37,199 nt of DNA from the IMG/VR virus record IMGVR_UViG_3300011830_000001, positions 62,001-99,199 of that record; one strand, written 5' to 3'. A program made the translations under genes and the position numbers. Source of the stretch: an uncultured virus (IMG/VR IMGVR_UViG_3300011830_000001) (lineage: Duplodnaviria > Heunggongvirae > Uroviricota > Caudoviricetes). Each line of letters starts with the position of its first letter. Within the stretch, counting starts at the first letter, position 1. The notes beneath the pieces are model-generated. The model was given only the letters and a program-made list of their open reading frames with translations. It did not search any database and had not been told where the DNA came from. This document shows positions 1-37,199 of this stretch, piece by piece.

Positions 1-1
1 C

Positions 2-2365
2 GACGACGGCACCGTCACCCATGTACAGGAACTGTTTGGTACGGAAACAGGTGATGAGGTCAGTGCTATGCAGCGCTCCGGCGTGGGCGGCTGGTCATGG
101 GCTTATACCGATGGGCTTGGGCGTCCTGATTTCCGTGTGTTTAGCGGATTCGACTATAAGCGGTACCCAAACATCAATGATCGCTTCGGGAAGACTTCCG
201 CGCTGTTTGAGGGTGCTCCGGAGGACGATCAGCGCCTGAGCATGATCAAGACCGGAACAGGGGCCAGCGTGTCTACCCAATGGCAGATCCGCGACCTGTC
301 CGATCTGGTGATGAGTAACAAGCCCGACGGGCGCATCAATCCGGACTTCCCGGCGGAACTCCAGCCGCGTGACCGTACCAGACTCAAGAGCCAGCTACAG
401 GTGCTCGATATTGCCCGTACGATGGACTTTGACCGCCTGAGCCGCTCGGAGTGGGGCGGAGCAGGTGCGCCGATTATTGGCCCCGATAACGTCGTGGAGT
501 CTGGAAACGGTCGGACGATGGGGATAGCGCGAGCGTATGGCTCACAGCAGGCCGATCAATATCGTCAGAGCCTCATAGCCGCCCTGGGTGATTTCGGCCT
601 CTCTAAGGCCGATTTAGACGGTATCAGCGAGCCTGTGCTGGTGCGCCAGCGCCTCGATGACGTTGACCGGGTGCAGTTTGCGCAGGATTGCAATGTGCAG
701 CCGACCGGGCAACCGGAAGAGACCCGCGCCATGCTGGAAGCCGCCCGTAAGCCGAAGATCGACGAACCCGCGCCGCCGCCGTCCTTCCGGATGTGCAGCA
801 GCGTGAAGGACGTGATCGGGCTTATCAGGGTGGCACAGGGCAAGCTCACCATGCAGGACAGGCCGCTGACCGTGATGAAGTTCGTTGCCGATCAGCTGAT
901 GGCTCTTAAAAACCGCCAGCTGACGCGTACGGAATACATCCGGCTCACGCGCCCGCTGCTGGGTAAACCGACTGACGCCTACATGTTTCAGCCCGATAGC
1001 ATGATGGATACGCTCCGCCAGGTGCTGCCGAACTGCCCGCCCGCCGCGCTCCCGATTGACAGTGAAGCCTTTGAATTCGTCGTCTACGAGGGTAAGGGCT
1101 TTGACGTGCCAGCAATGGTGCGCCGCTGGGTGCAGGCCGGAAACGGGAGCAATGAGGCCAGCACTGACCAGCGCCGCGCAGCTGCACAGGACATCCTTAA
1201 AGCCTCAGAAGATGCGATGACGCTCAGTTATGCCAACGGATTGCCTGTCGTCAAATCGTATAACGGGCGCGTGTGGGCGTGGCTCGGCTGGATTTGTGAG
1301 GGCCAGCTCCCTGATATTAACGCGCTACGGCGGGCCAGTTACCAGCTGGCGAAATATGACATGCCGTTACCAGCACAGGCCAAAAAGCAGTATGACGAAG
1401 CGGTAGGTTTCGGGCAGTCATGGCTTGAAAGCGCTGAAGCACCGCGTAAGGCAACGCTCAAGGCGATGCGCGAAGATATCAGCGAAGGCAACCTGGCGGA
1501 TTATCTGACCAGAATCCGTGCGAAGCATCCGGGTCTGGCGAAGTATGCAAGCCGCCTTACGGCAATGATCCACTCCGGGCAATTTATCCAGTCTGGTGAC
1601 GGGGCTATGGACGGGATCGGCGTCGTGCTGGTGAACCTCGATTACTACAACGAGCCGTCATGGGGCCACTCATCCGCCACCGTGCAGCTGCGCGGCCTGA
1701 TGCAGCCCTACATGGACGCCATTAAAAACGAGGTGCAGCAGTTTATTGCCACCAGCAAGGTGAAACAGGCCGACGCCGATCAGTGGATCGGCACCATAGA
1801 TATCGAAGCGAAACTCTTACGCGCCCACGAAAAACGCTGGGGCAAAGGCGTGCTGCTGAGCTGGATCAAGGAGTGCTACCAGCTGGGCGGCGGGAAGTTC
1901 AAGACGCTGCGCTATTTCATCCTCGACCGCCGGAAAAAGCCCCGCGCATGCGCTCATGAGAAGGGCTATATCGTCATGAGCGGCGATACCACTAAAGAAA
2001 CCGTATGGCATGAAATGGGCCATCACTTCGAATTCAGTAACCAGGATTCGCTGGTGGAGGTTATGGCCTACCTGAAAGCCCGCCAGGAGCAATCCGGTAA
2101 TACCGACCTGGTGCGGCTGAATGAGTTTATTCATAGCGGATTTGACGCTGACGAGATCGGAATTAAAGACCAGCTTTCGCAGCCTTACGTTGGGAAGGTC
2201 TACGGCGATCTGAGCTATCTGCGTGCGTCTGAGGTTATCTCCACCGGGTTTGGGAACCTGGCCTGTACCAATGCCATCGCTACGGGCATGGCAGGCCTGA
2301 ACAATGACAACTGCACCGAGCTGGTGCTCGGCATTCTGGCTAAATACATGAGAAGGGGATCGTGA
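2..2365 (+). CDS. ddrB: DdrB-like polyvalent virion protein, 5'-truncated (Pro-like protease remnant, ddrB-type ParB-like domain, C-terminal HExxH zincin motif)
   Basis: Frame is open from base 2 (DDGTVTHVQELFG...). NPDFPAELQPRDR..APIIGPDNVVESGNGRT..PVLVR matches the ddrB-like ParB domain; WHEMGHHFE near the C-terminus; position fits the end of the P1 darA operon. Confidence 0.78.
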   Translation, partial: DDGTVTHVQELFGTETGDEVSAMQRSGVGGWSWAYTDGLGRPDFRVFSGFDYKRYPNINDRFGKTSALFEGAPEDDQRLSMIKTGTGASVSTQWQIRDLSDLVMSNKPDGRINPDFPAELQPRDRTRLKSQLQVLDIARTMDFDRLSRSEWGGAGAPIIGPDNVVESGNGRTMGIARAYGSQQADQYRQSLIAALGDFGLSKADLDGISEPVLVRQRLDDVDRVQFAQDCNVQPTGQPEETRAMLEAARKPKIDEPAPPPSFRMCSSVKDVIGLIRVAQGKLTMQDRPLTVMKFVADQLMALKNRQLTRTEYIRLTRPLLGKPTDAYMFQPDSMMDTLRQVLPNCPPAALPIDSEAFEFVVYEGKGFDVPAMVRRWVQAGNGSNEASTDQRRAAAQDILKASEDAMTLSYANGLPVVKSYNGRVWAWLGWICEGQLPDINALRRASYQLAKYDMPLPAQAKKQYDEAVGFGQSWLESAEAPRKATLKAMREDISEGNLADYLTRIRAKHPGLAKYASRLTAMIHSGQFIQSGDGAMDGIGVVLVNLDYYNEPSWGHSSATVQLRGLMQPYMDAIKNEVQQFIATSKVKQADADQWIGTIDIEAKLLRAHEKRWGKGVLLSWIKECYQLGGGKFKTLRYFILDRRKKPRACAHEKGYIVMSGDTTKETVWHEMGHHFEFSNQDSLVEVMAYLKARQEQSGNTDLVRLNEFIHSGFDADEIGIKDQLSQPYVGKVYGDLSYLRASEVISTGFGNLACTNAIATGMAGLNNDNCTELVLGILAKYMRRGS

Positions 2366-2688
2366 TGGTAACAGTAGAAGCTCGACATGGCCTCGATGAA
2401 ACCGAAGTGCTCACTCTGACCTTTCCGGAAGCAGATCCCGGGATCTCCCAGGCGTTCACCTGCTCCGGGCGTTTTGACGCGCCAGCACTCATCGAATTTT
2501 TCAACAGCCAGCCCGGCGGGATAGGCGTCTGCGACGGTGTAAGCGGCTTTGCGCCGATGATGAAGCCGTTCGCGGTGCTGCATGCGCTCCGGGTCATTGG
2601 CTTTGAACTCATCATGCCGGAAGACTGGCAGGAACAATTTAACGACACAAACCAGCCGGACAACGGCGAAAACAAGGAGATATTTTAA
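2362..2688 (+). CDS. Hypothetical protein at the position of P1 hxr
   Basis: 108 aa, GTGA overlap with the ddrB-like gene and AGGGGA RBS; the hxr link is by synteny only. Confidence 0.65.
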   Translation: MMVTVEARHGLDETEVLTLTFPEADPGISQAFTCSGRFDAPALIEFFNSQPGGIGVCDGVSGFAPMMKPFAVLHALRVIGFELIMPEDWQEQFNDTNQPDNGENKEIF

Positions 2689-2690
2689 TT

Positions 2691-3047
2691 ATGGGCGACT
2701 TAAGTGCACACTTTTCTCGTAAGGAAATGGCCTGCCACTGCGGCTGCGGCTTTAATACCGTCAACCAGGCGTTGGTGGAAAAGCTGGAGGCGATCCGGGC
2801 GCACTTCGGTGCTCCGGTCATCGTTAACAGCGCCTGCCGCTGTCCAAAGCATAACGCCAGCCAGGGCGGCGCGGTGAAGTCTCAGCACGTTTTGGGTAAC
2901 GCTGCGGATATCAGGGTAAAAGGTTTTACGCCGAGCCAGGTGGCGGATTTTGTCGATAAGGCATGGCCTGACACGGGTGGTTTAGGGCGGTACCGGACAT
3001 TTACGCACGTCGATGTGCGCCCCCCGAAAGCCCGCTGGAATGGTTAG
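2691..3047 (+). CDS. Peptidase M15 family Zn peptidase, probable endolysin
   Basis: HFSRKEMACHCGC, SACRCPKHN, SQHVLGNAADI and FTHVDVR motifs; AAGGAG RBS. Confidence 0.88.
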   Translation: MGDLSAHFSRKEMACHCGCGFNTVNQALVEKLEAIRAHFGAPVIVNSACRCPKHNASQGGAVKSQHVLGNAADIRVKGFTPSQVADFVDKAWPDTGGLGRYRTFTHVDVRPPKARWNG

Positions 3048-3057
3048 TAGGGCTACT

Positions 3058-3110
3058 GGATCGGCAATCAGCCGATCCTCTGATGAGGGTTAAACCCCGT
3101 GTTTTTTTTA
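3058..3110 (+). terminator. Hairpins and T-run closing the late operon
   Basis: GGATCGGC-AATCA-GCCGATCC, then GGGT-TAA-ACCC followed by a T8 run. Confidence 0.5.
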
Positions 3111-3291
3111 ACCAATGACAGGGAAGTCATTATTTGAACAGCCAAAACATAAAAAAGCTTAAAGTAAGAATTAGTTTAGAGTAATTTTACTAAATGTCTG
3201 GATCGTAACAATGGTTCTGAACTAAGATGCTGGCGAGACGATCCTCGAACGGTTCGTTTTGGTTTGGTGAAATGGATTTAGCACCTTTCGG

Positions 3292-3436
3292 AAAAGAAAA
3301 AACCGCTGATTTGGCGTCAGCGGTTTCTCTGAAAGAGTAGTTTGACTTGGCGGTCAAACTGAGTGTTAAAACCATCGTCCCTGGGGAGGGAAAAACCACC
3401 AGACCAAGACGTATCTATGGGGAAGGGGGCTTCTTG
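3292..3436 (-). ncRNA. Candidate cis-antisense RNA (~145 nt) with two CGCCAA-loop hairpins
   Basis: Minus-strand promoter at 3443-3471; the final hairpin (3300-3326) is followed on the minus strand by a U-rich tract. Confidence 0.55.
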
Positions 3437-3442
3437 TCTCTG

Positions 3443-3471
3443 AGTTTATGAAAATAGCTCAGATGATGCAA
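3443..3471 (-). promoter_or_regulatory. Sigma70-like promoter for the antisense RNA
   Basis: Minus strand TTGCAT-N17-TAAACT. Confidence 0.6.
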
Positions 3472-4072
3472 ATTAAATCGCTAATCGAGTGCGAACTGAT
3501 TGCAATAAGCCCCTTACATCTCACGCTGAGCTGGGTGGAGGATAGTGTCACTGGCGGCTCGGCGGGGATTCCTGCAACCAGCGTGATCGACGGCAGGGGC
3601 GTAATGAGTTTCCAGGCAATGTGCCTGATGGTTAGCCGATAAATCTCGGAGTGCGAAGCGCGGATGTTGGGGAAACCCTCCTGCGAACTGCCGCGACCAT
3701 CACCGCAACCTGGTAGGTGCAAACGCTACGATGTGCCGCGATAGGGCATACTTGCACCAGCCACAGGGCTATCTCTTGATGTGGTACGTTTGACCGATTC
3801 CGAACGCCGAACGGCATGGATCTGTCCACGGCAGGACTTCCTTACCCTTAAGACCTTTTGTGTCTCGGGGTAGGGGAGTTTTTGACGTTATCCCTCAAAC
3901 CGACAACCGACAGCATGATCACCGACCGAGCCGGACGCAAAGACTGATGAGTGGCTTAAGAAAAAAATGAAATTTTTCAGGTCTAAATCAATCCGGATCT
4001 GCTATGGTATACGCCATTAGTGCTAAGACTGGTGAGAGAGTCTGGTACTAAGTTGAAACTAAACCTGGGGAA

Positions 4073-4564
4073 ATGAAGATGATTGCAGTAACAGTGAAGT
4101 CGAAAGGAAAGAGAACACGAGTGCTTGCGCTATCTGAACCAACAGCACCTAATCCTGATTTCTTACCATTTGAAAAAGTTAAGAACGGTATAACCTCAAA
4201 AGTATTTAAGCGAACACCGCGAAAAGAATATCCAGAAGAAAATGATTTAACTCACGCAATAAAAATTATTACTCCTATGACGCCTGTTAATGGCAAATCA
4301 AAGCACCATCAATATTGCGCTCAGGGCATATTTATTTATTCAGGGTCGAAGCAGCCCGAAGCCAGAGAGGACAAGCCCGTAGTGCTCTATTCCGAGCATG
4401 ACTACAGCCTCAAGCGTAACGACGTTATCCGTATTACTACTCCTGCTGAATTTGGTATAGAGCGCCTTGAGACTAAAATAAGAATCCATCTGGTTAATTC
4501 AGCAGAAGAAATATTTGATAATCACTGCGCTGTATTCTGGAATGAAGCGGTGAATGACAATTGA
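4073..4564 (+). CDS. Hypothetical protein, basic N-terminus
   Basis: 163-aa AT-rich ORF with GGGG RBS; upstream extended -10-like TGCTATGGT and a leader hairpin at 4017-4051. Confidence 0.7.
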   Translation: MKMIAVTVKSKGKRTRVLALSEPTAPNPDFLPFEKVKNGITSKVFKRTPRKEYPEENDLTHAIKIITPMTPVNGKSKHHQYCAQGIFIYSGSKQPEAREDKPVVLYSEHDYSLKRNDVIRITTPAEFGIERLETKIRIHLVNSAEEIFDNHCAVFWNEAVNDN

Positions 4565-4823
4565 AATGCAGTCATCAATCGAGCCGCCCATTAAATTATT
4601 GCCGTGCCCTTTTTGTGGCGCTGAACCAAATATACTCGTTGATTTCGGCGAAAGACAAAGCGATTGCTATTACATTGCTTGTACCAACACTGCTTGCCTT
4701 GTGGCTCCGATAACGCTGACCTTCCGGCGCTCACGCGTGGCCTGCCAGGCATGGAATCGCCGACCGGGTGAACCAGACCCGGCTCCGGTGGCGATAGGCC
4801 AGCGACCACGAAGCGTCACCTAA
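4554..4823 (+). CDS. Lar-family restriction alleviation Zn-finger protein
   Basis: LLPCPFCG...CTNTAC...AWNRR signature. Confidence 0.8.
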   Translation: MTIEMQSSIEPPIKLLPCPFCGAEPNILVDFGERQSDCYYIACTNTACLVAPITLTFRRSRVACQAWNRRPGEPDPAPVAIGQRPRSVT

Positions 4824-4827
4824 AAGT

Positions 4828-4853
4828 AAGCCCGCAGAGCGCGGGCTTTTTTA
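4828..4853. terminator. Intrinsic terminator between convergent lar-like gene and pro
   Basis: AAGCCCGC-AGAGC-GCGGGCTT followed by a T-run. Confidence 0.8.
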
Positions 4854-5867
4854 TTAGCTGAATTTCGGCGCTTTACCGCCGGGAACGGCTTTGCTCGGGC
4901 CGCTGATCACGGTGTAATTGCGCGGTAGCGGTTGCGAGCCACCCTGGCCCGGCAGCGGCGCACGCACAGACTCCAGCAGCGCCGACAGCACGCGGAAATC
5001 CTCTTCCGTGTTTAACGCCTCCAGAGCGGCCCGGTCAGCTTTGCCGAGGAAGACAGGCAGTTTACTGATAAAGGCCTGCTGCGCGGCAACACGACCCTCC
5101 TCGCTAGCCTGAGCAGTTTCCAGCATGGCCTTTGTCTTCTGGTAGTTGTTCGCCAGGTCGGCAATCATGCCGCTCATTTCAAACATGCGGGCACGGAGAG
5201 CCTCATTTTCGATAAGCGGGCTTTCAAACATCGCGTGCTGCACCATCTTTTCATAGTGCTGGGCGATATCGACGGCGGCGCTCTCGGTAAATCCGGCAGA
5301 TTTGCAGCGCTCAACGATCCGGGTCTCACGGTCGGCGGCGCTCTCCATCATAGGCGCGGGCTGTTTATTCAGGCTGATGAAATTCGGCGTGGTCACGTAG
5401 TCGAAGCCCTCAAACAGGGTGACGCGGGCTGCGCTCGCAGATTCGTAGCCGTCAGTAACCCATGACCAGCCGCCGACGCTCCCGGCCTCCATCGTGTTAA
5501 CCACGCGGCCTGGGTCGGTATCCAGGATCTCCTGCGTGTGGGTCACGATATCGCCATCAAGCTTGATATCCAGTGTGCGGGCGGCTGGCACGTTATTCAG
5601 CTGAATGATCTGCCCGTCCACGCGCATGATGGTGAACTCCGGCAGGCGCAGCTGCTGGTGCTCGTTATAATACATTTCCCGGCGACCGTGCCCGTAATAG
5701 CCGTACATTTCACCCAGCTCCATGCGCTCACGCGCGCGCGGGCTGGCGATGGCGTGCTGCACCGATTCCAGGATGTAATTGCGCCCGTTCTGCGGCGTGA
5801 ATTTGCGCTTAAGGTTACGCAGGGAGAATTTGTCTTGCGTCGTGCGGACGCCTTTTAAATGAGCCAT
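4854..5867 (-). CDS. pro: Capsid maturation (head-processing) protease
   Basis: MYGYYGHGRR, VTHTQEILDT, VGGWSW and GFDYVTTPNF motifs of P1 Pro; coupled to prt. Confidence 0.85.
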   Translation of the reverse strand: MAHLKGVRTTQDKFSLRNLKRKFTPQNGRNYILESVQHAIASPRARERMELGEMYGYYGHGRREMYYNEHQQLRLPEFTIMRVDGQIIQLNNVPAARTLDIKLDGDIVTHTQEILDTDPGRVVNTMEAGSVGGWSWVTDGYESASAARVTLFEGFDYVTTPNFISLNKQPAPMMESAADRETRIVERCKSAGFTESAAVDIAQHYEKMVQHAMFESPLIENEALRARMFEMSGMIADLANNYQKTKAMLETAQASEEGRVAAQQAFISKLPVFLGKADRAALEALNTEEDFRVLSALLESVRAPLPGQGGSQPLPRNYTVISGPSKAVPGGKAPKFS

Positions 5868-7609
5868 TACTCGGCCTCCTGAGAAAATGCCATCTTGATC
5901 AGGTTGAGTTTTTCCTGGTCGGTCATGTTGTCGATATCGAGATCCTTGAGCCAGTCCATATCTTCCGGCGCGGACTCCATGAAACCACTGCCGCCGCCAA
6001 AGCCGCCGCCGTGGCCTGAGCCGTCTGCTGGTGGTTTCGCGCTTTCGAATTCGCTGATCATGGCGTCAATGGTCTTCTGGTCTACCTTGAGCACACTGCC
6101 GAAGAGGTAGCTCATCATGGTTTTGCTGTTAGCGAGCTTGTAGTTGTCCTGGATCGCATCCAGCACGGTGACGACGAGCGAGATATAGTTAATCCGGCTG
6201 TCAGAATCGCGGTTTTCCTGCTCCTGAATGGCGGTATTCAGGGAGTTAAATTCAATACGGTACGGGCGCAGGGAGGCCGGATAAACCTTGCCGTATTTGT
6301 AGGCCAGGTGGATATCTATGATGCGGTAGATGGCTTCCTGTGCTGCCTTGCGGATCCACTCGGCACGAAGGGCAGACTGGATAGCCGTCTGTATAAATCC
6401 GCCTTCACCCAGCCCGCCGCTCATCTGGTCAGCCCATCCCAGCATGGTGTAGTCAACGCCGAGCGTAGAGGCCAGCTGACGCACCCACAACATAATATCC
6501 TCAATGCCGTTAATGTCGGCACTGACCTGCTGCGTATCGACTGTGATCCCACCCTTGCCATTCCCCATTACCGGAAGAACGTGGTTAATTACCGTCGGCA
6601 GGGCATTCATCATAGAGGCGTTGCGCTGGATAGAGTCCGTTGAGCGCTTAAGGGACTGCGTGATCTCGCGGGTATAGCGTGCGGCGTTTACCGGATCGAG
6701 TGTGTCCGTATTGACCGCGATCAGCCTGTCCTGTTTGCCCGTATTAAAGCGGTTCGCCAGCAGGGAATTGATCGCCTGATTCAGGTTGAACCACGGCTGG
6801 TAAGACGATTCCAGAAACGATGTGCCGTAGTTCTGCGTTTCAACCAGCGACTGACTATGGCGCGGGGAAAGGAGGCTGTATTCCTTGTTCGACCATGTTA
6901 CCGGGCGCAGCTTGTGGTTAGGCGTCCAGAATGGCACGCGCAGCGGCACCAGGATCCACGGGTCGGACAGTACGCGCTGCCCGCGCTCATCCAGAATGAA
7001 ATCCCCGGCGAAACCCGCCAGCATGCCTCCCTGATAGAACTCCTGAACGAAATGGGGAAGGGTGTAGTAGTTATTCTCGATGGATACCACGCCCTTACCA
7101 TGCTCGGCCTGCGGGCGCACGTAGGAGACGCCATAAATCATCATGGTCATACACCACGATGGCAGACCATCACTGAGCATATCCCCGAGATCAGCCATCA
7201 ACTCTTCACAGCGGGCCAGCGTCTCTTTGTCAGCGGCATCGACAGGGGCAAGGTTAAAGCAGCGGCGGGACTTTGTATCGACGCTCAGCGCGTGCGCCAG
7301 GTGGATGGTCAGTGCATCGTGGATCATTGGCGTTTTCGCCATTTTCTCAAGTAATGCATAGCGGGAGCGTCGCTCTAGCGGTAGCGCCTCCTGCATGTCC
7401 ACCTGATCGCCCACGCTTGCGAGCGGCTCCTGTGTCGCCGTCGGATTGAAATTTCTCAGCGTGGAGTGCGACACAATAGCGCCCGTCCCGATTGATGCAG
7501 TAAGCGGCAGCTGGCTGCTGCTGCGTCGCATACGGGTAGAGAATGGCGACATAATTTTCAGCAATGCTGATTTCGCAAACCACAGCTGATCTGTTTGGTT
7601 TTCAGCCAT
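5867..7609 (-). CDS. prt: Portal protein, P1 Prt-like
   Basis: 580 aa; ETQNYGTSFLE, ADINGIEDI, LGWADQMSGGLGEGG motifs; divergent from darB and upstream of pro as in P1. Confidence 0.85.
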   Translation of the reverse strand: MAENQTDQLWFAKSALLKIMSPFSTRMRRSSSQLPLTASIGTGAIVSHSTLRNFNPTATQEPLASVGDQVDMQEALPLERRSRYALLEKMAKTPMIHDALTIHLAHALSVDTKSRRCFNLAPVDAADKETLARCEELMADLGDMLSDGLPSWCMTMMIYGVSYVRPQAEHGKGVVSIENNYYTLPHFVQEFYQGGMLAGFAGDFILDERGQRVLSDPWILVPLRVPFWTPNHKLRPVTWSNKEYSLLSPRHSQSLVETQNYGTSFLESSYQPWFNLNQAINSLLANRFNTGKQDRLIAVNTDTLDPVNAARYTREITQSLKRSTDSIQRNASMMNALPTVINHVLPVMGNGKGGITVDTQQVSADINGIEDIMLWVRQLASTLGVDYTMLGWADQMSGGLGEGGFIQTAIQSALRAEWIRKAAQEAIYRIIDIHLAYKYGKVYPASLRPYRIEFNSLNTAIQEQENRDSDSRINYISLVVTVLDAIQDNYKLANSKTMMSYLFGSVLKVDQKTIDAMISEFESAKPPADGSGHGGGFGGGSGFMESAPEDMDWLKDLDIDNMTDQEKLNLIKMAFSQEAE

Positions 7610-7776
7610 TGATCACCTCGGTTGTTAAAAAAAATATCCGGCGGCGATTATGATGTTTGTTTACTAGCGAGGGTGAGAACGCTCTAAATCTATTCGCCAT
7701 TCTGTTGTCCACTCTGGCGCTAATAAACTAATGCAAAAATCCACACGCTCTAAACCTAGATCGTGAGGAAAAAGTT
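7610..7776. promoter_or_regulatory. Divergent prt/darB control region
   Basis: AT-rich intergenic region with GCTCTAAAT (7681) and GCTCTAAAC (7747), copies of the window-wide motif. Confidence 0.55.
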
Positions 7777-10700
7777 ATGCCGTCGTTACGCGGCCTGTTT
7801 AGCGGGGCGCAATCCGTCGCGGATATTATTTCGACAATAAAATCCGCGCTGGTGAAGCGTACACCCGTTGAATATGGCGTTCGAAAAACCCCAGGCGTGT
7901 CTATGGCCCGCGCCCGCAAAGAGGCCAACCAGAAGGCAATTGACCTTCTTAATACCCTGACCCCAGGCCAGGCTCTTACCGACGAACAGCGCACCATTCT
8001 GGCGGGCTATACGGGTGAGGGTGGCATTGGTGGCAGTGAATACGAGTATTACACTCCGCAGCACGTTGCCGCTGGCATGTGGGACATGATGGCGCTTTAC
8101 GGCGCGGATACCGGGAACTGCCTGGAGCCGTCCGCCGGATCGGGCATCTTCCATGAAATGAAACCGCGTGGCGTGGTGATGACCGCTACCGAGATCAGCG
8201 AGGTATCCGGACGCATCAACCAGGCGCTGCACCCGGAGGACAGCGTAAAAATCGCGCCGTTCGAAATGCTGGCCCGCAACGCGCCGGATGACACCTTTGA
8301 CAGCGTGATCGGTAATATCCCGTTTGGGGCCAGCCGTGGCGGCTTTGCCCTGTACGATAAGGACTACGCCGACGAGACGAACATGGGCGCGTACTTTATC
8401 CTGCGCACGCTGGATAAGGTCAAGCCGGGCGGTATGTCCTGCCTGATCGTGCCGTTCGGTATGACCACGGGTAGCGATTACATTAAGCTGCGCCAGCGCG
8501 TCAGCCGCCGGGCGGAATTCCTCGGTGCTCATCGCCTGCCGTCCGGCACGTTCAACGAGAACGGCACCGCTACCGCCGTTGATATTTGGGTGCTGCGCAA
8601 ACACCCGGCGGACGTCGCCGATAAAATTCTGGAGCTGGACGAACAGACCGCCGAAGGCCTGAACGTGCTTTGGCCCGAATTTATCCAGGGCTTCTGGTTC
8701 AAACGCGAAGGTCGCCGCTTCATGCACGGTGAAGAGGAATGGCTGGGGGAGGGCAAATTCCGTCGCCTGACCATCCGCAACGACCAGATCACCAACGAGC
8801 AGATGCGCCAGGCGCTGTCTGTGCGCTTTGAATCCCGCATTGATTGGGCTGGCCTGAACTCGTCAGAGCCGTCTATCAGCCGGATGCAGGAAGGGGATAA
8901 GCGTTTTATGAACGGGCAGTGGTACCGGATGGAAGCGGGCCGCATGATCGTCGATAACACCGTTAATACCCTCGACCTCGATCCGACCGTTTACGGCGTC
9001 AGCCAGTACACTGACATTAAAACCCTCTTCCGCACGCCGCAGGGCATCCTGTCCCTGTCATTTGATGCCATCCGGGCCATCGCCCGCGATTACCCCGAGC
9101 AGATCCCCGACCAGTACACCCGCCTGCTGCAATTCGCCAACCGCCAGAAGCCGAAGGCGATGGAAAAAGCCTGGCGCGGGTCGGTCATCGGCCTCCAGAT
9201 TAGCGATCTGCAAGACCTGACCGCAAACCTCGGTACCGACTCCGATAACGTTCGCAACCTGAATATCGACGTGAAGAAGCTGGTGGGCCAGGAGCTGGAA
9301 AAATACGGCAACCCGAACAGCGGCGCGAAGGTGGAGATCTCCGGTACCGGAAACGGCCCGTGGCTGCGCTACAAATCGGCGATCACCGCCAATGGCGAGC
9401 TGTCAGAGCTGGTGAAAGGGAGCCTCGACCGCACCACGGGTGAAGCCTTTGACCTGACTGACCACGCGGAGACCGTCCGGTTCCTGTTTAACGATCTCAC
9501 CCTCGACCCTGTGAGCCTGGCAGACTTCCGGCGCAACTTCCGGGGCACGCTGCCGGAGAGTGATGCCGAACTGCTGGCGATGCTGGCGGGCCACAAAGAC
9601 ATTGCGATCACCGATACGGGTGAGCTGGCCCCGTTTGACCGGGCCACCAGCGGCAATATTGCCAGCCGCCTGGCAATGCTGCGCCTGTGCCTGGTAGGTA
9701 CCGAAGATGAGCGCCTCAAAACCAACTTCCACGCGCAGATCGCTGCCATCAAGGAAAAGCGTAAATGGACTGAGGCCGACCATATCCGGTTCAAGCTAAA
9801 CAGCCGCTGGATGAATCGCCGCCTGGTGCTGGAATTCCTGCTGGATCGCGGGTACGAGGAATTTAAGTACGTTGCGGACGTCCAGGTCGAAGACGGGAAG
9901 ATGGTTTCTGACGTCAACTACACGGGCAATGACGGCGTTTTCACCGGGTACCGCTACAAGACCGTCATGGAGAAGGAGAAAGACCCGGAGGGCGGCTATA
10001 CAGGGCGTACAGTACCGGTATTCAAGGCGTACACCCCGAAAGATCCGTTTGCACGTCAGTTAGAGAACTACATCAACGGCACTACCTACAGCCGCCAGTA
10101 TGCCGACCGCATGCATGCGCTGGAGGAAGATTTCAACGACTGGATGCGCCAGCATGATGAACTGGCCTCGACCGTTGAGCAGTACAACAGCGCGTTTAAC
10201 GCCTATATCCCGTTTGAGCACTCCGGCGCGAGCCTGGAGCTGAAAGGCATTAGCGGCTCCCGCGTGCCGATGAGCTACCAGAACAGTGAGGTTCGCCGGG
10301 TATCCGAAGACGGGCGCGGGATCATTGCTTTCGGTACCGGGCTGGGTAAAACCACGACCGCGCTGGCGCTGGAGGCCTACAACTTCGAAACCGGGCGTTG
10401 CAAACGTACTGCGTATGTCGTGCCAAAAGCCGTACTGGAAAACTGGTACCACGAAGCGCAGGGCTTCTATGCGCCAGCTGTGCTGGAAAACTTCCTGTTT
10501 GTTGGCCTCAACGAGCTGCGCGACGAGTCCGGCAACATCCGGCAGGTTCCCGCCCTCGATGAGAACGGCAACCCGAAACTGGACGCCAAAGGCGAGCCTG
10601 TCATGCGTAACGCCCTGGCGCTTGCCAGCAGCGAAGAAATCAAAGAACGCATGAACATGATCCCGCAGTCGAACTATCGCGCCGTGGTGCTCACCAAAGA

Positions 10701-13700
10701 GCAATATGCCGCTATCCCGCTGCGGGATGAAACCATTGAGGCGCACGCCTCAGATATCGTGTTTGCACAGGCCGAAGCGGGGCGCGTGAACCTGAACGGC
10801 AGCAAACACCGTGACGCGGCGAAGCTCAACAGCGTTAAGGCGAAGGCCAGCGATACGGGCACCAAAAAACAGGCCGATTTCCCGTACTTCGAGGATATGG
10901 GCTTTGACAGCGTGATCGTCGATGAGGGCCACAACTACCGCAACAGCTATAGCGCCGGGCGTGAAGCCGCTGCGCTCGCGTACCTGCCGACCGGGGCACA
11001 GGCCAAAAGCGCAAAGGATATGGCGATCAAAAACGCCTACCTGATGAAGAAGTACAACGGGCGCGGGCCAGTGCTGCTGACCGCCACGCCGCTCGTTAAC
11101 AGCCCGATTGACGCGTTTAACATGCTGTCTCACGTCGTGCCAATGGAAGAGTGGAAGAAGATGGGGATCCTCACCCCTGACGATTTCGTTAAGGTATTTG
11201 GCAAGACCGCCAATGTGCTGGTGCAGAAACTCTCCGGCGCGGTCGAAGAGAAAAACGGGCTGGTGGGCTTCGAGAACCTGGATGGTCTGCGCGGCATCTT
11301 CCACCGCTGGACGACCCTGAAAACGGCGAAAGACGTCTCTGCCGAGGTCAAGATCCCGGATGTGAAGGAGATTAATCAGGTAGTGCCGATGACCGACCTG
11401 CAACGGGACACCTACGAGGAACTCCGCACCCGCGCACAATATCTGTCAGAGAACCCGCCGACCGACGCCAACGGCAATCCTACCGTGCTGCTGGACAAAG
11501 ACGGGCAGCCTATCGAGCGCGATTCTATTTTTGCGATCATCCGCGATATGGACAGGGTATGTACTGACCCGGATCTGTATTACCGGGCCATCACGTTTAA
11601 TTTCCCGCTGGCGAAACTCGATGCCGTGACGCAGCTGCGCGACGACCTGCCGAAGGCCAGCGCCGCAGAGGATGACGAGGACGGCGACGAGGGCACCGCA
11701 GGCAATACCGATATCACCCTGCGCACCGATGACGATTACGCCATTCTCCGGGTACCAGAGACGCTGGAAAAAGACGTGCTGGCCCGGCTGGAAAAATTCG
11801 GCTTGGCGCTTAAGGATGTGAGCCATCCGATCCCGCCGAAGTACGCCATGCTGATCGAGCAGCTCCGTACCGGAATGGCGAACGGAGGCAAGCAGATCGT
11901 TTTCTCTGATGAGAAAAGCCAGCATGAGAAGCTTAAGCGCATCATCGCCGCCGCGCTGCCGCTGGATGCTGACAAAATCGGGATCCTGAACGCCACCACG
12001 GTCGCCGAAGCGGGCAAGGGCAAGAAGCCGAAGCGCGTGAAAGCACCGAAGCCGCTGGGCGACGAACCGACCAGCGAACAGCTGGAGACCTACTACCAGC
12101 AGAAACAGGCCTATGACGATTATCAGGCCGCGCTGAACGAGGTTTCCCTGGGTGGGCTGGAGCAGATCGCCGCCGACTACCAGGAAGGCCGCTACCGCAT
12201 CCTGATCTGCAACAAAAAGGCCGAGGTGGGGATCAACCTGCACCAGGGCACCAGCGATATGCACCACCTTACGCTCCCCTGGACGCCAGCCAGTATCGAC
12301 CAGCGCAACGGTCGCGGCGCACGTGTGGGCGGTACTCAGGACAGCGTGAACGCGCATTACTATTGCGGGCAGGGCAGCTTTGACGAATTCCACCTGGACA
12401 CCCTGAAACGTAAACGCAACTGGATCACCGATATCCTGACCTCTAACGAGTCCGCAATGGACAACGCCGACGCCAACACCACCGCTGAAATGCAGATGAT
12501 GCTGGCGGCGAACCCGGAGGAACGCGAGCGCCGTTTCAGAGAGGAACAGGAGCGCATTGCTGCCGAGAAGCGCAGCGCCGCGCAGAAGCGTGCCCGCCAG
12601 AACCTTACGCAGTTTGCCAAAGCGAAGCACGCCGCCGCCCACGGCAACCCGGATGAGGTCAACGCGCAGATCGCCCGCCTGCAACAGAACGCTATCGATT
12701 TCCAGGCCGACCTGGAAAAGTTGCGCAGCGCATCGGGCCGATATCAGGAAGGCGTGGATAAGGCCGCAGCCAGCCTTAAAAACCAGCAGGAAAGCGACCC
12801 CCGTAGCTACCTGGTGAGCCACTACAAAGGTCAGCTCAATAACGAGAAGGCCAGCCAGCGCGAGCACTTCAAGGAGATCGACGATAAGGTTAAAGAGCTG
12901 AACGATGCCCGTCTGAGTATTACACGCCGCCAGCGTATGCTGACCCGTATCCAGAAGGCCGCAACCACGATTAAGCAGCTGCGTCCCGAGCTGGCCCGCG
13001 CTATCAAAGACGGCGTGCTGGAAGGCCTCGATATGGACATGCTGGATCATGCTGATGAGTGCTATTTCGCGCCAAACGGCAAGGTTTACCGCAAGGGCCA
13101 GGTCTGGCAGGTACCAAACAAGCCAAACCAATACGACGTGTACCGGATCCGCGCTCTGGATATTGATAACGGGATGGCGACCGTTGAGCTGCTATGGTCT
13201 GACGACCGCAGCAAACCAACCGGGAAGCGGATTCCGCTGCCGACCAGCCAGCTGGGCACCCTGACCAGCTACACCGAAGATGAAGTAACGTTTATGGCGT
13301 GGCTGCGCCGCCGGGACGGTATCCCGATGGCGGAAATCATGGAGCGCCTGAGCGAATCCGATTTCCGTAAATACCTGGCCTCCGGGGATCTGCTGATCAA
13401 CGAAACGCAGATGCTGGTTGAGACCCCGAAAGGCTTCGACAACATCAAGCTGTTTGAGAGCCAGTACCAGGGCATAGGCCGCAGCACCCGCAGCATGGTC
13501 TACGGGGCGGCGGATGCAATTACGAAAAATGCGCAATACGTGGTGTGGCCCGACGGCAATGACGATCCGCTTAAGGCCCGTCTGGCTAAGGAATTTCTAC
13601 AGAAATCGTGGCTCGACCTGGCGAAAGGCTTCTTTGTGCTGCTGTATGGCAATGACTACAAGGTCAGCATTAAGAACTTCGGCGATCAGGCCAGCCCTGC

Positions 13701-14682
13701 GGAAGTGGAGCAGATCGTAAAAGAGACCTGGGATAAAGCAGTCTCCGACATGAGCGGCACCATTCAGGGGTTTGAGCCGGACGGATCCGGGCGGGGCCAG
13801 ACAGACGCGTGGATCGTGCATCGCAGTTATGACCAGCGCCTGACTGATGGCGTCGCCGCGTACCTGCGCCGGAAATCGTGGGGCGAGCGTACCGGATACA
13901 GCAACGAAAATGACTTCATCCGGGCATACGAAACGCTTCGCGTAAACGACGTGGAGCGGATCCGCCAGGGAATGCTGGTGGCGGTCGATGAGCTGGGCCA
14001 GGAGGCTATGCGCTGGTTTGAGAAGGAAGAGGGTGCAATGCAACGCGCAGGGCTGGAGGTTGTACGCGGGCTGACGCTGCCGCGCTTCGATCTGAACTTC
14101 CTGCACGGTAAAGGCAATGACCTGCTGGCCTATGCTGAACTCTTTGCGACGGCTGCGGGCGTCGGCCTCATTGACCCGGCAACCATCGGGCCGGATTCAT
14201 TTACCGACGGTCCAGGGCTGCGCCAGCGCCAGATTCAGGCCATCAACGACGCCTACGCCGCTGAAATGGCTAAGCCGGAAGACCAGCGCTTTACAGAGAC
14301 CCGGATCCGGGTAGGGGAGATCACCGCTGCTGATGCCGCCGCTATCGTCCAGAAAGCGAAGGATGACGCGCAGGCCGAACAGGATCAGCGTGCCGCTCTG
14401 GTACAGCAAAAGACCGCTGCGATCACCAGTAAGGAAAACACCGGAGTAATGCGCTGCGGCTACGGGCGGAACAAGAAGAATTTCGACGCGGGCGAGCTGC
14501 TTTGCTTCATGGACAAAGAAGGTCTCAAAGGCGTGCTGTGCGCCCATAAGGACGTGCTTAAAGCCCAATATGGGGCGCTGTATTACAAAGGTGAGCCAGA
14601 GGACGAGTGCCCTGGTTCGTGGTGGGTTATTCCGAAGGCAAATGCCACCCTGGAACAAATCTACGGCATTCTGAACAGTTAA
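7777..14682 (+). CDS. darB: DarB antirestriction protein (adenine methyltransferase + SF2/SNF2 helicase)
   Basis: 2301 aa; EANQKAIDLLN..GYTGEGGIGGS..EYYTP, LEPSAGSG, GNIPF, Walker A GTGLGKT, DEGH, LTATP, QRNGRGAR. Confidence 0.95.
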   Translation: MPSLRGLFSGAQSVADIISTIKSALVKRTPVEYGVRKTPGVSMARARKEANQKAIDLLNTLTPGQALTDEQRTILAGYTGEGGIGGSEYEYYTPQHVAAGMWDMMALYGADTGNCLEPSAGSGIFHEMKPRGVVMTATEISEVSGRINQALHPEDSVKIAPFEMLARNAPDDTFDSVIGNIPFGASRGGFALYDKDYADETNMGAYFILRTLDKVKPGGMSCLIVPFGMTTGSDYIKLRQRVSRRAEFLGAHRLPSGTFNENGTATAVDIWVLRKHPADVADKILELDEQTAEGLNVLWPEFIQGFWFKREGRRFMHGEEEWLGEGKFRRLTIRNDQITNEQMRQALSVRFESRIDWAGLNSSEPSISRMQEGDKRFMNGQWYRMEAGRMIVDNTVNTLDLDPTVYGVSQYTDIKTLFRTPQGILSLSFDAIRAIARDYPEQIPDQYTRLLQFANRQKPKAMEKAWRGSVIGLQISDLQDLTANLGTDSDNVRNLNIDVKKLVGQELEKYGNPNSGAKVEISGTGNGPWLRYKSAITANGELSELVKGSLDRTTGEAFDLTDHAETVRFLFNDLTLDPVSLADFRRNFRGTLPESDAELLAMLAGHKDIAITDTGELAPFDRATSGNIASRLAMLRLCLVGTEDERLKTNFHAQIAAIKEKRKWTEADHIRFKLNSRWMNRRLVLEFLLDRGYEEFKYVADVQVEDGKMVSDVNYTGNDGVFTGYRYKTVMEKEKDPEGGYTGRTVPVFKAYTPKDPFARQLENYINGTTYSRQYADRMHALEEDFNDWMRQHDELASTVEQYNSAFNAYIPFEHSGASLELKGISGSRVPMSYQNSEVRRVSEDGRGIIAFGTGLGKTTTALALEAYNFETGRCKRTAYVVPKAVLENWYHEAQGFYAPAVLENFLFVGLNELRDESGNIRQVPALDENGNPKLDAKGEPVMRNALALASSEEIKERMNMIPQSNYRAVVLTKEQYAAIPLRDETIEAHASDIVFAQAEAGRVNLNGSKHRDAAKLNSVKAKASDTGTKKQADFPYFEDMGFDSVIVDEGHNYRNSYSAGREAAALAYLPTGAQAKSAKDMAIKNAYLMKKYNGRGPVLLTATPLVNSPIDAFNMLSHVVPMEEWKKMGILTPDDFVKVFGKTANVLVQKLSGAVEEKNGLVGFENLDGLRGIFHRWTTLKTAKDVSAEVKIPDVKEINQVVPMTDLQRDTYEELRTRAQYLSENPPTDANGNPTVLLDKDGQPIERDSIFAIIRDMDRVCTDPDLYYRAITFNFPLAKLDAVTQLRDDLPKASAAEDDEDGDEGTAGNTDITLRTDDDYAILRVPETLEKDVLARLEKFGLALKDVSHPIPPKYAMLIEQLRTGMANGGKQIVFSDEKSQHEKLKRIIAAALPLDADKIGILNATTVAEAGKGKKPKRVKAPKPLGDEPTSEQLETYYQQKQAYDDYQAALNEVSLGGLEQIAADYQEGRYRILICNKKAEVGINLHQGTSDMHHLTLPWTPASIDQRNGRGARVGGTQDSVNAHYYCGQGSFDEFHLDTLKRKRNWITDILTSNESAMDNADANTTAEMQMMLAANPEERERRFREEQERIAAEKRSAAQKRARQNLTQFAKAKHAAAHGNPDEVNAQIARLQQNAIDFQADLEKLRSASGRYQEGVDKAAASLKNQQESDPRSYLVSHYKGQLNNEKASQREHFKEIDDKVKELNDARLSITRRQRMLTRIQKAATTIKQLRPELARAIKDGVLEGLDMDMLDHADECYFAPNGKVYRKGQVWQVPNKPNQYDVYRIRALDIDNGMATVELLWSDDRSKPTGKRIPLPTSQLGTLTSYTEDEVTFMAWLRRRDGIPMAEIMERLSESDFRKYLASGDLLINETQMLVETPKGFDNIKLFESQYQGIGRSTRSMVYGAADAITKNAQYVVWPDGNDDPLKARLAKEFLQKSWLDLAKGFFVLLYGNDYKVSIKNFGDQASPAEVEQIVKETWDKAVSDMSGTIQGFEPDGSGRGQTDAWIVHRSYDQRLTDGVAAYLRRKSWGERTGYSNENDFIRAYETLRVNDVERIRQGMLVAVDELGQEAMRWFEKEEGAMQRAGLEVVRGLTLPRFDLNFLHGKGNDLLAYAELFATAAGVGLIDPATIGPDSFTDGPGLRQRQIQAINDAYAAEMAKPEDQRFTETRIRVGEITAADAAAIVQKAKDDAQAEQDQRAALVQQKTAAITSKENTGVMRCGYGRNKKNFDAGELLCFMDKEGLKGVLCAHKDVLKAQYGALYYKGEPEDECPGSWWVIPKANATLEQIYGILNS

Positions 14683-14715
14683 CAGGAGGGCCGGGCCATG
14701 CGCCCGGCACAAACT

Positions 14716-15153
14716 ATGGCAACACTCATTGATACCATCCAGCCGCCAGTAACCTATCTGACGGAGGCGTTACAGGACGCCATTATTGACCAGACCGAGC
14801 AGCAGTTTATGTCCCTGTGGCTTGAGAACTGCGCGAGGCGTCTCGACGGCGACCCGGCGCAATACCGCTCCTTTGGCCCGTGGTGGCCTGCCGTCAAAAA
14901 CATGCTGATTGGCGCGGAGTATAATCAGTTTGGCCTGCTGGTGGATGCGGATGTGATTGCGATCTACCACTATCCGCAGGAATCGCTTAACCTGGTGGCG
15001 GCGCACCTTTACAGTATGGAGCGTTTCGACCAGGGTTTAATTTACAGTGCACAACACCTGTTACAGGTTAATGAGACCGCAGATGACACGGAACCTTATG
15101 ACTACCAATCCTTCGATCCAGAAGTCGAATTTAGAATCTCGTCGTCAACGTAA
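14716..15153 (+). CDS. ulx: Ulx, DarB incorporation factor
   Basis: MATLIDTI..YRSFGPWWP..YSMERFDQGLIYSAQHLL matches recalled P1 Ulx; immediately after darB. Alternative start at 14698. Confidence 0.85.
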   Translation: MATLIDTIQPPVTYLTEALQDAIIDQTEQQFMSLWLENCARRLDGDPAQYRSFGPWWPAVKNMLIGAEYNQFGLLVDADVIAIYHYPQESLNLVAAHLYSMERFDQGLIYSAQHLLQVNETADDTEPYDYQSFDPEVEFRISSST

Positions 15154-15181
15154 GCTGGCAGGGCTTGAGGTACGTTACACC

Positions 15182-15391
15182 ATGCGGGCGCTTGTCGCCC
15201 GCTGTGATGAGCTGGGCTACATCTTGCGCCACAAGCGGCAAAACATGGGGTTTACGCTTCATGATAAAAACGACGAGCGCCGCTGGTGCATGGTGCTGCA
15301 CCCGACCACTCAGGAAAGTGTTAGATCTATAGTGCAGTTTAATCAACGCACATGGGACGCGGTGATCGACTGGAACATAACCCGCATTTGA
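15182..15391 (+). CDS. lxc: Lxc-like corepressor/modulator of the phage repressor
   Basis: Follows ulx as in P1; TMRAL..RRWCMV..T..WDAVIDWN resembles recalled Lxc; GAGGT RBS. Start uncertain. Confidence 0.6.
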   Translation: MRALVARCDELGYILRHKRQNMGFTLHDKNDERRWCMVLHPTTQESVRSIVQFNQRTWDAVIDWNITRI

Positions 15392-15436
15392 CCACCACCG
15401 GAAAAAGATTTAGATCTGAAAAGTTACAAAAAGAGC

Positions 15437-15466
15437 TTGCCAATCCCCTTCTGTAAACAGTACATT
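15437..15466 (+). promoter_or_regulatory. Sigma70-like promoter of the downstream operon
   Basis: TTGCCA-N18-TACATT, with ATTTAGATCT upstream and ATTTAGACC downstream. Confidence 0.65.
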
Positions 15467-15492
15467 CCTGTCTCCGGATTAATTTAGACCGG

Positions 15493-15563
15493 AAAACAAA
15501 AAGCCCACTCCGAAGAGTGGGCTTAATGAGGGACGTCCTGCAAGACGTCCGGGAATAACCGAC
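15493..15563 (-). ncRNA. Candidate ~70-nt antisense RNA
   Basis: Minus-strand promoter at 15570-15598; hairpin 15531-15550; terminator AAGCCCACTC-TTCG-GAGTGGGCTT-TTTGTTTT. Confidence 0.65.
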
Positions 15564-15569
15564 AGAAGG

Positions 15570-15598
15570 ATATTAATAATGATCGGCTTAACTGGCAA
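15570..15598 (-). promoter_or_regulatory. Sigma70-like antisense promoter
   Basis: Minus strand TTGCCA-N17-TAATAT. Confidence 0.65.
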
Positions 15599-15755
15599 TG
15601 CCAAATGCACGTCGCAAGCAACTTTTAACGTCCGCAGCCGCAAAAATCGCCTTAACGTGATCAAGAACTACGCAGGCGACTTATGCATTCTCGCTTCCGC
15701 CGTCTCTATCGCGGCACTGGTTCTTCACCTTGTCGCACTGAGCCGGGGGTACTAA
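15579..15755 (+). CDS. 58-aa peptide with C-terminal transmembrane helix (absent from ORF track)
   Basis: AGAAGGA RBS; MIGLTGNAKCTSQATFNVRSRKNRLNVIKNYAGDLCILASAVSIAALVLHLVALSRGY. Confidence 0.65.
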   Translation: MIGLTGNAKCTSQATFNVRSRKNRLNVIKNYAGDLCILASAVSIAALVLHLVALSRGY

Positions 15756-15761
15756 AACCCC

Positions 15762-15785
15762 AAAGGGAGCCAGCTGGCTCCCTTT
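15762..15785. repeat. Perfect 24-bp palindrome (hairpin or possible terminator)
   Basis: AAAGGGAGCCAG|CTGGCTCCCTTT. Confidence 0.8.
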
Positions 15786-15799
15786 CCTGTGAGGTATCC

Positions 15800-16150
15800 G
15801 TGAAAGTAGAACGGTCTCATTACTTCAACATTGTTTTCGGGAGTGTTGACAGCATATCCGGCGGTAGCTCGATTGTCTGTTTGACTACCAAATATGTGAG
15901 CCGGGGCGTGCTCAACAGCCTGCGCGAACAGCGCGGCCTGACAGAGCTTGCCCCGTTATTAGACGTTAGTTACCTGGGTTATATGTCGAAAGACGAATGG
16001 GAGAGCGAAAATTGGAACCAACCGAACAGCAGCAGCCAGAACAACAGCAAGACGACAACCTTATTCAAAAACTTATTGAAGGTATCCTCAATAAGCTTGA
16101 TCTGGCTGGTAAGCGTGTGGCTGGTGATGACCTATTTCAGGCTTTCCTGA
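15800..16150 (+). CDS. Hypothetical protein upstream of pmgS
   Basis: GAGG RBS + GTG; VSYLGYMSKDEW motif; 3' part overlaps the next ORF. Confidence 0.6.
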   Translation: MKVERSHYFNIVFGSVDSISGGSSIVCLTTKYVSRGVLNSLREQRGLTELAPLLDVSYLGYMSKDEWESENWNQPNSSSQNNSKTTTLFKNLLKVSSISLIWLVSVWLVMTYFRLS

Positions 16151-17430
16151 ACGGCGCACAATCCGATCTGACGCTGCTGGTGGCTGAGCTTAACCGCACG
16201 CTGGACGCCGAAGCCGATGCCTACAACGTGCTGGCGGATGACTATCAAGGCCTGAGTGAAGAGAACACCATTATTCATGGTCGCCTGCGTGGCATCGATC
16301 ATGAGCTGGCACTGATGGAAAACCAGTGCTTTGACATAATCCAGCAGACCAAAGAGATCGGCCTTGCCGCGCAGGCAGAGGCTCAGGCGGCGCTGGATGA
16401 AATGAGCATTGACCGCGCTAAATGGAAGGGCATGTATGAGATTCAGCAGGATAAAATGCTTACACTGCTCTCCGATTTCCGCCAGGTTAAGAACGATCTG
16501 AAAGACCTCAGAGCGATGGAGCCGGAGAAGCTGAAAAAACGCCTCGCCGAGGCCCGCGAAAAAAACACCACACTAACCAACGAAAAGAAAACGCTGTCCG
16601 CCGACAACTGCCGTTTGCAGCTTGAGCTGATCGCCATGAAGAAACGCTATGCGAAAAGTGAGGCGCGCAACGCGTATCTGAATGAAGGCGTGGACTACCT
16701 GACCCGCCGTATGACGTTGGGCGACGGTGAAATGCTGCTGGCTAAACAGGTATTCGTATCCCCGAAATATGACGATATCGAATTTTTCCTGCACGTCTTT
16801 AACTATGAGCTGAATATTCCGCTCCGCGCCGCGAAGTCCTTTGACGATATCCGCTATATCAACAATCTGGACTGTCACATGATGGCCCGTTGCAACCGGG
16901 GCTACGGCATGACCTACAGCATTACCGAGCTGGGCGTGCCTATCTGTGATGTGCCTGCGGAACTAAAAGACCACTGGCCTGAAAACATGGATCAGACCGT
17001 GGAAGACTACTTCATGGACAGGATCGAGACATTCAACCCGAAGCTGCACGAGCGCTGCATGTGGGCGCGTGAGCTGTCTGTGATGGAGCTGATTGAGCTG
17101 CCGGAAGAGGTGCGACTTAACCTTGTTGCGGGTGGCCTGGCCGACCTGGCGCACCTGAATTCGAAGTTCAAATATGAGCTGTGCAATCTGGAAGGCATCA
17201 CGGAAGCGGACGCGAACCAAATCCGTGAAGTCTGCCGCGCCTATATTACCCGCTGGGATCGTGATAACGGCGCACCGCACCTGGACAAAGCGCCGTTTGC
17301 CGAGCAGTGCGCTGACCGCCAGGCCAAAGAGCTGAAAAAAGAAAAAGAAATACTGGAGCAGATCCGCCAGGGTACTTATGACTTTGGCGAAGATGACCGG
17401 GCGGAAGAGAACGTAGAGGTCGCGGCATGA
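15997..17430 (+). CDS. pmgS: PmgS-like coiled-coil protein
   Basis: KRVAGDDL..F..AEADAYN, central coiled coil and RCMWARE..WDRDNG track recalled P1 PmgS. Possible TTG start at 16012. Confidence 0.75.
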   Translation: MGERKLEPTEQQQPEQQQDDNLIQKLIEGILNKLDLAGKRVAGDDLFQAFLNGAQSDLTLLVAELNRTLDAEADAYNVLADDYQGLSEENTIIHGRLRGIDHELALMENQCFDIIQQTKEIGLAAQAEAQAALDEMSIDRAKWKGMYEIQQDKMLTLLSDFRQVKNDLKDLRAMEPEKLKKRLAEAREKNTTLTNEKKTLSADNCRLQLELIAMKKRYAKSEARNAYLNEGVDYLTRRMTLGDGEMLLAKQVFVSPKYDDIEFFLHVFNYELNIPLRAAKSFDDIRYINNLDCHMMARCNRGYGMTYSITELGVPICDVPAELKDHWPENMDQTVEDYFMDRIETFNPKLHERCMWARELSVMELIELPEEVRLNLVAGGLADLAHLNSKFKYELCNLEGITEADANQIREVCRAYITRWDRDNGAPHLDKAPFAEQCADRQAKELKKEKEILEQIRQGTYDFGEDDRAEENVEVAA

Positions 17431-17588
17431 TTCAGTTGATTGTTTGTGTGCTGCTGGCGGCGACAATCGGCAACAGCTGGTTTGTGTGGCGGCAACTGCA
17501 TAACCGACGTGCTCAGCTTATGTTTGCGCTGGCCTGCGCGGGCTGGAGCATTCTGACCGTCTGCGCATTTGCGACGACGCTGTTATGA
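17427..17588 (+). CDS. 53-aa protein with two hydrophobic segments (absent from ORF track)
   Basis: ATGA overlaps at both ends; MIQLIVCVLLAATIGNSWFVW..LMFALACAGWSILTVCAFATTLL. Confidence 0.7.
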   Translation: MIQLIVCVLLAATIGNSWFVWRQLHNRRAQLMFALACAGWSILTVCAFATTLL

Positions 17589-17926
17589 CCGAATTGCCAG
17601 CACCGGATCTGTCACTCCGGCTGTGCGTGGTAGAGGCCTGTATCGTCGTGTACGGGCACTGTCAGCGCGAGTATGTGGAAAAGCTGTTTAACAGGGCGGA
17701 GAGCGCCGCAAAACGCGATATACAGGCCTATCGCGCACTTAACCCTGACGCACTGGTATTTAGTAGGTGTCATATGACCTGGAAGCCCACGGAGACATTC
17801 AGGCCCGTGCCGGGGCTATGCCGGGTGGATCATCAGGGCGTGCTGCAAATGCTGTGCGACCTGACCCGAACGACACACCTGCTGGTAGATATGGCAAAGA
17901 CGCAGGCCAGCCAGCTGACAAAATGA
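17585..17926 (+). CDS. Stand-alone winged-HTH resembling the N-terminus of CapW-type WYL regulators
   Basis: RL..VE....YG...RE.VEKLF..AESAAKRDIQAYRALNPDALVF......KPTETFRP. Confidence 0.65.
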   Translation: MTELPAPDLSLRLCVVEACIVVYGHCQREYVEKLFNRAESAAKRDIQAYRALNPDALVFSRCHMTWKPTETFRPVPGLCRVDHQGVLQMLCDLTRTTHLLVDMAKTQASQLTK

Positions 17927-17927
17927 C

Positions 17928-17950
17928 AAAGCCCCTTCGGGGGCTTTTTT
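17928..17950 (+). terminator. Intrinsic terminator
   Basis: AAAGCCCC-TTCG-GGGGCTTT-TTT. Confidence 0.88.
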
Positions 17951-18014
17951 GTTGCGCTCGCTAAATTACTTTTCTTACCCTACGGCCCTCATACCAAACC
18001 GCAGGAAAATTATC

Positions 18015-18413
18015 ATGGCAGGAACCACTAAAAAAGAAGAGACCACACAGGACGGCACTGAACAGACTGCCGAATTAACCCGCCTGAATGCGCTGGTGCT
18101 CCAGCTGCAAAGCCAGCTGCAAACCGAGACAGACCAGCACGTCAAAGACAAAACCGAATTGCAGGCCAAAGTTGATGAGCTGCAAGGCAAGCTTGATGCC
18201 GTTAAGGAGCTGCCAGTGCTGCCGGAGCGTCATGTAGCCCTGCCGATGGATATCGATCCGGAGCTGATGACCCACGGGAGCGATGACCAGAGCAGCGCCT
18301 GGAACGATACCAACAGCCCGCACCGCCAGGCCCGCGCCAGCGTCCTGAATAACATCATCACTGTGCTGGTGGAGCGTGCCGTTGAGACCGTAGCTGATCG
18401 TTTGCTCAAATAA
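18015..18413 (+). CDS. Hypothetical coiled-coil protein
   Basis: AGGA RBS before MAGTTKKEE; heptad pattern. Confidence 0.75.
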   Translation: MAGTTKKEETTQDGTEQTAELTRLNALVLQLQSQLQTETDQHVKDKTELQAKVDELQGKLDAVKELPVLPERHVALPMDIDPELMTHGSDDQSSAWNDTNSPHRQARASVLNNIITVLVERAVETVADRLLK

Positions 18414-18595
18414 AAAAGATTTAGATCTGGCGTATGATTTAGTTTTATCTACGCCATTTTTATTTTGATACATTAATTCTAATTCCCACTGTAAAACCGC
18501 ATAAAATCTCGTTTTTATTGTCACCCCTCCAAACATAATGAATTGCGTTTAGATCTGTAATATTCTCAATCCCACGTATTGCACGGGGGATTGGA

Positions 18596-19570
18596 ATGAT
18601 GAAAAGTAAGGTACGACAGGCCTTAGCGAGCCTTCGCAAAGCCATCACGATGACGGAAACCGACACCGTTTCGATTGCTGCGATGGAAAATTCTCTCACC
18701 GACGCGCTTAAGGCGTTGGATGAGGCTGGCGTTAAAAAGCAGTATGCAATGCTTATCCATGACGCGCTGGAGGTCTTCAATATCCACAAGACCCGCGCAT
18801 TGGCCCCGGCATGCCGGATCGCGCCACCTGTTGATCTCCAGTTTCAACTGGTACCCGTTGCGCACACGCTGGGACAGGATGACCAGTACCGGATCGGCGT
18901 ATACCGCTCATCCACGCACTTTGTCCAGCTCGTACAGGAGCGCGAGGGCACTGTCCGGATGACCGTCAACCGCACCAGTTATTCTTACCAGAACGGTGAG
19001 CCTGTTTGGGACGCCGGAATTAGCTGGGACGATCTCCAGGCCATTAAAGACAGCCTGGGCTTTGCCGAGCGCGACGGTGTAGAAATCTACCCGCGCCGGG
19101 ACGATATCGTGAACGTGGCGAATATGCGCCACCTGTGGATCCTGCCGGACGGCTTCCCGCTGACCTGGCGGCGCGACGGCGGCAAAAAGGCTTTTGATGA
19201 CAAAAAGCACACCTATCCGGATAAACTGCCGTGCCTGGTTGAGCTGCATCCGGGTATACGCCTGCACGCGGGCGTGTCAATAACTGCACTTTTCCTCTCT
19301 CTGACTCGCCGCGCCAAATATCACCAGGAGCGCGAAGCGATGACTATCCAGGAACTTGCCGAAAGCAACGCCGCTTTTGAGCAGATGACCCGCGATCTCG
19401 GCTTCCCGGTACCAAATAACAAACAAAATGGGAGGGCGGTATTTATTTGCAAGGGATGCGAGGGCATCTACGCCGAGCCAGTCAGCCGCTGTGACTGCGG
19501 CGCAGAGCCGGATTTTTATCAGGGTTACATCGTTATCACACCAGAAAAAAAAGAAGGGATTACACCATGA
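18596..19570 (+). CDS. Mosaic phage protein with C-terminal Cys cluster
   Basis: ISWDDLQAIK..EIYP..DIVNVANMRHLW conserved phage motif; CKGC..CDC. Confidence 0.75.
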   Translation: MMKSKVRQALASLRKAITMTETDTVSIAAMENSLTDALKALDEAGVKKQYAMLIHDALEVFNIHKTRALAPACRIAPPVDLQFQLVPVAHTLGQDDQYRIGVYRSSTHFVQLVQEREGTVRMTVNRTSYSYQNGEPVWDAGISWDDLQAIKDSLGFAERDGVEIYPRRDDIVNVANMRHLWILPDGFPLTWRRDGGKKAFDDKKHTYPDKLPCLVELHPGIRLHAGVSITALFLSLTRRAKYHQEREAMTIQELAESNAAFEQMTRDLGFPVPNNKQNGRAVFICKGCEGIYAEPVSRCDCGAEPDFYQGYIVITPEKKEGITP

Positions 19571-19926
19571 TTTTCAGCCGCAAAACTCATGCCTTATTAC
19601 TCATCATGTCAGTGATCAAGAAGCACTATAACGCTCAACCCATCACTGCGGTGAAACTGTCGGAAATCACGGGCTTTTCGCTCTCCTACATAGAGCAGAT
19701 GATCGGCAATTTGCGCGATAAAGAATTTCTGCGCTCCGTACGCGGGCCGAATGGCGGCTATGAGCCAGTGGAAGGCATCTTTGATGAACGTCTGACGGAT
19801 GTGTTTATCCGTCTGGAAACCGAAGCGACCGCACAGGAGCTGGCCTGGGTGGACTGCCTTAAGCGCTCAGTGACTTTTAGTGAATTCATCAACCTGACCT
19901 ATGCACACGGCGAAGATAAAAAATAA
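19567..19926 (+). CDS. Rrf2-family transcription regulator (IscR-like HTH)
   Basis: SLSYIEQM..L......SVRGPNGGY; lacks the IscR three-Cys cluster. Confidence 0.85.
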   Translation: MIFSRKTHALLLIMSVIKKHYNAQPITAVKLSEITGFSLSYIEQMIGNLRDKEFLRSVRGPNGGYEPVEGIFDERLTDVFIRLETEATAQELAWVDCLKRSVTFSEFINLTYAHGEDKK

Positions 19927-20750
19927 TGACTGCGATGAAAACGAAAATGAGCGACGCCGATACCCTGGACAAGATCCGCGTGATGACCCAATGCCCGGCA
20001 GGCGCAGACCTGCTGGCGCACATAGAACGGCTTACCGCCGAATCCGTGCAGCTGCGCTCCGGCCCGCAAGGCTTTTTCTGCTATGACTCTGACTCGGGCT
20101 ATGAAGAATTTCCGACGATGGAGAAGGCCATCGAGGCCGCAGATGCCGCGATTGATTATTACCGTGGTGAGGCGTGCGACGGCTGGAGCGAGGAAACGGA
20201 TAGGGTCTGCTGGGGCATCGTGATGCAGAAAGCCACCATGACCGACGAGCGCGAGGCCACGAAAGAGGACTGCCTTGCTGATCATATTGAGAAATTCTGC
20301 GATTACGTGCTGCTGCCGCAGCTGCAACACGCTGCGCTGGATGCTATCTACGCCCGCAACGTGGTATCCGGTATCGACCTGGTGACGGCGCATTATCACT
20401 CCCTGATGCGTACCGCCTCCTATGAGGGCAATACCATTGAGCATAAACGCCTGCATGTACTGTTGGGCGAGCTGTACGCCCTCCGGAGGACGATCCGCAA
20501 AACGGGCGACACGCTGCTAACCCAGGTGCGTGAACAGGTGATAGCAGACCTCTGGATGTGCTCCCTTTTCGATATGGCGCAATGCATGTGGGAGGTCGGT
20601 ATGTTCGACAAGGCAGAAGACCGGAACGAAGCCCGCGATATGTTGCGTGACGAGCTGGTGGAGCGCCTGGACGATTTCACCGCGTCACTGAGCAAGCTGC
20701 CCGAGCTGGAGACGGCTAACTTGATCGCCGCCCCGGAGCCAAAGGCATGA
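19926..20750 (+). CDS. Hypothetical acidic phage protein
   Basis: 274 aa, translationally coupled at both ends. Confidence 0.75.
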   Translation: MTAMKTKMSDADTLDKIRVMTQCPAGADLLAHIERLTAESVQLRSGPQGFFCYDSDSGYEEFPTMEKAIEAADAAIDYYRGEACDGWSEETDRVCWGIVMQKATMTDEREATKEDCLADHIEKFCDYVLLPQLQHAALDAIYARNVVSGIDLVTAHYHSLMRTASYEGNTIEHKRLHVLLGELYALRRTIRKTGDTLLTQVREQVIADLWMCSLFDMAQCMWEVGMFDKAEDRNEARDMLRDELVERLDDFTASLSKLPELETANLIAAPEPKA

Positions 20751-21394
20751 TTAAGGGCGGCGTAGAAGTAACATCGCGGGCCGAAATTCTGGAGCAAGTC
20801 ACGAAGATGCTGACCCTTGCCAGACAGGCCACGCCTGGCATGTGGGATATGGACTGTAATGGAGCAGAGGACGGCAAGCCAACGCTGCATGCCGTGGTGC
20901 GTGGGGAAAACGGCGGGCTTATCCGTTACATACTGGCCCGCCTGAACTCTGCCCGCTGGCGCAACGCCGAACAGACGCAGAAAGACGCACGTTTTATTTC
21001 TGCGTGCAGCCCGGCGCACATTATCAAGCTGCTGACAAATCTGCTGGTGGCTTTTGACAGGTGCGACTGCCTCAAGACAGAGGCAGGCCAGAAAGATGCG
21101 GAGATCGCCGGGCTGCGTGAGCAAGTCAAAGATCTGCACCTGGGGCGCGTGACCGTCACCCTCCCTGTATCCACTGATCCGGAATTCTGGTTTGAAGGGG
21201 TATTCCAGCACCGTCGTTATGAGCGTGCGTTAGAGCGCGTATTACTCGATGAAGCAGGTAAATCCGGTATCCATATTGTTATCAAAACCGCCGAGGCCGC
21301 AGCTGATGAAGAAGGAGCACGATACGCTGATGGAGCGTGCTCCAGCGTAAGCCTGCCAACCATAGAGACAAACCAACTGGAGAAGAAGAATTGA
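20747..21394 (+). CDS. Ead/Ea22-like protein
   Basis: LARQATPGMW..DARFISACSPAHIIKLL pattern followed by a coiled coil. Confidence 0.7.
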   Translation: MIKGGVEVTSRAEILEQVTKMLTLARQATPGMWDMDCNGAEDGKPTLHAVVRGENGGLIRYILARLNSARWRNAEQTQKDARFISACSPAHIIKLLTNLLVAFDRCDCLKTEAGQKDAEIAGLREQVKDLHLGRVTVTLPVSTDPEFWFEGVFQHRRYERALERVLLDEAGKSGIHIVIKTAEAAADEEGARYADGACSSVSLPTIETNQLEKKN

Positions 21395-21942
21395 ACAAAT
21401 TAGAACGGCTGGTGGAGGCCGCAGCAGGAGCAGAACCAGCAGCCTGGGAGCGGCATATAGTGGCGAAAATTGCCGAGTGGAAAGAGAAGGCCACGCCTTC
21501 CAGCGTGGATTCACTATTTGTTCACTGGCTAGTCAGCGACGACGAAACGACGGGCATGTCGCCGCATGACGCTCATGAACCGGACTCCGATGGGATACGC
21601 TTTGCGCTGGAAGCCTTTCGTGCCGGAATGGAGCTGGCCTGTTACATCGCTGACATGTCGGATAAAGGCGAGAAGACCCCGAAAGAAGCCGCTCCCGCGT
21701 TAATCGATACACCTGACGGCAATCAGCAGGTAATCACTTTAGAGCTGAGAGATGCCGGAAAAACTATCAAATCGGCGATTCCTGCGCAGCCGGGCCAGCG
21801 CCCGCCAGCGGGGGCGTTCCCTCCGCTAAAACCAGAGCCGCAGTACCAACCCAGCGATCCGCGCAGCCCTTATCATCTACTCTGGCTTAAAGACCAGGAA
21901 AATATAGAAGTAGTGGAAGACTTAGATCCAAAAATCGTTTAG
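21391..21942 (+). CDS. Hypothetical protein
   Basis: TTGA overlap start after a GGAG RBS; Pro-rich tail. Confidence 0.65.
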   Translation: MNKLERLVEAAAGAEPAAWERHIVAKIAEWKEKATPSSVDSLFVHWLVSDDETTGMSPHDAHEPDSDGIRFALEAFRAGMELACYIADMSDKGEKTPKEAAPALIDTPDGNQQVITLELRDAGKTIKSAIPAQPGQRPPAGAFPPLKPEPQYQPSDPRSPYHLLWLKDQENIEVVEDLDPKIV

Positions 21943-22015
21943 AGTTAGTAGCTCAAGGTATAGGGGTGCCACTGCTTCAATATTGAGTTACATCCAAATT
22001 GCTGTGTGTAGTTTA

Positions 22016-22042
22016 GCCCATCTCGCTGATGGGCGTTTTTTT
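22016..22042 (+). terminator. Intrinsic terminator
   Basis: GCCCATC-TCGCT-GATGGGC-G-T7. Confidence 0.75.
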
Positions 22043-22192
22043 ACCTGACATACAGGATTGAGCGGCCTCAATCCTCTGTGCCAGGAGAGATCTGGTGCGC
22101 ATTCATTCATCGTTACTATCGATCACAATCAGGCCAGGGCGGCTCGCGCACTCCGCCCCTGGTGCAGAACCGTTTAACCATTGAGGCACCTA

Positions 22193-22828
22193 ATGACCGT
22201 TTACATTGGAAATAGCCCGTTTAAACGCCGCTGGTTCGCCGTAGCAGCTCTCGCTGCCGTATCGCTGGTGGCACTGACCAATTGCGACGATTCCGACGAC
22301 GCAGACCAGCAGCCGGTATATGCCGCGCAACAGCCGCAGGCCGCTCAGGGTATGGTTGTCACCCCTGCGGCTCCTGTGCAGGCTCAGGCAGTGCCACAAC
22401 CTGTCATAGTGAATAACGTGCCAGCTCAGTCCGGCGATCACTTGTCCATGATGGATTACCTTATGTTGCATCACATCATGAGCGGTAGCCGTAACACGGT
22501 TCAACTTGCCTCCCACGATGCGCCGTCATCTGCATACGTCAATCGCAGCAACCGGAATAGCTCCAGCAGCCGTACCGTGGTAAATAACGTCACGAACGTT
22601 TACCATGCGCCCGCTGCGGCTCCGGTGGCTAAACCCGTGACAACCAGCCCTCGCAGCTATACCGTGAGCGCTCCGTCTGCGTCAGCGATGAAATCCCGCA
22701 CCTGGAGCACCAGCACCACGAAAGGGTGGGGTAGTTCAACCAGCTACAGCGCGAAGCCGTCTTACAGCTCCCGTAGCAGCACCAGCAGTTTCCGGAGTAG
22801 CTCCAGCTCCTTTGCTGGTCGGCGTTAA
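22193..22828 (+). CDS. Putative lipoprotein with disordered Ser-rich tail
   Basis: GAGG RBS; KRRW + hydrophobic stretch + LTNC lipobox-like; C-terminal SSRSSTSSFRSSSSSF. Confidence 0.72.
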   Translation: MTVYIGNSPFKRRWFAVAALAAVSLVALTNCDDSDDADQQPVYAAQQPQAAQGMVVTPAAPVQAQAVPQPVIVNNVPAQSGDHLSMMDYLMLHHIMSGSRNTVQLASHDAPSSAYVNRSNRNSSSSRTVVNNVTNVYHAPAAAPVAKPVTTSPRSYTVSAPSASAMKSRTWSTSTTKGWGSSTSYSAKPSYSSRSSTSSFRSSSSSFAGRR

Positions 22829-22912
22829 TAGCTTAATGTGCGCCAGCGTGGCGCACATTGGGATAGGTAATGCTTGCTCCTATCGACCCACTTTTTTCGC
22901 AGAAAGTCAAAG

Positions 22913-22934
22913 ACCCCGCTTCGGCGGGTTTTTT
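22913..22934 (+). terminator. Intrinsic terminator
   Basis: CCCGC-TTCG-GCGGG-T6. Confidence 0.85.
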
Positions 22935-22969
22935 GTTATAAGGAAAACAAATCCTTAGTTTATTTTTGA

Positions 22970-23003
22970 TTGTGTAGACATTAATCAGGTGCGAGTGCAT
23001 ATT
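22970..23003 (+). promoter_or_regulatory. Promoter, copy 1 of the TTGTGTAGACA class
   Basis: TAGACA-N17-CATATT. Confidence 0.6.
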
Positions 23004-23079
23004 GTCCATTTTGGTGCTGATTAGCGCCGACCATCCCGGCGGGATCCCGACGGGCCTGGGATATTTAAGGATATACATC

Positions 23080-23481
23080 ATGAAAATTCGCCCCCTTATT
23101 GCCTCTGCGATCCTGGTTTCATCATCCCTTTTCTCGTTCAATGCCTTTGCTGACTATGGCAAAGACGCGGCACAAGCCTACATGGGCGATTTTGTCGCGC
23201 AGGTAGCCAAAGAGGAAAAAGCTGATACACGCGGTTACTACACCCTTCGCGTTCAAGTGATTCAGGACGATATGGCGAAGGTATTTAACAAGTTCTACCA
23301 GGCTGGCATGGCCTATGAGGGCCAGGAGCTGAATCAGAACAAAGTGCGCCAGTACGTACTTTCTACCGCGCAGCAACTGGAGATCACCGATAACACCTAT
23401 TTCCGCCGTTTCATGAAGCTGGGCGTGCAGGCAATGAACGATGGCGCGAACAACGCACCTTTCCACGGGATCGAAGAGTAA
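23080..23481 (+). CDS. Secreted/periplasmic protein
   Basis: AAGGA RBS; MKIRPLIASAILVSSSLFSFNAFA signal peptide ending in AFA. Confidence 0.8.
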   Translation: MKIRPLIASAILVSSSLFSFNAFADYGKDAAQAYMGDFVAQVAKEEKADTRGYYTLRVQVIQDDMAKVFNKFYQAGMAYEGQELNQNKVRQYVLSTAQQLEITDNTYFRRFMKLGVQAMNDGANNAPFHGIEE

Positions 23482-23561
23482 CAAAGCCAGAAAAGCTGCC
23501 CCATTGATAAAACCGCACCCGCGCTACGGCAGGTAAACCAGGAAGAATAAAACATCTCTGT

Positions 23562-23595
23562 TTGTGTAGACAAATAGAGATAAAAGGAGCATATT
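23562..23595 (+). promoter_or_regulatory. Promoter, copy 2 of the TTGTGTAGACA class
   Basis: TAGACA-N17-CATATT, same elements as copy 1. Confidence 0.6.
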
Positions 23596-23660
23596 AATTA
23601 TCTCGGCGCACAACAGCGCCGACCGCCCCGGCGGCTCCGGGCTTTCAAAGGATTTACCCC

Positions 23661-24419
23661 ATGAAACCGATGTTAAAAGCTGATTTCTTTGCTGCTATCA
23701 AGTCCCTCCTTAAAAACGGTTTTAAACCACGTTTTCGCACCACCAACGTCGGCAAAATTGGCCTCATCGAATTTGCGGGTAAGGACGACTTAAACCAGGT
23801 TGAGCAGGTTTACTCCTGCAACAGCTACAGCACCGAGCGCATGGCTGCACGCTATCAGGGCTGGATGGATCAGATCATGGCTGAGCACCACGCCGCTATC
23901 GCCGAAGATATGCAGCGGGACGAAAAAGTCCTGGTAGGCGCGAAGATTTTCACCGTTCAAACATTCCGTACCACTTTCACCCGCTCCATCAACGGTACCC
24001 CGAGAAGCCAGACGTGCCCCCGCACTGGCGTTATCGTGCTGAATAACGGCGCGGAAGTGATGGCGGGTGATGTGATTCGCCTCGGGCCTGACCGTGAGCC
24101 TACCGATGAAGAAAACGCCCTGGCGGATATTCTGAACGGTATGCAGAGCAAAGCCGATGAGGAAGGTGCTTGCGGCACGCCGGACGGCATGCCAATGAGC
24201 AAAGCTGATTTTCAGGCTCTGGTGGAAAAGGTGCGTGCTGCTGGATGCACACCGCGTGTCGAATGGGGGTACGTCTTTAAATGGTCACACTTATGCTGGA
24301 CGGCGGCGGACGGCAGCGAACAACGCCGCGCCCTGTATCAGACCTCGCCAGGTAGCGCCTATCTAATGCGCCGTCGCTACGAGAACTGGTTACGCGACTC
24401 ACTTCCGGTAAAAGAATGA
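23661..24419 (+). CDS. Hypothetical protein with duplicated ~70-aa terminal domains
   Basis: KADF..G..PR..Y....S...M..RY..W occurs at both ends. Confidence 0.78.
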   Translation: MKPMLKADFFAAIKSLLKNGFKPRFRTTNVGKIGLIEFAGKDDLNQVEQVYSCNSYSTERMAARYQGWMDQIMAEHHAAIAEDMQRDEKVLVGAKIFTVQTFRTTFTRSINGTPRSQTCPRTGVIVLNNGAEVMAGDVIRLGPDREPTDEENALADILNGMQSKADEEGACGTPDGMPMSKADFQALVEKVRAAGCTPRVEWGYVFKWSHLCWTAADGSEQRRALYQTSPGSAYLMRRRYENWLRDSLPVKE

Positions 24420-24616
24420 CGAGAAAAGATAAAATGCGCGGCAATACCAACGCCGTGCGCGGAGAAGAACCCGCCTCTATGCAGCTGCATATGCGGGTAA
24501 CACCTTCCCGCAAAAATCGCTACGTGAAAGTAGCCATGAAATCCGGCATGAAAATGTCGGAATGGATGCAGAGCGTACTGGATGCCGCTTGTGATGCAGC
24601 GGAAAAAAAAGATTAA
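24416..24616 (+). CDS. Ribbon-helix-helix DNA-binding protein
   Basis: QLHMRVTPSRK..YVKVA...GMKMSEWMQSVL. Confidence 0.75.
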   Translation: MTRKDKMRGNTNAVRGEEPASMQLHMRVTPSRKNRYVKVAMKSGMKMSEWMQSVLDAACDAAEKKD

Positions 24617-24663
24617 GATGACCGGGCGACAAAAACCCGCTCAAAAATGAACCTGGGGAATCT

Positions 24664-25377
24664 ATGGCACTCGAAACCGTCACACCAACCACTATCGAAG
24701 ATGACGAAGCAGCCGGAGGTGGCACTGTCACACGTCATCCGGCCTTTGGGATGGTATCCGTAAACCGAACGCACTCCACGGGCACTCGCCTGTATGCGTC
24801 CGATCTGTCTCACCAGGAAGTGATCACCATGTCGTTTCATGTGGCTGAACAGGTAGAGAACGACGGCGTTATCCGTCACCGCCGTGATCGCCGCTCGGGC
24901 ACCTTGCTATCTGTCTCCCTGTCTCCGGCGCAGTGGGCCGCGATGATCACCAGCTTTGGCATGGGTGACGGCGTACCCTGCACCCTGAACGCGATCCGCA
25001 CTGAGGGCTACCAGCGCCTGCCGCTGATTGGGCATACCGAGAGCGTGCGCGAGCGCTACGACCGCCAGATTAAAGAGGCGACTGAGCGTCAGCTCAAGCG
25101 GATTCAGGAGCATATGGACGCGCTGGCGGCGCTGGTGGCGAAGGGTAAGGCGGGCAAGAAAGAGCTGGCGGACGTTTACTCCGGCCTTGCCAACGCCGTC
25201 AATAACCTGCCTGGCAACCTTGCTTTCACCTCTGAGCTGATCCAGGAAAACATGGACAAGATTGTTGCCAGTGGCAAAGCCGAGCTGGAAGCCGCTGCGC
25301 TGGGCGTAGCGACTCGCCTGGGCGTGAAAGAAATCAGCCGCCTGGCTGCGCTGGAAGATAAATCGGGAGAGGAATAA
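24664..25377 (+). CDS. Conserved phage hypothetical protein
   Basis: HPAFGMVSVNR..LYASDL..H, LSPAQWAAMITS..G.GVPCTL. Confidence 0.8.
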   Translation: MALETVTPTTIEDDEAAGGGTVTRHPAFGMVSVNRTHSTGTRLYASDLSHQEVITMSFHVAEQVENDGVIRHRRDRRSGTLLSVSLSPAQWAAMITSFGMGDGVPCTLNAIRTEGYQRLPLIGHTESVRERYDRQIKEATERQLKRIQEHMDALAALVAKGKAGKKELADVYSGLANAVNNLPGNLAFTSELIQENMDKIVASGKAELEAAALGVATRLGVKEISRLAALEDKSGEE

Positions 25378-25571
25378 TGACCCGTTTATCAGCAAATCAA
25401 ACCGCGCTTATCGCTGGCTGGTGTGCCGGGCGCGAAATTTTGGGCGACCGTGTGACGGCTGACGAAGTGAAAGCCGCCTGCCGTGAGCTGGGTATCGAAA
25501 ACGATGGCGATTTTGACCTGTACGACATTAAAGAAGTCGGCGAAATGGTGAAGGATAGCAATGACAATTAA
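25377..25571 (+). CDS. Hypothetical protein
   Basis: 64 aa, GAGG RBS, coupled. Confidence 0.7.
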   Translation: MTRLSANQTALIAGWCAGREILGDRVTADEVKAACRELGIENDGDFDLYDIKEVGEMVKDSNDN

Positions 25572-25815
25572 ACCACCTAAGCGCCTGTATGAATGGAACG
25601 GTGCGAGTGTGAAGCTGGTGCGCGAAACGGCTAACGGCTGGGCGACATTACCAGCCGGAACGCCGGGTAAAATCCGGGCTGTTAAAGGGTCGCGCAGTGG
25701 TCTGGAGTTTGTTAGCGATGCCTGCCAGTGCTGCGGCGTGCAGGTGAAAATAAGCCATATGCGACCTGAAAGTTTTGAATTGCTCGCACTGGCGGCACTG
25801 GAAGAAAAAAAATGA
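25561..25815 (+). CDS. Hypothetical protein with CQCCG motif
   Basis: 84 aa, AAGGA RBS, coupled. Confidence 0.7.
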   Translation: MTIKPPKRLYEWNGASVKLVRETANGWATLPAGTPGKIRAVKGSRSGLEFVSDACQCCGVQVKISHMRPESFELLALAALEEKK

Positions 25816-26225
25816 AGGAGCTTGAAGAAATTGCCCTGATGGCAAGGAATATTCTGCAAGAAGCACTACTACGCTACATGAATAAAGACAATACCAAAGG
25901 CACCTGCCTCTATGGTGCTCACCTGGTTCATACGATGGTGAGCCAGTTTACTCAGTATGCATCGGTAGTTCGTGGAGGAGATGGCAAGGGTGATGGTGGA
26001 TTCTACATCTGTGGTGTCGGTCATGGTCATTATTGGGTTGAGGTTAGGATGCCGTCTGAGGTGGTTGTGATCGACATTACGGCAGATCAATTTGGCATTG
26101 AACCACTAATTATAAAGCCAGCAAGAGATTTGGAATTTTACTTTAACGGGAATCAAGAGCTGATCGACCAACATTATGGTGAGTTTATGCTGGAGATTGG
26201 ATCTGTCGTGACGAGAACGCGGTAA
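25812..26225 (+). CDS. Transglutaminase/papain-fold-like protein
   Basis: GTC...GHYWVE...IDITADQF (Cys-His-Asp order). Confidence 0.65.
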   Translation: MKELEEIALMARNILQEALLRYMNKDNTKGTCLYGAHLVHTMVSQFTQYASVVRGGDGKGDGGFYICGVGHGHYWVEVRMPSEVVVIDITADQFGIEPLIIKPARDLEFYFNGNQELIDQHYGEFMLEIGSVVTRTR

Positions 26226-26455
26226 TGCAGACATTTACCTCCGGCGGCATTCCTTTTGTGATGCTGGATGAGGGTGAGTTAACCCCTCCGTTTACTCCAT
26301 ATCTGATGGATGCCCGGCTGATTTACCACTATGAGGGGCGCTGGTGGATCAAGATCCTCCGCAAAGGAAAATGGGTGGACTACACCGACAAGAATTTCCC
26401 GACCCAAAACGAGGCATTTAATTATGCCTACGAAACCTCATTAAAACGGAACTGA
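26225..26455 (+). CDS. Hypothetical protein
   Basis: 76 aa, TAATG coupling. Confidence 0.7.
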   Translation: MQTFTSGGIPFVMLDEGELTPPFTPYLMDARLIYHYEGRWWIKILRKGKWVDYTDKNFPTQNEAFNYAYETSLKRN

Positions 26456-26460
26456 GCAAA

Positions 26461-27048
26461 ATGGCGAAGACGAATAACGAACTGGTAGAAGTGGCCCGCG
26501 CCGCGCTGGAATACATCGATGCGCTGCCGAACGAGGTTGTAGCCTCTCTGCCAGTGATGCCGGGCTTTGACCGGGATTGGGCTGAAAATACTCTGACGTT
26601 CTTTAGCAACCCGTGCAGCGAGCAGGAATCCGCGTTTTATGTGGGTTTTGATCGGTGCCAGGATGAAAATGTGCTGGAAAATGTGAATCTCAGCTTGCAG
26701 CCTGACGTTAAAGCGGCGATGGAAAAAATCGCCGGTGCGCTCGGCGCTAACGTGAGGGATAAATTCGAACCGTATCTTGACGTACCCCGTGAAGTGCTGG
26801 AGCAGGTGATCACCCCGTTGATCCCCCCGTCTACCCGCTCTGTGGTCGATATGTCCGGCGTGGAGCTGCCGGAAAGATTGCTCTTAAATCAAGGTCGGTC
26901 ATCCGCGCCAGATTTCATTATTTACGAGTGCGATGACTGCGGCGCTCTGTCAGTGGATGAACACGAATCAACGTGTCACTGCATGGGGCCGAAACGCACC
27001 TGGACGGCGATCCCGGTAAGCAAGGTTAGCGGAGGGAAAGACGAATAA
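26461..27048 (+). CDS. Hypothetical protein with C-terminal Cys cluster
   Basis: AALEYIDALP..LPVMPGFDRDW phage motif; CDDC..CHC. Confidence 0.75.
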   Translation: MAKTNNELVEVARAALEYIDALPNEVVASLPVMPGFDRDWAENTLTFFSNPCSEQESAFYVGFDRCQDENVLENVNLSLQPDVKAAMEKIAGALGANVRDKFEPYLDVPREVLEQVITPLIPPSTRSVVDMSGVELPERLLLNQGRSSAPDFIIYECDDCGALSVDEHESTCHCMGPKRTWTAIPVSKVSGGKDE

Positions 27049-27308
27049 TGGCCTATCCGAAGGGTAAGAAGCTGACCAAAGCAGAACAGAAGTGGGTAGA
27101 CGAGCTGCAAGCCGTTCTTGACCGCTGCCCGTCTGAGCGCCTCGGTTTTTACACCATAGGCGATAACAATGTTTTCCTGTACGACCTTACGCACAGCGAA
27201 GCGATCAATAAGAAACCAGGCGACCTGATTAACATCCTGAAAGAGAACGGCTGGGGCTTCGATGAAACCATAGATTTCCCCCAGCCAGTAGAGGGAGTGT
27301 GTGGCTAA
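27048..27308 (+). CDS. Conserved phage hypothetical protein
   Basis: KLTKAEQKWVDELQAVLDRCPS..GFYTIGD; GGAGG RBS. Confidence 0.75.
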   Translation: MAYPKGKKLTKAEQKWVDELQAVLDRCPSERLGFYTIGDNNVFLYDLTHSEAINKKPGDLINILKENGWGFDETIDFPQPVEGVCG

Positions 27309-27691
27309 TGGAAACGGAGATCAGTGCAGCGCCATCGGCACCGATTAACTTTTTCGTTTCAGATCTGTATCAGCCGGACGTCATGAAGTGGTACCCGGTC
27401 GGGGGTTTTAACGTGCTCAAGTGGGACACGTTCGACAGGAAAATGTTGGGGTCAACCCGCCTGCTTGACGGTAATGACCTGCTGGCTATCGAGTTTCGCT
27501 GGCTGGTGGACTACAGCGCCGGGAAGCAGGCAATAAGCCTTGTTACCGACCCGCCGCCTTTTATCGCGCAGCCGAAAAACAGCCACATAGACGCGCCGAT
27601 GCTGGATGTGTTTGAAACGTTAAATTCGCAGCTGGGCCTACTCGATAGTGTCCTGGCGTGCTGGAAAAGATATTACGCAGATGAATGTTAA
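27308..27691 (+). CDS. Hypothetical protein
   Basis: TAATG coupling with upstream gene. Confidence 0.7.
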   Translation: METEISAAPSAPINFFVSDLYQPDVMKWYPVGGFNVLKWDTFDRKMLGSTRLLDGNDLLAIEFRWLVDYSAGKQAISLVTDPPPFIAQPKNSHIDAPMLDVFETLNSQLGLLDSVLACWKRYYADEC

Positions 27692-28001
27692 AACGAAAAA
27701 TAAACCGCTGACCGACGCGCAGATCTACACCCTGCGCCGTATGAATTCCGGCACTAAGTACATGATGCAGGGCAACGGGAAAAAAGGTTTTGAACGCCGT
27801 CCAGACGTGCGCCGTTCGTTTGGTTATGACGACGTGAACGCGCCTAGCGTCCCCGTGCTGTATCGCATGGGGCTGGTGGAATTTACGCTGAATCGCGGGC
27901 AGGAGCCTGTGAAATTCTACCGCGTACAACTGACCGACGCGGGCCGCGAAGCAGCTGCAACCCTAAAAGTAAGTACGGAGCGCACCCCGGAGAAAGCATA
28001 A
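27681..28001 (+). CDS. Hypothetical basic protein, possibly winged-helix
   Basis: LYRMGLVE...VQLTDAGREAA ending. Confidence 0.65.
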   Translation: MNVKTKNKPLTDAQIYTLRRMNSGTKYMMQGNGKKGFERRPDVRRSFGYDDVNAPSVPVLYRMGLVEFTLNRGQEPVKFYRVQLTDAGREAAATLKVSTERTPEKA

Positions 28002-28195
28002 TGAGTGAATTTGAGCGGGGTATTTTCTATGCGGCATATCTTATTTGCGAACTTCACGATCACCAAACAATAGCAGCCGATGTTATTCGTGAAGCCAATT
28101 TGGAAAACGCAGATATTTCGGGGCTTGATGATTGCGAAAAAGATATGTTGCTTGAATTAAATAAATCAGAGCACCTTAATTTAAAGGTTAAATAA
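28001..28195 (+). CDS. Hypothetical protein
   Basis: 64 aa, AT-rich, coupled at both ends. Confidence 0.7.
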   Translation: MSEFERGIFYAAYLICELHDHQTIAADVIREANLENADISGLDDCEKDMLLELNKSEHLNLKVK

Positions 28196-28476
28196 TGGCT
28201 TCTTTCACCAAAGAGCAGTTGATAGCGCACATCACCGCAAAGGCAGCGCGTATAAAGCCAGATTCACAGGTTAACGATGCCCTCCGCAATGAAGCGTTAA
28301 TGAATAAACGCGTGTTGGAAATAGCACTGGCAGCGTTGACGGCACCGGATATCGTCCCACGCCCGGTATATAACGTGATTTACGAGCAATGCGGTGGATT
28401 CGTGGAATGCGAGGCAGACGCACAGGTAATATGGACGGCCTGCCGCAGTGCCATTCTGGAGGAAAATAATGGCTGA
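28195..28476 (+). CDS. Hypothetical protein, lambdoid Ea-region-like
   Basis: FTKEQLI..LEIALAALTAP..IWTACRSAIL. Confidence 0.7.
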   Translation: MASFTKEQLIAHITAKAARIKPDSQVNDALRNEALMNKRVLEIALAALTAPDIVPRPVYNVIYEQCGGFVECEADAQVIWTACRSAILEENNG

Positions 28477-28966
28477 CTATCGCAAAAAACATACGCGCCT
28501 GTGGGAGCGCTTTGACGAAGCGAGTCACGGCAACGCTGAGCAGATGAAAGATATTGCCGAAGCGGCGCTGGATGCCCTTGAGCAGGCAGAGCAGCAGATC
28601 CCTGAACTGAATACCCAGCCTTTCGGATTCACTGACGGCGATAAACACGGCATGGTGTACGAACCCCGGCATGCCGACAGGCTAAAAGAGCCTGTTGCGC
28701 TTTATCGCGCCACCCAAACAGCGCCAGCGCGTTTCGTGAAAATGCCCGGCAACATTGCCACCTGTCCGGAGTGTGGTAGCGAATCCCTGACCTGGGCACC
28801 AGCTGTGACCATTCACAACACGGTGCAGCAGGGCAGGTTAACAACGAAAGACGTTTCCGGGCTGTTTTATCTCGGCTGTGACGAGTGCTCTGAGACGGTG
28901 GCCCACGCCAGCGCAGAAGAGATCGCCACGTTCCTGAACGATTGCCGCACCGCTTCAAAAAAATAA
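28469..28966 (+). CDS. Hypothetical protein with Zn-ribbon
   Basis: GGAGG RBS; CPECGS..CDECSE. Confidence 0.72.
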   Translation: MADYRKKHTRLWERFDEASHGNAEQMKDIAEAALDALEQAEQQIPELNTQPFGFTDGDKHGMVYEPRHADRLKEPVALYRATQTAPARFVKMPGNIATCPECGSESLTWAPAVTIHNTVQQGRLTTKDVSGLFYLGCDECSETVAHASAEEIATFLNDCRTASKK

Positions 28967-28980
28967 AAAGGATTACCGAC

Positions 28981-29262
28981 ATGAGCCATAAGCTGATCAA
29001 TATCGAAGCCGCTACCATTCATAAAATTACCCGCCGTGAAGGCGATGCCGCGCCGTATGACGTTATTCAGGTGCTGGACGAAGAGGGCGAGGAACAATAC
29101 CTGTTTCCCCCGGTGCTGTCCGTTGCCGAGGTAAAGGCCATCCTCCGCGAAATTAACTACGCCTATGACAAAGGCTATGACGTCGGGTCTGCTGCCCGCG
29201 TCCGCGCTATCTGCGAAGCGCTGGGATTTAATCCGGAAATGCTGGAGGCCAACAATGACTGA
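28981..29262 (+). CDS. Hypothetical protein
   Basis: AAGGA RBS before MSHKLINI. Confidence 0.72.
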   Translation: MSHKLINIEAATIHKITRREGDAAPYDVIQVLDEEGEEQYLFPPVLSVAEVKAILREINYAYDKGYDVGSAARVRAICEALGFNPEMLEANND

Positions 29263-29572
29263 TTATATTTGGGTAGTTCGCAAAGGGCTGCTTACGGGTA
29301 TGGGCATGGCAAGCGAACTCAAGTCCTATATTGGATGCTATGAAGTCATGAAAGAAACGCCGAAGGGCTACCGCGTCAAAGTAAACTACAGCAAAGATGG
29401 TAGTGTCATGACCCATGAGAAGTACGACATTTTCCAGAGTGAAAAGGAATTGCTGGAGCATATTGCTGATAAGGCCAACAAGATGGCAGATGTGCTGGAT
29501 AAGCAGAAGCTGTCGTATACGCGCCTCCTGTGCGATGCACACGACGCGCTGAGAGACTTAAACCAAAAGTGA
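29255..29572 (+). CDS. Hypothetical protein
   Basis: GGAGG RBS before MTDYIWVV. Confidence 0.72.
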   Translation: MTDYIWVVRKGLLTGMGMASELKSYIGCYEVMKETPKGYRVKVNYSKDGSVMTHEKYDIFQSEKELLEHIADKANKMADVLDKQKLSYTRLLCDAHDALRDLNQK

Positions 29573-30228
29573 AGGTAACACACACCCATAGCCAGCTAAA
29601 CGCCATAGCGGTGCGCTGGCTGCTTCGTGCGGCGTCCTCTAAAGGGGCGTCGTGTCATGTAGCCTTTCAGGAGGTCAGCGACACCAGCGGTACCGAACGC
29701 TGTGATGCGTGGGGCTACTCCTGGGGCTGGCGTCCCTTCTCCGTGCTGGTGGAGGTCAAGGTATCCCGGTCGGACTTCCTCCGGGACAAACACAAGCCGC
29801 ACCGCCAGCAGGGCGGAGTAGGGACATACCGTTATTACATGTGCCCGGAAGGGCTGCTGACCGTGGAGGATATGCCGGAGCGCTGGGGGCTGATTTGGGT
29901 TAACAGCCGGGGCCACTGCCGGATAATGGCTGGCGCAGCCTGCTGCCATATTTCAGAGGGCTACCACGGCGGCTGGATAGAGGAACAGTGGAAGCACAAA
30001 GCCGACCAGGTAACAGAACTCAACATGCTGGCCTACATGTTTAAGCGGGTCGGTGATCCGGATGCGCTGCTACAGCAGCAGCGGGCCAACGCCCGTGAAA
30101 TTACCAGCCTCAAAGCTCAGAACGCCGAGCAGGCCAAACAGCTTAAGCAATACCGCAGAGACGTCACTCGATACTCCCGCATGCTCGACGCTATACCTCG
30201 CAGCGAACCCGGCGATATGCTCATTTAA
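29569..30228 (+). CDS. PD-(D/E)xK nuclease-like protein (MmcB-like)
   Basis: E..RCDAWG..VLVEVKVSRSDFLRD..YRYYMCPEGL..PERWGL; GTGA overlap start. Confidence 0.75.
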   Translation: MKVTHTHSQLNAIAVRWLLRAASSKGASCHVAFQEVSDTSGTERCDAWGYSWGWRPFSVLVEVKVSRSDFLRDKHKPHRQQGGVGTYRYYMCPEGLLTVEDMPERWGLIWVNSRGHCRIMAGAACCHISEGYHGGWIEEQWKHKADQVTELNMLAYMFKRVGDPDALLQQQRANAREITSLKAQNAEQAKQLKQYRRDVTRYSRMLDAIPRSEPGDMLI

Positions 30229-30240
30229 TTCGTTCTTATC

Positions 30241-30299
30241 AGATCTAAACCGTTTGTGTATCTAAACGTATTCACTTTCGGTTTAGAGCCGCGTACACT
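30241..30299 (+). promoter_or_regulatory. Promoter/operator cassette A
   Basis: AGATCTAAAC..TTGTGTATCTAAAC..TTCACT-N17-TACACT with GTTTAGAGC in the spacer. Confidence 0.75.
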
Positions 30300-30331
30300 C
30301 ACCACGTCGCACAAAATGATAAGGCTCAAAA

Positions 30332-30724
30332 ATGACTCAACCCCGAACTAATATGCAGCGCGATATGGTCTGCTCCATGATTGATTGGATCGAGAAGCAC
30401 CTTGCCGATGACCTCACCGTTAATATGATTGCCGAGCGGGCAGGGTATTCAAAATGGCACTTTCAGCGAGTTTTTCACGCCATTACCGGCACCACGGTTA
30501 AGGGGTACATCATTGCCCGGCGATTATCAGAATGCGCCATTGCCCTGCGGCGGCATCCCAACAGCTCTATTAACGACGCGGCTGCTATCTGCGGCTATTC
30601 CTGCCAACAGGGATTTAGCCGCGCTTTTAAATCACGCTTTGGTATCACGCCACGCGTTGCGCAGAAGTGCGACGTGCCTGCTGATTTGCTCCAGAAGCCT
30701 CTTACAGCGGGCGATCTGCTATGA
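30332..30724 (+). CDS. MarA/SoxS/RamA-like stand-alone AraC-family activator
   Basis: IDWIEKHL..IAERAGYSKWHFQRVF..RRLSE..GYSCQQGFSRAFK..FGITP. Confidence 0.88.
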   Translation: MTQPRTNMQRDMVCSMIDWIEKHLADDLTVNMIAERAGYSKWHFQRVFHAITGTTVKGYIIARRLSECAIALRRHPNSSINDAAAICGYSCQQGFSRAFKSRFGITPRVAQKCDVPADLLQKPLTAGDLL

Positions 30725-31428
30725 AAGAGCTGACGCCCGCGCAGATCGAGAAACGTTACGCCCAACAACAGGCGATGCAGGAGCGTGCCCGCGCCAAACA
30801 GCGGGCCAAACAGGCCGATCCGGAGTGGCAGCGCGAGCAACGCGAAAAGCAGAGCGTACGTCAGCAGCGCTACGCCGCACGCGCCCGAGAGAAGCAGGCC
30901 GATAAATTTCGCACAGCCACCATCGCGCAGCAGGATTCTATAGACGATTACAGCAACGAGAGCCTGCCGCAGCTGCCGGAAGACCCGCGCTTAACGGCGC
31001 TGGCCCGCATAGATCCCAAGCCCCCCAAACAGCCGCAGCGCAAACCAGCGAAGCGCACCAGCACGCGAGGCCTGAAAGGGCGTACACCGCTGGCGCATGA
31101 GCGCAACCTTGCTGACCAGCTGGCTAAGCTGCCGTGTATTGCCTGCCTGGCGCACGGGAAGGTGAGCCACGTTATCAGCCTTCACCATATGCACGGGCGC
31201 ACTGTGCTGGGCGCACACGAAACGCAGCTCCCGCTGTGCACCTGGCATCATCAGGAGCTGGCCCCCGTGGAGATCCGCCGGGCGCACCCGTGGTTGATTC
31301 CGTTCCATGCCGCAGGCAAACACGGTGGTAAACGTGAATGGGAGCGCCTGAACGGCACGCAGGAAGACCTTTATCAACGCTGTCTGGTGCTAATCGCCGA
31401 CGGCACAACCTATGAGGCAGTAGCATGA
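30721..31428 (+). CDS. ref: Ref, RecA-dependent HNH-type nuclease
   Basis: RGLKGRTP..LPCIACLAHG..SLHH..GRT..QLPLCTWHHQ..PWLIPFHA matches recalled P1 Ref. Confidence 0.93.
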   Translation: MKELTPAQIEKRYAQQQAMQERARAKQRAKQADPEWQREQREKQSVRQQRYAARAREKQADKFRTATIAQQDSIDDYSNESLPQLPEDPRLTALARIDPKPPKQPQRKPAKRTSTRGLKGRTPLAHERNLADQLAKLPCIACLAHGKVSHVISLHHMHGRTVLGAHETQLPLCTWHHQELAPVEIRRAHPWLIPFHAAGKHGGKREWERLNGTQEDLYQRCLVLIADGTTYEAVA

Positions 31429-31736
31429 AACCGTTTATGTTCGTCGTTGAGAAAGACAGCGAAGAGGCCTGCGACCGTCGCATTTTCGAAATGGTGCGCC
31501 TACTGATTAAGTACAATTACACCGCCGATAATGGGTGCTGGCGTACGGCGACCCGTGAGCGGTACCGGAACGCGGCGATCTCCATGCGAGAAATGGTGCG
31601 CCGGACGCTGAATAAACACTATCCGGGTTACGAAACCTGGCTCGTCAAACCGACCGGAAGCTCACTTGTTATAGACCTTGATGCAAACCGAAACTTGTCC
31701 TTTTTAATCACTATGGGTTATGAAAAAAAGGCGTAA
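31425..31736 (+). CDS. Hypothetical protein
   Basis: 103 aa, GAGG RBS, ATGA overlap. Confidence 0.7.
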   Translation: MKPFMFVVEKDSEEACDRRIFEMVRLLIKYNYTADNGCWRTATRERYRNAAISMREMVRRTLNKHYPGYETWLVKPTGSSLVIDLDANRNLSFLITMGYEKKA

Positions 31737-31773
31737 CAGGTATCGTCTTAAATTAAATTATTTCGCTATTATC

Positions 31774-31831
31774 AGATCTAAACCGATTGTGTAACTAAAC
31801 AGTTTAAAAATAGTTTAGAGCGGAGTAATAT
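31774..31831 (+). promoter_or_regulatory. Promoter/operator cassette B
   Basis: AGATCTAAAC..TTGTGTAACTAAAC..TTTAAA-N17-TAATAT with GTTTAGAGC in the spacer. Confidence 0.72.
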
Positions 31832-31881
31832 GCTCAACCGAGGCGGCATGGTGCCGCCTATTCGATAACCTGGGGGGTTAT

Positions 31882-32124
31882 ATGTCCAACAAGATTACTG
31901 CGGTAGAACCGGCTCGCGCAGTGGTAAAGGCGCACCGTGAGCAGCTGCGTGACCGCGCCATCGCCGCACTGAAAGAGGCCGAGGCATTACTCGCCGAGCT
32001 GGCTGGTGGTTACACCGAAGAGAAAGACGGCACTTTCAGCGCCTGTCACCCGCATAACGGCTTTGTGAGCACCGAGGGCCAGATCACCAAAATCCGCAAA
32101 GCGCTGGCTAAGGCCAAAGTATGA
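31882..32124 (+). CDS. Hypothetical protein
   Basis: 80 aa, G-rich RBS. Confidence 0.72.
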   Translation: MSNKITAVEPARAVVKAHREQLRDRAIAALKEAEALLAELAGGYTEEKDGTFSACHPHNGFVSTEGQITKIRKALAKAKV

Positions 32125-32351
32125 AAAAGCAAATCCAAAACCACGCCAGTCGCACCGAGGCAATCCGTGGTTTAGAAATCGGCGATTCCATTCTGCTTGT
32201 GCCGTATGCCGACGCCGAGTACCCCCGCGAACAGGCCTGCCTGAAATCGACTGCCACCCGCCTGGGTTACAAGATCGAGCTGAAAAAGGCGCTGATCGTC
32301 ATCGAGGGCGAACCCCCTCAATTATCAATGCGCGTTACCCGCGTCTTATAG
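32121..32351 (+). CDS. Hypothetical protein
   Basis: 76 aa, ATGA overlap. Confidence 0.7.
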   Translation: MKKQIQNHASRTEAIRGLEIGDSILLVPYADAEYPREQACLKSTATRLGYKIELKKALIVIEGEPPQLSMRVTRVL

Positions 32352-32359
32352 GAACCATC

Positions 32360-32632
32360 ATGGCTAAATCTGCCGCAGATCTCATTGCCAGCATTCAGGG
32401 GGCCAAAAGCCTTGATGAGCTGTATTCCTCGCTGGGTAACGCTTCCGCGCTCAAAAACCCGCAACGCGAGCGCTTCAAGCGTATTGCTGCCATTCCCGAG
32501 CAGTACGGGCCGGATTGGGCTAAATGGCCTGCCGACGTCAAAGCCGAGTATGACCAGCTGTGTCATGAGCGCGATGAACATGCCGCGTTATTTGAAGAAC
32601 AATTCCAGTTTGAGCGGAAAAAACGCCTGTGA
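32360..32632 (+). CDS. Hypothetical protein with DarB-like N-terminal motif
   Basis: AGGA RBS; IASIQGAKSLDELYSSL. Confidence 0.72.
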   Translation: MAKSAADLIASIQGAKSLDELYSSLGNASALKNPQRERFKRIAAIPEQYGPDWAKWPADVKAEYDQLCHERDEHAALFEEQFQFERKKRL

Positions 32633-32982
32633 GTAAGCTCGATAAAGAGACCGAGGCTCGCCTTCACAGCCAGCTGGTTCGCCTGGGCGACATGATCGGG
32701 GATGGTCTCGATCTGGAGCCGGGCGGTGCATGGATCCGCCAGGAGTACCGGAGAATCACTACCGCGCTGGGGATAAAGCTACCACGCCGCCCCAACGCGC
32801 CAATGCCGGACAAATTGAAGCAAGAGATCAACAGCCGGATGGCAACACGTTGCCAGCATGAACGTTGCCCGCACTGCAAGCTCGAACGCGCAACACTGAA
32901 ACAAACCCGCAGCGGGTCAATGTCCGCCCGCTGCACGATATGTGGGCGCAGCTACAAGCTGCTCCGGAAGGGGAATAAGTAA
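32629..32982 (+). CDS. Hypothetical protein with C-terminal Zn-ribbon
   Basis: QLVRLGDMIGDGL..W; CPHC..CTICG. Confidence 0.72.
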   Translation: MSKLDKETEARLHSQLVRLGDMIGDGLDLEPGGAWIRQEYRRITTALGIKLPRRPNAPMPDKLKQEINSRMATRCQHERCPHCKLERATLKQTRSGSMSARCTICGRSYKLLRKGNK

Positions 32983-33257
32983 TGCTGTACTGGAAGACCG
33001 CTAAACAGCTCTACGGATCGCCGCGAAAATGCCTGATGCTCGGTACCTATTGCGTAGGCATCGTGTCCTATGACATGACGATTAGCCGTAACGATGAGCG
33101 CAAATACGCCGCTTACGCGTATCTGCCTGGCCTCAAAAAGACGGCTACCCATTTCAGGAGAGAAAGTGAAGCGCAAGAGGCTGTATTTGAGGCTGTTGCA
33201 GACTGGATCCGCAAGGCAGGCCTGCTTATGCCCGCTGTAGAGGCTTTACCAGCATGA
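32982..33257 (+). CDS. Hypothetical protein
   Basis: 91 aa, coupled. Confidence 0.7.
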   Translation: MLYWKTAKQLYGSPRKCLMLGTYCVGIVSYDMTISRNDERKYAAYAYLPGLKKTATHFRRESEAQEAVFEAVADWIRKAGLLMPAVEALPA

Positions 33258-33580
33258 AGCAGCCGCAAAGCCTCCGGACGCTGACGCTCCCCGTTAAGCG
33301 GGAGTATTTCGAGCAGATGGCCTCCGGGGAAAAGCTGTTTGAGTACCGTCTCAGGACGGCGTTTTGGGCCGCTCGGCTGGTGGACAAACACTATGACCAG
33401 CTGGTGATCACCCTCGGCTATCCGAAGCGTGAGGACGCCGCCCGCCGCCTGGTGCTGGAGTATGCCGGGTACGAGCTGCAAACCATCACGCATCCGCATT
33501 TTGGGCCAGAGCCAGTGGACGTCTATGCGATCCGGGTTATTGGCGCACTGAACCTGCTTAACCACCAGCAGGCTAATTGA
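33254..33580 (+). CDS. ASCH-domain protein
   Basis: LTLPVKREYFEQMASGEKLFEYR..FW..RL..GYP..HPHFG. Confidence 0.85.
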   Translation: MKQPQSLRTLTLPVKREYFEQMASGEKLFEYRLRTAFWAARLVDKHYDQLVITLGYPKREDAARRLVLEYAGYELQTITHPHFGPEPVDVYAIRVIGALNLLNHQQAN

Positions 33581-33595
33581 GTAGTAAGGGACGCT

Positions 33596-33838
33596 ATGAG
33601 CCTTAAAAAGCTGTATTGCGATAATTGCGGTAATTACCTGATGGGGGGAGATGGCGAATGCCACGACTGCCACTGTGGATGGAAGCAACCAGTGAACGAA
33701 AAGAAAAGCTGTAACGGCTGCGGCAATGACGACGCCGAGTATGTGACGAGCTGCCCGCACTGCGGTAGCGAAAAATGCGACCAGTGTGACGCAGGGGATG
33801 ATGTTGAATGTGGCAACTGTTGCCTTGAGGACGACTGA
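33596..33838 (+). CDS. Small Cys-rich acidic protein
   Basis: 80 aa with six CxxC-type motifs. Confidence 0.72.
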   Translation: MSLKKLYCDNCGNYLMGGDGECHDCHCGWKQPVNEKKSCNGCGNDDAEYVTSCPHCGSEKCDQCDAGDDVECGNCCLEDD

Positions 33839-34359
33839 TGAGCAGCGTTAACCCTATAGATATTGGCCTGTTTATGGGTGATGCAGGCATGGCTACGCTG
33901 TCCTACCGCCTTAATGACAGCTGGAAAATCCACTCATTCCCGGCAGGGGACGATTGCAAAAGTATTGCCGAATCGGTCATGCGTATGCTGGAAACCCTCC
34001 CGCCTGCTCGCCTTGTGCTGAACAGGGCAGGCCTGGGTGACGTTATCGGCAATGAGCTGCGGGAAAAGGGGGCGGCGGTGCTGATGGTAAAAATGGCTGC
34101 ACCGTTGAAGAAGCCGCAAGAACGGGCTGAATACCTGAATTTGCGGGCTAAATGCTACGTGAAACTGAACGAGCAGCCGGAAGCGCTGGACTCGTTTTGT
34201 GTGGATATTCCGGGGCCATTCAGTCTGGATAGCTGCCTGCAATCAGATAGCGGCTGCTGGCGGGTGATAAAGCTGATGATGATGCGTATGTTTTATCCTG
34301 ATCATTACATGGGGCTGGAAGCGTCAGCTCTTTGCATAGCGGGGGAGTTTTATGCCTGA
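33838..34359 (+). CDS. Stand-alone degenerate terminase large-subunit nuclease-like domain
   Basis: IDIG..VLNRAGLG....NEL..G..V..V.M....YLNLRAKCY..SGCWRV..PDH parallels terminase C-terminal domains. Confidence 0.6.
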   Translation: MSSVNPIDIGLFMGDAGMATLSYRLNDSWKIHSFPAGDDCKSIAESVMRMLETLPPARLVLNRAGLGDVIGNELREKGAAVLMVKMAAPLKKPQERAEYLNLRAKCYVKLNEQPEALDSFCVDIPGPFSLDSCLQSDSGCWRVIKLMMMRMFYPDHYMGLEASALCIAGEFYA

Positions 34360-34468
34360 TTACGACAAAGCAATCCTCATCGTTGCTGTGATCCTGATGG
34401 CGCTGGGCGGCGCAGTATTTTTTATTTTAGAGCAGATAGTTTCTATAATTCGAATCAGTTTCAGCTGA
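34352..34468 (+). CDS. 38-aa single-TM peptide (absent from ORF track)
   Basis: GGGGAG RBS; MPDYDKAILIVAVILMALGGAVFFILEQIVSIIRISFS. Confidence 0.6.
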   Translation: MPDYDKAILIVAVILMALGGAVFFILEQIVSIIRISFS

Positions 34469-34491
34469 TATAAAAAAATATTTCACCCCTC

Positions 34492-34518
34492 AAGCCCGCA
34501 TTCTGCGGGCTTTTATTT
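34492..34518 (+). terminator. Intrinsic terminator
   Basis: AAGCCCGCA-TTC-TGCGGGCTT-TTATTT. Confidence 0.85.
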
Positions 34519-34519
34519 A

Positions 34520-34577
34520 ACTCTAAACTGTTTGTGTATCTAAACGGTTTGATTTCCGTTTAGAGCTGGCGTATATT
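34520..34577 (+). promoter_or_regulatory. Promoter/operator cassette C
   Basis: ACTCTAAAC..TTGTGTATCTAAAC..TTGATT-N17-TATATT with GTTTAGAGC in the spacer. Confidence 0.75.
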
Positions 34578-34644
34578 CTTTTCACCGGGGCGAAGGCTCC
34601 CAGCGTATCGGCGCTTACCGACACCAGTGAACAGGAATACCGAC

Positions 34645-36318
34645 ATGAAACTTGTACGCCAGACCACTTCTTCCTCTGATCAATTCCAGAAAGACAGCGC
34701 ACCATTTGGCGTGCGTAGCTCGGAACTGCTGCGCGGTCGCAAACATCATTTCATCATTGAGAACGCCACCGCTGCCGAACTGGAAGCAATGGACGATCTG
34801 CTGTGTGAAACTGAATTCGCCGATTACTGCGACACCTGCCCGTGCTACGAAGATGGTTATTCCTGTGGCTGGTGGGTCGATATCGACGACACAGCAGCGT
34901 TTAAAGAGGCGTACAAGAGCCTGAAAGGTGAAGTCGCTGCCCGCATTGAAGCGAACAAGGCCGAAGCGGTAGACGAAGCACTGAGCAACATGACCACCGA
35001 TCAGATTGGGATTCTGGATCGTGTTATATACAACGTCCGTCACTCCCTGCTGACCGAGGGGAGCACCGTTAAGAGCCTGCGCAATGACGAGTACCGCAAC
35101 CCGGTAGCGAACCCTTTCTATAACGCCCGTAACCCGCTGACGGCTGAAATGTGGGAGCTGGTGGAACAGTGCCTGATCATCGGCAAAAACGAAACGTGCG
35201 CCTCTTTGCGTATCCTGGAAGGTAAAACTGGTACGGAAATGTCCCGTCGCCGTAAAGCTGCGGAGCAAGCGCCAGCCGCCCCAAAAGTCACCATTGTTAA
35301 CGGTGATGCACACCAGCTACAGCTTACCTTTAACCTGAGCTGTGAAGTCACCCAGCGCCGCACCGTTGAGTCTGCGCACGAACTGGCCCGCATATACGAC
35401 CGCATGATCGGCAATGCTGACCTGTTGCCGCAGATGTGGACGAAATACTGCCTTAGCCCGGTTGATATCGATTTCATCATTGCCGCGTCACAGCGCCTGC
35501 ACTCTGACGTTTGGGCGGGTGATATCGAGGCTGCGCACGCCGCCGCGCTGATTGAGGATGATCTGTTTGACGGCATTATCCGCGATGGCCTGACACCGGA
35601 ACAGCGTGCCATTCAGACCCGCCGCGAGGGCATGGATATTTACGGTGAAAAATTCGCACAGCAGTACGCTCAGGACTACGACGCAGCCTGGGCCTTTGAG
35701 CTGAAACGTAGACAGGCCATCCGTGACGAAGAAGTCCACCTGACCACTCAGATCGAATTCAATAAGCGCCAGTACATATGGGAAGAGGTCTACAGCGAAG
35801 AGTACAAGGCTATCCGTCTGGATATTGCGCACGCCCGTGCGCTGGAGCAGGACGAAAAGCGCAGCCTGCTGATCCGCTGCGACGTGACTGGCCTTAACTA
35901 TGCCAAAGTCCACGAAAGTGAATACCCGACCTTATGGGACGCCCTTGCCGCCTGGGAGCTGCTGCACAACGAAGCGCTGGAGATCAATCGCGTGATGGAT
36001 GAGAACGGCATAACCGCGCCGGAAGCGATGCTGACCATTGCCCGCCGTGGCGTTGAGCACATGATGACCTTCACGCCGGAAGAAGAGGCGCTCTGGAACG
36101 CTGAAACGCCACGCAGCCAGGGCATTACCCTGCGTCCTGATCCGGTTGACGATGAACTGGATGACGATGAAGAAGAAGACGACGACGAGCCGGATGAAGA
36201 GGATCAGCCGCGCTACCAGCTGAGCGCCGAAGAACGCAGACGCTACGGCATCCCGGACGCGGAAATGGTGGAGGTGTCCTCGGAGGAGAATTACCGCCCG
36301 TGTACGAAAATTTCCTGA
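34645..36318 (+). CDS. Large acidic early protein with repeated H-x-x-AL-x-x-D/N motifs
   Basis: AGGA RBS; AHAAALIED, AHARALEQD, LHNEALEIN; D/E tract near the C-terminus. Confidence 0.8.
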   Translation: MKLVRQTTSSSDQFQKDSAPFGVRSSELLRGRKHHFIIENATAAELEAMDDLLCETEFADYCDTCPCYEDGYSCGWWVDIDDTAAFKEAYKSLKGEVAARIEANKAEAVDEALSNMTTDQIGILDRVIYNVRHSLLTEGSTVKSLRNDEYRNPVANPFYNARNPLTAEMWELVEQCLIIGKNETCASLRILEGKTGTEMSRRRKAAEQAPAAPKVTIVNGDAHQLQLTFNLSCEVTQRRTVESAHELARIYDRMIGNADLLPQMWTKYCLSPVDIDFIIAASQRLHSDVWAGDIEAAHAAALIEDDLFDGIIRDGLTPEQRAIQTRREGMDIYGEKFAQQYAQDYDAAWAFELKRRQAIRDEEVHLTTQIEFNKRQYIWEEVYSEEYKAIRLDIAHARALEQDEKRSLLIRCDVTGLNYAKVHESEYPTLWDALAAWELLHNEALEINRVMDENGITAPEAMLTIARRGVEHMMTFTPEEEALWNAETPRSQGITLRPDPVDDELDDDEEEDDDEPDEEDQPRYQLSAEERRRYGIPDAEMVEVSSEENYRPCTKIS

Positions 36319-36411
36319 TTCCAGCACGGGCGGTGCAATTCCCCGCCTGGGCTTACTAACCCAGGCGGATCGCAACAGAACTTTTAACTACGCCCCTCGG
36401 TGGGCATAACG

Positions 36412-36442
36412 ATTTAGATCCTGTAATAATTTAGATCCTGTA
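36412..36442. repeat. Tandem 14-bp direct repeat, operator-like
   Basis: ATTTAGATCCTGTA at 36412 and 36429. Confidence 0.8.
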
Positions 36443-36506
36443 GTTGATCCCGCTACGTGGCGTCGAGAGGGGTCAGCATAAAATTCTTTAAGGCTTAACA
36501 GAAAAT

Positions 36507-36782
36507 ATGAACGCACGATCGACACGCAAGAAAGTCCCGAAAAACGAGCTGTATAAAGGGCTGCGCGGCAATAAGAACGCCCTTAAGGGTACCGAGCCGC
36601 TGGATTCGCAATTGCACGTTCGAACGACCCCAGCCGAAAAGATCCGTTTTATCCGTCTGGCCCACGAACAGGGCTTAAAGCTTTCCGAGTGGGCCACAAA
36701 CGCCCTTAACAAATATGCAGAAGAACAGGAGGCCCGTGGTGAGCACCGGGACGCAACATACACTGAAAATAGCGGTAGTTGA
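36507..36782 (+). CDS. Ribbon-helix-helix DNA-binding protein, paralog of 24416..24616
   Basis: RGNKNA..EP..QLHVRTTP.EK..F...A...GLKLSEW. Confidence 0.75.
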   Translation: MNARSTRKKVPKNELYKGLRGNKNALKGTEPLDSQLHVRTTPAEKIRFIRLAHEQGLKLSEWATNALNKYAEEQEARGEHRDATYTENSGS

Positions 36783-37199
36783 TGCCGAAGACGTTAAGCA
36801 CCTGCGCCGCATTAACCGCCTGGCGCAGCTGGTAGAGCATAACCACGGCTACAAACGTGCTGGGGACGTAGATTTTAAGCCGGATTGGGATGAGCGCGAG
36901 CTGAGCCGCGAGGAAAAGCTGTTTTTCCGGGCCTGCTGGCGTGCCTGCATCGATGAGGGCAGTTTCTTCCGGCTGACGGTAGGCTATGACTCCATGTTTT
37001 CCAGCCTGTGCGACAAAACTGCTGACGTGCTGGAGCTGCGGCCCGATCTGCAAGCTCTGATCGACGACGGCGAGATCCTCCCGGTGGTGCTGAATGCGCT
37101 GATCGAGGCGCAGGCCACGATTAAGCACATGACGCAGCAGGCCGCGCAGCAGGCGCACTACCGCTTACGCCATAACACCCTTGCGTTATGGCAGGCAGG
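36739..37199 (+). CDS. Hypothetical protein, 3'-truncated (absent from ORF track)
   Basis: AGGAGG RBS + GTG; frame MSTGTQHTLKIAVVDAED... is open to the window end. Confidence 0.7.
   Translation, partial: MSTGTQHTLKIAVVDAEDVKHLRRINRLAQLVEHNHGYKRAGDVDFKPDWDERELSREEKLFFRACWRACIDEGSFFRLTVGYDSMFSSLCDKTADVLELRPDLQALIDDGEILPVVLNALIEAQATIKHMTQQAAQQAHYRLRHNTLALWQA

Follow-up and report, generated by a model that had tools for sequence, protein, structure and literature searches.

A probable divergent ColE1-type replication origin in the longest gene-poor gap of a P1-like phage-plasmid

The longest stretch without a supported gene in the 99-kb genome of a P1-like phage-plasmid (positions 3048-4072, 1025 nt) probably contains a divergent replication-origin module of the ColE1 type (RNA-primed, theta), judging from its sequence. 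All coordinates refer to the window, i.e., the whole stretch of 37,199 nt that was analysed. An initial annotation had proposed that the interval 3200-3935 encodes an undescribed large non-coding RNA (ncRNA) comparable to GOLLD and ROOL, which might be a scaffold, a ribozyme, or a replication primer. The region was instead found to be homologous to the RNA II region of RNA I-bearing plasmids, which supports the replication primer but neither of the other two guesses. Most likely, the RNA at 3200-3935 is not a new RNA class but a divergent copy of the origin from small ColE1-like plasmids. Within the proposed interval, positions 3292-3900 belong to the homology-supported RNA, whereas the left 90 nt (3200-3290) fall outside it.

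The earlier designation of the host element as a P1-like phage-plasmid is borne out by its gene content, which combines P1-type genes (DarB, Pro, portal, DdrA/B, Hdf, Ulx, PmgB/C/G/S, Lpa-like, and Cre-like integrase) with genes for plasmid replication and partition (a Rep_3 initiator, accompanied by seven 22-nt iterons, and ParM). Its Pro protein shares at most 45% identity with D6/Citrobacter-type proteins and 36% with that of P1, and closer Pro relatives exist at 52-57% identity. The module lies in the variable endolysin-to-pro interval, flanked on the left by an M15 peptidase endolysin (2691..3047, + strand; Pfam PF08291, 8.1e-27; phrog_894) and on the right by an AT-rich orphan ORF of 163 aa (ORF163; 4073..4564, + strand; GC 0.38-0.42) that has no family match and whose sole database match is its own cluster. 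No iterons were found within the gap, and ARAGORN reported no tRNA or tmRNA genes. The next-longest gene-free gaps of the genome measure 689 and 503 nt. The gap had been called the only one of about 1 kb, which is correct for its length without supported genes, but crude ORF tiling places two - strand ORFs (69 and 87 aa, no family match) inside 3048-4072. Overall, the gap contains an ORF of 64 aa on the + strand and ORFs of 87, 69, and 65 aa on the - strand, and if these were small protein genes, the folding of the region would be incidental. This is hardly credible considering that none of them matches Pfam, PHROG, or NCBIfam, that the 87-aa ORF begins with TTG, and that the block conserved in three plasmids (see below) is unannotated in all of them and aligns with gaps of 1, 2, and 3 columns.

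Searching the 37,199 nt with cmscan against Rfam, as had been suggested, gave no match at the gathering score, and four chance-level matches only were present at E<=10 in 3000-4100. This result, together with the ARAGORN result, agrees with the previous statement that no group I/II intron, tmRNA, or RNase P core is recognisable. GOLLD, ROOL, and other large phage RNAs in Rfam resemble the region in size range and phage context but differ in that they match neither the window at the gathering score nor 3000-4100 at E<=10, and the homologues found here are plasmid origins.

These homologues were detected by blastn of the region, which identified three small plasmids only (2.4-9.3 kb), namely Aeromonas pAerIX (NZ_MK962689), the 2.4-kb Raoultella plasmid pWP3-W18-ESBL-06_14 (NZ_AP021997), and pEMB3 (KJ631730), with 72-83% identity over a common block of 42-103 nt. 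When a profile of the three plasmid non-coding regions was compared with the 99-kb phage genome, one strong match was observed (3630-3797, + strand, E 4e-13), and two further genome matches at E ~5e-4 are terminator-like hairpins. A second colinear + strand match within the gap covers the 5' hairpin (3287-3336, E 0.028); extra + strand profile matches average 0.07 per run in 100 flank-shuffled controls. The + strand orientation originally proposed for the RNA is thus upheld, since homology to the small plasmids places the sense of the primer RNA on this strand. The common block belongs to the long non-coding region of each plasmid and follows, at a distance of 305-340 nt, a hairpin whose opposite strand is matched by the Rfam RNAI model over its full length (41.5, 36.8, and 35.3 bits; E 4.7e-5 to 1.3e-3). 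The RNAI matches of these three bridging plasmids fall under the Rfam gathering score. The RNA I region of pAerIX is 75% identical (E 5e-14) to pJF2635-1, whose RNAI scores 69.4 bits, over the gathering score (ColE1 itself scores 73.8 bits), and which is termed a ColE1-like replicon in PMC5727048. No initiator was recognised among the annotated proteins of the two plasmids scanned, pAerIX and the Raoultella plasmid, although relaxases of the MobV and MobC families were. As the region is also the sole long non-coding stretch of these two plasmids, it must contain their origin. Furthermore, the plasmid region starts exactly at the RNA I 3' end, as RNA II does. By nhmmer, ColE1 RNA II resembled neither the phage nor the three plasmids, and a model of the central domain described below (model R1) found nothing in ColE1, so the link to ColE1 is transitive: homology of the primer RNA to RNA II of RNA I-bearing replicons was obtained via the three-plasmid profile and not for ColE1 itself.

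The putative RNA II-like pre-primer (3292..3900, + strand, ends approximate) consists of blocks colinear with the RNA II regions of the three plasmids. Its central conserved domain of 81 nt (3624..3704, + strand) comprises an outer helix, a CCGA/TCGG hairpin, a CGCGG/CTGCG helix, and a GAAA-capped GGG/CCC hairpin; all four helices are kept, with compensatory changes in two of them. Among its 18 pairs, 96.7% of 60 cells are paired in an alignment of four sequences (approximately three independent), compared with 35-56% when slid. Four pairs and six cells have changed on both sides, G-U states are included among the covarying pairs, and the covariation score was reached by 2 of 500 shuffles. Because the independent homologous lineages are effectively three (the window, pAerIX, and Raoultella/pEMB3), this covariation is thin. 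Model R1, of which the window sequence is a part, scores 95.2 bits at 3624-3704 and at most 11.5 bits in the rest of the window. The domain was not found in pJF2635-1 or in sequence L164. Its limited distribution (ColE1 included), its conserved GNRA-capped hairpin and covarying helices, and the strong fold z-scores given below might also suit a structured ncRNA with a non-priming function (scaffold, ribozyme, or regulator) that merely adjoins RNA I genes. We consider such an RNA improbable in view of the origin-bearing position of the region in pAerIX and the Raoultella plasmid, its start at the RNA I 3' end, and the lack of matches to any Rfam family.

Other parts of the putative pre-primer also have counterparts in the plasmids. 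Upstream of the central domain, a stem enclosing two hairpins (3420..3515, + strand) carries a 3' arm that aligns with the GTTACC arm of the plasmids' long stem. Near the 3' end, a 14-bp hairpin with four G-U pairs runs into TTTTT (3835..3883, + strand), and the plasmids have a hairpin at the same place with an unrelated stem sequence. In ColE1 as well as in the window, pAerIX, and the Raoultella plasmid, a large hairpin immediately precedes the 3' pyrimidine tract, the stem sequences being unrelated. The following TCCCTCAAAC (3891..3900, + strand), aligned by eye with TCCCTCAAGC of pAerIX, is a candidate neighbourhood of the RNA-to-DNA switch and lies ~600 nt from the presumed RNA II start. 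The 5' and 3' hairpins of the window are ~580 nt apart, and the RNAI end and the same 3' feature are separated by ~520-560 nt in pAerIX, Raoultella, and ColE1 RNA II.

At the 5' end, a putative RNA I-like antisense RNA (3294..3405, - strand) could be delineated, its 5' end being placed by alignment to the plasmids and ColE1. The Rfam model RF00106 gives a weak match here (3367->3294, 20.4 bits, E 0.39; gathering score 47), which covers two of the three hairpins of the model with the middle one deleted and has the same place and orientation as the full-length RNAI matches in the three plasmids (35-41 bits). A sequence profile built from six RNA I genes did not find this unit. Hairpin I of RNA II (3300..3326), an 11-bp stem followed by TTTTTTCTTTT on the - strand, is equivalent to the RNA I terminator hairpin and aligns with the terminal hairpin of the RNAI model and the corresponding plasmid hairpins. 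Hairpin II (3338..3361) is present in both the MFE and centroid structures and was aligned to the first hairpin of the model, and hairpin III, the third control hairpin, is absent from the window. Hairpins I and II are enclosed by a 28-bp clamp whose 5' arm (3255..3284, + strand) pairs with a 3' arm (3363..3411, + strand) that is interrupted by a small hairpin (3378-3391). The clamp is window-specific, being absent from pAerIX, Raoultella, pEMB3, and ColE1, and its 5' arm overlaps the site of the RNA II promoter of the plasmids. Its use of sequence upstream of the presumed RNA II start and its absence from the homologues imply either that the 5' end is located elsewhere or that the control region has been rearranged. 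A search of 2900-4200 for sigma-70-like promoters gave no + strand site scoring 9/12 or better. Opposite the plasmid RNA II promoters (TTGATC/TTGACG and TAAGCT/TATTTT/TAATCT), the window has poor hexamers (TTCGTT and TTTAGC); the RNA I promoter-equivalent (GAGACA-17-TAGATA) is poor as well, and a weak promoter candidate (TTAAAG-17-TAATTT) is located upstream at ~3155-3190. A palindrome at 3180-3191 was rejected as a recurrent late-promoter box, having one other genome occurrence only, with one mismatch; a P1-C1-operator-like word at 3185 occurs once in the genome and was also rejected.

Ten helices had been listed by hand for 3200-3935, and all of these complementarities are present: eight are perfect with the G-U counts previously given, and 3272-3284/3363-3375 and 3424-3436/3503-3515 have one mismatch each. 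When the structural ensemble of 3200-3935 was computed, mean pair probabilities came out high for the two clamp helices (3255-3269/3397-3411, 0.96; 3272-3284/3363-3375, 0.90), the 3' hairpin (3835-3848/3867-3880, 0.96), the GGG-GAAA-CCC hairpin (0.76), and 3424-3436/3503-3515 (0.70), and middling for 3716-3722/3752-3758 (0.59) and 3626-3633/3695-3702 (0.23, rising to 0.54 when 3292-3905 is folded). In contrast, three helices are close to zero, i.e., 3540-3550/3883-3893 (0.00), 3569-3575/3593-3599 (0.07), and 3200-3206/3238-3244 (0.10); the ~330-nt domain that the first of these was thought to close is therefore unsupported. Compared with shuffled sequences, 3200-3935 folds better than chance, with an MFE of -284.5 kcal/mol on the + strand (z -4.42) versus -242.2 kcal/mol on the - strand (z -3.69; 20 shuffles each), the + strand being by far the better folded of the two. 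Against a background of 134 non-overlapping 736-nt segments of the same genome (both strands, regressed on GC), the + strand was the most extreme (z -2.8) and the - strand reached +0.13, and three other segments come close (z -2.5 to -2.75). The z-score is -3.65 for the fold of 3292-3900, and for the sub-domain 3250-3415 it is -7.23 (+) and -5.86 (-), a value that 0 of 200 shuffles equalled. Far better folding than shuffles on both strands in this sub-domain, a good - strand terminator at 3300-3326, and a hairpin at 3835-3880 running into T5 would fit a DNA-level element (a single-strand initiation or primosome assembly site, a recombination site, or bidirectional terminators) for which no long RNA matters. 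However, the strand asymmetry of 42 kcal/mol over the whole region, the difference between strands against the genome background, the G-U states among covarying pairs, and homology to a transcribed primer region make such an element very improbable.

Homologues outside the three plasmids were sought in several collections. Distant blastn of 3050-4075 against INPHARED phages and PLSDB (E 1e-5) found no homologue, nor did a blastn search of 5,426 complete E. coli genomes with 3290-3905. The gap also had none among 131 P1/D6-like loci around Pro homologues (80 viral, 7 genome, and 44 metagenome loci, the closer Pro relatives at 52-57% identity being left out), which were searched with both nhmmer and blastn. 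Exact-pattern scans of IMG/VR with a 30-mer and a 19-nt core motif gave nothing, the window's own or near records possibly being left out of these scans. A motif scan of 401 Enterobacteriaceae genomes gave no exact match, its 20 one-mismatch chromosomal matches (versus 8 for the reversed control) being read as mostly chance, and model R1 had no match in 151 Enterobacteriaceae genomes. The collection of homologues for covariation proposed earlier thus yielded compensatory changes relative to three plasmids, but no related phage-plasmid homologue in the 131 loci. No RNA run was listed among the sequencing runs as containing the stretch; a wastewater RNA-Seq run, which has two identical 150-nt contigs only (3408-3557 and 3588-3737) and no flanks, was flagged as probably DNA and hence not counted as evidence of expression.

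Given a ColE1-type identity, it is about equally likely that the module still fires or that it is a decaying relic. An inert relic would have arisen by fusion of a ColE1-like plasmid with the phage-plasmid, followed by loss of the mobilisation genes and decay of the origin, so that the fold is inherited and not maintained; on the whole we regard this as possible but doubtful. Consistent with decay are the poor promoter-equivalents of both RNA II and RNA I, the missing third control hairpin, a promoter region replaced by a clamp arm, an RNAI match of just 20.4 bits, and the presence of a Rep_3/iteron origin in the phage. The adjoining ORF163 is an AT-rich orphan, and the interval therefore resembles a cargo dump. 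In addition, variant X2 is no less diverged here than in the flanking genes (3.4% vs 2.4-5.6%), with six substitutions clustered in 3263-3290; the 5' arm of the clamp is hypervariable in both the X2 and X3 variants (substitutions at 3263, 3273, 3276, 3278, and 3281, among the rows listed). On the other hand, the ~600-nt module has retained its colinearity with the plasmids and the integrity of its helices, three phage lineages from different types of sample have kept the element, variant X3 is far less diverged at 3567-4031 than in its flanks (0.4% vs 1.9-4.4%), and the clamp pairing persists through three G-U pairs and one mismatch.

For a functional ColE1-type module, we infer transcription, RNA ends, R-loop priming, and present-day activity as follows. 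The + strand from ~3292 to ~3900 would encode an RNA II-like pre-primer of ~600 nt, the fold of which would keep the RNA hybridised to its template near the 3' end; after cleavage by host RNase H, the hybridised pre-primer would be extended by DNA polymerase I. The - strand from ~3405 to 3294 would encode a short RNA I-like antisense RNA, ending at a strong hairpin plus T-run, that may restrain primer maturation. Because the phage-plasmid already has a Rep_3/iteron origin and ParM, the module would be a second, plasmid-derived replicon. It is also conceivable, albeit unlikely, that re-wiring has turned the captured ColE1-type module into an origin under phage control, for lytic or copy-up replication. 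RNA II would then be made from an upstream phage promoter (candidate at ~3155-3190) and would contain, in its 5' end, the 28-bp clamp, which may hide the antisense target, replace hairpin III, and free the primer from copy-number control. The setting here is a P1 relative without recognisable RepL/oriL.

As a putative ColE1-type origin, the module resembles those of ColE1/pMB1 in having a long structured + strand RNA of ~600 nt (predicted here) with the same element order as ColE1, starting at a hairpin that would also terminate a short antisense RNA and possessing a large hairpin before the presumed switch, and in lacking an initiator gene. It differs from ColE1 in the absence of detectable primary-sequence similarity to RNA II, the low RNAI score, the poor promoter-equivalents, the loss of hairpin III, and the clamp around hairpins I and II, and it resides in a 99-kb phage-plasmid and not in a small plasmid. 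Similarity is greater to pAerIX, Raoultella, and pEMB3, which share its block order, covarying central domain, and hairpin at the same 3' position, but in these plasmids the promoter hexamers of both RNA II and RNA I are clear and the three control hairpins stand apart from one another, and the window contains ~60-100 nt of extra sequence in two places. P1 replicates from a plasmid origin with RepA and a lytic origin with RepL and is not known to carry an RNA-primed origin. The host element is similar to P1 in its virion, Dar anti-restriction, Lpa, and Cre-like genes but differs in its initiator, Rep_3 with seven 22-nt iterons; RepL (PF05732) was not recognised in it (best score 11.1 bits, under the cut-off). 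An RNA-based parallel is provided by cluster A mycobacteriophages, whose extrachromosomal prophages, as described by Wetzel et al. 2020 (PMC7157519), have a replication region that expresses a non-coding RNA and needs no Rep protein, this RNA system being the only replicon of the prophage at 1-2 copies. Those are actinobacterial phages, the present phage also has a Rep_3/iteron replicon, and the parallel is drawn at the level of RNA-based replication.

Phage-plasmids are usually sorted by protein-based replicons, and a gene-less RNA-primed origin is invisible to such typing; the origin proposed here was also missed by Rfam and by default-threshold blastn. The window, pAerIX, and Raoultella/pEMB3 define a poorly sampled RNA II sub-lineage, whose GNRA-capped central domain could join RNA family libraries. 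If active, the module would provide a 99-kb P1-like prophage with a second, host-enzyme-dependent replicon that could alter copy number, incompatibility with small plasmids, and perhaps host range, and it would be direct evidence of origin exchange between small ColE1-like plasmids and phage-plasmids. If a relic, it would still mark a past plasmid-phage fusion.

Judged from its gene content, the phage is distantly related to P1 and D6. Its record is 99,199 bp long with direct terminal repeats (the window being bases 62,001-99,199), and family searches bear out the P1-like phage-plasmid identity proposed in the initial annotation, the recognised genes lying both in the window (DdrB-like protein, 68-2365; M15 endolysin, 2691-3047; Lar-like restriction-alleviation gene, 4554-4823; head protease Pro, 4854-5867, and portal, 5867-7609, both on the - strand; DarB, 7777-14682) and in the rest of the genome (DdrA, Hdf, Ulx, PmgB/C/G/S, an Lpa-like activator, a Cre-like integrase, HicAB, and a ParM-type partition ATPase). 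Identity of Pro reaches no more than 45% with D6/Citrobacter-type proteins and 36% with the P1 protein; its closest database relatives (52-57%) are from Enterobacter hormaechei and Citrobacter portucalensis. In one genome slice, L136, we observed the ParM/StbA-type actin-like ATPase (L136:5653-6711) and the HicA/HicB-like toxin-antitoxin pair (L136:3201-3796); partition in P1 is carried out by a ParA/ParB system. Another slice encodes an invasin/intimin-like protein of 1,861 aa (L162:204-5789; G000:C1:36203-41788) built of Ig-like repeats of the Big_1 and Invasin_D3 families (Pfam 2.3e-84 and 1.5e-45); in this P1-like phage it may act as a fibre or decoration protein.

The exceptional gap reported in the initial annotation is indeed the longest stretch of the genome without a supported gene (3048-4072), flanked by the endolysin gene and a 163-aa AT-rich orphan ORF, after which comes the Lar-like gene; both of the latter belong to the variable interval that holds the structured module. 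The 163-aa ORF (within 4073-4823) has a GC content of 0.38-0.42, and its sole relative among 5.8 billion clusters is itself. An assembly chimera is excluded, as contigs of three sample types place the module between the same phage genes. Four ORFs of 64-87 aa in the gap were rejected as genes, matching no Pfam, PHROG, or NCBIfam family, and neither iterons nor ARAGORN predictions were found there.

The sighting of a structured + strand RNA locus at 3200-3935 was real, and all ten complementarities named for it are present in the sequence, with one mismatch in each of two. Pair probabilities, averaged over the ensemble of 3200-3935, reveal helices 3255-3269/3397-3411 (0.96), 3272-3284/3363-3375 (0.90), 3835-3848/3867-3880 (0.96), and 3424-3436/3503-3515 (0.70) and the GGG-GAAA-CCC hairpin (0.76) as dominant, 3716-3722/3752-3758 (0.59) and 3626-3633/3695-3702 (0.23) as intermediate, and 3569-3575/3593-3599 (0.07) and 3200-3206/3238-3244 (0.10) as unsupported; 3540-3550/3883-3893, thought to close a 330-nt domain, has a pair probability of 0.00 and is likewise unsupported. 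The 736-nt stretch folds better than shuffled controls (+ strand, -284.5 kcal/mol, z -4.42; - strand, -242.2 kcal/mol, z -3.69; 20 shuffles each). Against a genome background of 134 non-overlapping 736-nt windows, folded on both strands with energy regressed on GC, the + strand is the lowest of the genome (z -2.8; three other 736-nt windows lie at -2.5 to -2.75) and the - strand is ordinary (z +0.13). The region is thus structured and strand-asymmetric, yet not spectacular overall; the spectacular part is sub-domain 3250-3415 (+ strand z -7.23, equalled or bettered by 0 of 200 shuffles).

Rfam at its gathering score yielded no match in the entire window, and at E<=10 four matches in 3000-4100, headed by RNAI (RF00106, the antisense RNA I of ColE1) on the - strand (3367->3294, 20.4 bits, E 0.39). 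Using blastn against PLSDB with a relaxed E-value limit, we identified three small plasmids sharing a block with 3636-3694, namely Aeromonas pAerIX (3,002 bp; 72% over 103 nt), a Raoultella ornithinolytica plasmid (2,437 bp; 78% over 58 nt), and pEMB3 (9,344 bp; 83% over 42 nt). In all three, the block is located inside a long unannotated stretch, and RNAI is matched at full length (model positions 1-102; 41.5, 36.8, and 35.3 bits; E 4.7e-5 to 1.3e-3) on the strand opposite the window-like one, at a hairpin that precedes the block by 305-340 nt; the weak match of the window falls at the equivalent place, ~350 nt upstream. Since these plasmid scores are below the gathering score of 47, we checked the chain to a known ColE1-like replicon: the RNA I region of pAerIX is 75% identical (E 5e-14) to that of Aeromonas sobria pJF2635-1, which scores 69.4 bits (ColE1, 73.8 bits). 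PMC5727048 classes pJF2635-1 as a ColE1-like replicon. The proteins annotated in pAerIX and in the Raoultella plasmid are small proteins and relaxases (MobV, MobC family), with no initiator recognised among them. Together with the RNAI chain, this implies that the bridging plasmids replicate by RNA priming; it is their RNA II (pre-primer) strand to which the window aligns. The 79-aa 'RepB' of pAerIX (L133:2668-2907) bears a faint resemblance to ParC (22.8 bits), and a 52-aa 'replication initiation protein' is auto-annotated inside ColE1 RNA II (L140:784-942); both names look unreliable.

A profile built from the three plasmid regions gave, by nhmmer, one strong match in the whole phage genome (3630-3797, + strand, E 4e-13) and a second, colinear + strand match inside the gap (3287-3336, profile 39-81, E 0.028), shuffled-flank controls (n=100) averaging 0.07 extra + strand matches per run. 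Two weak matches elsewhere were ordinary terminator hairpins. MAFFT alignments added colinear blocks that are suggestive and individually not significant: GGGTGGAGGA...GTGAC (~3533-3560), GACCGA with a small GCC-GAAC-GGC hairpin (3793-3815), and a large hairpin with TAGGG(T)GAG and a pyrimidine tract downstream (3835-3900). By nhmmer, ColE1 RNA II has no similarity to the phage or the three plasmids, and the canonical ColE1 link therefore rests on RNA I and architecture. A contig of wastewater run X6 carries, at the place of 3647-3687, a diverged copy of the central motif with Raoultella/pEMB3-like flanks, so this RNA II sub-lineage has further members in the environment.

When the 81-nt central domain (3624-3704) was aligned with its three plasmid counterparts, standard pairs occupied 58 of 60 cells of four nested helices (96.7%), compared with 35-56% after sliding the 3' partners by 1-3 columns. 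Both sides changed in four pairs (six cells), with hairpin variants CCGA/TCGG, CCAG/CTGG, and CCGC/GCGG and helix variants CGCGG/CTGCG, CGCCG/CGGTG, and CACAG/CTGTG, and the GGG-GAAA-CCC hairpin is unchanged in all four sequences. The covariation score was equalled by 2 of 500 shuffles (four sequences, two of them 94% identical over the region). These comparisons support, without proving, a conserved RNA structure in the central domain. Its covariance model, run over the window, recovers just the source sequence, and it matches nothing in ColE1 or 151 Enterobacteriaceae genomes. A large 3' hairpin with unrelated stems occupies the same relative position in the window, pAerIX, the Raoultella plasmid, and ColE1.

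On the basis of plasmid homology, the region is best explained not as the undescribed large ncRNA initially suggested; it is probably a primer-RNA origin of divergent ColE1 type that a P1-like phage-plasmid has captured. RNA II would start on the + strand at ~3292, shortly before hairpin I (3300-3326), and extend to ~3900, taking in hairpin II (3338-3361), the 3420-3515 stem, the central domain, and a 3' hairpin (3835-3880) that leads into T5; RNA I would run on the - strand from ~3405 to 3294, terminating at hairpin I and then TTTTTTCTTTT. The ends of both RNAs, and the promoters and switch point, are predictions. Hairpin I lies ~580 nt from the 3' hairpin, and ~520-560 nt in pAerIX, the Raoultella plasmid, and ColE1.

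Several features fit poorly. RNA II promoters are readable in the plasmids (TTGATC or TTGACG, 17 nt, then TAAGCT, TATTTT, or TAATCT); in the window the aligned hexamers read TTCGTT and TTTAGC, no + strand promoter-like site was called, and the RNA I promoter equivalent is weak too (GAGACA-17-TAGATA). The homologues fold three control hairpins separately; the third is missing from the window, which instead has a clamp enclosing hairpins I and II (3255-3284 with 3363-3411; 28 bp, three G-U, one mismatch), whose 5' arm lies upstream of the predicted RNA II start and coincides with the site of the plasmids' RNA II promoter. A variant phage from run X2 has six substitutions in 3263-3290, five in the clamp arm and four of the six also in run X3, a density far above that elsewhere (2-6%), and variant divergence in the module is not consistently below that of the flanks. 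Two readings are therefore open: the module may be a decaying relic, which, given a ColE1-type identity, is about as likely as continued firing, or its 5' control region may have been rebuilt, the module being fed from another promoter. To the left of the module, an AT-rich leader contains a palindrome, AGTAATTTTACT (3180-3191), which is no recurrent genome motif, and a - strand promoter-like site (TTGTTA-16-TAAAAT, 9/12, 3184-3211).

The protein-dependent origin of the phage-plasmid is the region (L137:11620-12931; G000:C1:30620-31931) where a Rep_3 initiator gene (243 aa; genome 30,620-31,351, - strand; Rep3_N, Pfam 5.7e-18, and Rep3_C) adjoins seven 22-nt iteron copies spaced 22-23 nt and an AT-rich TTATTACT repeat. 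RepL was not recognised (best 11.1 bits, below cut-off), nor was a replicative helicase among the ORFs scanned, many of which have no assigned function. Given this Rep_3/iteron origin, the ColE1-type module would be a second replicon or the remnant of one. In mycobacteriophages, extrachromosomal prophages have been shown to replicate by RNA-based systems, described there as the first of their kind (PMC7157519). Our full-text literature searches turned up no P1-like element described with a ColE1-type origin; the ColE1 origin matched 10 of 50,697 phage records by blastn, mostly vectors or plasmid-sized entries and none P1-like; and a six-sequence RNA I profile found nothing within 8 kb of pro in 131 P1-like loci. 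Copies 92-96% identical to the ColE1 origin in Salmonella phage seszw (MZ375336.1, 31463-32029) and Escherichia virus TH38 (MT446410.1, 872-1320) could be vector contamination or natural capture. Under the explanation favoured here, the module is a new member of a primer-RNA origin type that is already known, and its P1-like host is unusual.

Follow-up and report, generated by a model that had tools for sequence, protein, structure and literature searches.

The pairing of UUGGCG with CGCCAA is the kissing-loop contact of CopT/CopA in plasmid R1 and of repZ/Inc in ColIb-P9. FinP is laid out as two stem-loops joined by a short spacer, the second of which forms the terminator together with a U-tail, and it makes loop-loop contacts with the mirror hairpins of the traJ leader. 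The lytic replicon of phage P1 is also under antisense control, exerted by the constitutive antisense RNA P53as on the kilA-repL operon. Passages of PMC9948254 describe P1 lytic replication as dependent on repL transcription, with oriL thought to lie inside repL. RNA-based prophage origins that work without a Rep protein are reported, in passages of PMC7157519, for cluster A mycobacteriophages, and passages of PMC4041452 describe RalR as a toxin with DNase activity that is kept in check, via 16 nt of pairing, by a small RNA encoded next to it in the opposite orientation.

The locus considered here lies in an uncultured virus. The window, that is the whole stretch of DNA analysed (37,199 nt), corresponds to bases 62,001-99,199 of a virus record that is 99,199 bp long and has a terminal repeat of 77 bp. 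The most economical reading of the flagged stretch is that the minus strand holds the gene of a small cis-antisense RNA (3436 to 3292), which would curb transcription toward an operon made up of an ORFan and a Lar-like gene; this reading is held tentatively, with somewhat more doubt than belief.

The phage-plasmid and its ORF-free gap

Judged by its gene content, the uncultured virus is a P1-like phage-plasmid. Family scans found the P1-type genes ddrA/ddrB, darA/darB, hdf, ulx, pro, prt (portal), lpa and pacA/pacB, together with pmgS/B/C/G, tail and baseplate genes, a ParM partition gene and a HicAB pair; the combination that defines such elements, P1-type genes with a plasmid replicon and partition genes, is present. 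A Cre-like integrase is found as well, cre being assigned by position, and the gene in the c1 position is phrog_1678, a PHROG of unknown function. Pro is 36-45% identical to the Pro proteins of P1, P7, D6 and 678 plasmid records, and its nearest relatives reach 45% (best of 149 viral-contig relatives) and 44% (best of 13 species-genome relatives). Alignment-based Pro scans returned distant P1-like elements only, with 80 of the 149 kept at no more than 45% identity and the 13 at no more than 44%; single queries of Pro and of the ORFan against viral contigs, and of Pro against metagenomes, returned nothing. By these protein comparisons, the phage-plasmid is far from its known relatives.

The features of the locus, in window coordinates, are as follows.

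2-2365, plus strand: ddrB
Between ddrB and the M15 endolysin: a 108-aa gene
2691-3047, plus strand: M15 endolysin
3048-4072, no strand: ORF-free gap (from ORF lists, family searches, codon usage and indels in relatives)
3058-3110, plus strand: hairpin at 3058-3078 and a weak hairpin with a T8 run, at the end of the ddrB-lysin operon (from sequence and hairpin list)
3211-3184, minus strand: the stronger promoter-like site, TTGTTA-16-TAAAAT, leftward (13.2 bits, 99.99th percentile; the scanning tool's only call)
3290-3326, minus strand: hairpin 1 with U-tract, an intrinsic terminator by shape, loop CGCCAAA (from sequence and folding)
3292-3436, minus strand: predicted small RNA of ~145 nt, antisense to any plus-strand transcript across the gap (from promoter and terminator)
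3339-3360, minus strand: hairpin 2, loop CGCCAA, TTGGCG on the plus strand (from sequence, hairpin list and folding)
3440-3462, no strand: inverted repeat CTGAG-N13-CTCAG overlapping the promoter-like site (once in the window, 0.01 expected)
3471-3443, minus strand: promoter-like site TTGCAT-17-TAAACT (from sequence and PWM)
4073-4564, plus strand: 163-aa ORFan of low GC (its own cluster alone among the proteins searched)
4554-4823, plus strand: Lar-like 89-aa gene, restriction-alleviation/RalR family (PF14354, phrog_599)
4826-4850, no strand: bidirectional terminator between the Lar-like gene and pro (from sequence and fold z)
After the 4850 terminator: pro and prt, both on the minus strand, then darB

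The gap at 3048-4072 is non-coding, and no other ORF-free stretch of the 99,199-bp genome is as long; the next in length (636 nt) is the iteron origin. The 10 stop-to-stop frames of the gap gave no Pfam match and only two chance-level PHROG matches (E<=1). In codon usage its ORFs score -0.49 to +0.02 per codon, which is within the null distribution given by wrong-frame ORFs (mean -0.32, sd 0.28); real genes score 0.08-0.59. Relatives that are ~96-97% identical, found as contigs of public runs, carry 1-base insertions after 3395, 3509, 3642 and 3960, and indels in these relatives disrupt the two longest gap ORFs, of 64 aa on the plus strand and 87 aa on the minus strand. Neither tRNAs, tandem repeats or iterons, nor a small hydrophobic ORF, were found in the gap. 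P1 C1-operator sites, searched with a consensus from general knowledge, numbered 13 at a threshold of at least 12/17 matches versus 4-11 in shuffles, none of them convincing in the gap, and a search with late-promoter boxes as given in the P1 record yielded 3-4 candidates in the genome, none of them in the gap. As a separate observation, a repeat TGATTGCAATAA (3497) / TGATTGCAGTAA (4080, at the ORFan start) lies outside the predicted RNA, with ~0.13 such matches expected by chance (an estimate).

The plus strand of the gap is G-rich. GC skew stands at +0.168 over 3101-3700 (98th percentile of 600-nt windows), and across the entire gap there are nine G4+ runs versus two C4+ runs, a 3.6-fold enrichment of G-runs (genome averages being 2.4 G-runs and 1.6 C-runs per kb). 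This composition has two possible meanings: the plus-strand RNA may be prone to R-loops, or the minus-strand RNA, being C-rich, may load Rho. Both readings return below.

Downstream of the gap, the ORFan and the Lar-like gene form a separate unit with its own bidirectional terminator, in a region around the gap, the Lar-like gene and pro where convergent operons meet. The Lar-like gene scores 27.6 bits with PF14354, just under the cut-off of 28.6, and matches phrog_599 at E 5e-11. For the ORFan, only its own cluster was recovered among 5.8 billion clustered proteins and 1.84 billion representatives, no family match or PADLOC match was obtained, and the Atlas model has a pLDDT of 0.32. The low GC of the two genes suggests acquired cargo.

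Searches for homologs of the gap found none outside ~96-100% identical copies of the same phage. By blastn, there was no homolog in phage and plasmid collections and no match at E<=1e-5 between 3050-4072 and 72,556 PLSDB plasmids (word 11); blastn and nhmmer against 82 and then 95 P1-like loci gave a single 26-nt match (E 0.8-1.0, in two loci); DNA patterns of the gap were not found in viral contigs; and BLAST against four enterobacterial genomes returned a terminator-flank match only. Sixteen public runs from 13 studies contain 8-45% of the sampled words, and none of those listed is recorded as RNA. The four runs examined hold the same phage in short, fragmented contigs of low depth that are syntenic over 2311-6000, and the relatives represent the same phage rather than an independent mobile element. 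Two of these runs, X2 and X3, differ from the window as follows.

Run X2, 3053-3321: 15 differences in 269
Run X2, 3306-4267: 33 differences in 966, and 4 gaps
Run X3, 3145-3371: 10 differences in 227
Run X3, 3567-4031: 2 differences in 468, and 3 gaps
Runs X2 and X3, most flanking coding pieces: about 2-3% differences

Evolution in the left part of the gap is no slower than in the genes, and no sign of special constraint is seen there.

Twin hairpins and a predicted minus-strand RNA

The sequence-only reading had pointed to two neighbouring hairpins, at 3300-3326 and 3339-3360, with TTGGCG in both loops; they are present, and genome-wide hairpin counts place their identical loops beyond chance. 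Hairpin 1 has a perfect 10-bp stem and the plus-strand loop TTTGGCG, and hairpin 2, with a perfect 8-bp stem, sits 12 nt upstream of this terminator hairpin on the minus strand. The stem cores, CCGCTGA and GTTTGAC, are unrelated, and the twin hairpins are hence not a duplication. On the plus strand of the genome TTGGCG occurs 24 times and CGCCAA 40 times, and just these two of the 64 occurrences fall in loops of perfect hairpins (stem of at least 5). Perfect hairpins with a stem of at least 7 number 70 in the genome, with four adjacent pairs (no more than 40 nt apart), and those with a stem of at least 6 number 185, with 14 adjacent pairs; in both sets the twin pair is the sole one with a common loop 6-mer, for which a rough 2/4096 per pair gives a genome-wide p of ~0.002-0.007.

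On the minus strand, hairpin 1 (3326 to 3290) folds at -17.2 kcal/mol (z -3.75), hairpin 2 at -8.7 kcal/mol (z -5.2), and the 81-nt module comprising both (3366 to 3286) at -25.9 kcal/mol (z -5.3, with 0/200 shuffles as good), leaving the loops CGCCAA and CGCCAAA open at 6-7 nt. Of the earlier statements on the loops, the one on the minus strand survives, CGCCAA(A) being open there, but the display of UUGGCG on the plus strand does so only in part: RNAfold predicts an extra U-G pair in each stem there, which closes the loops to UUGGC and UGGC (4-5 nt), and the TTGGCG hexamer is consequently unpaired only in part.

Two occurrences elsewhere call for caution. A tRNA terminator in a Pantoea genome is flanked by nearly the same sequence as hairpin 1. 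The exact 20-mer of hairpin 2 was found in four contigs from metagenomes, where its surroundings are of three unrelated kinds, among them a terminator that follows a tRNA gene; given these contexts and a count near the random expectation (~1 match, a rough estimate), such hairpins can be said to recur.

A promoter-like site lies 75 nt upstream of the hairpins on the minus strand, as had been claimed, with TTGCAT at 3471-3466, a 17-nt spacer and TAAACT at 3448-3443. It matches the consensus at 3/6 and 4/6 positions, retaining TTG, TA and the final T, and for this reason stays below the cut-off of the scanning tool. In a PWM with frequencies from general knowledge it scores 11.1 bits, at the 99.98th percentile (top 0.02%) of genome positions, and is the second best of the gap; from the percentile, ~0.4 sites as good would be expected in the gap by chance. 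No terminator was found after the stronger leftward site at 3211-3184. On the plus strand, the PWM scan revealed no promoter of quality in the gap and nothing at 3255-3290, the best sensible site being TTAAAG-17-TAATTT at 3159-3187, a weak one (8.6 bits) ~110 nt upstream of hairpin 1.

At the other end, the GC-rich stem-loop of hairpin 1 is followed directly on the minus strand by the U-tract UUUUUUCUUUU (U6CU4), which is the make-up of an intrinsic (Rho-independent) terminator; the scanning tool makes no call here because its greedy G-T stem extension consumes the T-run. PWM and folding together support the ~145-nt minus-strand unit that had been proposed, with two CGCCAA loops and a hairpin plus U-tract at its end, as a predicted promoter-to-terminator unit (3436 to 3292), and this unit is the best-defined feature of the gap. 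Its full length folds at -45 kcal/mol on the minus strand (z -2.85, 1/200 shuffles as good). What the twin hairpins amount to, as far as prediction goes, is a small RNA without homologs in the collections searched.

Fold z scores in 200-nt windows, with 25 shuffles each, show where structure concentrates.

3001-3200: -2.7 on both strands
3201-3400: -3.9 (plus), -4.2 (minus)
3401-3600: -3.2 (plus), -2.5 (minus)
3501-3800: about 0 on both strands
3701-3900: -2.2 (plus), -0.9 (minus)
4701-4900: -2.6 (plus), -2.7 (minus)

Since the windows at 3501-3800 are near zero, the signal of a 621-nt fold (z -3.6, 20 shuffles) must come mostly from its 5' third. A large plus-strand RNA with switched folding, as the sequence-only reading had envisaged, finds no footing in these values or in a best plus-strand promoter-like site of 8.6 bits.

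If the minus-strand RNA is made, its life could be pictured as follows. Transcription would begin near 3436, from a sigma-70-type promoter at 3471-3443, and end near 3292, at hairpin 1 and its U-tract, so that the last 80 nt of the ~145-nt RNA would consist of the two hairpins with CGCCAA in open loops of 6-7 nt. A plus-strand RNA across the gap, whether from read-through of the ddrB-lysin late operon or from the weak promoter near 3159-3187, would carry the mirror hairpins with UUGGC(G) loops. Two loop-loop contacts might then nucleate pairing, leading to a duplex and to cleavage or premature termination, and the antisense RNA would in this way block transcription into the ORFan-Lar accessory operon when it is unwanted, for instance in the plasmid-prophage state.

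The antisense reading draws on the twin loops, the module fold (z -5.3), the terminator, a promoter-like site in the top 0.02%, the non-coding nature of the region, a significant fold signal confined on both strands to 3201-3600, the separate ORFan-Lar unit and the FinP-like layout. Counted against it are a promoter with 7/12 consensus matches, of a kind expected ~0.4 times by chance in the gap, a nearest plus-strand start codon (4073) that is 710 nt downstream of the hairpins, the lack of a good plus-strand promoter in the gap, the 4-5-nt loops of the plus strand, the lack of homologs beyond the ~96-100% copies, and a left gap that evolves no more slowly than genes.

It is also conceivable, though on balance unlikely, that the stretch serves plain insulation, with hairpin 1 as an intrinsic terminator and the C-rich minus-strand RNA upstream of it as a Rho-loading site, which together would protect the lysin/dar late operon from antisense read-through; hairpin 2 and the common loop word would then have no function of their own. 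The canonical terminator shape of hairpin 1 fits this well, as do its flanks shared with the Pantoea tRNA terminator, the recurrence of the hairpin-2 20-mer in four contigs near a random expectation of ~1, the C-rich, G-poor minus strand (nine G4+ versus two C4+ runs on the plus strand) and the meeting of convergent operons. However, a strong bidirectional terminator at 4826-4850 already serves the pro operon, a common loop 6-mer on unrelated stems is improbable by chance (the sole case among 14 adjacent pairs), and a high-scoring promoter-like site 75 nt upstream would be left over.

Should the antisense RNA indeed be made, it would represent a compact regulator with two identical kissing loops in a phage-plasmid lineage that has no cultured member, and it could provide a handle on how accessory cargo of the anti-restriction type is silenced in such elements.

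Replication, toxin and immunity alternatives

The statement that no rep gene is nearby is true locally, but the element carries a Rep_3 initiator (PF01051, E 6e-18) at genome 30,620-31,351, 34 kb from the twin hairpins. Upstream of it are six or more iterons of ~19 bp, two perfect DnaA boxes and an AT-rich repeat, and the whole, at genome 30.6-32.0 kb with its iteron region at 31.4-32.0 kb, has the composition of a complete iteron plasmid replicon. With this replicon 34 kb away, the Rep-independent plasmid replicon that had been postulated is not needed. In the gap itself there are no DnaA boxes or iterons, GATC is not in excess (8 per kb versus 5.6 per kb), and cumulative GC skew shows no turn.

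How such a P1-like phage starts lytic replication without RepL is a question that the locus raises. The annotation of D6 places repL immediately downstream of pro, followed by icd and an antirepressor gene. D6 RepL has homologs in the same slot of Rosenbergiella and Erwinia elements (E 8e-17 and 3e-6), and the Citrobacter slot gene is weakly similar to the Erwinia gene alone (E 0.02), with no match to D6 RepL. In this genome, tblastn with four queries found no RepL-family member (E<=1), an HMM of four RepL-family sequences reached a best E of 4.7 against 1254 frames, and no kilA or repL homologs were found; a PF05732 search is uninformative on this absence, D6 RepL itself having no match to PF05732. 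P1 holds lyz, ssb, isaA and IS1 in the slot and not a lytic replicon, which indicates that the slot takes variable cargo and is not a fixed place for a replicon.

Because relatives have a RepL-family gene in this slot and RepL is missing here, some probability, if a low one, is left for a lytic-origin role. An RNA-primed (R-loop), protein-independent origin would replace RepL/oriL, with the G-rich plus-strand transcript forming a persistent hybrid that primes DNA synthesis and the antisense RNA throttling it from the 5' part of the primer transcript, by analogy with ColE1 RNA I on RNA II. Besides the RepL-type slot genes of D6, Rosenbergiella and Erwinia, it draws on the fact that the gap is the largest non-coding region of a genome whose second largest is the iteron origin, and on the GC skew and 3.6-fold enriched G-runs; the Rep-less mycobacteriophage origins in passages of PMC7157519, and the need of the P1 lytic replicon for repL transcription in those of PMC9948254, also speak for it. 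Yet the proposal is improbable. The gap has no similarity to PLSDB plasmids, many ColE1-type replicons among them, and its RNAI match is noise (see below); no good plus-strand promoter lies upstream of hairpin 1, no fold signal is seen at 3501-3800, and the origin hallmarks named above (DnaA boxes, iterons, GATC excess, skew turn) are missing from the gap. The variable accessory genes of the P1 slot, and the low GC of the ORFan and Lar genes with its hint of acquired cargo, speak against it as well. Were such an origin nevertheless real, it would mean that a large phage-plasmid uses a ColE1-style replicon as its lytic switch and retains the iteron replicon for lysogeny.

The Lar-like gene 1.2 kb away, a putative member of the RalR family, invites a further thought, namely that the predicted RNA is a type I antitoxin-like regulator of the Lar-like protein, targeting its mRNA in the way that RalA targets ralR in rac, where 16 nt of pairing with an adjacent opposite small RNA represses the DNase toxin (passages of PMC4041452). 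This is very unlikely, given that the longest exact complementarity of the predicted RNA elsewhere in the phage is 11 nt, at chance level, with none of 12 nt or more, that its duplex energy with the ORFan-Lar mRNA is equal to that of shuffles, that the Lar match is just under the Pfam cut-off, and that the gap has no small hydrophobic ORF.

Same-strand pairing was considered in two forms. CGCCGA at 3805-3810, put forward as an intramolecular partner of the loops, forms a duplex of -11.1 kcal/mol versus a shuffled-target mean of -11.5, and falls away as a candidate. An immunity RNA of the P1 c4/P4 CI kind, in which plus-strand hairpins would be cut from a leader and their loops would pair with downstream boxes, could be imagined from the icd and antirepressor genes in the D6 slot; it is close to refuted and hardly credible here, as the best downstream partners of the loops (-11.1 and -12.4 kcal/mol) equal the shuffled means (-11.5 and -12.3), no C4 family match occurs in window or genome, and no icd or ant homolog is found in this genome.

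Comparison with described antisense systems

The sequence-only reading had seen a copy-control-like architecture; homology to plasmid copy-control RNAs is not borne out by family searches. Neither the window nor the remaining 62 kb of the genome contains a match to any Rfam family at its gathering score. RNAI (RF00106) aligns to the minus strand at 3294-3367 with 20.4 bits (E 0.43; gathering score 47), an alignment that rests on the terminator hairpin and omits the middle stem-loop. Other terminators of the window match unrelated sRNA families at 22-44 bits; being below threshold and with comparable matches at other terminators, the RNAI match was set aside as noise. Besides it, a loose-threshold Rfam search (E<=10) returned none of the plasmid copy-control antisense families and no C4. 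Copy control is in this case an analogy only, and nothing shows control of DNA replication.

Compared with ColE1 RNA I/RNA II, the predicted RNA would likewise lie antisense to the beginning of a long G-rich region that is untranslated and has no adjacent Rep gene. It differs in an RNAI score below gathering, in the absence of similarity to PLSDB plasmids or ColE1-like origins, and in the lack of an RNA II-type primer promoter just upstream of hairpin 1. P1 c4/P4 CI RNAs are set apart by the missing Rfam C4 match and by loop-target duplexes at chance level. With P53as of P1 the predicted RNA would share the phage family, the constitutive antisense action on a controlled transcript and, through its own slot, which in several relatives is occupied by the lytic replicon, a link to that replicon; the target of P53as is, however, kilA-repL, and neither gene was found in this genome. 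RalR/RalA of rac, as set out in passages of PMC4041452, resembles the locus in having a Lar-family gene, Lar-like here, and a nearby opposite-strand small RNA, predicted here, that ends in an intrinsic terminator, but in the present locus there is no complementarity to the Lar-like mRNA, and the predicted RNA lies 1.2 kb upstream of the gene whereas RalA is just downstream.

With Inc RNA/repZ of ColIb-P9 and CopA/CopT of R1, the locus has in common the word UUGGCG/CGCCAA in complementary hairpin loops (the plus-strand loops being predicted at 4-5 nt) and, with it, the idea of fast loop-loop recognition. There the target is the leader of a rep gene; here no gap ORF bears a family, and there is no rep gene, leader peptide, pseudoknot partner or other loop partner downstream. 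The terminator-bearing strand moreover carries CGCCAA rather than UUGGCG, and the replicon of the element is of the iteron type.

FinP and the traJ leader of F-like plasmids are matched in the two-stem-loop antisense layout, with the second stem-loop as terminator. Unlike FinP, which lies opposite the traJ ribosome-binding site, the predicted RNA faces no 5' UTR or ribosome-binding site, no gene start being found within 700 nt (the nearest, at 4073, is 710 nt off), and its two loops are identical. By analogy, then, the predicted RNA of this phage-plasmid resembles FinP or Inc RNA in its layout and its loop chemistry.

Promoter-like sites and repeats in the gap

Two features stand out in the gap, the largest ORF-free stretch of the genome:

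3184-3211, minus strand: TTGTTA-16-TAAAAT, the strongest promoter-like site in the gap
3440-3462: inverted repeat CTGAG-N13-CTCAG, overlapping the proposed antisense promoter (TTGCAT-17-TAAACT) at its -10 box

The first is directed leftwards, towards the endolysin gene, whose 3' end it faces, and no terminator follows beyond it. The inverted repeat, which occurs once in the window against an expectation of 0.01, could be an operator.

The gap also shares a 12-nt direct repeat, with one mismatch (3497-3508 and 4080-4091), with codons 3-6 of the neighbouring 163-aa ORFan (4073-4564); by our own estimate, about 0.13 such matches would be expected by chance. The minus-strand RNA, if longer than predicted, would be complementary to the start region of the ORFan through this repeat. 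The ORFan itself has a GC content of about 40%, compared with 57-60% for the phage. Its own 90% cluster comprises five sequences on three contigs, and searches of two very large protein libraries found no relatives beyond that cluster.

Terminator hairpins and small-RNA families

The exact 20 bases of hairpin 2, that is, the stem and its TTGGCG loop, recur in four contigs from metagenomes, where the flanking sequences are unrelated:

L111:738-757, where it is the terminator immediately 3' of a tRNA gene
L110:1501-1520
L113:52-71
L112:1074-1093

Sub-threshold matches to small-RNA families were found at terminators:

21920-22044, plus strand: RprA family (43.6 bits, gathering threshold 70; E 0.026)
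4825-4901, minus strand: isrK (26.1 bits; E 0.08), at the bidirectional terminator between the Lar-like gene and pro

The latter illustrates how terminators draw matches from small-RNA families. The terminator at the RprA-like match is also matched by the RyhB and anti-hemB models, and 21920-22044 is possibly a further small RNA unit.

Replication, maintenance and late genes

Further features of the genome are the following (whole-genome coordinates):

30,620-32,000 (L003:11620-13000), outside the window: complete iteron-type plasmid replicon
3201-3796 (L002): HicA-like toxin and HicB-like antitoxin pair, upstream of lpa
49933, 52611 and 79963, plus strand: three AAATTA(A/C)T-N5-TA-N3-T sites

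The replicon combines a Rep_3 initiator of 243 aa with at least six iterons of about 19 bp each, of the type TGTAG-N-TTTCTACACG. Two DnaA boxes, both perfect, and a TTATTAC repeat rich in AT are also present. No homologs of a RepL-family lytic initiator, kilA, icd or an antirepressor were detected in the whole genome; in relatives (D6, Rosenbergiella and Erwinia), by contrast, a RepL-type gene lies directly downstream of pro. The HicAB-like pair lies at roughly the position of phd-doc in P1. Finally, the three AAATTA(A/C)T-N5-TA-N3-T sites lie upstream of genes for the baseplate, tail-fibre assembly and the head. In form they are similar to the P1 late-promoter boxes at -22 and -10, and they may be late promoters of this phage.
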